From: Geosiphon pyriformis uo1
Lineage: Eukaryota > Fungi > Glomeromycota
NCBI GenBank assembly: GCA_016748015.1
Contig: JAAOMT010000181.1
Coordinates: 69,784 to 133,783, forward strand
Direction of reading: 5' to 3'
DNA: 64,000 nucleotides
Below are positions 1 to 64,000 of the stretch, in pieces. How positions within the stretch are numbered: the stretch's first letter is position 1; each line of letters begins with the position of its first letter. Both the position numbers and the translations under genes were made by a program. A model generated the notes under the pieces. It had not been told where the DNA came from and did no database searches. It saw nothing but the letters and a program-made list of their open reading frames with translations.

Positions 1-94
1 CATTGGATAATAAAATTGTTGATAATCAACGATCAAGATTTCTGATAAAAACTTTCTAAACAAGGTTCCGTTCCACAATCCTCTACCCGTTGCC

Positions 95-1114
95 ATGGTA
101 TGTCTTAAGATTCAAATTTTATCTATATTCCCTCATGATTTACTCATTTTGCTTTCTTGTATATTTAGCCAAAAGTTCGCAGAACACGTACTACATTTCA
201 CTACACCCCGCAAACGGTTTCCCAAGAGAAAGAAATCGAACGTGTGATTCCTGGCTCAGCTAGGAATATAAATGTAAGACCCTTCAGATCAATTGCCTTA
301 AATTTATATCTGAACAAAGCAGCTCGTGCTGTTAATTTTATAGGCCCACTCACTATTGGCCTCTTACTCGAAAGAGCATAAGGACAAAAGAGTTGAGGAG
401 AAAAGAGTCGAGGAAAAAGTAATTGATAAAGAGCGCTCAATTCCAAAGAAAGAGAAACGAAAAGAACGCCATGAAAAATGGTTAGAAAGTAAGCCATTTT
501 GAAAACTTCCTTTATTTCTCTTTATATATTGGAAGGTCTTTATTAGCTTAATGAGCAACTTATCTAGTTTATATCTTCGTATACTGCAATACAACAACCA
601 TTTTAAAAAATACAATGATTTTGAAATCCATAACCACAGTCACATCCTCTTTAGCAATGACTGAAGTTTATGAATTTTATGTTTTATCCAAGAATTGGGA
701 TCCATATACAGACCTAAGAAAAAGAAAAAAAAGCAAGTTGAATCATCTGGCATATTAGCGGATTTCTCTTCATTAAGGGAGATCCTGGAGACTTTACCAG
801 ATATCGCTTCCGATCCCAACCATATACCTCAGCGACAACTAAAGCCGTTGCCTAAAGGACTTAATAGCAAAAAAGTTGTCGGGAAAAAAGCTCGCAAGAA
901 TGCTGAGTATGTTTTTTGTGGATTATTCTGTATTTTATATCATTAGCTTCAATGCAATGCATTTTCTTGTAGGATCGCGGAGATGAAAAGATTTCATAAG
1001 ATAATGCACCACCCTATTTTCAAGGCCGACCCTATGTCCACGATTGAATCACATGTCAAGAATTCACTGGGACCCAAGGAAGATTATAAGACGCAAATGA
1101 GTAATGAATCTTGA
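95..1114 (+). CDS. SLX9: SLX9/FAM207A-family pre-40S ribosome biogenesis protein, 5 exons: join(95..97,169..273,344..488,693..906,973..1114), 202 aa
   Basis: Four GT..AG introns (donors GTATGT, GTAAGA, GTAAGC, GTATGT) give one open frame: MPKVRRTRTTFH...KKEKRKERHEKWLEKL...DFSSLREILETLP...EMKRFHKIMHHPIFKADPMSTIESHVKNSL. The KKEKR..RHEKWLEK motif and the C-terminal E..RF..I..HP.F...P...I..H..N motif match the SLX9 family as I recall it. Confidence 0.88.
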
Positions 1115-1972
1115 AATAAATCTTGATCATTTTACTACGGTTCGAGATGCAAAAGCACTTTCCCAGGGGTATCAATGTCTGCACATCCCACGTTAGGTGT
1201 TGCGTCGACAATCCGGAATCTATATGAATTGACAAGCAAATCATTTCTTATTTTATTTTACATGATCATGTTACACTAATAACCCATTTTATCAAGTCTT
1301 GGTTCTATTTTGATTTGCATTTCACGTTAACAATCAAGTTTATTTACATTTTGGTCTTCTACTGAAACAACTTAAATCTAAACCTCATCCTCACCAGATG
1401 ATTACTATATTAAATACGAGTACGGTGGGATCTGACACCGATAAAATATTTCGAGGAAAATTTTTTCAACAAAATGAATCTGCGAATGAGCCCTTGGATT
1501 GGAAAATAGCGGGCAGTTTCCCAAATCATCAAAAAATTGCAGCAAATAAGTAGTTCGAGAACTTTTGATCCCTATGAAAATTTTGACAAATTGCAATATG
1601 CACTCAGCATCGAATCTGTAACTCGAAAATGAATTTTAATGTCTGACATGAATCGATAATCGATAGGGATGTAATGCAATCCTAAATCTTCCGGATCTTA
1701 TCGCCATCTTGCTACATGAAGTTAAAATGAAAGGGTTTTCTTCAAGTCTTCTGGTGCATCATATCATTATGATTAATGTCAAGAGCAATCAAGAGATTCC
1801 AAAGTAAGAAAAATTTACAAAGCAACTTGCCCGTTTTTAACGACATCTTCACCCGAAACCCCTTGAATCCCAATGTCTCTTTTACTAAATCTCTCAAGAT
1901 TCCTAATTGATCTGAATTCAAATTCCCCCATAAAGATAAGACTTGGGATCGAACAATGATGTTTGAATCTTT

Positions 1973-2562
1973 TCACCACTTGAACCCTTTCTTTCGGCCT
2001 TTCTTGCCGAATTTTCCCATTTTACGATTACGCTTCGTTTTAGGAGGTACATCGATATCCATAGAGCCAGAAGCTGAATTAAAGGCACAAGTAGTAGAGT
2101 GTTTTAAGCTTCGTCTTTTCGGTAAAGAGGCAAGTTGTCAACATTCCAAAAAGCACAAAATAGGCCTATTGACGCAGCAGCGTTCGTCACACTTAACTCT
2201 TCGGGGTCTAATAGACCTAGAGCTGTGTATAATAACGAACCTGATAAGTCTTGCTTTTTGGTTTTTGACGAAGGCAAGATAGAGTCTATCATTTCTACTT
2301 CGACAATAGAGGTTGACGCAGCTGTGGTGCCTCTTGTTAACTCGGACGTTTGTTCGGTAATAACAGTGGTATTTGTTGTGTAGGTGGTTGCATGGTTTGT
2401 AGAATTTGATAAAGTAAGTTGGTCTTGGCGTAAATTACCAGTAGCTTCGGCTTGTCTTGCGGCCAACCGTTGTAGCCGTGCGTCCTCAACCGGTGCAAAT
2501 ATAGTGTTGCGCTTAATAGCACGGAAATGACGTTTTGATTTGTTACGAAGACCTTTTGCCAT
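1973..2562 (-). CDS. YBL028C/DUF2423/LLPH-family small basic pre-60S protein, spliced form complement(join(1973..2073,2439..2562)), 74 aa
   Basis: N-terminus MAKGLRNKSKRHFRAIKRNTIFAPVEDARLQRLA is typical of DUF2423. Donor GTAATT at 2438 and a pyrimidine tract plus CAG ending at 2074 are phase-compatible. Exon 2 gives ASGSMDIDVPPKTKRNRKMGKFGKKGRKKGFKW*, i.e. an MDxD motif, a basic tail and a terminal aromatic residue as in this family. Confidence 0.85.
2104..2562 (-). CDS. Possible intron-retained 152-aa isoform of the DUF2423 gene
   Basis: The exon 1 frame stays open for ~110 codons through the 365-nt intron and ends ...LLYTALGLLDPEELSVTNAAASIGLFCAFWNVDNLPLYRKDEA*. Confidence 0.5.
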   Translation of the reverse strand: MAKGLRNKSKRHFRAIKRNTIFAPVEDARLQRLAARQAEATGNLRQDQLTLSNSTNHATTYTTNTTVITEQTSELTRGTTAASTSIVEVEMIDSILPSSKTKKQDLSGSLLYTALGLLDPEELSVTNAAASIGLFCAFWNVDNLPLYRKDEA

Positions 2563-2645
2563 TTTCTGATAGTTTTTGGTTTAGCAGGTAAAGCAAAATT
2601 TATAGAGATTTAAATAGTGATAAGAAGCAGGGCAGTTAAGAAGAA

Positions 2646-2715
2646 GAAAATTTTTGTGGTCTGTGAGTATGTGGGAACTCCTGTAACTTAGTGTGAGGCT
2701 TTAATATCTCATCAC
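2646..2715 (-). promoter_or_regulatory. Possible RRPE-like (GAAAATTTTT, 2646-2655) and PAC-like (GTGATGAG on minus, 2708-2715) motifs upstream of the DUF2423 gene
   Basis: Motif resemblance 85-150 nt upstream of a ribosome-biogenesis gene. The motifs are short and chance matches are likely. Confidence 0.2.
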
Positions 2716-3584
2716 AATCGAATTCTAATCCAATAGCGGACAAGTCCAGTGTTTCGGGAACTTTGGTTAAGCACAAGTCTCCCACACCTGCTACACGACA
2801 TAACTATTATAAGCAATGACATATTGATAGTGAAGACTAATAAATTTGAATTAATTAATTTCATTATAATTTCAAACTAAATTATGTTAATTCTGACCAA
2901 ATTACAAATATTTAATTTATATTTTTGACAACTTGCTGAAATAATTGGGATTAATTACAATATATTAACACATGGTTCCAATTTTTTTACTTTGTTTTTA
3001 ATAATTAAATTATTTTTTAAATAATTATTTTTTTTAAATATATATTTGTTAAAATAAAAAAACTTTTTTCTTTTGCATTTATATAACCACAATTAAAACA
3101 AAAAGTTTTTTTTCTTTTAAAGTTTTTTAAAACAGTTACTAAAAATATTTTTAATAATAATATTAAAAATTTAATAACTTTTAACCAAAAACTAATAAAC
3201 AAACTATCTTTTTATTTGTTTTTTTTATAATTATTTTAAATATTAAAAAACCAAAATAATAAAAAAACATTTTATTATTATTATTATTATTATTATTATG
3301 TTTTAATAAAATATAATTTAATTATTATTTAATATAATACAATATTTAAATATTCTAAATTAAATATAATTTACATATTTTTTTTACATATAATTAATTA
3401 TTTAAGCTAATTAAAACTAAATTAAGTTAAATTAAACTGAAAAAACCTATTTTTTTTTTTTTTATTGCTTAATGAGTAAGATCCAAACACTACCTAGAAC
3501 TATATATCAAGGAATTGATCTAAACTAGGCGTGAATCATGCACTTTCTATACATGACCAGTCATTCAGGCCAATCAGAACAATA

Positions 3585-6500
3585 CTATACAGCTATATGA
3601 ACTGATACCAATTCACCTATACCTGAAAAGAACAAGCAAGATTTGCGAAAACCAAAATGAATACCTAAAACATTAGTGATGCCAAGTAACCTAACCACCC
3701 CTGCAGAGAATTTCGAAGCCAAACCATGAACTGAGATAACAGCCGAACTGTCTAGCGGGATCAGTCTATTCTTCTCCATATATACATGATGCTTAGCACA
3801 AACTGACCAGACATCCTCCCTGAAAGCAAGACCAAGAGAGCACACAAACTTGACAATCTCCAAAACAGCAGTCTTGGGGTTGTAAAAGACGGAAACAGCC
3901 TTGCAAAACCACCCATTGAAAACAAAGTTCTTAAAAAAAGCCATGGACACAGAGGAATCAGAAACACTGGATGATAACAGCTGCAATATACCCAAAGAAG
4001 AATGAGAAGAACCAGAAAGCACCTTCCAGAACCCTACATGAGAATCCAACAACTGACGTTGAACAGACTTGTCAACCTTACAAGAAAACACATGATCCAA
4101 CACCTGCACGTCACCACAATACAAGCACAACACACTAGGATAACATCTATTATAAAGGCACTTTTGAACAGCAACTGGCAGCCGATAGTGTAAAGACTTC
4201 ATAAAATAAGTACACACACTGGACGAAGACCTGCTGATGAAACCTGCAGCCATGTGCAAATCAGGATGCCATACCAATGATAATTGGGGCCAATCAACCT
4301 CAGAAAACAAGCCACCCACCAAAACCCCAGAACCAGAACCAACCTTCTATTGTGCATGGCAAATAGAACGATAAATATCACAAACAAAATGTCTCGAATT
4401 TCCAGAAACAATACTACCACCAGCTGACAAGAAGTGCTCACTCAAGCAAGGAAGAAGATACCAATTGGAAAGAGAAGCAGCACCAGCGATCGCGTCAGCA
4501 CACTCATTTCCCGAAACACCAGAATGACCTTTTATCTTGTGAAAGCTAACCCTTAACTTCTTACTGTAAATCACATTAACAATATGACAATGTTTGACCC
4601 AACACTAATTATGATAATCGGGATACACCAGACCCAACTCCGACCTGCAAACATCCAAAGCTGATTGACTATCTGAAAACAAACAAACAAAGCTTGATGA
4701 GGGAACACACTCCAGAGCCAAGGCAACAGCCTGCAATTCCGCCAAAGTAGATGATATCAAACCCGACACACTAATGCCCAAACCCAAACCAATGTCTTCA
4801 AAAAAAACAGCAGCGCCAGTTCTACAGCCAACTGTGCCAAGATTACTAAGGGACCCATCCGTATATACTGACAAACTGCTAGCACTGGTTGCCAAGAGAC
4901 AATCACAAACAGACACAAATTCACCTAACTCAAGAATGTTTGAAGGACCACCATCATCTAAAACCAAAGACTGAGTGTGAGAAGATCTCACACTATTGAG
5001 ATACAAAACAGAATGCTTGAACCACTCAGGAACTGGGCCACGGAGGTCCAATCTCTTCCACCACTTGAAAGTGTACCAATCATAGACAGCACCATAACAG
5101 TCACGAAGTTGATCCACAAAGACAATACTATACTGCCGAAGGGAAGAGAGAAACCTGAGAAACCTCAACTTGCCCAGAACCTCAGATATAGGCACTCCAC
5201 CATAAGACCAAAAGGAACTAGCTAAAGAGCCACCCAGAGATACATTGCAATTGAGAAGAACACGAATCATGCCTGCCAGAAAGTTATTAGATGCACTGAC
5301 ATGAATACGAACAGGAGAACTCAACAGATGAACAGGATGCCAACACAGAACTTGCAAGTCATGAGACCTGTGGGAAAACAAACGACCCAAGATACCACCA
5401 GAGTTCACAAAACTGACAAGGGAAGCAATTTTGCTTTCAGATTGAACTTGAAAAAATGACTTTAAACCATAAAATAAAGGGTAATAAATCGCATTATTAG
5501 GGAAATTGAGTGGCAAACCAGACTTGAGCTTCAAATCTTTACGAATCAGAGCATCCCACTTGTTGCACATGCTAACAGGAATAAAACTGAACTGAGTTTT
5601 ATAGCTGACTATTGAATACAGAACTGCCGACGTCAAATACAAAAACTGCTTATCTGAGACCACCTTCCTCAACACCAGATTGGTAAAGAAGCGAACGTTT
5701 GAATGTGCCTTAACCAAGCTAGACTTCGAAAGACCCTCAGTCAACAGAAAAATGCCCAGATATTAGTGAAATTCCCCCTTTTTGGCAATAGAAATAAGTA
5801 AACCACTGATAGAAAGAGAGGGATTACTAACTCTGTTATTGATAAGAATGACTACTATTTTGTCATTATTAATAGAAATGTTATTGACATGAAAAAATTC
5901 ATTAGCAACATTGAGAATATATTGAGTAGCCATCTGACTGCTGCCAACCCAAATCATATCATCAACAAAAGCACCAGCAGCAAAAAAAGAAGAAAACCCA
6001 GCCTGGAATTCAGAATGACCATTCTTGGAAACAAAGTAAGAATTCAACCTATACCCACATACATTCTCCTGTCTTTTGACTTCGCACAAAAGAGGGTCAT
6101 AAAATATGTGCCAGAGAAGAGAAGAAAAGACCTCTTCCTGGTCCAAACCATCATGCACATGATAACCACTTGTCAATCCAAAATCAGTCATGACTTGGTT
6201 GGTACGATCCCTATGAATACCGCCAAAAAACCGAATAAATTTGCTATACATCTTAATTCTGACCAAACTCTTCTCGAAATGCTCTCAGCCAACTGAGTCA
6301 TACGTCTTTTACATGTTCTGTAGGACCAGCCAGAGCTCCCTGTTTTTTTCCAAAGCATCTTTGACTACCAAACCAATTGCAAAAATAGGAGATTGGGTTG
6401 TTGTACTCTTTAGAACCGAAAAATTGGTCCCCCGAAGCACATCAAAAGTACTGCATGCCAAAGAAATCCTGTCAGAGAGGATCTTGGAAAGAATCTTGCA

Positions 6501-8273
6501 AGCTGTTTCAATTAAGGCAATAGGATGTGTGTTCGTCAAAACACCTTCCCACTCATAAGATTTGGGAATCATTGAGACCCATGCTTCCTTCCAAGGGCCG
6601 GGCACTGACTCACTAGACAAACAAGAGTTCAAAAGCACCAACAACATATCTAAAACCAACCTATCACAATGTTTCCAAAGCTCATTTGAAATACCTGACA
6701 AACCAGCCGCTTTACCATCCGGAAGATCAGAAACCACTCCAAAGAACTCATCATACTCAATCGAACACATGACACCAGAAAAAGCTTCATCAAAAACATA
6801 CTCCAGTGGCCAATATTAGAGGCACCAATCATCCGAGACATTATCAATCACCTGACGCTTCCTAGTCCAACCTTCTATGATCGCATCCACCTTGGATTTG
6901 ACCTGCTCAGGTTCTAAAATCAAATTATCATCAACTACCAAGTGATCCAGCACAACCTTATAAAATAGGCGTTCCAACACATTCCTAATTGTATGACCTT
7001 TATCTACTTCAAAGCTTTTCATCCTTCTGTCTATTGCAGACCTGATGTTCACTTCTTTAGTATTCTGAGATTCAATGAGCTTGGACACTCGATAAGATTT
7101 TCTGGCACCAAAAAGAGCAGAATGAACACAATCAGATTCCACACCAGAGTCCACCAGATCCTGAACGACCGAAGCCTTAATACTGTCCAGAGAAGTCCAA
7201 CACTTCATAAGAGAAGCAAAATCCACAGCACATCTCACATGAAATGCCTTAATAATTTTTGAAACCAGAAGCTCCAACTTGTGAAACCTTGAAGACTCTT
7301 TGGTAAAGACATCATTAAATTCCTTGAACCACTTTTTCTTGAACACTTCACTAGCCAAAAGAACCATTATCTTGCGAACAACATCCCACATTGTGTCCAA
7401 ATCCGAAAACCCCACAGAAACAATGAACTTATCTGAGAACATTATTGCATTAGCCAATGTGGCACACTTAAAATTGGTCTATTTACCCTTATCAGCACCC
7501 TTGAAATCGAACTTCTATCTGTTCCTGTTTGCTTGTTTGCAAAAAGAGTTCAAATGTGTATCCAGAAGTCTACTTAGACCCAAAGACACCAAAACAGCTT
7601 GATGATCTGTGTCAAAATGCTCATTGATATTTAAAACCCTACAATTCACTATTGTATTGACCAGATTCGAGGAGACAAACACATAATTAATTGTTTTTTT
7701 AACACCCCTAGAATTTTCCCAAGTGGGCAATTTCACAGCCGGGCTACCAACTAAAGAATTGACCAGACCCAAATCAAAGCATTTTTTGAAACTCGCACTC
7801 TTATAAGAACCGTCTTTATTAAAATCACCCCTGAGAATGACAAAAGAAGATTCGTTAACAGCCCTCGCAATAAGAGAGTTGATCTCATCAGCCTGAGAAA
7901 ACCATACCACCAAAGAAGCACCAGCATAAAGTTCTAGAATTGACACTGAAAGCTTATTCTTGAAAAGTAATTTAACAGACAGAAGCCGGCCAGGCACTTC
8001 AGAAACCTTGTACACATGTCTTGTCAAAGAAGAGTCCATGACAACTACCACACCAGTGCCCAGATATCCAGAATCCAAACCAGAGGTAAACACCCAAACA
8101 CCATCAAATTTGTTGATGATCCAGGGACAAACCTTATCCTTCAACTTTGTCTCAGTAAAAATAGAAACCAAATTGCCCATGTCCTTGTGCCAATGAATTA
8201 TATCATCCTGCTTTGCAAGATTGTTCATTCCCTTGATATTGCACGTGGCAATTTTCCAAATATAACTGGTCAT
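3585..8273 (-). pseudogene. LINE A ORF2 (APE endonuclease, RT, RNase H, C-terminal CxxC...HxxxC), 1563 codons with six in-frame stops and no frameshift
   Basis: Motifs WKIATCNIKG and ETKL (APE), AFVDD (RT), VYTDGS, AELQA, FSDSQ and KGHSG..GNE.AD (RNase H), CLYC...HVFSC. All ORF-track fragments share one frame. Confidence 0.93.
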
Positions 8274-10171
8274 TGAGATGAAGAGAGGACCAGAGGACCC
8301 AAACCAGCACACATCTGCTCTAACTTCACCAAAATTAAGCTAATAGAGACATCGAGGGCAACCAACTTTGACTCTAAAATGCCAACTTTAGAAGTCAGCA
8401 CCTTGGAACTACTCAGACCCAATTGAGAATTGTCATTGCCAGAAAAAGGAGAAATAGGCTGAATCAAAGGAACATTTAATATCATATCAGAACCCAAGTC
8501 AGAGTTAGCAACCACAAGAGAATCAGAGATAGATAGGAGAGAAGTACTCACAAAAGGAATCACACTAGAAAAAAGAGCCAAAGGCACCAAACTGAGACTG
8601 TCAAGACAAAGAAAAATGTCCAAAATTCGATCAGATAAGAGCTCCACAGAGCGTTTTAGACGTGTCAAACATGTACCCAAGAGGGAATCAACCATAGAAA
8701 GAGGGGAAGGGGTACCACCAGAACTTGAAGCATCAAAGGGCAGAGAACTAGAACCAGAGCCATCATGAGAACCATGAGAGGCTGAAGCAACTGAGACCAC
8801 TTGGGCCCAGAATTTGCCCCCAAAAGCAACAGGACGAGAGATCAGAACCTTCTTCTTAGCATATAATTTGGCCAATTGGAGACAAGTATTCAAGTTAGCA
8901 GGCTTTTTAAATGACTTGAGTGACTGGAAAGCTGACGCAATCTCAACATCACATTCCAAAACAGAATGACCAAACTTTCCACACTGTTCACAGCAAACTA
9001 AATCCAACCTAGCCCATGAGAGTTTCACACCACCAAAGATTGGCTCCATGCAAAAAGCTGATTCCATGGCTTCATCAGATTCAAAACAGACCACAGCACA
9101 GCGAGTTCTATTACCAGTCTCCAACGAACGATTGATGACACAAGTTTTCCCACTAGCCTTTTCCAAAAGAGTCCTAAAATCATGAACTGTTGTTCTCACT
9201 GGCAATGTGAAGAGAAGCGCCCTAAATTGATTCCTAAAAGCCCATGTCTCACGATCTCCCACAGCCTTGGCCACACGCACAGAATCTTTTCCAATTAGGA
9301 ATGACCATTTTGATGCCAACAGATCAGCCTGGCTAGATTCGGCAAACTCTACTACAGCCTTCTGCCACAGCCCAATTAACTGAACTTTGATAGACACAAT
9401 CTGACCATACTCGGATACTGCAGCAATGATCATTTTTTTTGGCGTGTCCATGGGAATTTCCTTTATCACCACAGCCTGATCTGAACGAACTCCTTGTCTC
9501 TTGAGATTGGTGTTTATGATGATCCCATTTTCCCTGGCCAATGACGTGGTCTTTTCTATGCTTTCAGATGAAGTAAATGTTAATTGGATAATCCCTTCAA
9601 ATTTTGAGGGGGTAGTGGCCTCCCCAAAACCATTGATTCCTGAAAATAATTTTCTTATAACCTGAGTTTTGGCCATTGCCGATTTCCCTTCTACAGCTAA
9701 AAGATTGATGTCCAAAGCAAAAGATTTTTTCACAGACACCTCAACCTGAGTTTTAACAATTTTAAGATTAATCCACTTTTTATCCAGAGGGATAGACATG
9801 CGAGGGGGAAGCAAAATCTTATCATCATTCATAGTGAAGTCAGGAGAGCCAAGGGGAGATCCAAACTCTGCGCCAGTATCAACACATTTTGCCTTGGGAG
9901 TAGTTGCAGCTGAACCCAGAAGAGACCCTCCATGTACACCTGTCATGCCAACATTCTTATCATCACTAGACAGACTATCCACATTAGAGTACACACTATC
10001 ATCAGGCCCAGATTTACTTAAAGAGATATCTCTCTCATCACCAGAGTGTTTAATATTGCCAAGAACCACTCTTTTTTTCTGAGCAAAAGAACCACCAGCA
10101 GGACCATGAAAAGCACCTTTGGGTGCCTTCTTTTTTGACATATCACCGCCCAAAACAGTCTTCAAATCCAT
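8270..10171 (-). CDS. LINE A ORF1 (gag-like; RRM-like modules, CCHC zinc knuckle, C-terminal coiled-coil-like segments), open 633 aa
   Basis: Uninterrupted ORF. Contains AVVIKEIP...VSEYGQIVSIKVQL...KAVVEF (RRM-like) and CEQCGKFGHSVLEC (CCHC). Confidence 0.9.
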   Translation of the reverse strand: MDLKTVLGGDMSKKKAPKGAFHGPAGGSFAQKKRVVLGNIKHSGDERDISLSKSGPDDSVYSNVDSLSSDDKNVGMTGVHGGSLLGSAATTPKAKCVDTGAEFGSPLGSPDFTMNDDKILLPPRMSIPLDKKWINLKIVKTQVEVSVKKSFALDINLLAVEGKSAMAKTQVIRKLFSGINGFGEATTPSKFEGIIQLTFTSSESIEKTTSLARENGIIINTNLKRQGVRSDQAVVIKEIPMDTPKKMIIAAVSEYGQIVSIKVQLIGLWQKAVVEFAESSQADLLASKWSFLIGKDSVRVAKAVGDRETWAFRNQFRALLFTLPVRTTVHDFRTLLEKASGKTCVINRSLETGNRTRCAVVCFESDEAMESAFCMEPIFGGVKLSWARLDLVCCEQCGKFGHSVLECDVEIASAFQSLKSFKKPANLNTCLQLAKLYAKKKVLISRPVAFGGKFWAQVVSVASASHGSHDGSGSSSLPFDASSSGGTPSPLSMVDSLLGTCLTRLKRSVELLSDRILDIFLCLDSLSLVPLALFSSVIPFVSTSLLSISDSLVVANSDLGSDMILNVPLIQPISPFSGNDNSQLGLSSSKVLTSKVGILESKLVALDVSISLILVKLEQMCAGLGPLVLSSSQ

Positions 10172-10330
10172 GACAAAAGGGTTATTGTTTAAGGAAATGT
10201 TGAAAGAAAACTAACAAGAAAAAATAAAACTTCTTTTTCAAAAAATGCACTTTTTTGAGGATTTTTGGAGGTAAGAGAGAAAAAAAAAGATAAAAACCTA
10301 TTTTAAAAAATTTTTTTTATGTATATAAAA

Positions 10331-13300
10331 TTATTATTATTATTATTAACAGTTTAATGAGTGCAGCCCAATTGCTATCTAGTATACAGAATCAAAACTA
10401 TGAATCCCAGCTAAATATGATTTACGCATTTACTACATGTAACTAATCACTTGGATTAATCAAAGCAATACTATACACTTTAAGAACAGTAGCCAAATCA
10501 TCCAAACCAAAAAAAAACAAATAAGACTTACAGAAACCAAAACTGACTCCAAAGAAATCATCAGTACCAATCAACCTAACCATACTGTCCGATAAACCCT
10601 GTGCTGAGCCACAAGATGTTACAAGCAATACACCTGAGTCACTGACCAAATTATTTTTCTCCATATCAGCTCTAAACCAGGATTTAAACCTTCACAACTC
10701 AGAATGATGTTGCATTTCTATGTTCCACACAAAATCAGCAAGAACTCAGACAGCCTCTTTGCGATCCTCAAATATTTACACAGCTTCCTTAAACCATCTT
10801 ATAAGCACAAAGCCTTTGCAAAGAAGAGCATATAAGCCAATGTTATGTACACATGAGAGAAGAATTTCTAGGACCACTAAAGACATTGGAAGACGAAAGC
10901 CAGTCAAAGACCTCCAAACTGCTACTTATTCGAACAAAATCTCACTACAAGGAACAGCTTTCTTACTACAAGTGAACACATAATCTGAGAATTCAACTTC
11001 ACCACAATGCAAGCACAAAATGCCAGAATATTTTTTGTTATAAAGTCTCTTCCTGACTGTGATGGACAATCTGCCATACACAGTCTTCATAAAGTAGGAA
11101 TGCAAATTAACTGAAGCTCTATTTGTCGATCCAGATAGCATGCCCAAATTCAGATGCCAAACAGCCATAGTTCTAACCCAATCAATGCTATGCACTGAAA
11201 AACCACACAGAATCCTAGAACTGGGGCCAATTTCCCAATGAGTGTGATTCACAAATCTAAAAACATCATGGACGAAGTGTTGAATATTACCAGATATTAG
11301 TGTGCCATTGGCCATCATAAAATGTTCACACACATTAGTTGGCAGCAGCAAGGAAGAGTGGGCAGAAATGCCTGCTAACACATCTCTACAATTGTTACCC
11401 ACCAAACCACAAAAATGTTCTTTTGACTAACCAAATTTGCAATGTGCCTTCTTTCCATTCAGTAGCAATTATAAAAATCAGAAACATCTATCTTCAATTC
11501 TAAAACACATGCATCCAAAGCAGCTTGACTGTCCAAACACACTTCTACTGAACAAAAAGAAAGAACACACTCCAGTGCTAAAGCAACAGCCTGTAATTCA
11601 TTCATTGTTAAAGATAAAAGACCCACTATCTTAATCTCTATGCCCAACTTAATTTCAGGAAAAAATGTCACAGCACCTCCAGCCACATCAGTAGAACCAA
11701 GCCCTTTCAAAGATCCATCTGTAAAAACAAATATAGAATTTGACCAGATCTCCAGCAGACTATTTTTGACATTAGAAAATTGACTAAAGATCAAAACGTC
11801 ATTGACATCCACCATAGGATTATTACCAGAAGATGCTAATGAAGAAATCACATTATGTAAGAATCTCGAAACCAAGATGAACCAAGAAGACACAGATCTT
11901 TTGAGATCCAATTTCTTCCAATGCCAGAATGTTTGTCAGTCCAAGACTTTGTCATGTTTGTCTAAAAATCTGTTACAAAAAGCTACACCAAATCTCTTCA
12001 ATGAAACAACTTGATCATAATACAAAGAAGACCCCAAGACACCAAAAACAGAATATCTGCCAAGATTAAAAAAAGCACTAGGCAAATTGTTCACCAATGA
12101 AATATTATTGTTCAGAAAGATATGTACTATCTCAGCCAGGAAATTGTTGGATGGACTAACCCATAATCTCACTGGAAACTGCAAAGAATTTAGAAAGGCC
12201 CAGCCAAGAACTTGCAAATCCAGAAACCAGTGTCCAAAAAGCTGACCAACAACCCTAAAAGCATTAGAAAATTGATAACAGAAGCAGACTTCGCCTCAGC
12301 TTGAATCTGCTCAAATGTTTTTAGATCATATAGCAAGGGGTGATACAGCATCTCATTTGGGAAATCCTGGAACAAACCAGTTTTTGACTTGAAATTTTTT
12401 TTGATCATAGCATCCCAATGCCAACAAATAGAAGAAAACACCAAACTAAATTGAGTGTGGTAGCCAACAATAGACTAAAAAACAGCTGAAACCAAATACA
12501 AGAATTGTTTGTCAAAAATAGCTTTATGTAATACCATATTGGAAAAAAACTTTATATCAGATTGAGCTTTAGCTAAGCTGGGCTTGGACAGACCATCAGT
12601 CGACAAGAATATACCCAGGTATTTATAAGATACACCACATTTGGCAATCGAAATAGGCAATCTACTAATTCTGAGAACAGTGTTCTGAACCCTCTAGTTA
12701 ATGGAAATGGTCACCGTTTTGTCATTATTAATTGAAATATCATTAATTGCAAAGAATCCACTAGCAACATCCAATATAAATTGTGTGGCAGTTTGACTAC
12801 TCCCTACTCAGATAGTGTCATTAATAAAAACACCAGCTGCAAAGAATGAAGTTATTCCACTCACATTGTTTATCCTGTCTAATTTGGCCACAAACTTGGT
12901 ATCAATCCAGTAATCACATAAACTCTCCTGTTTCTTAACCTTACATAGTAAGAGGTCATAAAAAATCCGCCAAAGAAGAGAAGAGAACATTTCACTTTGG
13001 TTGAGACCATTCAGCACTTGATAACCATCTGAAAGACCAAAATCTGTCATAACATGGTTTCACCTATCCTCATAAATCCCACCAAAGAACTTAATAAATC
13101 TGTTACACATTTTAATATGTCACAAATTAGTCTCCAAGTAGTGCCAGCCAACTGAATCATATGTCTTGTACATATTCTGTAAAACCAACCAAACCTTTCT
13201 GCTTTTTTCCAGAGCATCTTCCACCATTGAACCAACAGCAAAAATGGGAGACTGTATAGAGGTACCACAAAAAACTGAGAAGTTATCCCTATACAACACC

Positions 13301-16300
13301 CCAAACTTACTGCAAGCAAGAGAAATCCGATCTGAGAGGATCTTAAAAAAGATTTTGCAAACAGTTTTCAGTAGAGCAATAAGATGAGTGTTTGTCAAGA
13401 CTTCATCCCAATCATAAGATTTAGATATCATGAAAACCCATGTCCTTTTCCACAAGATCGGAACCTTGCTTATCCTTAGACACAAATTTAGAAGATTCAA
13501 TAAGCTCTTGAGAATGGCCTTATCACAATGCTTTTACAATTTATTAGGGATACCACTAAGACCAGCAGTCTTTTCATTCAGTAAGTGTTTGACCACCTAA
13601 AAAAGCTCATTAAAACTAATAACATCCATAACACCAGAGAAAGCATCATCATCCACATATTGTAAAAGAGCATACTGACAAGCCCAAGGAGTAAAAAGAT
13701 GTGTAAGTGCTGACTGCTTTCTGGTCCATCCTTCTATTATCACATCAACTTTGGATTTGACTTCACTAGGATCCAAAACAAGTTCATCATCCACCACTAA
13801 ATGGTCAAGGACCATCTTGTGAAATAACCTATTTAAAATACTTCTGATCATATGGCCTTTGTCTGTGCAAAAATTTTTCATTCTCCTATCAATAGCATGT
13901 CTAATCACAACAGCTTTAACAACTTTAGCCTTATGCATCTTGAAGCAGTGGTAACTCTTCTTAAGCCCAGACAAACAAACAAAAACATCTTCGCTGCTGG
14001 CACCATCATTCAACATGTTTCGAATTTCAAGAGTCTTACATTCATCAGCAATCAGCCAGGCATTGAGAAGGGAACCAGTTCTAGAAGCATTACCAGATTG
14101 AAGAAACTTTACCAATTTAGCAACCAAGAGTTCCAGCTTAAAAAATTTTGAAGATTGTTTGTTAGAAAAACATTTGATCTCATGAAACCAATGTCTAAAG
14201 AACATTTTATCAGCTGAATTGATCAGCACTTTTACCAAACAAGACCACATAAAATCAAAATCCCCACCATCACTGGCAACCAAAACCTTATTAACTACAG
14301 AAGAAAACTCAACCAAAGAACATTCTTTAAAATAAGCCTATTTGGGACCATCCGCATTTGCAATCTTGAACTTCCATTAATCTTTATTAGCTTGCTTGTG
14401 CAAACCATTCAGATGAACATCCAAGAGCCCACCCAAACCAACCAACACCATAACAGTCTTGTAGTTAGTGTCAAAATAATCAGAAACAGAAGCCACAATC
14501 TGATTAGCAACTGCTGAAGACAAACTATCACTAACAAAAATATAATCAATTGTTTTTTTTGGCACTCCTTGAATTGCTTTACATAGGAGCTCTGACCAAT
14601 GAGTGTGTACCAAATGAGTTGGCCAAACTCAGATCCAAACAAAACTTAAAACTTGCACTTCTTTTAGAATTGTCCTCATTGAAATTACCACTCAAGACCA
14701 CAAAAGTATTAGAGTTTAGAGCCCTTGTGATAAAAGAGTTGACTTCAATAGCCTGACCAAACCTAATACCAGAGGATACACCAGCATACAAACCCAGAAC
14801 TGTAACCGAGAGTTTGCCTTTGAAAAGAAGACACACTGAAATAATCTGACCAGAAATTTCATTAATTTTAGAAACACAGTGAGCCAGAAAATTGTTCATG
14901 ATAATGGCCACCCCAGCTCCAAGAAACCCTTTGTCCACACCAGATAAAAAAATTTTAACACCATTAAACTTGTTTATAATCTACAGTCTACAACCAGACT
15001 TCAATTTCATTTCAGTAACAATTGAGACCATATTTCCAGATTCCACATGCCAATGCACAATGTCCTTCTGTTTTGCAGGATTATTCATGCCTCTGATGTT
15101 ACACATTGCAATTTTCCAGACTAATTCACTCATTGAAAAGAAAATCAGAGGTGCACACTACCAGTTAGGACCAAATTATCAAGATGGGCTAACAAACTCA
15201 AAACAGAAGTGGAAAGACCTTCTAACATATTTTTAAACTTGACCATATTAGGGAAGAAAAATGATTCCAGAAGTGCAGCAGTCTTACCACTAGTGGCCAC
15301 ACTTGAGCCCTTTCCCATTACTATATCGTCCACCTAATTCTGTAATAGGAGGGTCACTGGCAGCTGACATTCAAGACTAGGCTAAGAAACTGCCAGAACA
15401 AGCGAATTCAACTTCTTAGCCAATTCACTAATCTGTTCTGCAAGACTGGTAAGACTGTTTTCCAAAACAGCAAACTTTTTTTCAATGTCAAAAGCAACAA
15501 AAAGGGTAGACTTTATCTTCAAAGAAAAGCCAGGATTGATCGAATTATTCTTTACAAGGAGAGGAGGAAACAAAGATCCACCAGCAATTTTTGCCCAAGA
15601 AATCTCACCAAAAGCAACAAGACAAGCAATGGGAGCTGAATGCTTAGAATAGATGGCAGCCAGCCTGCTTTTATCCACATCTAAAAGCACTTTATGAGAA
15701 AATTTACCAGGAGAAAAATTCTCACTCACAGAACAACTCAATGACATATGACCTGTTTTTCTACACTCAGCACATTTAGAAAAACCCAATCGAGACCAAT
15801 GCAGGTTTATGTCTCTCAGAACTGGAGTAGTGTCCATAATGGCATCCAAAGATTTAGCTAATTCAAAACAAACAATGGCACATCTGGCCCAGATATATGT
15901 AATAGGGTGATGATTAATTGTGCATGTTTTCTCACCCACTGAGTTGACATAATTCCAAATATTATGTGCATTGGTTCCTACTGATAAAGTGTACAAAAGA
16001 GCTCTGTGAACATCTTTTTCATTCCAGGCTTTTTTGCCCATATCAGATCTAGCAACACATACTGCATCTTTTCCAATCAGGATAGACTATTTTGCTGCGA
16101 CCAAATCAGCATGATCAACCTGTTCAAATTTTACCATTGCTTTCTGCCACAGTCCTACCAATTGCATTTTGATTGACTTAATTAATCCAAACTTGGATAA
16201 TATGGCATGTACAGTCTTAGCCAAAGTACTAACAGGAATTTTTTTTACCACTACAGTCCGATCTAAGCATCCAGAATACTTCTGGAGATTAGTGTTTACC

Positions 16301-17080
16301 AGAATTTTTGCTTTTTTAGCTTTTTTGGAAGCCTGTGCCAAGCTTGATTAGGAAGTGAATGACACTCTGATGATCTCAACAAATTTTGAGAGAGTAGAGA
16401 CCTCTCCAAAACCATTGATTTTTGAAAATAACTTCCTAACCACTTGTAGTTTTTCTTGAGAAGATTTCCCAACCACCTTATCCAACCCAATATTCAAAGT
16501 GAAAGATTTGCGAACAGAAATGTTGACCAGATTTTTGAGAGGTGAGAGAAGTTCTAATGGAGTGTCCAAGAGAACATCATTATCAATGTCACTAGATAAA
16601 AAATTTATCTTATCCAATGGCTTGTCTAATGCTTTTTTGGTTTTGATCTTTGAACCAGTAAGTGTCTGATTAGGATCTCTTTTAGCAAAAGCATCACCTT
16701 CACCATAATCAAAACTGGTCTCTTTCACCAGACATTTTTCCTCCATATCAATACTATCAGACTCAGTGGTGTCATCAGTTTCTGAACCCCATGAGTGGCT
16801 GTTTTAAACCTTAGAACCAATGCTCTCACCACCAGAACCATCTTCTAAAACACCACCCCTCCTCTTTTTCCTTGGAAGAACAGATTTGAAGCCATTATTA
16901 GAACCAGAAACCTTAGCAGTCTTTTTCATAACAGCAATATTGCAGCCAACAGTGGTCTTGTAGTTAAGAATAAAGAGTTTGGATTTATCGTACTGAATTG
17001 TAAAAAACTTCTTTCAAAAAAACTTTGACTTTTTTTTGGGAATTTGGGATGAAAGAGAGAAAGAAGTTTTTTTTTTAAAA
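10331..17080 (-). mobile_element. LINE copy B, full-length and degenerate; ORF1 ~15130..16929, ORF2 ~10471..15133
   Basis: Same domain order as A. (TAA)n tail at ~10331-10348. TSD TTTTATGTATATAAAA at 10315-10330 and 17097-17112, extendable to ~32 bp with 3 mismatches. Confidence 0.92.
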
Positions 17081-17583
17081 TATTTTAAAATAATTATTTT
17101 ATGTATATAAAAAATTAATATATAATTATTTTTAATTATTACTTATTTATTTGGTAATTGTATTTGTATTTAATTTGATATTAATACTTAAAACTTTTAA
17201 AAAACTATTATTAAGCAAATATTTTTATTAATATTATTATTAAAAACATTTATATTATTATTTTTAATTTTATATTTTATTTTAAGTTTATTAAAAAAAA
17301 CAATTTGTTTTTATACTATAAATTTTTATTTATTTAGCATATAAAACAAAAAACATTAAATAATATTGTTATTAAAAAAACTAAAATACCAATAAACTTA
17401 ATAATAAATTTAGTTAAGAAATTAATTCAGCTAATTTAAATTTCTAATTATAAAATTAATAACAATAATAATCATAATAAAAAAAATAAAAAAGCAATAG
17501 ATTTAATATAAACTTTTATATTAATAAAACAAGATTAAAAATTTTAAATAAATTACAAATTTGAATAAAAACTTAAAAATAAA

Positions 17584-20500
17584 TTTTTTTTTATTGCTTT
17601 ATGCGTGAGATCCAAACACCATCTAATACAATACATCATACAAATACAAGCAATAAGATTAAAAACTTCTTTCTCTCCTTTGTCCAAAATTCCCGAAAAA
17701 GAGTTTATAGTTTTTTCGAAAGAAGTTTTTTACTATTCAGTACAATAAATCAAAACCATTCTTTGATTACAAGACCACTATTGGCTCTGTTATTGCTGTT
17801 ATAAAGAAGACCATTAAAGCTTCTGTTTCTGAGGGTGGTTTTAAGGCTGTTGTATCAAGAAAGAAGAGGAAGAGTGATGTGTTGAAAGAGAGTATTGATA
17901 ATAAAGAGGTTGCTGCCAAAGCTCTTGGTGCTCATTCATGGAGTTCTGAGACTGGTGACACTATGGAATCTGAGAGTATTGACATGGAGGAAGAATGCTT
18001 GGTTGAAAAAACCAGTGTAGACTATGATGATAATGGTACTTTCGCAGAAGGAGATCCTAATCAAACACCAAAGGGTTTGTGTGTGAAGACCAAAAAAGTG
18101 TTAGGGAAGCCACTGGGTGTAATTGATTATGATACTGTCGATGCAGAAGATAATGTGTTGGATGACTCACTTTTTCTCCCACCTCTTCTTCCAGCCAAAC
18201 TGTCCGTTCAAGTGTCTGTTTGCAAATCCTTTGCTTTAAATATTGATCTGATAATGATAGCTAGAAAATTCTCTCATGAGAAAGTCAATTTGGTCAGAAA
18301 AATCTTTTCAGGAGTAAATGGTTTTGGGGGGGCCTCTACCCCCTCAAAATTTGGTGAAATCATCTGGGTGTCTTTCACTTTTGAAAAGATGATGATGGCA
18401 GCTGCACAGTTGGCAAATAATTGTAGTGTTGTGATAAACACCAATCTTAAGCGCCCCATCAACAATCGTATGAATTGGGCAATTGTGTTGAAAGAAATTC
18501 CTGTGAAAACTTCCATTGAGGCAGTGCATGCAGCCATTTCTGAATTTGGGATTATTAAGTCAATCAAGATGCAGTTGGTGGGTCTATGGCAAAAGGTGAT
18601 CATCGAATTGGAGGATCAAATTCAGGCTGATCTCTTGGCAGCTGAGTGGTCTATCTTTATTGGGAAAGATACAATGCATGTGGCCTGGGCCAATGTTGAC
18701 AAACAAATGTGGGATGCCAGAGATGAATTTAGGGCTTTGCTTTATACTCTTCCCATGGGCACTAATGCTCATGATTTTTGGGACTTCATTGGTTCAGTTG
18801 GTGGAAAAACATGTGTTATTGAGCACAGTTCTGTCAGTTATGTCTGAGCACACTGTGCCACTATGTGGTTCAATTCTGAGGGTAGTCTTATTCAGACAAT
18901 GACAAATACTCCTGTTATAAAAGGTGTTGGTCTCCGATGGTCTTGTTTAACTGCTGCACTGTGCTCAATTTGCAAAACTTCCAGTCATACTTCTCTTGCT
19001 TGTTGTACTGCTGGTGTGTCTTCAAGTTCTAGAAGCAAGAGAGCTCCTCTTTCAACTCAGAATCAGTTCCATCTGGCAAAGATATATGAAAAGAAATCTG
19101 CCTCTGTTTCTTGTCATTTGGCTTTCAGTGGAAAAACTTGGGCCTTTGTGGTTGGTAAACCACTCCCAATAGTGTCTTTTGGTGGTTCAGCTCAATTTAG
19201 TTCCATATCTTATGGTAAACCTCTTCCGACTGTTAATGGTGAATTGGAAGACTGTTTGAAGAATATTGAAAGCAGTCTTGTCAGCCTCATAGGACAAATT
19301 GGTGAGTTGGCTAAGAGGTTGGACTCATTCATGCCAGCAGTTTTCCAGCCTAGCCCTGGATGTCAGCTGCCGGTGACCTTCCCATCACAGAATCAAGGGG
19401 AAGATATAGTGATAAGAGTGGGTTCGGGTAATGTCACTAGTGACAAGACTGCTGCCGTTCTTGGTTCAACTGTCTCACCTGAGGTTGTGAAATTGGAAAA
19501 CATGTTGGAAGATCTCTCTGCTTCAGTCATGAGCCTATCAGTGTGCTTGGATGGTTTGGCTTTGGCAGGTAGTGCTCTTTCTCTCCTTCTTTCTCAATGA
19601 ATGATCTGGTATAGAAAATTGCTACATGTAATGTTTGTGGGTTGAACAATCCTGCAAAGCAAGATGATGTCATTTGTTGGCACAAGGATATAGACAATTT
19701 GGTTTATATTTTCATGAAGTCAAAGCTTAAAGAGAAAGTTGTCCATGGTTGGCTGACAAATTTGATGGTGTTCGGGTTTTTACTTCTGGTCTGGATTCTG
19801 GTTCTTTGGGTGCTAGGGTGTTAATCATCATGAATTCTTCTTTAGCAAAGCATGTCTGCAAGATCTCTAAGATGCCTGGTCAGCTCCTATCCATCAAGTT
19901 GCTTTTCAAAAATAAACTTTTGGGGTCTATTTTGGGGCTCTATGCTTGTGCTTCATCAGTGACTCAGTTTTCTCAGGCTGGTAAGATCAACTCTCTTATT
20001 GCTAAAGCCATTAATGAGTTTTCTTTTGTTATTCTTGGTGGTGATTTTAATGAGGATGGTTCGCACAAATGTGCCAGTTTCAAAAAATGTTTTGATTTGG
20101 GTTTGATTAACTCTCTGAGGAGGAGCTCTTTTGTAAAGTCACCTACTTGGTGCAATTCTCGTGGTATTACTAAGACAATCAACTACATATTTTTTTTTTT
20201 AATTTGGTTGGTACAGTGGTGGATCATGGTATGGATAGCGTTGAGGAATATTTTGATACCAATCACAAGGCTGTTTATGTTTCTGTGAGACTGGGTGGCC
20301 TGCTTGATGTCCAGTTGAATTCACTGTGCAAACAAGCTAATAAAGATCATTAGAAGTATGATATCAAAAATACCAGTGAGATTAAGTAGTTAGAATTCAG
20401 GAATGTTATAGCTGCTAATGCTGTTATGTTCTCAGATGAGTTTGTTGTGGCTGAGCAGTTTTCTGATCTGGATGTGATGTGAGACATTGTTCATAAGGTT

Positions 20501-23500
20501 ATAGTTCTTTCAGCTAGTAGAACATTCAAGAAAAAATGGTTTAGGGGTTTTGATTGTGTTTTTAATAAGGTATCTTCCCAGTTTTATAAACTGGAGCTAT
20601 TTGTGTCTAAACTGGCAAAGGCTTCTCAGTTGGTTTCTGGTGGAGATTTTGTCTTGTTGTTAGATACATGAAACAGGCTTGATTCTGTGGGCACTTTGCC
20701 AGTTAGATTTCTGTTTCTTTCTGGTGCCAGTTTTGATGTGATCCATTCTGGGCTGGCTAAGACAAGGAAGTCTTACCACTCTTCTAAGTTGTTGGAATCT
20801 AAGCATGCTGAAGAATCTAGTATAAGGCAGGCTATTGAGAAGAGAATGGAGAGTTTTAAGATAAATAAGGGTCACACTATTAGAAGTGTTTTGGAGTGTC
20901 CTTTTCATAAAGTGGTGTTGGATCATTTGGTGGATGGTAGGGAGTTAGTCCTGGAGTCTGAGTTGGTTAAATCTAAGGTGAATGAAATTATGGAGAGTTG
21001 GACTAGGAAATGTGTGGTGGCTTCTGATATCTCTGGTAATTGAGCAAGACAATTTCTGCCTTTGGATCATGTCTTCAATAGTGCTTTCTCTGATATAATA
21101 CATTCAGTTGGTTTTAATGAGATGTTTGGTGTTATTTCAAATTTGCCTGATGGGAAAGCAGCTGGTCTTTCTGGTATCCCTAATGAACTTTGGAAACACT
21201 GTGACAAGTTGGTCTTGGATATGCTTTTGGTGCTCTTAAATTTTTGTTTGGATTGTGAGTCAGTGCCTGGACTTTAGAGGGAAGTCTGGGTCTCAATGAT
21301 TCCTAAACCTTACGAGTAGGAAGGGGTTCTTACAAATACTTACCTTATTGCTTTGATTGAAACAGCTCGCAAGGTCCTTTCCAAAATTCTTTCAGATCAG
21401 ATCTCTCTGGCTTGTAGCACTTTTGATGTCCTCTGCAGAGACAATTTCTTTGTCCTGAAAGGTACATCTATTCAATCACCTATCTTTGCTATTGGTTTGG
21501 TAATTGAAGATGCTTTGTAAAAGAACCAAGAGTTGTGACTGGTTTTACAGGATATGCGCAAAGCTTATGATTCTGTTAGTTGAGAGCATTTCAAGAAGAG
21601 TTTAATCAGGATCAAAATGTGTGACAAATTTATCAAATTTTTTGGTAGCATTCATAATGGTTGCACTAACAGAGTGATGACAGATTTTGGTTTGACTAAT
21701 AGATATCATGTTCACAATAGATTGGATCAGGAGAAGATTTTTTCACCACTTCTTTGGTGCATATTTTATGACTCACTTTTGTGTGAGGTTAAGAGACAGA
21801 AGAGCATTTGTGGTTACAGGTTGATTTCTCATTTCATTTCTAAAACTGGCCAGGTGGAATCTCAAGCTGGACTGACATCATTTCTGGCCACTGGTGCTTT
21901 TGTTGATGATACTATCTGGATCAGTAGCAGCCAAGCTGCTATACAACACATCTTCAATGTTGCTAGTGAGTTCTTTCATTTAAATAACATTTCGATAAAC
22001 AATGACAAGACTGTGGCCATTCTTATCAACTGTCGGGTCACTGTTCCTTACCTAACTATCAGTGGCATGCCAATTTCCATCGCTAAAAGAGATGAATCTC
22101 ATTGTTATCTGAGTATTTTTTTATCTTCTGATGGTCTTTCGAAGCCTAGCTTGGTTAAGGCACATTCGAATGTTTGGTTTTTTGTCAATCTCATTCTGAA
22201 AAAAGTTATTTCAGATAAACAGTTTGCTTATTTGGTGTCTTCAGTTCTCTTTTCTATTGTCAGCTACAGAACTCAGTTCAGTTTTATTCCCCTCAGTGTG
22301 TGTAATAAATGGGACACTTTGATTTGCAAAGGCCTGAAATCCAAATTTGGGCTGTCTCTGAACTTTCCCAATAATGCACTTCATCATCCTTTCTTGTACA
22401 ATTTAAAGACTTTTGAGCAGATTTAGGCTGAAAGCAAGTCAGCTTCTGTTATTGCTTTTGCAAATTCAGTTGGTGTTTTGGGTCACTTGTTTTCTTATAG
22501 GTCTCACGATCTCCAGGTTCTCAGCTGGCGTCTTTGTCACCCTTTGTTGTTTCCTGTTCATATTAGAGTCAGTCCTTCAAACAACTTTTTGGCAGGTGTG
22601 ATTTGTATTTTTTCCAGGTGTGATTTGTCTTTGGATGGCTTTCTGGCCAGTGCTTTTCATCTTTAGTGCAGTATTCCTATGTCTCTGGTACTCAGTGAGA
22701 CAATTTTCTCCAAATGTGTCTTCTCTCTCAAGTGTTATAGTATTGCTTTCATAGAACAGCTTTGTGACTGGAATGGCATTGTTTTTGACTAGAAAACTTT
22801 TAAGCATTGGAAAAGACTGGACCTCCGTGGTCCAGTCCTCTCCTGGTTTGATCTCTCTGTATGTTTTCTTGGTAGTATAGCTTCTCCTTCTAATTGTTTT
22901 TCTTATGAGGGTGTTGGTGGTTCTTCTGACATCCATCAGTCTCTTGGTTTTGGTGTTATTTGTAATGATCTGTTGAGTGCAGGTGCCACCCGTCTCTCTG
23001 TGTATACAGATAGGTCTCTGAGTAACTTGGGCACTGTTGACATGTTAGCTGGTGCTGCAGTTTTCTTTAAGGACATTGATTCAGGTCTGGATGTGGGGGT
23101 TTCTGGTTTGGTTTCTTCTACTTTGGCAGAGTTGTAGGCCATTGCTTTAGCTCTGAAATGTGTTCTTTCTTTTCATTCAGTTAACTTGTTCTTGAACAGC
23201 CAGGTGGTTATCAATGCTTGCAGGTCAGAGTCTTTATCGGCTGGCCCTGATTTCAGGAATTGTTGTTGGATTGAGCATTATCATATTGCCAATGTCATTC
23301 ATCGCAAAAATTTGGATGTTAATTGGATTAAAATTAAGGATCATTCGGATGTCTTAGACAACAAACGTGCTGATGTGCTGGCTAAGAATGCTGCTCTTTC
23401 TGTCTGGCACCTGCCCCACTTGGTTAGTGAGAGATTTTTGAAGGCTGGTGTTAATATAGTTTCTGGTAATTCAAGGCATTTTGTTTGTGACGTATTCAGG

Positions 23501-26500
23501 TCAATCCATCGCGCATATTGGGAGGTTGATTCTGGTTCCCGGGTTGTTCCAGATTGTTTGTGTGCTAATATTGACTGGTTGAGGTCCTCTCTGGTGTGGC
23601 ACTTGGATTCCCACATGGCGACTGGTTTTACTAGTATTCGGATGGCTGGCTTTCATACATATTTCATGAAAGCCCTTTATCATCACTTTCCTGTTGCTGT
23701 GCGAAAATGTCTGTATGATAGGAGTTATCTCAGTATAGTTTGTTTGTTCTGTGATGAGGTTGAAGTCTCAGACCATGTCTTTTCTTGCTTTTCTGACACT
23801 GATAGTCACGCCAATTTGTTGGACACTTATGTAGCTGCCTGGGAGGTGCGTTCTGGTCTGTCTCGTTTCTTTTTGTGCATATTGCAGTTGTTGTCGACTT
23901 GCATTTCAGATGTGACTGTCAGTATGGCCCTGTGTAAGGGCTTTGTTTTTGGCAATTGGTATCAAGAGTCTGTTTCTGTTTACAAAGATCCTAAGGTGGC
24001 AGTAGTTAATATTGTGAATTTTGTGTGTGAATTTTGTCTTGCATTTCGTGATAATATCTGGCTGGTCTATGTAAAACACCGGGCCATTATGGAGAAGAAT
24101 AAGCTGATTCCATGTGATGATTTCATTCCTGTCACTGTTTCTGGTTTTTCTACATGGCTTTCGGCTGAGGTAATTAGGTTGTTGGGTGTTGCTGATGCAC
24201 TTGGCATCAATTTTGAGTATCATAAGTGTTGTTTGTTTTATGCAGGTGTTGATAACATGGCATCTGTTCATATAAGTGTGTAGTGTTGTTCTGACTAGTC
24301 TGAGTGTCTGGTCACATGTAGTAAAGGCATAATTCATGCCTAGTTTAGATTATTTGTATAATGTATAGCACTAGATGGCATTTGGACTCCACTTGTTAAA
24401 CTTTAATAAAATATATTAATCATACAAATGACCTAAACTAGGTGCAAATCATGCTTTTTCTACATGTAACCAGCCACTCAGACTGATTAAGACACCACTA
24501 CACAGCTATGTGAACTGAAACATCATTGCTAATACCAGAAAAGAATGAACATGATCTATAAAAACCAAAACGAACACCAAAAGCATCAGCAATTCCAAGC
24601 AACTTAACAACACTAGCAAACAGCCCTGATGACAGACCAGAAATCGAAACAGGTATTGAACCATCAAATGGAATCAATTCATTCTTTTCTATGAAGGCTC
24701 GGTGTCTAGCACAGACCAACTATATGTCATTCTTGAAGCTGAGACTGAGAGTGCGCACAAATTTCATAATTTTCTAACCTGCAAGTTTGGGATCATGAAA
24801 GGCAGACACAGCTTCCTGGAACCAATTGTCAAAAACAAAACCTTTAAAGAGGGCTGTGAACACAAAGACATTAAAAGCACAAGACAACAGAAGCTAAGAC
24901 ACACAAGAAGAGGAACGAAAAAGACCAGAAATCAGCTTCCAGGAAGCTGCATGGGTTTTTAACAACTGACAGTGGGTAGGGAGATCAATCACACAAGAGA
25001 AAACATGATTAGAAAATTCAACTTCACCATAGAACAAACATAATACACTAAGGTAACATCTGGAATATAGTCACTTTTGTATAACAACAGGCAGTTGATG
25101 GTGTAAAGCCTTCATAAAATATGTACACAAGCTAGCAGATAGTTTGCTCGTAAAGCCTGTAGCCATATGCAAATCAGGATGCCACACCAAGGAGGATTTC
25201 AACTAATCAACGTCTGATACTAAATCACCCACCAGAAATTTCAAGCCAGAACCAACTTCCCAATGTGCACGATAAACTGATCTAAAAACATTCCAGACAA
25301 AATGCCTAGAATTACCAGAAACAAGCTCACCACTGGTTAAAAGGCAATGGCTCTTCAAACGGGGGGGAAGATGCCAATCAGAATTAGAGACAACAGCAAC
25401 AAGGGTATCTGCACAATTATTCCTCACAATACTGAGTGATTTTTCACTTTAATCTAATTCACTCTCAAATTTTTGCAATGAATAATGTTCACAATATGCT
25501 GACACTTAATCCAACACCAAATGTGAAAATCCAGACAAATAAGATGTAGCTCCAATTTGCATGCATTCAGAGCAGCCTGATTATCAGAGTGTAAACAAAC
25601 TGAGCTAAGAAGAGAAACACATTTTAATGCCAGAGCTATAGCCTGTAACTCCGTCAAAGTAAAAAACAACAAGCCAGTAACTTTTACACCCAAACCCAAA
25701 CCAATATTGTCAAAAAAGACAGCAGCACCAGTCTTTCTTTGTATGGTGCTCAAATCCCTTAGAGAACTATCTGTATAGACAGACAGACTACCAGTACTAA
25801 CTCAAGACAACTGATCACATACCAACTTAAATTCTTGAGACTTCAGAATATTCAAAGGCTTACCAACACCTCCAAGAAGAGATAGACCAGGAGGAAAAGA
25901 AGTCATATTACTGAAAAAGATAACAAAAAGACCAAACCACTCAGGAACTGGACCACGAAAATCCAACCTCTTCCAGTGCTTAAAGGTTTTCCAATTAAAA
26001 ATGGTATCATGACAATCACAGAGCTAATCCACAAAAGCAACACCATACTAATATAAAAAGGGGAGACATGCACAGAACTTAGCTTCCTCAAAAACCACTG
26101 ACATAAGGACCCCATCCCAACAATGAAATGGATTGCCCAAAGATTCACTTAGAAAAAATTATTTTTTGCCAAAATATGGACCACACCAGCTAAAAAATTA
26201 TTCAAAGGACTAACACGAACATGCACTGGAGAACTCAAGTGGTGAATAGAATACCAACACAAAACTTGCAAGTTATAAGACCTATGAGAAAACATACAAC
26301 TCAAAGTTCCACCAGAGTTCGTAAAACTCACAAGTGAAACTATTTTGCCTTCAGATTGCACCTGCTCAGAGGACTTTAAACCATAAAAGGAAGGGTGGTA
26401 GATCAAATCATTTGGGAAGTTAAGAGGAAGGCCGGATTTCAATTTAAGGCCTTTCCAAACCAAAATATCCCATTTGTTGCACACATCAAAAGATATGAAG

Positions 26501-29500
26501 CTAAATTGAGTCTTATAGCTAACAATAGAATGAAGAACAGCCAAAACTAAGTACAAAAATTGTTTATCTAAAATGGTCTTTCTTAGCACAAGGTTAGAGA
26601 AAAACCGAACATCTGACTGTGCTTTGGCCAAGCTAGGCTTTGAAAGACCCTCAGTTGAAAGATAGATGTCCAGATATCGATAAAATTCCCCTCTTTTTGT
26701 AATAGCAATAGGCAAGTCACTGATAACCAAAGAAGAACTACCAACTTTGCAATTAATAGGAATGGCAACAGTCTTGTCTGTATTAATAGAAATTTCATTG
26801 ACCTGAAAAAATTCATTGGCAATATTAAGAATATGCTGGGTAGCACTCTAACTGCTACCAACCCAAATTGTATCATTGACAAAAGCTCTAGCAGCAAAGA
26901 AGGAAGACAACTCAGCAACAGGTTTCAGATGACCATTTTTTGAAATGAAATACAAATTCAATCTGTATTCACATATACTTTCCTGTCTCTTAACCTTGCA
27001 AAGGAGAGAATCATAGAATATGTGCAAAAGAAGTGGCGAGAAAATCTTTTCTTGATCCAAGCCATCATGAACATAATATCCATCAGTTAAGCCAAAGTCA
27101 GTCATAATCTTGTTGATGTGGTTGCAATAAATACTACCAAAAAAATGTATGAACTTGTTACACATTTTAATCTTAATCAAACTCCTTCTAAGATGCTCCC
27201 AACCAACAGAATTATATGTCTTTTGCATATCCTGTAAAACTAGCCAGAGTTTGTGGTTCTTCTCCAGAGCATCTTCTATTATCAAGCCAACTGCAAAAAT
27301 GGGTGATTGTGTAGAAATACCCTTCAAAACAGAAAAGTTGTTACCACGAAAGACATTGAATCTGCTACATGCTAAAGAAATCATATTAGACAGGATCTTG
27401 GAAAGAATCTTATGGGCTGTTTCAATTAGGGCAATAAGATGGATGTTTGTAAGAACTCCCTTCCATTCATATGGTTTAGGGATCATCGAGACCCAAGCCT
27501 CCTTCCAAAAACTAGGCACAGATTCAATAATCAAACAAATGTTCAAAAGCTCCAAAAGCATACCTATGACAGAGTTGTCACAGTGTTTCCAAAATTTGTT
27601 GGGAATACTGGAAAAACCAGCAGCTTTGTCATTAAGCAGATCAGAAATTACACCAAACAATTCATCAAAAACAACTGGCTGCATCACACCTGAAAAAGCA
27701 TCATCAAAGACATACTCCAGAGGCTGGTATTGACAAGACCATTTACTAGAGATATCAGAAACCATCTTGTGTCTCCTAGTCCACTTCTCCATAATTACAT
27801 CTATCTTAGCCTTGACCAATTCAGGCTTCAGAATCAATTCATCACCAACAACTAGATAGTCCAATTCTATCTTATGAAATAGACACTTTAAAACACTCTT
27901 GATAGTGTGATCCTTATCAGAAGTGAAGCTCTCCATACACTTATCAATGGCAAACCTAATACTTGACTCCCAAGTCCTCAAGAATTTGGTGAGTTTGGAG
28001 GCACAATAAGATTTCTACACACCAAAAAGAGCAGTTCTAACACAATCAAAATCTGCACCAGAGTCCAAAAGAACCTGCACCACCAAGGCTTTGTCAGAGT
28101 CTAAAGAAGCCCAATAACTTATCAAAGATGTAAACCTCACAGAGTTCTGGCCACAGAATGCTTTAACTATTCTCAAAACCAAAATTTCCAATCTGTGAAA
28201 CCTAGAAGAGCCCTTGGTAAAGATGCTATCAAAGTCTTTGAACCATTTTTTCTTAAATGAATCATTAGCCAAAAAAACCATTACTTTACAAACAATATTC
28301 CACATAAAATCTAGATCAGAGAAAACCATAAAGGAAACAAACTCTTCAAAAAATATAGCAGCATTTGCTGCTGTTAACACTTTGAACTCACACTATTTAA
28401 CATCATCAGCACTTTTGATATCATATTTTTAATGATCCTTATTCACTTACTTGTGAATGGAATTTAGATGCATATTTAATAGTCTGCTCAAATCTACACA
28501 CACAGAAACTGCTCTATAATCAGAGTTAAAATAGTCACCAACATTGGCTACACCAACTATACTAACCAAGTTGTAAGAAATAAATATGTAATCAATAGTC
28601 TTAGAAACACCTTGGGAGTTAGCCCATATTGGCATTTTAGCAAACAAGCTTCCACTCAAAGAATTAACCAAGCTGAGGTTCAAGCATTTCTTGAAACTGG
28701 CACTCTTACGTAAACCATCCTCATTGAAATTACCACCCAGCACAATGAAAGAGGATTCGTTCACAGTCCTGGCAATCAGTGAATTGATGTTACCAGCCTG
28801 AGAAAACCAAACATCCGAAGAAGCCCTGGCATACAGTCTTAAAATTGTAATAGAAAGTTTGTTATTAAAAAGTAATCTAATAGAGAGAAGCTGTCCAAGC
28901 ACCTCAGAAACTTTACAAACATGTCTTGCCAGAAAGTTGTCTATGACAATTGCCACACCAAAACCCAAGTGACCAGAATTCAGACCAGAAGTAAAAACAT
29001 GAATGCCATCAAATTTATTGGTAATCCAAGGACAAACTCTGTCCTTTAACTTAGTCTCAGTGAAAATTGAAATCAAATTGTTCATATCTTTGTGCCAACA
29101 AATAATGTCATTCTGCTTAGCAGGATTGTTTATCCCTCTAACATTGCAAGTGGCAATCTTCCAAACTAGACTGGTTATTGAAACAGAAAGAGAGCTGAAA
29201 AATCTGCACCAGAACACAGATGATCTAACTTTTTCAAAACTGAACCGATTAAAACCTCAAAAGCTACCATTTTTGATTCCAATTCACCCACTTTGGAGGT
29301 CAGAACCTTGAAAAAACTAGAACTAGAATTATGAACAACGTCATTAACAGCTGAGAAAGAAGGAGTGGAAGTAGAAGCCAATGTTATATCATCCAAAGCC
29401 ATATCCACATTCAAACATAGTACCAAGAAGGCAGGAGTGGCTGAAAAAAGAACACTAGAAGGGATCACTGTTGGTACCAGTTTCATGCCACTTAACTTTT

Positions 29501-31190
29501 TCAATATACTGGACACTTGATCTGTCAAAAGCTCCAAAGAGCATTCCAAAGTGTTCAGACAATCATTCAAAGAAAAGTTGTTAGCTAAGATGAGAAAAGA
29601 ATCATTGATTGAATCTAAGACACCAAAAAGGAGGGGACTAGAACTAGAACTATTACTAAAACAAAAACCACCAAAAAGACCAGCAAGTGAGACCACTTAA
29701 GCCCAAGATTTGCCACCAAAGGCAGCCAGCCGAGATATTGGAACATCTTTTTTTTCATACAACTTTGCCAATTGAAGATGACATCTATCAGATGCAACTC
29801 TTTTAAATATTCTTGAGGGCTCAGATGGGGATGCAACAGATGCATCACATTCCAGGGCAGAATGACCAAACTTCCCGTATTTTTTACACTGAACCAGATC
29901 CATCCTTGCTCAAGAAAGTTTAATACCACCAAAAATCAGCTCCATGTGAAAAGCAGATTCCAGATCATTGTCAAATTCAAAACTGACTACAGCACAATGA
30001 ATTCTATTACCAGTTTTCAGAGATCTGTTTATAATGCAAGTTTTCTCACCAGCCCTATTCAGAAGAATTCTAAGATTATGTGCTATTGTTCTCACTGGCA
30101 AAGTAAACAGAAGCACTCTGAACTGATCCTTTGAAGCCCAAGTCTTATGATCTTCTACTGCTTTGGCTATGTACACAGAATCTTTACCAATCAGAAATGA
30201 CCACTTAGAGACTAACAAATCAGCTTGGTCTAATTCAGCAAACTCCATCACAGCTTTTTGCCACATTCCAATTAGTTGAATTTTGATTGACTTAATTTTC
30301 CCAAATTCGGATACTGTGACAATGATCATATTTTTAGGTGTATTTATGGAAATTTCTTTAATCACCACAGCCCAATTTGACCTCATTCCTTGTCTCTTAA
30401 GATTACTGTTTATGTCAATTTTTTTTTCTCTGACCAATGATACAGCCATTTCCATGCTTTTTTCAGAGATAAACATTGATCGGATGATCCTTTTAAATTT
30501 TGAGGGGGAGTGGCCCCCCCAAAACCATTGACTGTTGAAAAAATTTTTCTGATGAACTGAGTTTTTGCTGTAGCAGATTTGCTCTCTACTGCTGAAAGAT
30601 TGATATTCAAAGCAAATGATTTTCTAACAGAAACTTTCACAGAAGTTTTCATAATCTTAGGATTAATTCATTTCTTTTCCAAAGATATACTGAAGGAAAA
30701 TGGGAGGAGTTTCACTTTTTTTTCTATTTCATAATTGGAAAAGCCAAGAGGAGACCCAAAAACCATGCTGGAATTCACTCTTTTTGCTTTAGGAATAGTA
30801 GCTGCTAAGCCTAAAAGTGACCCACTGTTGATACCTTTTATGACTGTATTGTTTTTACCACAACTCGATTCACTATTCATGTCTGAGTACATATCACCAG
30901 AACCAAGTTTGACAAGAGAAATGTCCCTTTCATCACCTGAATGTTTAACATTATCAAGAACCACTTTTTTCTTTTGGGAGAAAGATCCACCAGCAAGATC
31001 ATAGAGAGTACCCTTAAGCACTTTCTTTTTAGACATATTACTGCTAAAAGCAGTCTTTAAATTCATGACAAAAGGGTTATTAGTTAAAAAAATATTGATA
31101 TAAACTTAATGAAAAAAACTAAAAAACTTCTTTTTCAGAAAATGCACTCTTTGAGGATTATTTGGAAATAAGAAAAAAAGAAGTTTTTAA
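17584..31190 (-). mobile_element. LINE copy D, split by C: 3' tail 17584..17645 and body 24419..31190; ORF1 29175..31066, ORF2 24498..29178
   Basis: ORF1 MNLKTAFSSNMSKKK is the same subfamily as A. The 3' UTR end and poly(A) missing from the body are found on the far side of C. Confidence 0.92.
17646..24418 (+). mobile_element. LINE copy C, full-length, inserted antisense into the 3' UTR of LINE D; ORF1 17801..19600, ORF2 19597..24283
   Basis: ORF1 has its start mutated to ATA and one internal stop. ORF2 retains APE/RT/RNase H motifs. 11-bp TSD ATCATACAAAT at 17635-17645 and 24419-24429. Confidence 0.95.
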
Positions 31191-32577
31191 GTATATCTAA
31201 TATTAAGTCAAATACCAAAAATAATAATAATAATATTTTGTAATTTATAATTAAATAATTTAAATCTTAATATTTAAAATATTATTAATAATTAAAAATT
31301 TTTTATTAAACATAACTTTTTTTAAAGTATTAATTTTAACAATAGTAATATTTAAATTAATTTAAAAACCAATTATAACAATTGTATATTTTAATTAAAA
31401 AAAATTAAAAGATTAAAAAATAAAACAAATATAATTATAAATTTAAAAAACAAAATTATTAATTTTAAGAATAATATAGCCAAAAAAAATTATTTAATTT
31501 GGCTTTAAATATATTATAAAAAATAATAGTTTTTTTAATTAATAAAAAAAATTCCAATATTGTTTTTTATTATTAAATTTAATTAATAAGTAAAAATAAT
31601 TATAATTATATTAAAAAATTTAAAATAAACAATAATATATTATTTAATATTAATAGATTTTAATATAAATCAAAAAATTTTACTAAAAACATTAAAAATA
31701 ATATTAATATTAATAGTTAAAATACTTTTAAGTATATTTTATAAAACAATAATAACAAAAAAAATATAAAAACTTAGCAATCTTAAAAATAAAAAAATAA
31801 ATAAAATCAAAAAAAACTTAAAAAACAAATTTTACATAAAATAGCTTAATATTATTTTAAAAACAAACTTTAAATTAATAAAATTATAAATAGATTAAAA
31901 AAAATCTTAATATAAAACAACTTAATTTTAAATAAAGCATTAAATATTAAAACAAAAACTATTTATTTAAAAAATTTTTAACAATTAATAATAATTTTCT
32001 AAATATTACTAAAAATAATATTATTAAAAAACAAAAAAAAATATAGTTTTAGTATTTATTTAACTAAAATTAAATAATTTAATAAACTAATTAAATAAAA
32101 TTATATGTAAAAATATAACTTGTTTATTTTTAAAAGCAATAATAATTGGCTAAAAACTAATATATTAAACAATATAATTAATATAAATAATATAAAATTA
32201 ATAAAAAAAACTAAAACTATATTTTTATATAGTATTAAAATACTAAAAAAAAAATTCTTAATATTTTATTAAAAACTTAAAAATTTTTAAAATAAATAAA
32301 AATTATTTTAAATAAATCTTTTTAAAAAAAAACTTTTAATTGAAAATAAAAAAATGCTTTAAAATTAACAAAAGACTAGTTTATTAATATTTTATTTAAA
32401 AAAGCATTTTTATTAAATATTATTAAATAATTTTAATAATTATAAATACTTTAAAAATAGAAAAAAGTTTATTTTTTTTCAAAAATTTCAAATTTAATTT
32501 TTGAAATTTAAAAATATATATTAATTTTTTTAGTGTTTTATTAGTTTTATAATATTAATCTTAATATTAATTTTGGA

Positions 32578-35500
32578 AAAAAAATTTTTTTTTTTTTGTC
32601 CTAAATTTTCATAAAGAATTAAAAAGTTTTTTGAAAAGAAGTTTTTTTATCATTCAGTATACTAAATCCAAACTATTTTTGCTTAATTATAAAACCATTG
32701 TTGGCTTTAGTATTGCTGTTATGAAGAAGACTATTAAAATTTCAGTTCAACTAATGGTTTTAAATCTGTACTGTTAAGAAAGAAAAGAAAAAATGAGGTT
32801 TTAGAAAATAATATCAAGATTAAAAAAGTTTTTGCTAAGAGATTAAATAGTTGTTTTTGGAGTTTAGAAGTTGGTAATATTACTAAATTTGATAGTATAA
32901 ACATAAAAAAGAAGTGTCTAATTAAGAAAACCAATTTTGGCTATAATAGTAAAGTCATTTTTAATGGCAAAAATGCTAATCAAACATTAAAGAGTTCACA
33001 TATTAAAACCAAAAAAGCTCTGAGAAAACCATTAGAAAAAATAAATTTTTTAAGTAATGATAATAATAATAATTTTTTGTTAAATGTTCTGTTAACTCTT
33101 CTTTTTTCTTTGAAAAATTTGGTCATTGTTCCTATTAAGAAGTTATTTACTTTAAATATTGAATTAAATAAAGTAACTGGAAAGTCTTCTTAAAAAAAGC
33201 TTGTAATGGTCAAAAAGTTGGTTTTAAAAGTCAATAGTTTTGAAGAAGCATTTACTTTTTCAAAATTTACTAGTATTATTAGAATAATGTTTACTTCCAA
33301 ATCAAGTTTGATACAAGCTACTAAAAAGACTAAGAATGTAAAAATTTTGGTTAATGCTAATCTCAAAAAATTTACTAGGCATTCAGATTAGACTGTAATG
33401 GTAAAAAATACCAATTAGAACATTAGTTGAGACTGTATATATTGCACTATTTGAGTTTGGATTGATTAAGTCAATTAAAATGTAATTGGTAGGACTTTGA
33501 CAAAAAGCCATAATAGAATTTAACCAATCAAATCAGGCTGATTTGGTTGCAGCAAAATGGTTTATCTTAATTAAAAAAAATATTGTGTGTGTTGTTAAAA
33601 CAGATTTAGACAAAATAACATGGAATATAAAAGATTATTATAGAGTGCTTCTTTATATATTGCCAATAAAAACAAATATTTATAACATCTAAGACTTTAT
33701 TGATTTTGTGAATGAGAAAACATGTATTATTAATTAATATCTAATTATATATATTTAGGTCAGATATGCAGTTATTTGTTTTAATTTAACTAAGTTATTA
33801 AATGCTATCATGAAAACCATGTTGGTTTTAAGAGATGCCAATTTGTACTGGTCTTATTTTAGTTCAGCTAAGTATGTTAGATATGAAAAATTGGATTATA
33901 TGTTATTGGACTGCTTTGTAAATAAAAAAACTTTTTTTGGTGATTTATTTCATAGAGTATTATCAAAGAAAAATAAAAGCAAACTGGTATTTATCTATGC
34001 TAAATGTTTAGTATTGGTTGCTTGTCCTGTTTTTTTTAGTGGTGTCTTTTGGGCCAAGATTATTAGTGAGTTTTTTTCTCTTTTCTTTTTGCATAAAATA
34101 GTTTGGTTGGTTTTGGTTTCTCTTCAAAGATGAAACCTATTCTGCTGTTGTTTGTGGAATTAAACAATAGGTTTGCTGCTTTTAAGTATAATCTTAACAG
34201 TCTTGTAGAGCAAGTTAATAAGCTGACTAAGAGATTAGATGCACTTAGACTAATGGTTTCTTAGCTTAATTCTAAATGTCAACTGTTGGTAATCTCTTTA
34301 TTACAGAATCAAGGGATGGATATAGTAATGAGTAAGAGTTTAGATGTGGTCACTAGTAATAAAACTGTTGCAGAAGTGATAAGTTTTAATCTTTTAGTTA
34401 TTTTGAAATTGAAAGAGACTTTAAAGAATTTGTTAGATACAGTTATGAGTCTGTTGGCCAGAATAGACAATACTGATTTGAGTTTTGATGCTTGTTCCTT
34501 TTAATGACTGATTTTATGTGAAAAGGGGCTATATGTAATATTAGGAGTATAAACAATTCTGTTAAACAAGCCAATATTGTTTATTAATACAAAAATATAA
34601 ACAATTTAATTTTTATTATTACTAAGACAAAATTAAAAGGAAAAATTTATCTATGAATTATGAACAAGTTTAATGGTATTTGATTGTTTACTTCTGGTTT
34701 GGAGTCTAGTTATTTGGGTTTTGATGTTATAATTATTATAAATATTAGCTTGGCAAAACATATGTGCAAGATTTTAGAAATTACTAGTAGGTTTTTGTCT
34801 ATTAATCTGCTTTTTAGAAATAAATTATCCATTTCAATTTTGGGGCTGTATGTTGGTATTACTCTGACTGTGCATTTGTCTCAAGCTAGTAAAATTAACT
34901 TTTTAATTGTAAAAACTATAAATGAGTTTTTTTTTGTTATCTTAAATAAGGATTTCAATAAAAATGGTTCTTGCAGATATGCTAATTTTAAGAAATATCT
35001 TGATTTAGGATTAGTTAATTCTTTAGTCAAAAGCTCAATTGTAAAAACCTCAACATAAGAGAATTTTAAAAATATTATAAAAACAATTGATTATGTGTTT
35101 GTTTTTTTGAGCTTGGTTAATACAATAGTGAATTGTGATGTTGTGAACATTAGTAATTACTTTAACACTAATTATTAAGCCATTTCTGTTTTTGTAAATT
35201 TGGGCAGTTTATTAAATATGTGGTTAAATCTTGTGCACAAACAGATGAATAGAAATTATTAAAAGTTTAATGTTAAAGATAATAATAAAGTAAAATAGAA
35301 CAATTTTAAAAATTTTATGACATCTAATACAGTGATGTTTTTTGGTAAGTTTGTTATTTTTAAGAGGTTTTTGGATTTGGATGTTATGTAAAATATTGTT
35401 TACAAGGTGGTGTATTTGTTAGCTAATAAAATATTCAAGAAAAAGTGGTTTAAAAATTTTGATGGTGTTTTTACTAAAAACTTTTTCAAGTTCCATAAAT

Positions 35501-38500
35501 TAGAAATTTTGGTCTTAAGGATTATTAGATTTTTGTATAAAAGTACAAATAATAAGTTTGTTTTTTTAATAGACTGCTGGATATTTTTGAACAATAACAA
35601 GACTTTTATTATTCAGGTTTTTTTAAATTCTGGTGTGAATTTTAATCACATAAAATCTGTTCTTTATAGTATAAAGAAATTATATTATGTCTGCAAACTT
35701 GCCAAATCATTAAGAACCAAGAAAGTTTATATTAGATCTGCTATTGATAAAAGAATAGAAAGCTTCATGATTAATAAAGATTATACTATCAGAAGTGTTT
35801 TGAAGTATTCTTTCTGAAAAGTGGTATTAAATTATTTAGTAGCTGATAGTAAATTGTTTTTGGAGCCTATTAAAATTAAATTTAAGGTTAATGCTATTAT
35901 AGAGGGTTGAACAAGGAAAAGAGTGATATTAAACTATGTTTCTAACCTGTGGCATTATTAATATCTGGCTTATGTTAATAATACTATTTTTTTCAATATT
36001 ATAGATACTATTAATTATGATAATATGATACATATAATTAAAAATCTTTTTAATGAGAAAGCTGTTGGTTAGTTAGGTATTACAAATAAGCTATGGAAGT
36101 ATTGTAATGATTTTATAATCAGTATGCTTCTGGATTTTTTGAATCTTTGTTTAATACATAAATTTGTATCTCAATCTTAAAAGAAAGCTTAGATGTTGAT
36201 AATATCTAAATCTTATGAGTGAAAAGACATTTTGACCAGTACTAAACCAATTGCATTAATCAAAACTGCTTGTAAGATTCTTTCCAAAATACTTTTTAAT
36301 AGAATTTTTTTGGCCTATAGTGAGTTTGATGTTCTTTGTAAAGACAATTTTCTATGTTAAAAGACACTATTATCTAGTTTCTTATATTTGGTGTTGGTTT
36401 AATGGTTAAAAATGCTTTGAAAAAAAATCATGAACTTTAATTGATTTTGTAAGATATAAGAAAAACTTATAACTCTGTAGGTTGATATTATCTGAAAAAT
36501 AGTTTGGTTTAAATTAAGATGTGTAAGCAATTTATTAGATTCTTTGGAAATATTTACAATAATAGAGTCAATTAGGTCATAACTGATTATGATTTAACTA
36601 ATGAGTATTAAGTACATAATAGACTGGACCAGAATAAGATTTTTTCTCCTATGTTTTAAAGTATTTTCTATGACTCTCTTTTGTGTGAAGTTAAAAGGCA
36701 AGAAAGTTTGTGTGATTACTGAATTAATATTAGATTTGTTGTCAAAACTGGCAGATTAAAGAATTAGAGTAGACTGATCTTATTTCTAGCAGCTAGTACT
36801 TTTGTTGATGACACAATTTAGATTGGGAATAGTTAAGTGACTATTCAATATATTTTAGATATTGCTAGTAATTTTTTTAAGATTAATAATATTTTAATCA
36901 ATAATAAAAAACTGTCACCATTTTTATCAACCAAAGAGTTCAGAATACTTTGCTATTAATAAGTGAGTTACCAATTTTTATTATACATAAAGAGAAGTTT
37001 CATCATTATCTTAGTATTTTTTTGTTTTCTGAAAGCTTATTTAAACCTAGTTTGGTAAAGACCTACTTGAATATCAGGTTTTTTTCTAATAAGGTTTTAA
37101 AAAAAGCTATTTTAAATAAACAGTTTCTTTATTTGGTCTTAGTAGTATTGCACTTTATTATTAGTTACAGAACCCAATTTAGTTTTATTTCTAAAAATGT
37201 GTGTAATAAATGAGATACATTAATCAAAAGAGGTTTAAGAATAAAGGCTGGCTTATCTAGAAACTTTTCCAATGAAGCTCTATTATTTGTCTTTGTATAG
37301 ACTAAAATTTTTTAAGCAGATGCAAATAAAAAGTAAATTAGCATTGATTCTGTGCTTTTCAAATGCTAGTGGTGTTCTCAATTAGTTGTTCAACCATAGG
37401 TCCTTAGATTTGCAAGTTTCAAGTTGGTTTCTAATACACTCTTTACAAACTTTTATTATATTAAGGATCAAGCCAGTTAACAACTTTTTGGCTAACATAG
37501 TAAAAAATTTTTTGGATTGTGATATGTTTTTTAACAACATTTTTTTCTTTGCATTTTAATTCTCAAAGAGCACTTTAATGTTTATTATTTTGGAGGTTTT
37601 AGTGTTCTATAATGTTTTCAAGTCACTTAAAAGATTTGGTATTGCTTTTGTTAAACAATTATATAATAAGAAGGAATTGGTTTTTGACTGAAAAAGTTTT
37701 TATCATTAAAAAAAACTCAATCTTAAAGGCTAGTTTTTGTATGATTCAAATTGACATGTGAGTATTTGGTTAACTTTTCTTGTTATTTTAATGTATAGTC
37801 TATTATTATTAGCTTCCAGCTTTTGAATGTTTTTAGTTTTGGTGGTTTTTCTAGGATATAACAATGCTTTTTTAATGCTAATTTGAATATTGTCAATGTT
37901 TATACAAATGAATTGTTAAGAAACTTGTGTATAAATAAGATGAAATATAACACAGCTGGGTTTTTTGTTGAACTAAATTTGAGTATTAGTGCTAAAGTTG
38001 GTAGTTTAATTTTTTTTATGATGGCTAAGTTATAGACTATTGCTTTGGCTTTAAAATGTGTTTTAGTTAATAGTAGTGTAGTTGTACATTTGGACAGTTA
38101 GGTTGCTCTGAATGCTTGTGCTACTAAATTAAAATTGGTTTTGCTGAATTTTCATAATTGGTATTGGATAGAAAGATATAGTGTAGTAAACTTTATTAAA
38201 AATAGAAAGCTTGATATATTTTGGTCTAAAGTTAAAGGTTATTTGAGTGTTTGGGTAATAAGCATGTTGATAAGTTGGCTGGTTTGGCTTTATATTCAAA
38301 TTTCACAATTTCTGTTTTTGTTAAAAAGAGTTATATTAAAACTGATGGGGTAGTAGTATTAAAAAATATTTGTTATTTTATTCATGATGTTTTTATAGCT
38401 GTTTATTGAACTTACTGAGAGTTTGGGCTTGAGTTTAATATAATTGATACTAATATAATTGGTAATATAGATTGGAATCAAACTTTGTTGGTTTGATATT

Positions 38501-38710
38501 CTAATTTACATATGATATTTGATTTTATGAGCAAATTTACTGCTGATTTGCACTCATATTTTATAAAAACTTGTACAATAGAACTTATTCCAGTGTACTG
38601 TGTTTTTATTGTAAGAAGATAGAACTTTTTGACCATTTGTTTATATGTGTAATAGACTCTGCTGTTTTTAAAACATTGCTTAATTCATATATAATTCAGT
38701 AAATAATTAT
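32578..38710 (+). mobile_element. LINE copy E, heavily AT-shifted, 3' end missing or interrupted; ORF1 ~32721..34507, ORF2 from 34504
   Basis: Colinear remnants of the 5' UTR, ORF1, APE (FTSGL), RT (TFVDDT), RNase H and the Zn motif, with many stops. Boundaries are approximate. Confidence 0.88.
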
Positions 38711-39704
38711 TAAGCTATTGAATTTTTTGTTAAACTAAAATGTTTTTTGGCTTATTTGTTTGTAATTACATTAAATTGGATGTATTTGTGCACGTTTTAT
38801 ATATTATTATATATATATTATATTTTTTTATTTTTATTTATTACTTTATATTATTTATACTATTATTTAATAATTAATTAATATATTATAATATTATTAT
38901 TTTTAATTTTTGTTGATTTTTATTAAGTAATAGTAATTATTATTTTTTTGTTTTTTTTGTGATTTGTGGTTTTTATTTTTTTATTTTTTAATAAGTTTAA
39001 AAGTGTTTTTTTATGAGTTAATGTTTTTGAGTGTTTATTTTAGTTTTTTGCTAAAAAATCAAAAAGATTAATGCTAGTATAGATTAATTTTGACTATTAA
39101 ATTAGACTTTTGGTAAAGTTTTTTGGTCTTGAAAATTGGTTAAGAAATAAATTAGGTATTTATGCTTGAATAAATAAAACTAGAAAAAAGGTAATTAAAA
39201 ATAATAGTTTAAAACTGGTTCTTTATTTAAGTATTTATAAGTATTAGAAAGTTGTTTTTAATGTATTAAAAGTTATATAAACTGATTAAGTGTTTTTTTT
39301 TGTCTTTATTGTTAGTTTCAAATTTAAATTCAAGTTTAAAAACAAATTATGAATTAGCAAAGTATTTTTTTACAAAACTTAACAATATTGTTATCAAGTT
39401 TTTTAAAATAAGTAGTATAAGTATTAATACTAATAACTTTTAAGTCTTTATTTGAGTAGTAAATTAAATTTTAAGAAAATTTTGCTTAATTTTAGTAATA
39501 TTGTAATCTTCAAAAAAATAATTATTAATTCAATTTTTAATATATTAAAAAAAAGTTTTTTTGAAAATTGTAATTCTATTTTAAATTTTAAATTATTGTT
39601 TATAATAAGTATATATTAACTGATAGTATTTTAGAGTTATTATGTTTGATGTAGTTGCTACTTTGATTTAATTGTTGTTGTATTATTTTTAAGAAAGCAC
39701 CAAA

Positions 39705-42700
39705 TATTATTAAAAGTTTTTTTGCTTTTTTTTATTGTTACTAATATTGTTTTGCTAATAATTTTGCTGTTAATAGAAGTCAATAAATTTCTAATAAGCT
39801 AATTTTTCTTTCAAAATATTTTTTTTATATTTTGAACTGTGTATACTATTGGGTTTATAATAAAATAACCAATTTTATACCAATTACTTATATAGTTACT
39901 TTGTAATAAAAATTAACTCTTTTACAAAAAAATTTTATTTGTAAACTTTTCAAAAATATGTGTAATTACTTTGCTGTAAAAATCAATTTTTTTATAAGAA
40001 ATCTTAACTGTAGACTACCTAATAATATAAAAAAAAATAAAAAATAAAATAAACTAAAAAAAAATAAAAAAAATATTTAAGAAAGTTATTTCAAATTCAG
40101 ATCTAAAAGTTACTAACAATTACTAAAATTAATAATTAATTAATTTTAAAATATTAGTATAAAATAACTAATTTTGAAACAAAAATATTTAGAAATTTAT
40201 GTTTTTTTCAAAGTAAGTTTTATTGAAATTAATTTGTAAAGAAAATAGTAATTCTAATTTAAATATATTTTTTTAAAAAAAAAAGTTTTTTTTTTATACA
40301 ACTTATTATAATACTATTTTATGATTTAGCACTCTTTTTTTTCTAATATTTTAATGAATTAAAAATACATTTTGTCAAACTACAAGTTATTAATTAAATA
40401 ATAATTTGAATAATTTAATAAGATAATAAGTAATAAATTAAAATGATAATATATGCTAATTAATAATAAAAATTATAAGAATAATTTTATGTTAAATAAT
40501 ATTTTAAATTTTGGCTAATAGCATAATTTTTTTCTCAAAACTAAGCTTTATTGAAATCTAAGTACTGTTTGTAATTTTCAAATAGTAATCTAATATTATT
40601 AAAAAAATTTGGTTTGAAAATTGTTAAAATTTCAGTTTTGTGAATTTTTTAATGTATTAAATCTTCAAGAGTTGTAAAATTGGGTTTTATAGACTGTTTT
40701 TACAAGTATAAAATAGATTATAGAGTCTAAAAACTGTTCTAAATTTGTAATAAGTGTTTATTAGTTTAGTTGTTATCTTAAATTTGTTATAAAGTTGTTT
40801 TTAAATAGCTTTAGTTGTAAAGTTTGCTGTTTCAAGCTCTAGTCTTCTTTTGTAAAATGTTTTTTTAATATAAAAATATCTATAAATTGGAAAATATTCA
40901 TTGTTTTGTTTATTAAAATACTGTTGAAATTTTTGTTAAATGATAATATTTAATAAAATATTAATAAGAGTAAATATTAAATTTTTTTTAAAGTTTGCTT
41001 TAAAAATTTTGGTAAATAAATTCTAAAATAATTTTTTGTATTTCTTTTATAAGAATAGTAATTTTGTGAATTTGTAAGTAAAGTTGTAATAAATTCTATT
41101 TGAGTATAATTAATATGTTTTTTAAAAATAGTTATGAATGATTTAAATAGTGTTTTTAAGATTAACATTAATTTTTAAAATAAATATTGAATGTTTTGGA
41201 AAATAATTATAATAATTAATGTAAATATAAATAAATAAAATTATTTTTGGTATATAAAATTTTTATATTATTATTTGTTTTGGTTTTTAATATAGTTTGT
41301 TTTGTTTTTGTGAATTTGTATCTAAAATATAAAAAATAATTATAGAAAAAATTAAATTTTTTTAAATATTTAAATTAAAAATTGTTTAATAACAACTATT
41401 GGTTTCAAATTTTGAGAAATATTTTCGAAATTAATCAAAAAAATTGTGTATTAATCTGTAGAGTTAAAAATTCAGAATTAATTTTAAAATAATAGTGTTT
41501 TAGTCTATTATTATATATAATTTTCTTTAAAATTTTATTATTAAGTTTTAATTTATATAATCTATTTTTTAGAATTTTGTATATATAAAATAATTTATCT
41601 TATTTATGATTAAATTTTTTATTCTATTGTTTTTTGGTCTTAATTTTGTATAAAAAAACTTTATTTTTAATTTTAAATTTATTAATGGCTGGTAGTAGTT
41701 TATTGTTATATTATTCTTTTTGTTAAGCTTAGGAGTATTTTATATAAGTAGCTATAATATATTATTATTTTTTTAACATACTAAGAAGTATATAGATTTT
41801 TTTTATAATGTTTTTTAAAAATTGTTTTCTTTAATTGGTTAAGCAGAATAGAATTTTACAGTAAAATTAATTGATAATATTGCTGTTTTTTTATAAATTA
41901 AATTAAATAGTATATGTTTTATTGTATCTTGTTTTAGTATTCTGTATGTTAGTAATATTGATAGAATAAAAAGATTTTATTTTGTTTAAAATTTGTTGAA
42001 ATTTTGGTTAATAATTCACAAAGTGTTTTGTTAAAATGCTTTATAAGTTCATTTATCTATAGATAATAGGACAAAAATAAAGGTTTTTTAATATTAGATT
42101 GTTTACAAATTTTTTGTATTGGGTTGTTTACAAAATGTGTTCTCTAATTGAATAAAAGTTTAATTAAACATTTATGTCTACAAATAATGTTTTTATGAAT
42201 AAAATTTACAACTGATTTTGTATTTGCTTATTAAATTGCTTTTACTTTAAGTTATTTAATAAGATAATCTATTATAATTACAATATATTGGTTTTTTTGA
42301 ATTGTAATAAATATTAATTTAATTAAAAAATTGTCCAGTTTTAATTAGATTAAGAGATTTTATAGAGTATATTTCTTTTTTTTTGGCAACTATTACAAAA
42401 TTTAACATATTAGTAAATATTTCTTTTTATTTGAGACCAAAAATAATGTTTTAGTGTTTTTTGAGTTGTGTTATCTCTTTTAAAATGTATTGTTAAGAGA
42501 TCTAAATACATATTATATAAGATTGTTTTTTTTTGTGTTCTTGAAATACTCTAAGTAAATTGTTTGGGTTTTTGTAATTTTAATAATAAATAATGTTATT
42601 ATGTATAAAATATTGTTTTGTTTGGTATTGTAATTAATGTGTTTTACTTAAAGATCAATTTTCTAGTATTATAAGTATTTTTAATATTGTTTAAGATTAT

Positions 42701-45700
42701 TATAGTTTTTAAAATTTATTGTTTTGTTGTTATTTATTAATTAGTTTGATTGATAATTGTGGTTTCTAATCTTGTTTTATTTTGAAGAAGCAATCTATAT
42801 TTGTATAAAATTTTTTTAGCTTGTAATATACAGTATATTTGTAATTTACAAGAAATTTAATTTTTAAATTTGTTTGATATTTATTTTTAAGTTTTTATTT
42901 TAAAGCTATTTGAGTCTAATATTATTAGTAATAATATCGAATTTTTTAAGATTAAAATAAAGATTAAAATAGTGTAAAGTGCAAATTATTGCTGTTGTTT
43001 TTAATTTAGTAACAAAGTAATATTTTTCTGTTGGTTTTAATGCTCTGTTAATATAGACAATTATTTTTTATTGCTTTAAGATAAGATAATATCAAAAACT
43101 ATATATAAGACATTTATAGCTTAGTTAAAATTTTTTATTAAAGTCAAAACAAACTAAAATTAAAGTTGTTCTTTAAGAATATTAAAGACTTATTATTGTT
43201 TAACTATTTATTTGTATTCAATATTTTTGTTAGTTAAATAGTTAAAAAATTTGGTAATTTTAGAAAATTTTTTAATAAATTTTTGATAATATAATATTAA
43301 TTCAATAAATTCTTTTAATTTAATAGTGTTTTGTAAAATTTTAAAGTTTTTAACAATAATAATTTTTTTTAAATTAGATTTAACTTTTTTTTTATTGACA
43401 ATATAACCAAAAAAAACCAATTTGGTTTTTTTAAAATAATATTTTTTGATATTTAATTTTAATTTTGTTTTTTATAATTATTAAAAAACTTTTTACAAAT
43501 GAATTATATAAGCTTTAAATAATAGTAAATAAATATCAATATTATTAAGATAAACAACTACTAATTTTCAAAGAAATCCAATATAAACAATATTTATAAG
43601 CTTTTAAAATATTGTTAATATATTATATAGTTTAAAAAATATTATATTAAACTTGTAATTTTTTTTTAAATAATGAAAGTTATTTTAAAATAATCTTTAA
43701 GATCTATTATAACTTGTTGGTATTTATTTTTCATCTAATATTGAAAAGTATTTTAATTTTCCAAAAAATTTAATATATTATTAATTTATAGTAAAAAATA
43801 GGCATCTTTAATTATAATATTGTTTAGTTAGTAAAAATTAACATAAAAATGTATTTTTTTATTTTTTTTTAACAAAAACTGAAAAAGTTTATAGATTTAT
43901 TAATAGTTAAATAAGTCTATTGTTAAGTATTTGTTGTACTTTTTTTTAAATAAATTAATAGTTTTTTGTAATAATTTAATAAACTTGTTATTATTTTAAT
44001 TTGATATTGTTCATATAGATTTGATGTTAAACCAAATTAGTTTTTTTCAAATTATTGTTATTTTTAGCAAATATGTTAGTGTATTTAACAATTAATTCTT
44101 TAAGTTATTTTTGTTATTATAGTTCTAATTATTCTATGTTAATTTAATATAATTTTTTAATAACAACATAATAATTTTTAGTAATAAAGATCAATTTAAA
44201 TTTCAAGAAAGAATATCTAATTATTTTTGTGAAATTTAAAACTATTTAAAGTAACTTTTGTTAAAAAATATTACTGTAAATAATTTTACTTTTTAAGTAA
44301 TTATCTAATATAATAAGATAGTTATTAAGATTATAAAATATAACTTTGAATTTTTTAATTTTTTAAGCAAATAAATGTTTGAAATTGAAATTTTATATTC
44401 TTTGCAAATTTGTTGAGTGGTATTAAGTATAAGCAAATATAAGCTTTACAAATTTCTCTAAAAAGTAATAGAATAATTGTTCTTGGTAATTTAAGAATTT
44501 GGTAAGATTTATTTTGTATATTAAAAACTATGTTTATTGAAACTGTAAATTGTCTAGTTGATTCAAAATTTTGAGTTTTTTTTTTACTTTTGCCAAGTTT
44601 TTCTTAATTTTTAACTAATTGTAAATTCGAAATATTAATTAAAAATAAATAAATAGCTTAAACAATTTTTTTAGCATTTAATTTTGAATAATTTTTTGGT
44701 TTTATTTTAGAGTATTATTGTAATATCTTTAATATATTCTGTATTAATAAATTTTATTCTAATATTGATTTTTTTGTTTTTCAATTGTTTTTGTTAAAAT
44801 TTTAAAAGCAATTTTTAGATTAATTTTTGTAAGCAATTTTGGCTTTAAAATAAAAATATTTTTTTCTGAATATCGAAAATTATATTTTATATTAATTTTA
44901 TGGGCTTTTTTTGGCTTAAATTTTTGCTTATTGTTGTCAAAATATTTGAAAAATAAAGTAAATTGGTTTTTAATAAGATAGATTAAAATTGTTAGAGCTT
45001 TTTTTTAATTTTTTCAAATTCAATTTCTTTTTAATTATCTTTAGTAAGTAATAATATGCTAAAAACATAGTATTTAAAACATTATATAGAGCATAATATA
45101 TTTTTTACAAAGTTAAATATTTATTTGTTTTAATTATTAAATTTGTGTTTTTTTAAAAAAATAGACATGACTAGAAATTAAATAGTAGAATTCAACTTTA
45201 TTTTCATAATTAAATTCAGTTAGTTTTATAATATATTCAATATATTTTGCCTTTTTTATTTAACAAACATTTACTTAGAATTTTTTATTAATTAGAATTA
45301 TTATAAGTTCATAAATTATTTTAATATCATGTAAATAGTAATATAGTTTATTAAAAGTACTATTGTATACTATAATAAAAATATTCTATATTTTACTTTT
45401 TCTAAAATAAAAAAAGCATATTGACAGATCTGATTGCAGACTTTTTTTATTATTACAATATTAACTTAGTTGTATTCTTTTAATAGCAATTTTTTATATG
45501 TGAAACAAGATGTGTTGTTCTATTTTCTATTTTTTTTTGAGCTGTCAAATTGTTTTTGATAGCAGGCTTTATAATAATAAAAAATACAAGTTTTTTTTTA
45601 AATAATATACAAACTTCTATAAATAAAAGCTTTTTGTTATAATTTTTACATTTAAGTAAAATATAAATTAATTGTTTTCTTAGATTTAGTTTTGAATATA

Positions 45701-46555
45701 GAACATATTAACTATTAACTAATTTATTTATAAAAATAGACTGTTAGCTTATTTTTTAAGTCACAATAATATTAATTGTATTATAAATGTTTTAAAAAGT
45801 TGTTTTGTTTTTTTAATCCAATTAAACCAAGAGTTAAAAATTATGTAAGTTTTAGTAATTAATTTTTTTTTTAAATTCAAAAACTAAGATTTTTATAGAT
45901 TGTTTATTAAAAATATTATAAATAATTAATACTTAGATGTATTGTTTTTGATAAAAAAATTTTAGTTTTTGAATATTTTAATCTAAATTTGTATTGGTTT
46001 TAAGAAGCCAATTATTTCTAATAAAAGCTTAGTATTAAGATATATTTATGATAAAAACTTTAATTAAAATAGTGATTCCATTAACTATAAAAAAAAAATT
46101 GACAATTTTTTTTATTGGTGTTTTTTTTATATTATTAACAGTGATAATTACTGTTTAAGTTAATTAGTCTACATTTTTTTTGAGTTGTTATATTAACTAA
46201 TAAGTAATAATACTTTTAACTAATCTACAGTTTAGAATTAATTAGATAGATTTTTTTTAACTTTGGCTTATAGTAATTGCTTTTTGTTTAAAGATTGCTA
46301 TATTGCTAAACAAAAAAAGTGATTTATTAGTTTTAAATTTAAATGAAAATATGTCTAAAATATTAGCATTTTTGGTAATTTTTGCTGGTAAAATTGTAGT
46401 ATAATTAAAGAAAAAGTTTTGCTGTTATGCTGTAATTTTACTTTTTAAAAATAAAATATAATAAAAATTTTGGTCTTTAAATATTGTAAAATAATTAAGT
46501 TAAATATAAAAGTATTTAAATGGCTGTTAATTGTTGTTACAAAGTATCAATTAAT
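39705..46555 (-). mobile_element. Gypsy copy G, hypermutated relic of the H family; 3' LTR 39705..40523; interrupted in gag by LINE F
   Basis: Colinear with H over LTR, PPT, ORF3, integrase, RNase H/RT, dUTPase, Cys-rich domain and protease. The differences are dominated by C>T/G>A. Confidence 0.88.
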
Positions 46556-46561
46556 TGTTGG

Positions 46562-49500
46562 AAGACTAAAAACTTCTTTCTTTCATTCATCTCAAATTCC
46601 CAAAAAAGAGTCCATAATTTTCTGAAAGAAGTTTTTTTTTTACTATTCAGCACAATATTTTTAAACTGTCTTTGCTTGATTATGAGACCACTATTGGCTC
46701 TAGTATTGCTGTTCTGAACATGTCTGTCATAAAGCCTGGTTTTAATGTTGGTGTCAAGTCTAATGAGTCTAGAAAGAAGAAAAGGAGTGGTTTTTTGGAG
46801 GACAATATAAGTAATAGAAAAATTGCTACTGCTAAAATGTCAAGTGGTCATTCATGGGGTTCTGAGACAGGCGATACTACTGAATCAGATAGTGTGGACA
46901 TGGAGGAAGAGTTTTTGGTTGAGGAGACCAGTTTTGATTATGGTGAAGGTGGTGCTACTGCTGGTAGAAACTTAAAACAAACTCCTAAGAGCTCAAAGAT
47001 TCAAACTAAGAGAGTGCTTGGCAAACCACTGGGGAAGATTGATTTTTTAAGTAATAATGATAATAATAATATTCTCTTGAACAAACCTGTGGTTCTTTCC
47101 CCCTCTTTTGAAAAATTTGATCAATGTTTTTATTAGAAAATCTTTTGCTCTGGACATAAGTTTGGACAATGTTGTTGGAAAATTCACTCAGAAAAAGCTT
47201 GTGGTGGTCAGGAAACTATTTTCAAAAATCAATGGTTTTGGGAGGGTCTTTACTCCTTCAAAATTTGCTGGGATCATTAGAGCAACATTTACTTCCAAAT
47301 TAAGTTTAATGAAAGCTATCAAGTTGACTACTAATGCAAAGATCTTGGTGAATACCAATCTAAAAAAATCATCTGGGCATTCAGATCAGGCTGTGATGGT
47401 AAAAGAAATTCCTGTTGAAACATTGGTTGAGGCTGTGTGCACTGTATTTTCTGAATTTGGATTAATTAAATCAGTCAAGATGCAACTAGTGAGCCTATGG
47501 CAGAAAGCAATTGTTGAATTTGAAGATCAGAATTAGGCTGATCTTTTGGCTTCTAGATAGTCCATTCTTATTGGGAAAGATGCTGTTCGTGTGGCTAGAA
47601 CCAATTTTAATAAACAAATATGAGACTCTAGGGATCTGCATAAGACACTGCTTTATACTCTTCCTGTAGGAACCAATGCTCATGATATCTGAGATTATAT
47701 TGGCTCTATAGGTGAGAAGACTTGTATGATTAATTGTCATCTAGTCACATATGCTTGAACCAGGTGTGTCATTGTTTGTTTTGGGTCAGCTGAATCATTG
47801 GATGCTGTCATGAGTACCACTCCTGTGTTAAGGAGTGCTTATCTTCATTGGTCTTATCTTGGTTCTGCTGTGTATACAAAGTGTAGTAAAGTGGGTTACA
47901 CTTTTTTAAGCTGTGCTTCTGGTGGGAAAATTTCTTCTGATAGCTCGTTATGTCGGGTTTTTTCAGATGCAGATAAAAACAGACTGGCAGCCATTTATGC
48001 TAAATGTTTGGTGCCAGTTTTTCATTCTTTCTCTTTTGGTGGTGTTTCATGAACCAAGATTGTTGTTGGGTCTTCTTTTCCTCCTCTTTCTGTTCAGAAT
48101 GTTTTGTTGAATGATGACTCCTCCTTGGAGATGAAGCCTACCCTGCATGTGTCTTTGGTATTGAATGATAGGTTTGCTGCTCTTGAGCACAGTCTCGTCA
48201 GTCTCACAGAGTGCATGGATAAGCTGGCTAAAAGATTGGATGCATTTGGGCCAACGGTTTCTCAGCTTAGCCCTAGATGTTAGCCATTGGTGACCTCTTC
48301 ATTACAGAATCAAGGGGCGAATATAGTGATAAGTGAGAGTTCAGGTGTGATCACTGGTGGTAAGACTGTTGCAGGAGTGGTGGTTTTTGATTCTGCAGTT
48401 ATATCAAAAATAGAGGAAACATTAAACAATTTTTTGATCACAGTTATGAGCCTTTCGGCTAAAATAGACAATGCTGGTTCAGTTCCTGCTATTCATTTTT
48501 CTCAATGTTGGATTTGGTTTGGAAAATTGCTATGTGCAATATTCGAGATATCAATGTCTCTGCTAAGCAGAAAAACATTGTTTGTTGGCATAGAAAATTA
48601 GGGAATTTGGTCTTGATTGTTATGGAAACAAAATTAAGGTCCAGCTGTAGGCCATGGATTAAGAATAGGTTTGATGGTGTTCAGGTTTTTACTTCTGGTT
48701 TGGATGCAGATTTTCTTAGTGCTGGAATGGCCATAATCATAAACATCTCTCTAGCTTATTATGTGTGTAAAATTTCTGAGGTGCCTGGTTGGCTCCTTTC
48801 TATTAAGTTGCTTTTTAAAAATAAGCTGTTGGTATCAATTTTGGGACTTTATGCTGGTGCTTCCCTGTCTGTTTGTTTTGCTCAAGCTGGTGAAGTCAAC
48901 TTTTTGATTGCAAAGACTATAAATGAGTTCTCTTTTGTTATCTTAGGTGGTAATTTCAATGAAGATGGATCTCACAAATGTGCTAGTTTCAAGAAATGCT
49001 CTGATTTTGGTCTGGTCAATTCTTTGAGTGGGAGCTCATTTGTAAGAGTGCCAACATGGAGCAATTCTTGGGGTGTCTCAAAAATGATTGATTACGTGTT
49101 TGTTTTTTCAAGTTTGGCCAATGCAGTTGTACATTATAGTGTTTTGGATGTTAGTGAATATTTTGACACCAATCATCAAGCTGTTTCTGTGTCTGTGAGT
49201 TTGAGTGGCTTGTTGGATGTGCAGTTGAATTTTTTTCACAAGCAAGCGAATAAAAATTGTTGGAAGTTCAATTTTAAGGGTGTTAATGATGCAATGTGGA
49301 CCAGATTTAAGGATGCTTCAGTAGCTAATGCTGCCATGTTCTTTGATGATTTTATTGCTTTCAAGTGATTTTCAAATTTGGATGTGATGTGAGATACTGT
49401 TTACAAGTCTGTTACATTATCAGCTAATGAAATATTCAAAAAGAAATGGTTTAAAGACTCTGGTCACATCTTTACCAAAGAATCTTCGAAGTTTCATAGA

Positions 49501-49689
49501 TTAGAACTTTTGGTTTCAAAGATTGTTAGGGCTTGTTGTGGAGCTGATGTTGACAATTTTGGTTCTTTTATGAAGTGTTGGTGTTTTTTGGACAGTGCTA
49601 AGGCTTCGGTCATTCAGGATTTGGTGGACTTTGGTGTGACTTTTAATTGTGTTTGTTCAGCTTTTTGTGTCATCAGAAAGTCTTATCAT
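46562..49689 (+). mobile_element. LINE copy F, 5' half (ORF1 ~46720..48508, ORF2 from 48505), interrupted by LTR insertions
   Basis: Has the 5' hairpin, ORF1 HSWGSETGDT and an APE domain. ORF2 similarity stops abruptly at ...RKSYH, where TGTTACC begins. Confidence 0.92.
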
Positions 49690-50666
49690 TGTTACCAGAT
49701 GAAATTAGAGATATTGCTTAGCATGAAATTACTCTTATAATTCTTATCATTAATTAGCATTTCAAATTATCACTTATTATATTAGCAAAATATCCAAAAT
49801 TATCATTTAATTAATAACCCAATTTGTACATAACACAAATGTAACCTAATTGTGATAATCAATCATGCAATATTCCAAACTATGTAACATTCAAAAAGTT
49901 TGCCGAAATTTGTAGAAATTTGCTGAAATAATTGATAGTTACCAAAATATCTAATAGTTCACAGAAATAACTTGTAGTTTGCCAAAATGTATCTCTAGTT
50001 TAGCAAAATTAAAGAAAATAGCAAAGTTCAAGTTTATAGAATAGTGTTATGACAAGTTGTATAAAAAAAGAGCTTCTCTCTTCGAGAAAATGTATCTTAC
50101 TTCAGATTTAACAATTAGAATTATCCTTTACACACAAAAACAAAATAAATATCAAATAATTCGAAAAATCAAATCCTTAATTATTTCTCTTTTGAAATTA
50201 ACCCATTCCTACTAAACAGTTTTGAAATTGATTAGCTACCAATTTCAATAAACTGTTAGTGACTTCAGGCCTGAATAGAAAACGTTTCTCTTAACAAAAT
50301 TCTATTTCTTTTACATTTTTTTTATTTTCTTTCTTTTATTTTTATTATTATAATTATTAGGGATAGCCTACAGACAAGATTCTTGTAGAAGAGTTGACTT
50401 TCATAGCAAAGTAACTACACATTTTTAGTGAGCTTCCAGACAAGCAATTCCTGGGAAAGAGTTGACATTTATTACAATATAACTACATAAAGCAACTGGC
50501 ACGGAATTGGCCATTCTACTGATAAGCCCAGCAGTTCAAATTATAGGAAATAATTTGAAGAGAAAATTCAGTTATTGAAGGTTCAAACACTTCCTATAAG
50601 TCATGAATTAACAACATTACAACAAACATACAAGAGCTAAAAAGAGACCAAAAACCTCCGGTAACA
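49690..50666 (+). repeat. Solo LTR of the H/G Gypsy family (977 bp)
   Basis: TGTTACC...GGTAACA termini. Reverse-complement homologue of 57308..58323. Flanks TCAT and TTGT are both derivable from a TCGT 4-bp TSD. Confidence 0.85.
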
Positions 50667-50670
50667 TTGT

Positions 50671-51493
50671 TGTTACAGGTGTTTACTTGGTTGTTAAAGT
50701 AAATAACAAATCTGTAACTTGGTGTTCAAGACTGTTGTTGATGATGGCAATCTGAAGGTGTGTTTATCTGAAGGTTTTGGTTGAGTTCTTTGTATAATAA
50801 ACAGAGATTCAGTGGTAATAGTTTTATCCATAGCTTTCCAAAACCACAGTTTTGTCAATTTTTTTCTTAGCATAATGGCCAGTGTTTTTTCTAGTAAGCT
50901 AATCTCAATCGAGTATTCTACCCTTATTTCTGGGTTTTTTACCAGTACTATATCCTAATGTCAGTACCCCGTATGTTAATTCTTAATAGAATTAGTAATA
51001 ACAACAATTAAGACAAGAAAATAAAAGAAATAATATAAAGAAATGAGCCAAGGCAATGTGCAAGTTAGTATCCATCAATAGCCATAATTAAGAGCCATTG
51101 TTCCAGTGTGGTTAAGTATCAATTGCTATCAACATGGAGTGTTAATAGTAAAGAGTGGATTTGGATGGTAAATAATTTATTTATTCAATATTTGTAAATG
51201 GGAGATTTCTAACTAAAAGATTCTTTTTTTTTTACTTCTAACACTACTGCTATATACATAATTGATGTTCTATAAGATTGCTCATATTTCCGAGCAATAT
51301 GCTATGATTTTTTGAGCAATGCTCACATTACTAAGTGATGTGCTCTAATTTTCTAACATTGCTCCATATTGCTGAGCAATATGCCATATTTTTTGACATT
51401 GCTCTATGTTGCTAAGCAATGTGCTCACATGCTAAATACTATTCTCTTATTGGTTTGCTATTTTCTATATCTGTTTTCTTTTTATGAGTAACA
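50671..51493 (-). repeat. 3' LTR of Gypsy I (823 bp)
   Basis: TGTTAC...GTAACA terminal inverted repeat adjacent to the PPT. Internal TTGCTC/GAGCAA repeat array at ~51275-51430. Confidence 0.85.
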
Positions 51494-52142
51494 TTATCTC
51501 CTTCTTTTAATATTGAGCTCTGTCGAAATCTTCATTTTGAATTAATTCTAATACTTTTTTTTCAAGTATTGTTTGTTCAACTCTGTTTTTCATGTTTTCT
51601 ATTTGTGTATTGTTCATTCTTCCCCATTGGTTAATGGTTATGGTTTCCATGTCAGAGTGTAACAGTATTTCTGGATAGTTCTGAAATATGTTGTGTAGTT
51701 GGTAAATTGTTCTCACATGTAATGTTGAGTTCATTTTTTTCTTAATAAATTTTTCAATTTGCTATATTATGTTTTGGTTAAATATCCTTTTGGATTTGTC
51801 GATATACAACTCTTGAATATTCAACTTTTGTCCTAACTGGTAGTAACAGTATGATATTGAAAGTTGTTCTGTCTATTGCTTTCAATTCTCTTTTGTAAGT
51901 TCTTCTGTTGGTGTTATAATAGATATTTTTCCAAAAGTGTTCTTTACTTTTTCTATTATGTTATCTGACCAGTTTTTATCATTCTTTGGTAACTGCTGAT
52001 ATGATGCATTCTTTGTCTTTCTTTTGGTGTTTTGATAGCAAATTGTTTGATTGTTAATGATAATTTCTATGTCTAAAGGTTGTTAACTTAGGGCCTAGAA
52101 TAATTGTTGAGCTATGGTATGAATATAATCTGGTATTTCCAT
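51490..52142 (-). pseudogene. Gypsy I ORF3, extra ORF of unknown function downstream of integrase
   Basis: MEIPDYIHTIAQQL...YCYYQLGQKL...VRTIYQLHNIF...QWGRM, with several transition-type stops. Positional and motif homologue of H ORF3. Confidence 0.7.
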
Positions 52143-52203
52143 TTTTCTTGGTTGTCTTTGTCGTGTATACTGTGTCTTTATATACTCTTTTATTGTTTGA
52201 TTT

Positions 52204-53578
52204 TATGTTTTTGGTCCAATGATTATGATTGGTTCCAGATCTTGTGGAATCTTATCTGGTTGAACTAGTATTTGTTATACTCCTAATTGTGGAATGTTAT
52301 TGGTAAATGATGATGTTATTTGGTAATATGGTTTTAGTTAATCACCATATGCTGCTTTGATTAAGATTTTGTTGTCTCATCTTAATTTATAAGTTTTATT
52401 TTTAAGAATTTCTTCTATGTGAAATGGTCTGTCTCATTTGGGGTCAAATTTTCCACTCCATTGTTTTTCTGCTTTGGTATGATATAGCAGTACTTTGTCT
52501 TCAATCTTGAATTCAACTGGTTTGTCTGGTAGTTGATTATCATGTCTTTTTTTCTGTTTTTTTTGTGTTTTTTGGATGTTATCAGCTGCTCTTCGCCATT
52601 TATTTTCTAATGTTTCCATTAAGTCATATGTTCTTTTTAGCAACATTCCTGAAAATTGTCTTTAGTTATTGGTTCTGTTGGATAAGTGGTAACTTCTATC
52701 TCAACTGATAATGTTGCTGTTCTATTATATACTAATTCAAATGGTGTTGCTTGTGTAGTGTCTTGCTTTATTGTCCAATAAGCAAATAATACTAATAGTA
52801 TGAACAAATTCCATTCATTCTGATTTTCTTGACTGATCTTGGCAATTGCTTTACACAATGTTCTGTTAAATCTCTCAACTAACCCATTTGTTTGTGGATG
52901 GTATGATGATGATAATGGTCTTTTGATTTCAAATCTCTGACTTAATTTTGCTAATGTTCTGTTCACAAAGTAAGTTCTTTGATTTGATAATAGTTTTTTT
53001 GAACATCCATGTCGACAAATCAAATTTTAATGAACAAATTTGGCAACAGATTCTGTATCTGCTCTTTGAATGGCTTTTGTTTCTGGCTATTTTGTGAGAT
53101 AGTTCATGGCTATTACAATATATCTGTTGCCTCTGTTGGTGATTGTTAGTGGTCTGACTAAGTTAATTTTAATGCGATCAAATAGTTGTTCCACTTTGAT
53201 TGGTCTTAATGATTCACTAAGTCTTGTTCCTCTTTTTCTTTAATAAACATCACAATTTTGAACATATTGGATAATGTTTGGATACATTAATGACCAATAA
53301 TATCTTTTTCTGGTTTTTTCTATGGTTGCTTTTTTATGAAAATGTCCTGGTATTGGATCTGAGTACATGTTGAATAGTATTGTCTTTTTCTTTGGTTCTG
53401 TGATTACTCTGGTCAGTTGATCTGGATTTCTTTTGTTCTTTTGGTAAAATATATTTTGATGATTAATAAAATATTTTGATTGTTGTTTTATGTTGTTTTG
53501 TTCCTTTTAAGATAATTTCTTCTTAAACAATTGGGTATTTATATAATATTGTAGTTGTTGATATTTTTGTATATTCAT
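52204..53578 (-). pseudogene. Gypsy I integrase, separate ORF with its own ATG
   Basis: Starts MNIQKYQQLQYY at 53578, in a different frame from the RNase H ORF. HHCC, DDE and GPF remnants present. Confidence 0.8.
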
Positions 53579-53639
53579 TTTTTGTTATATTTTCATTGAG
53601 TTTGTTCTGGTTTTATTATATTTTTGGGTTGAGATGTTT

Positions 53640-56600
53640 TTAGATTTGTTTCATTCATGACAAATCATCAGCATTTCTGTTGTCTTTTCCCTTTTTATAA
53701 TGTATAGTGTAAGTATATAGTGATAGTGCCATTTTCTATCTTGATTGTCTTCTATCTCCAAATTCTTGTTTATGAAGTGCTGTTAATCTCTTGTGATTCA
53801 TGTATATATCAAACTTCTGGCTCAAGTATTCACTCCATTTCATGACTGCCCAATAAATTGCTAAATGTTCTAATTCTGGTGTTCCATAATTTCTTTCAGT
53901 TGGAGTTAAATCTCGGCTGGCATATACAACTGAATGTTCTCTTCCATCTGGTCCTCTCTGTGATAGTACTGCTCCCAATGCTTGGTCTAATATATTGGTG
54001 GTAATGATGAATGATTTATTGTGATCTAAATAGATCAGTACTAAAGCTTGTATAAGCTTTCTTCTTAAAATATCAAAAGCTTCTTGTTGTGCTTCTGTCT
54101 ATTTGTATTTCACATTTTTGGTTTGAAGATGATTAAGTGATTGGGCTATCTTGGAAAAGTTTTTGATGAAGCATTGATAATAGTCTGTAAATCCCAAAAA
54201 TGACTTTAACTCTGTTATATTGGTTGGTACTGAAAAGTTTTTGACTATCTCTATCTTTTTTGGATCTGTTTTAATGCCATCTTTGCTTACTATGTGCCCT
54301 AAAAAGTTTAATTTTGTCTTGTCAAAGAAGCACTTATTGGCGTTTAACTTTAGCCCTGTTCATCGTAGCCTTTCGAACACTTGTTGTAAATGATGCAAAT
54401 GATCATCAAATGTTTTGGAGAACATATTGGTGTCATCTAAATAAATGACTACTGATTTCCACAACAAGCCAGTATATACTATTTCCATTAGCTATTGAAA
54501 TGTGGCTGGTGCATTTGTTAAGCCGAATGGCATCACTTCAAATTCAAAATTTCCCTCCTGTGTTGTGAATGTGGTCTTTTCTTTGTTCACTGAATTTATA
54601 GCTACTTGTCAGTAACCACTATCTAAATCCAATGTTGAAAACTATTTGTTTTTTCCAAAAGCATCAAATAATTCTTAAATCTGTGAAGTTGGATAGCTGT
54701 CTCCATGTGTGACTCTATTAAGCTTTCTGTAGTCCATGCAAAAGCAGATTTTCCCATTCTTTTTCCAGACGAGTATTACTGGTAATGACCATGAGCTTAT
54801 TGATGACTGAATTAACCCATTGTTGAGCATCTGGTTGATTTCTTGACAAATGATCTTATGGCTGGCAGGTGGTACTCTGTATGCTCATTGTTTTATTGGC
54901 ATTGTATCTCCAGTTTTGATCTGGTGCTGGATGATATCAGTTCTGCCAAATTTATTTTTACTGGCAAAGATGTCATTGAATTTATTGAGCAACATCTTCA
55001 GCTGCATGCATTAGAGTGGATCTAGATTCCCCACGTTTATTTGTTCCAATTGTTCTGGTTGGAGCAAATAACATTCATTTTGTCCATATATTGTTTGTGA
55101 TGTGATGTCAACATATCCACAAAGCTGTGAAAAGTCTGGAATAGGGTTTGGTAGTTGGTTTTCTATTTCAGTAGTTAAATGTTCTATAATGGTTCTTTCT
55201 GGTATCTTCATAACCTTTCCGGTGTTGTTGTAAATGAGAATTTTGATGTGGCTGTAGTTCCTGGCTGGTATGTAGAGATTGATAAGTCCAATTTCTCCTG
55301 ATTTACAATGTGCTGCTTCTGCTTCAAAAATCTGGTTCTGATCCTTTACTTTCCTTTTTATGACTACCATATACTGGTTATATAGTGGAATAGAAATTGG
55401 TTGACCAGTAAAGATAATTTCTCCCTTGTCAATAATCTCTTCTTCCACCATATTAACTGATATATCTATTCTATTTGTTGATCCAAATCCCTGTATCTCT
55501 TTAACTGTAATCCCTAATTCTTTTCTGTTTTCCATTGACACTAACTAAGCTATTTTGACCAGAGACAGGAATATTGCCTGCACTATCTTTTCATTTGGCT
55601 CTATTACATAGGCTTTTTCTGAATTGTTTTGTAGCATAGCAATGATATTTTCCACATATCCTGCATCAATTATTTCTCCTTTGATGTTGATTTTTCTTTT
55701 TGCTAAATTACTTATAGATGCTAATTGAATTATTGTGGTTGCTAGAATTTCCAATGCTATTTTCAGATCAATGTAAGTATGCAAATGTGGTTTCAATTTG
55801 ATAGCATCTTTTTCAGGATATCTCAGATTAAACTTTGCATCAGTATCATGCACACACTCTGGCATGATACCTTTATTATTGTCACTGAACCACTTTAGCT
55901 CTTGTTCTTTGGTGAGGTCAGGAAGTGCTATAAATGTTTTGGAGTTTGGATTTGAGTCCAAATTGCTGTTATCTTTGTTGCCATATTGAACAGAACTAGA
56001 ACTGATGTTTTCATTATTGTTATTGTCGGAGTTTGAATCAGAATTGAAAATTGATTCCAATTCTAATGTGCAGCTGCTGATTGGTTCTTCTTCTTCTGAG
56101 ATTATATAGATTATGCAGATTGGTGGATTGTAAATAAGATCACACTCATTACAATATTGAAAGTCACATGGGATCAAATAGTGGTCACATAGTTGAGTGT
56201 TTAACTGTGTTAGCCACTGCTTCTGCTTCTCTCTTGTCAGTGCTAATCTCTGGTAATGCTCATGGAATTCCTTGGGATCATCTTCAATGTTACCAAAGAC
56301 ATTAAATATTTGGAAGTACTTAGGTTCAGGTAGCAACAGAGGGTTGTTTTTTATTTCCAGTAGTTTGCTGATTGTCATGCTTTTTGCTTTTGCACTTGCC
56401 ATTCTTCAGAGTTTATGCTTATCATGTGGCTATCCTTCCAATTGTTGCAATGCTCATTTCCAGGCATTGTCAATTAGTGTTCCTTTGCATACCCAGTCGT
56501 TGATTAGGATTGTATACTGGCAGATTTCATTGCACATTTTTCTATGTCCAAAAATGTCATTCCATATTCCTTTGTCCAGGAGAGTCTTTCCACAAGCTAA

Positions 56601-57307
56601 ACATGAGGTATTATCCCATTTTTTCACTCATTTTGGTTGTCTAAAGTGTTCTAGAATACACGCTTGGCAGTAAAGTTTGGTCGCTGTTGAGTATTCTTTG
56701 TTGTTGCCACAGTATGCACCCATTGATGACAATTTCTTGTTGCAATCGACGCATATAAGCTTTGGTCAATGATAGTTAGAGAGTTGTGGTAGTGTATATT
56801 GATGAGGGGTATAATTGTCAGTTGGTAGTAACTCTTTTTCCTTTACTTTTCCTTTTTATTTGCTGTTTTCTTCCCATTCCTAGCTTGGTGTTGGTTTGTT
56901 CTCATCATTGTTGGTCCAGTTCAGGTCATTAGTTTCTCAGGTAAGTTCTTCTTTTTGCTTTTCTTTGGTGTTGTTATCCCATAAGAGTATCAGCAGCAGT
57001 TTGTTATGGTCAACATTGGCTCACAAGACCTGATATGCTTCCCATGTAGGTTTTTTCTCTTTTTCCTTAAACTCGATAAGTGGTGTTGGTATGTTGATGG
57101 TTTTGAAGTGGCCACACATGGCTGGTACAAGTGTATGTTGACCATTTTGGCTGAGTTGGAGCTCTTGTGTTGTCCAATCAAGTATAACATTTGTTTTAGT
57201 AAGCCAGTCATTACCAACTAGTGCTTATTATTAAGTGGCTTCCATCACCAAAACTTTGATAGGGACTATAATACCATTGACTTCAAAAGGGAAGTCATCA
57301 ATCTCAC
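53640..57307 (-). pseudogene. Gypsy I pol fragment: protease C-terminal part, Cys-rich domain, dUTPase, spacer, RT, RNase H
   Basis: Colinear motifs EIDDFPFEVNG, WDNTSCLACG, IIDAGY, QGFGST, IYLDDT, VVYASR...PELEHLA. Confidence 0.85.
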
Positions 57308-58323
57308 TGTTACCAGAGGTTTTTGGTCTCTTTTTTTAAATGTTGGTAATGTTGATTTGCTGTGAATTCACGTTTTCAGAAAGTAATTGAACCTCCAATA
57401 ACTGAATTTATCTTCAAATTATCTCCTATAATTTGAACTGCTGGGCTTATAAGTGGAATGGCCAATTTTTTGCCAGTTACTTTATGTAGTTACATTGTAA
57501 TAAATGTCAACTCTTTTGCAGGAATTGCTCGTCTGAAAGTTCACTAAAAATGTGTAATTACTTTGCTGTAAAAGTCAACTTTTCTACAGGAATCTTGTCT
57601 GTAGGCTACCCTAGTGATTATAGTAAGAAAAAATAAAAAAAAATAAAAAAAATGTAAAAGAAATAGAATTTTGTCAAAAGAAACGTTTTCTATCCAGGCC
57701 TGGAGTCACTAACAGTTTATTGAAATTGGTAGCTAATCAATTTCGAAATGTTAGTTGGGTTTTGGGGATTTTCCAAGTACAATAATTAAAGAATTTGGTT
57801 TTTTGAATTATTTGATATTTATTTCTTTTTGTGTGTATAGGAACAGTTTTAAAAGATAAATCTAAAGTAAGATACATTTTCCAGAAGAGAAAAGCTCTTC
57901 TTTTATACAACTTGTTGTAGTACTAGTTTATGAACTTGCACTTTTTTTTCTCTTTGCCCAAATTCCGGCAAACTAAAGATACATTTTGATGAACTACAAG
58001 TTATTTTGCTGAACTATTGATTAATTTGGGTGAACTATTCATAATTTCGGCAAATTTCTGTAAATTTCGGCAAATTTCTTATAAATTTCGGCGAATTTCT
58101 GTAAATTTCAGTGAATTTTTGAATGTTACAAAGTTCAGGGTATTGTGTAATTTGATCATCTTACTTTCTGTTATACTAATTAGATTATTTTAATTGAATT
58201 GTGATATGTGATAATTGATTAAATAATAAATGATAATTTGAAATGATATTAATATACTAATGAATTATAGGAATTATAAGAGTAATTTCATGCTAATCAA
58301 TAGCTAAAATTTTACTGGTAACA
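57308..58323 (-). repeat. 3' LTR of Gypsy H (1016 bp)
   Basis: TGTTACCAG...CTGGTAACA termini. About four ~20-bp tandem units AATTTCGGCAAATTTCTGTA at ~58043-58118. Confidence 0.92.
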
Positions 58324-58817
58324 TAATCTCCTCCTCAAGACTGAGCTCCGTCGAAGTCCAAGCACTATCTGTAATATTGAGATAGTGATCTAAAATGATT
58401 GAAGTAATCTGGTTTGAAAATTGTTGAAATTTCAGTTCTGTGAATTTGCCAATGTATTGAACTTTCATTAATTGCAGTATTGGATTTTGTAGAACATTTT
58501 CACAAGTATTAAACAAATCATAGAGTCTAAAAGCTGCTCTAAGTTTGTAGCAAGTGTTTATTGGTCCAGCTGCTGTTTTGAATTCATTGTAGATTTGTTT
58601 TTGTATAACTTCAGAAGTGAGATTTGTTGCTTCAAGTTTCAGTTTTCGTTCATAAAGTGTTTTTCCAATTTGAAAGTATTTATAGATAGGGGTGTGTTCA
58701 TTGTTCTGTTCATTAAGAAGTAGTAGTAGTTTTTGTTGTATTGTAGCATTTGGTGGAATGTCAATAGGGGCAATTAGCAGATTTTCTTCTAGTGCCTGCT
58801 TCAAAAGTCTTGGTAAT
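58304..58817 (-). CDS. Gypsy H ORF3 (N-terminus lost in the N gap), soluble protein of unknown function reading through the PPT into the LTR
   Basis: At least 166 open codons, with motifs IYKYFQIGKTL...LRAAFRLYDLF...YIGKFT. No transmembrane segment visible. Confidence 0.75.
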
Positions 58818-58986
58818 NNNNNNNNNNNNNNNNNNNNNNNNATAATAAAATTGACTAATTATGAAAAGAGAGAATAAAGAAAATTATTTTTTGAATATGG
58901 AGTTTTTATTTGTTTTTGGGTTTGGGTGTTTTGTAATTATTTACTATTTTTGTCTTTGTGTTTTTAGTAGAGAATTATTGTAAAAT

Positions 58987-60372
58987 TTAAGTGTTCAAGT
59001 TTGGTTGTTGTTCTATTATAATTATTGGTTCTAAATTTCAGGGAATATCTTCAGGATTAATTAAAGAGGAATGTGTACCAATTTGTAGAATTAATGGTTC
59101 AGGATTGTTTCTGGAATGATAGTGTTTCAGTCTGTCTCCATGTGCAACTTTTGCTAATATTTTGTTATCAAGTCTTAACTTATATGATCCATTGCCTAGA
59201 ATTTCGTGAATATAAAATGGTCCATCCCATTTGTTTTCAAATTTCCCACTCCATTGTTTTTCAGCCTTAGTTCTGTATAAGAGAACTTTATTTCCAACTT
59301 TAAATTCGTTGATAATAGATGGTAATTTGTTGTCATGTCTTTCTTTTTGTTGAGCTTGGGAATGTTTAATATGAGCTGCTGTTATTCTTCTTTTTCCTTC
59401 CAGTGTACTAAGAAGAGTGTAGGCTCTTTTTTGGAGTGTCTCTTGAAAGTTTTCTTCATTGATTGGTTGCACTGGGTATGTTTCCACTGTGAAATTAATT
59501 GGTAATATTGCTGTCCTTCCATAAGTAAGATCAAATGGTGTGTGTTTCGTAGTATCTTGTTTTAGTGTTCTGTATGCTAGTAATACTGATGGAATAAAGA
59601 TATCCCATTCCTGTTCAAAGTCTGTTGAGACTTTGGCTAAAGATTCACACAATGTTCTGTTAAAACGTTCTACAAGTCCATTTGTTTGAAAGTGATAAGG
59701 TGATGATAAAGGTCTTTTGACATTGAACTGTTCACAAATTTTTTGTATCAAGTTGTTCACAAAATGTGTTCCTTGATCAGATAAGAGTTCAATTGGGCAT
59801 CCATGTCTACAGATAATGTCTTTATAGATGAAATTTGCTACTGATTTTGCATCTGCTCTTTGGATGGCTCTAGCTTCAGGCCATTTGGTAAGATAATCCA
59901 CTGCAACTGCAATATAACGATTTCCTTGGGTTGTGATAGGTAATGGTCCGACTAAATCAATTCCAACTCTGTCAAAAGGTTGTCCAACTTTGATTGGATT
60001 TAAAGGTTCTGTGGGGTGAGTTCCTCCTCTTCTCTGGCAGTTATCACAAGATTCTACATATTGTCGAATGTCTTTTTGCATGTAAGGCCAAAAATAATGT
60101 TCAAGGGTTCTTTGAATTGTTCCCTCTTTTCCCAAGTGTGCTAAAGACAGATCTGTGTGCATGTTGTATAAAATTGTTTCTTTTTCATTCTTTTGTACTA
60201 ATCTGAGTGGCTGGTTTGGTTTTCTGTGATTTTTATAATAAATTTTGTTCTGGTGTATGAAATATTGTTTTGATTGGTGTTGTAAGTGGTGTTTTTCACT
60301 TGGAGACCAGTTTTCTGGTATGATAAGAGTCTCCAAATAATTTTTAAGATTGCTGTAGTTTCTGGGATCTAT
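58987..60372 (-). CDS. Gypsy H integrase (HHCC-DDE-GPF, no chromodomain); start mutated ATG>ATA, open to a TGA at 59038
   Basis: HTDLSLAH...CDNC; GIDLVG, LSDQG and GLVERFN; WDGPFYI. Confidence 0.92.
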
Positions 60373-60429
60373 TCTTGTTTGGTTATTTTGTTGGTAAGTT
60401 GGTAAGTTGTGGTGGAATTGTTGTTGGTA

Positions 60430-61682
60430 TTAATCTTGTCTTATTCTTGAGAGGCTATCAACATTGATATGTAGTTTTCTTGGTTTGTGGTGTACAATAT
60501 ATCTGTAGTCTGCTAGAAAGTCATTCCATCGAGACTGTTTGGCACTTTGTTCAGTTTTCTTTTTATTGAGCCATTTGAGACCAATGTTGTCCGTTATTAT
60601 GTCAAATTTTTTTCCATTTTTCAGATATTGTTGAAAATGTTTAAAAGCCCAAATAACTGCAGCAGCTTCTAATTTAGTTGAGCCATATTTGAGTTCTGTT
60701 GGCTTGAGTGTTCTGCTGGCATAGGCAATAACTTGTTCTTGGCCATTTTTATCCAATTGTGATAAAATGGCACCAAATGCTATGTGTGAGGCATCAGTAG
60801 CTAATTGGAATCGTTTGTTGAAGTCTGAGTAAACAAGAACTGGGACTGTTGTCAATTTTGTTTTGAGAATTTCAAAAGCTTTTTGTTGTTCTTCAGTCCA
60901 TTTGTATGGTATGTTTTTGTTGGTAAGATAATTGAGTGGTTTGGCAATTTCTGAGAATCTTTTTATGAATTTTCGATAGTAAGAGGCTAATCTCACAAAT
61001 CCTCTTAGTTCTGTAGTATTTCTGGGGGTTTGAAAGTTTTTAACAGCATTGATTGTTCTTGGATTTGGTTTGATTCCATCTTTACTAACTATGTGTCCAA
61101 GAAAGATCAAACTTGTTTTTCCAAAGTAACATTTCTCAATATTTAACTTTAATCCTGCTTTCTGTAATTGTTGAAAAACTTCTCACAGGTAAATGAGATG
61201 GGCTTCGAAGCTTGGTGAGTATACATCAGTATCATCAAGATAAACAACTACTGATTACCACAAGAGCCCTTCATAGACAACATCCATGAGCTGCTGAAAT
61301 GTTGCTGGTGCATTGCAGAGTCCAAAAGGCATAACATTAAACTCATAATTTCCTTCTTGAGTGGTGAATGCTGTTTTGGGTCTATCTTTTGGGTCCATTT
61401 TGACTTGTCAGTATCCACTTTCCAGGTCTAAAGTTGAAAAGAACTTGGCTTTTCCCAGAGCATCTAGCATGTCATCAATTCTTGGAAGAGGGTAGGCATC
61501 TCCAATTGTAACACTATTCAGTTGTCTATAATCAACACAGAATCTAATTTTTCCGTTTTTCTTTTTAACCAAAACTACTGGTAAGACCCAAGGACTTCTT
61601 GATGGTTGAATCAATCCGTTATTGAGCATTCTTTGGACCTCTTCTCTGATAAATTGGTGGCTGGCAGGTGGCACTCGATAAG
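60430..61682 (-). pseudogene. Gypsy H reverse transcriptase and RNase H
   Basis: [27 protein letters not shown]; LATDAS, IAYASR, IITDN. Stops at 61408 and ~61185 are derivable from TGG and CGA. Confidence 0.93.
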
Positions 61683-61907
61683 NNNNNNNNNNNNNNNNNN
61701 NNNNNNNNNNNNNNNNNNNNNNNNNNNNNNNNNNNNNNNNNNNNNNNNNNNNNNNNNNNNNNNNNNNNNNNNNNNNNNNNNNNNNNNNNNNNNNNNNNNN
61801 NNNNNNNNNNNNNNNNNNNNNNNNNNNNNNNNNNNNNNNNNNNNNNNNNNNNNNNNNNNNNNNNNNNNNNNNNNNGTATTAAGAACTATGTTTACTGGAA
61901 CTGTAAA

Positions 61908-62320
61908 TTGTCCAGTTGAACCAAAACCTTGAGTTCCTTTTTCACTTTTTCCCAATTGTTCTCTGTTGTTTACTGATTGTAAACCCGAAATGTTGATTAA
62001 GGGTAAGTAAATTGCTTGAGCAATTTTTTTAGCATGTTCAATTTTGAATGGTTTGTTTGTCTCATTCTATAACATGATGGTAATGTCTCCAGTGTATCCT
62101 GCATCTATAATTCCTCCTCTAATATTGATTTCTTTGCTTGCCAATGATGATCTGGAGGCAATTTGAACCATTGCTCCTGGTGGAATTTCAAGAGCAATTT
62201 TTAGATTGATTTTTGTCAAAGACTTTGGTTGGAGAATCAAAGTATCTTTTCTTGGGTATCTCAAGTCATATCCAGCATCAATTTTGTGTGCTTTTTCTGG
62301 TCTGATTCCTTGGCCATGGT
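61908..62320 (-). pseudogene. dUTPase domain in Gypsy H pol
   Basis: All five trimeric dUTPase motifs in order: DAGYDL, ASRSSLA, GGIIDAGYTG, KIAQAI, GTQGFGSTG. One TAG at 62067. Confidence 0.92.
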
Positions 62321-63299
62321 TGTCAAAATATTTAAATTGTAGAGGTGGTTGCTTTTCAAGAAGATAGATGGGAGTGGTTAGTAATTCTTCTACTTGTTCA
62401 GATACTCCAAATTCGATTTCATTTTCATCATTCTCATCTGACAGAGGAATGCTAAGAGCATAACATTCTAAACACCATTGGTCATCACAAGGCATAACAC
62501 ATTCTTCACACAATTGAATGTTCATTTGCTCTAATCGTTGAATTTAAGCTTCTTTGGTTGGATATGTGTGGCTTGCAATTTGGTGGTAGGTTTCTACTTT
62601 ATTTTCATAATCAAATCCAGCTAATTCCATGGTGTACTCAATATATTCAGCTTTTTTCATTTGGCAGACATCTTCTTGAGTGGCTCTATTGATTAATGCC
62701 ATTGCTAGATCAAAAATCATTTCAGCATCATGAGGGTAGTGGTAAAGTTTATTGAGAGCACTGTTGTATGCTGCATCAAATGGTGTCTCTTTTCTGACTT
62801 TTTCCGAAATTGATAAAGCATATTGACAAGTTTGATCACATACTCCTCTTCTCATTGCTACATCAATCCAATTGCATTCTTCTGGTAGTATTTCTCCACA
62901 TGTAAGGCAAGGTGTGTTGTCTTATTTTCCACTTCTTTTTGGAGATCCAAATCGTTTTTTATGGCATGCTTTGCAAAAGTAACAGGTACGAGTTTCATAT
63001 TCCTCTTCTGAAAAAATACATGCTCTCATTAATGAAAGTTTTTTGCTGCAATCTTTGCATTTGAGTGGAATATAGGGTGGTTGTTTCTGTGATTCTGGTG
63101 TAGAATATCTAACTTTCTTCCATCCCCTTAATTCTTTGAAAATCTCTTGTTCGGTTTCTTCAGCCCAATTGAATGTTGATCCAAGAGCCATGTAGGTTTC
63201 AGTAAGTAGCATTTCTTTCTCCTCTTCAAATTCAAATACTGGAGCTTTTTCTGATCGTTTGTTAAAGGTACCACAGATTGCAGGTACTATGGTATATTG

Positions 63300-63650
63300 T
63301 TCTTGGTATGAGATTTTAAGTTCTTGAGTTTCTCAGTTCAGGTTTGCATTGGTCTTGAAAAGCCAATCATTTCCGACTAGAGCTTGATATTGGGGTGCAT
63401 CCATAACAAGAACTTTAACTAGAATGGTGATTCCATCAATTGAAAAAGAGAAATCATCAATTTCTCCTACTGGAGTCTTCTTCATACCATCAGCTGTGAC
63501 AATAACTGTTTGAGCTGGTCTGTCTATGTTTTGTTTGAGTTGTTGCATCAGCTGGTAAGTGATGATACTTCCAGCTGATCCACTATTTAAGATTAAGCAA
63601 ATGGATTTTCCTTCCACTGTAGCTTCTGTGTACATGGCAGTAATTGCTTT
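63300..63650 (-). pseudogene. Gypsy H aspartic protease (catalytic D mutated to N)
   Basis: AMYTEATVEGKSICLILNSGSAGSII...ALVGNDWL. LILNSGS is LILDSGS after one G>A change. Confidence 0.88.
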
Positions 63651-64000
63651 CTGTTTATTGACTGCTGCATTACTAAGCAGAAATGGTGATTCATTTGCCT
63701 CAAATTCAAATGGAAATATATCTGACAGATTAGCATTTTGGGCAATTTGAGCTGGGGGAATGGTGTGGTTGGAAAAGTTTGATCTTGGTGCTGCAATTTC
63801 ACTTTCAGAAAGTGTAGTTTGTTGAAAATCTGATTCCTCTGGTATTGTAAGATAACTGGGTTGAATGTGATAGTGATTGGGTCTTTGCTGGCCTGAATTT
63901 CAGGGAACCAACTGGTTATTTAGATTGATTCTGTTGTGGTTATTCTGCAATTGATTTTGGGGTGTGGATTGGTTATATTGAACTAATCTTCTTGCTGGTA

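Follow-up and report, generated by a model that had tools for sequence, protein, structure and literature searches.

The window (the whole stretch of Geosiphon pyriformis uo1 DNA analysed here, 64,000 nucleotides in length) contained only three Gypsy elements, H, I, and G, and all three (3/3) carried the same Cys-rich domain of about 200 amino acids (Table 1). In element H, this domain was located in the pol frame on the minus strand (core 63059-62463), between the protease and the dUTPase: the frame from 63635 downwards encoded the protease, about 270 residues with no Pfam match, and then the dUTPase, while reverse transcriptase (RT), RNase H, and finally integrase were found downstream (tblastn and Pfam). 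Element H displayed protease, RT, RNase H, and integrase (H2C2 plus rve) in the order of a Ty3/Gypsy (Metaviridae) pol, and its dUTPase lay inside pol between protease and RT; the general gene order in these elements was protease, Cys-rich domain, dUTPase, an unassigned stretch of about 150 residues, and RT. The integrase of element H matched only H2C2, rve, and, weakly, SH3 in Pfam, with no match to a chromodomain, as had been proposed in an earlier sequence-only reading of this DNA. The 5' part of element H extended beyond the window. The RT core and most of gag read N both in the window (61683-61875 and 58818-58841) and in copies of the same family (L031 and L032), and RT and gag were therefore judged only from flanking pieces and database proteins (tblastn; RVT_1 in related copies). 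A 166-residue ORF with no Pfam match was additionally located downstream of the H integrase (58307-58804, minus strand).

Table 1. Positions of the Cys-rich domain, its predicted zinc sites, and the neighboring pol features in the window
Feature	Position	Strand	Evidence and remarks
Aspartic protease, element H	63336..63635	-	Pfam Asp_protease_2 E 1.2e-8; gag-asp_proteas E 2.8e-8
Variable charged linker from protease to domain, same frame	63060..63332	-	Frame reading; family I version longer and of low complexity
Predicted zinc site 1, CxxC-x24-CxxC, element H	62964..63059	-	Cys codons 63059, 63050, 62975, 62966
Short basic linker FGxPKRxGKWDN, element H	62910..62963	-	Trp codon changed to stop TAA 62924-62922
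Predicted zinc site 2, CxxC-x19-CxxxC then QY, element H	62826..62909	-	Invariant Cys
Predicted acidic helical core, about 100 residues, element H	62511..62825	-	AlphaFold2 helices; net charge -6 to -12; TAA 62546-62544 inside
Predicted zinc site 3, CxxC-x3-C-x4-CxxC, element H	62463..62510	-	Outer four Cys invariant; low model confidence
Acidic linker from domain to dUTPase	62340..62462	-	Frame reading; longer and Asn/Asp/Ser-rich in family I
dUTPase, element H	61887..62339	-	Stop at 62069-62067; Pfam PF00692 E 2.2e-11; tblastn
RNase H part of RT, element H	60430..61110	-	Pfam RT_RNaseH E 3e-35
Integrase, element H	59038..60336	-	Pfam Integrase_H2C2 E 1.9e-17, rve E 6.8e-13; weak SH3 match
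Same Cys-rich domain, element I	56121..56795	-	tblastn E 2e-74 (intact I-like query); translation
Hypermutated relic of the domain, element G	45092..45680	-	tblastn, three frame-shifted pieces, E 1e-34; local GC about 15%

The minus strand from 63332 to 62070 formed one open frame, interrupted only by two stops within the H domain: TAA 62924-62922, where intact copies carried a Trp codon, and TAA 62546-62544, where a Gln codon was present at the same spot in intact copies. The sequence-only reading had placed the domain at 62440-63065, which was a good fit to the core, and the motifs that it quoted for H (CKDC, YFCKAC, DNTPCLTCG, CDQTCQY, YPHD, and LCEECVMPCDDQWCLEC) were all found. Natural copies with an uninterrupted domain (L031, L006, L016, L028, L045, and L046) were used in place of the reconstructed consensus that had been suggested; tblastn with such copies delimited the H domain to 63089-62442 (E 4e-129), and PF00692 matched the dUTPase of intact copies with E values of 6.9e-23 and 3.1e-17. 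A further copy in element I and a relic in element G had also been named in that reading, and both were recovered by tblastn (Table 1). The domains of H and I shared 35-38% identity, and that of I contained six in-frame stops and one Cys-to-Tyr change in site 3.

The sequence comparison was applied to three lineages of the domain (H, I-like, and the metagenomic protein P0137), which shared 38-46% identity. Twelve Cys residues were invariant across the three lineages and fell into three groups of four: (i) site 1, CxxC-x21-24-CxxC; (ii) site 2, CxxC-x19-CxxxC followed by QY; and (iii) site 3, CxxC-x8-CxxC, within which an inner fifth Cys varied, as did several other Cys residues of the domain. 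Sites 2 and 3 flanked a helical segment of about 100 residues. Among the Cys-holding columns, 12 of 24 were fully invariant Cys, versus 35 invariant columns among the 179 others (Fisher p = 0.003). From this arrangement of three times four invariant Cys residues, three predicted zinc sites were inferred. The remaining invariant residues included KKL, EY, KWD, Trp-x-Asp, TP, a His, and PT, and no recognizable catalytic motif was present among the invariant residues of the three-lineage alignment. Further lineages from the search of cluster representatives (see below) kept the Cys pattern in the first 100 residues, where most departures were either truncated gene models or Cys-to-Tyr changes, which require only one G-to-A transition; Cys conservation in this part held over more copies than those from which it had been proposed. 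About 12 Cys positions together with WDN and CQY stood as conserved positions, while the PHD tripeptide, listed with them in the sequence-only reading, was not invariant and was replaced by PED, SHD, or PHN in other copies. Sites 1 and 2 were also considered as an internal duplication, which was rejected (hhalign probability 4%).

Apart from the short basic linker, the domain was acidic over its whole length, with a pI of 4.6-5.9 and a net charge of -5 to -15. The linkers on both sides were charged and of low complexity, and differed between lineages in both length and sequence; such poor conservation of the flanks would be anticipated if the domain folds on its own within the polyprotein. The CX2CX4HX4C spacing of zf-CCHC did not occur in the domain, which had an acidic pI and no Pfam match, and gag carried its own CCHC knuckle, so that the Cys-rich domain does not replace the nucleocapsid. 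These results, together with the absence of Pfam matches in intact copies, agreed with the earlier proposal that the domain was neither a standard Ty3/Gypsy pol domain nor a gag CCHC knuckle.

The AlphaFold2 model, built on a 35-row alignment whose depth came almost wholly from one genome, had a low overall confidence (mean pLDDT 65) and contained six helices (residues 88-190). The helical core was predicted confidently, with pLDDT of 80-92 over about residues 90-150 and block values of 79-92 for residues 91-140; the zinc knuckles had moderate confidence (70-87), while site 3, at low confidence, was effectively unmodeled. This model and the three groups of invariant Cys residues fitted the earlier suggestion of three Zn sites around a helical core. 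The first 100 residues modeled alone gave a poor result (mean pLDDT 58.6), and the weak structural neighbors of this low-confidence model were almost all small zinc modules, none of them significant; those of site 2 were C1, B-box, and GATA modules. Since sites 1 and 2 aligned separately to small zinc modules, the models suggest that the two sites may be sequential rather than cross-braced.

The search for relatives covered both sequence and fold: (i) Pfam, tried with window pieces as well as intact copies, gave no domain match above chance, nor did NCBIfam or PHROGs, and Pfam applied to three intact representatives at E <= 10 gave no family apart from chance EGF rows; (ii) a profile search of PDB sequences had a best E of 0.22; (iii) the ESM Atlas gave a best score of 0.79 by features, which was not meaningful, and TM <= 0.36 by shape; (iv) Foldseek against PDB and BFVD found nothing at E <= 0.001; and (v) VIA-align wide with both models gave no significant match. 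The Pfam, AlphaFold, and Foldseek checks that had been suggested along with the first description of the domain accordingly gave no confident match to a described domain in the libraries searched.

A nucleocapsid-like tether, in which the zinc module would hold the dUTPase on the RNA/DNA under reverse transcription, would agree with the position of a zinc module N-terminal to dUTPase in one polypeptide, as in the nucleocapsid-dUTPase of Mason-Pfizer monkey virus, and with the conserved basic patch FGxPKRxGKW between sites 1 and 2. It is nevertheless a distinctly improbable reading, since the net charge of the domain is -5 to -15, about 100 of its residues make up a predicted acidic helical bundle, the CCHC knuckle spacing is absent, and such a knuckle is already provided by gag.

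The G. pyriformis assembly (128 Mb, 792 contigs) was searched in six frames, and the first-look candidates numbered 3,744 with the H query and 3,676 with the I query, figures that are not copy numbers. All of the H-query matches scored (150/150) had E <= 7e-69. Identity between the I query and the copies that it matched was only 57-75%, which indicated that many diverged lineages carry the domain, and at least five or six diverged Gypsy lineages of this genome were found to contain it. The sequence-only reading had described conservation in two divergent families; conservation in diverged families stood, while two families proved too few.

HMMER was run exhaustively against 1.84 billion cluster representatives and yielded 399 proteins at E <= 1e-3, including 293 at E <= 1e-10. 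Among the 30 representatives whose source was looked up, 28 were G. pyriformis gene models and two came from ENA metagenome contigs of two different samples, one of 19 kb (protein P0137) and one of 1.5 kb (P0243). In the 19-kb contig, the element and its flanks had only 67-84% DNA identity to the G. pyriformis genome; this contig was therefore not derived from the present assembly, and the domain occurs in at least one other organism. P0137 (L051:7683-10877) was called with TGA as Trp, six TGA codons interrupted pol on the contig, and the element flanks had 15-26% GC; P0137 appears to represent an element with light hypermutation, whose AT-rich genome of origin is related to, and distinct from, this assembly. 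A word-based protein search seeded on P0137 found only P0137 itself, and a scan of JGI metagenome contigs gave 319 pattern matches with none confirmed.

The H domain (62442-63089) differed from its counterpart in L031 (2469-3116) at 45 sites over 648 nt, and all 45 differences were transitions (15 G>A, 7 C>T, 12 A>G, and 11 T>C) with no transversions; both stops in the H domain likewise differed from the Trp and Gln codons by transitions only. As read from these substitutions, the pattern is consistent with repeat hypermutation of a deamination type, here in a fungus outside the Dikarya.

Pairwise Nei-Gojobori (NG86) dN/dS over the domain, whose absolute ratios are biased by the near-pure transition mutation, was 0.09-0.12 between H and the H2 subfamily (dN 0.10, dS 0.93-1.07), 0.09-0.20 among I-like subfamilies (dS 0.7-1.7), and 0.56-1.15 among decaying copies within the H family. 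Copies of one family mutate under the same transition-only regime, and their values were taken as an empirical neutral reference, which controls the NG86 bias only partly; the between-subfamily values were three to six times lower. The domain was therefore under selection and needed in the lineages that went on transposing. The dN/dS comparison between families that had been called for at the outset returned 0.09-0.20 between subfamilies, indicating purifying selection.

A selectively neutral spacer, or a fragment captured from the host, with a Cys pattern kept only by recent common descent, is very improbable on these data: nearly all known copies do reside in one genome and the flanking linkers are clearly unconstrained, yet 12/12 Cys residues were kept although synonymous divergence between lineages was near or beyond saturation, and dN/dS between subfamilies was only one third to one sixth of that within families. 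The region is very probably a true pol domain that was selected, binds zinc, and belongs to a new family.

As for the neighboring dUTPase, all of the Geosiphon dUTPase-Gypsy proteins examined carried the domain, one of them frame-shifted in its gene model. A related element on a Logan contig (P0273) encoded a 55%-identical dUTPase about 25 residues past the protease end and contained no Cys-rich domain. The domain therefore constitutes an insertion that can be separated from the dUTPase unit rather than a piece of it, and its strict coupling to dUTPase, considered as a candidate, was ruled out by P0273.

Several side observations concerned dUTPase and its surroundings. In a family I copy (L045:3854-4354, equivalent to about 55445-54945 in the window), about 150-170 residues with no Pfam match separated RT from the C-terminal dUTPase motif RGxxGFGSTG; this stretch was conserved between subfamilies (dN/dS 0.36), displayed a dUTPase-like beta-strand motif, and may be a second, degenerate dUTPase-like domain. 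The two I-like copies L045 and L046 had a dS of 0.77 in the zinc domain and 0.19 in the adjacent dUTPase, and this inequality suggests that subfamilies recombined within pol. A distant Gypsy pol from an ENA contig (P0282, 1490 aa) had its dUTPase after the integrase (residues 1367-1489), and it is another case of independent dUTPase placement in pol.

The best overall explanation, and a fairly likely one, is that the domain represents a real, previously unnamed pol accessory domain of dUTPase-bearing Ty3/Gypsy elements; these elements dominate the G. pyriformis genome. With no recognizable catalytic motif and an acidic composition, the domain is most likely a protein-binding adaptor, and its acidity argues against both a nucleocapsid-like chaperone and a DNA reader. 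The more specific mechanism, a zinc-stabilized protein-binding adaptor acting during reverse transcription, was reached by exclusion and is offered tentatively: the domain would be translated within Gag-Pol and packaged in the particle, the protease would free it on its own or still attached to dUTPase as an N-terminal extension, and it would then hold a partner during reverse transcription, this partner being another pol product or a host factor.

The location of the domain directly upstream of dUTPase would also accommodate a counter-defence factor, that is, an acidic zinc domain blocking host attack on the cDNA via uracil or cytosine deamination. It might, for instance, bind a uracil-DNA glycosylase or a deaminase, or mimic the substrate of such an enzyme, and it would thereby complement the adjacent dUTPase. 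Known DNA-mimic inhibitors are acidic, a property that the domain would share with them by analogy, and the 45/45 transitions over 648 nt imply that a deamination-type process acts on these repeats. Such a factor is considered unlikely, however: no known inhibitor was similar to it in sequence or fold (PDB sequences and fold searches), the copies were heavily mutated all the same, position is the sole tie of the domain to uracil metabolism, and the related element P0273 keeps its dUTPase without the domain. There is similarly little likelihood that the domain is an anti-restriction factor in the form of an acidic zinc-scaffolded inhibitor or decoy that, with dUTPase, shields the nascent cDNA from the deaminase/uracil-excision defence of an early-diverging fungus; it would then be a functional analogue of Vif, Vpr, or Ugi with an independent origin.

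An integration-targeting reader was put forward in the sequence-only reading as well, with the zinc fingers reading chromatin marks or methylated/unmethylated DNA in place of a chromodomain. Chromatin readers commonly contain multi-zinc modules, the integrase had no chromodomain match, and the three window copies lay near each other in a repeat-rich stretch. This role is nonetheless quite improbable: PHD finger, CXXC, MBD, and chromodomain profiles gave no match (Pfam, three intact representatives) and the fold searches were not significant, the "PHD" of the domain is merely a tripeptide and a variable one, and the acidic composition is unfavorable for DNA binding. Moreover, the position between protease and dUTPase, far from the integrase, argues against integration targeting, since the domain would be apart from the integrase after processing.

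Accessory domains in the pol of LTR retrotransposons (for example chromodomain, dUTPase, or a second RNase H) mark adaptation to hosts. The present domain explains many of the gene models that are annotated as "hypothetical protein" in G. pyriformis, and it is abundant in an evolutionarily interesting fungus, being so far lineage-restricted. LTR expansion has been reported for Geosiphonaceae (PMC11952901), and the domain belongs to the elements behind this expansion, in a genome with transition-only repeat hypermutation. If it handles uracil or deamination, it would be a first example of fungal retrotransposon counter-defence; if it is merely an adaptor inside the particle, it would be a lineage-specific curiosity.

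Known fungal Ty3/Gypsy elements with dUTPase include PosPlaTy3-5 of Postia placenta, the elements of Phanerochaete chrysosporium, and Tmt1 of Tuber, in which the role of the extra dUTPase is unclear (Novikova et al. 2010, PMC2864245). The G. pyriformis elements resembled them in being LTR retrotransposons with a dUTPase in pol, which in some families lies between protease and RT. The zinc motifs described for those elements were CCHC and HHCC alone, with no mention of a Cys-rich domain by the dUTPase, and the fungal Gypsy literature searched likewise described dUTPase with no Cys-rich domain beside it; the G. pyriformis elements are thus set apart, by description, by a 200-residue domain with three predicted zinc sites before the dUTPase.

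The nearest functional analogy is the betaretroviral nucleocapsid-dUTPase fusion, as known from Mason-Pfizer monkey virus (PMC1802613; review PMC4531489), in which a zinc-binding module is likewise covalently N-terminal to a retroelement dUTPase, zinc being predicted in the present case. This analogy fails on charge, size, and origin: the betaretroviral nucleocapsid is small, basic, composed of CCHC knuckles, and gag-derived, whereas the Cys-rich domain comprises 200 residues, is acidic, contains predicted Cys4 sites and a predicted helical bundle, and lies downstream of the protease alongside a gag CCHC. A second likeness is to the chromodomain of chromoviruses, also a lineage-specific accessory domain added to Gypsy pol. 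That chromodomain is located at the integrase C-terminus and reads histone marks, while the Cys-rich domain lies at the opposite end of pol and has no similarity to it.

Compared to small Cys4 modules (LIM half-sites, ZZ, C1, B-box, and zinc ribbons), the domain gave no significant sequence or fold match, the latter with a low-confidence model, and its combination of a predicted acidic helical bundle with a third site had no counterpart in any library searched. A domain that is large, selected, abundant, and without a relative in any of these libraries is to be regarded as a new protein family; the element itself is a member of the dUTPase-bearing fungal Ty3/Gypsy group, within which the extra domain forms the new family.
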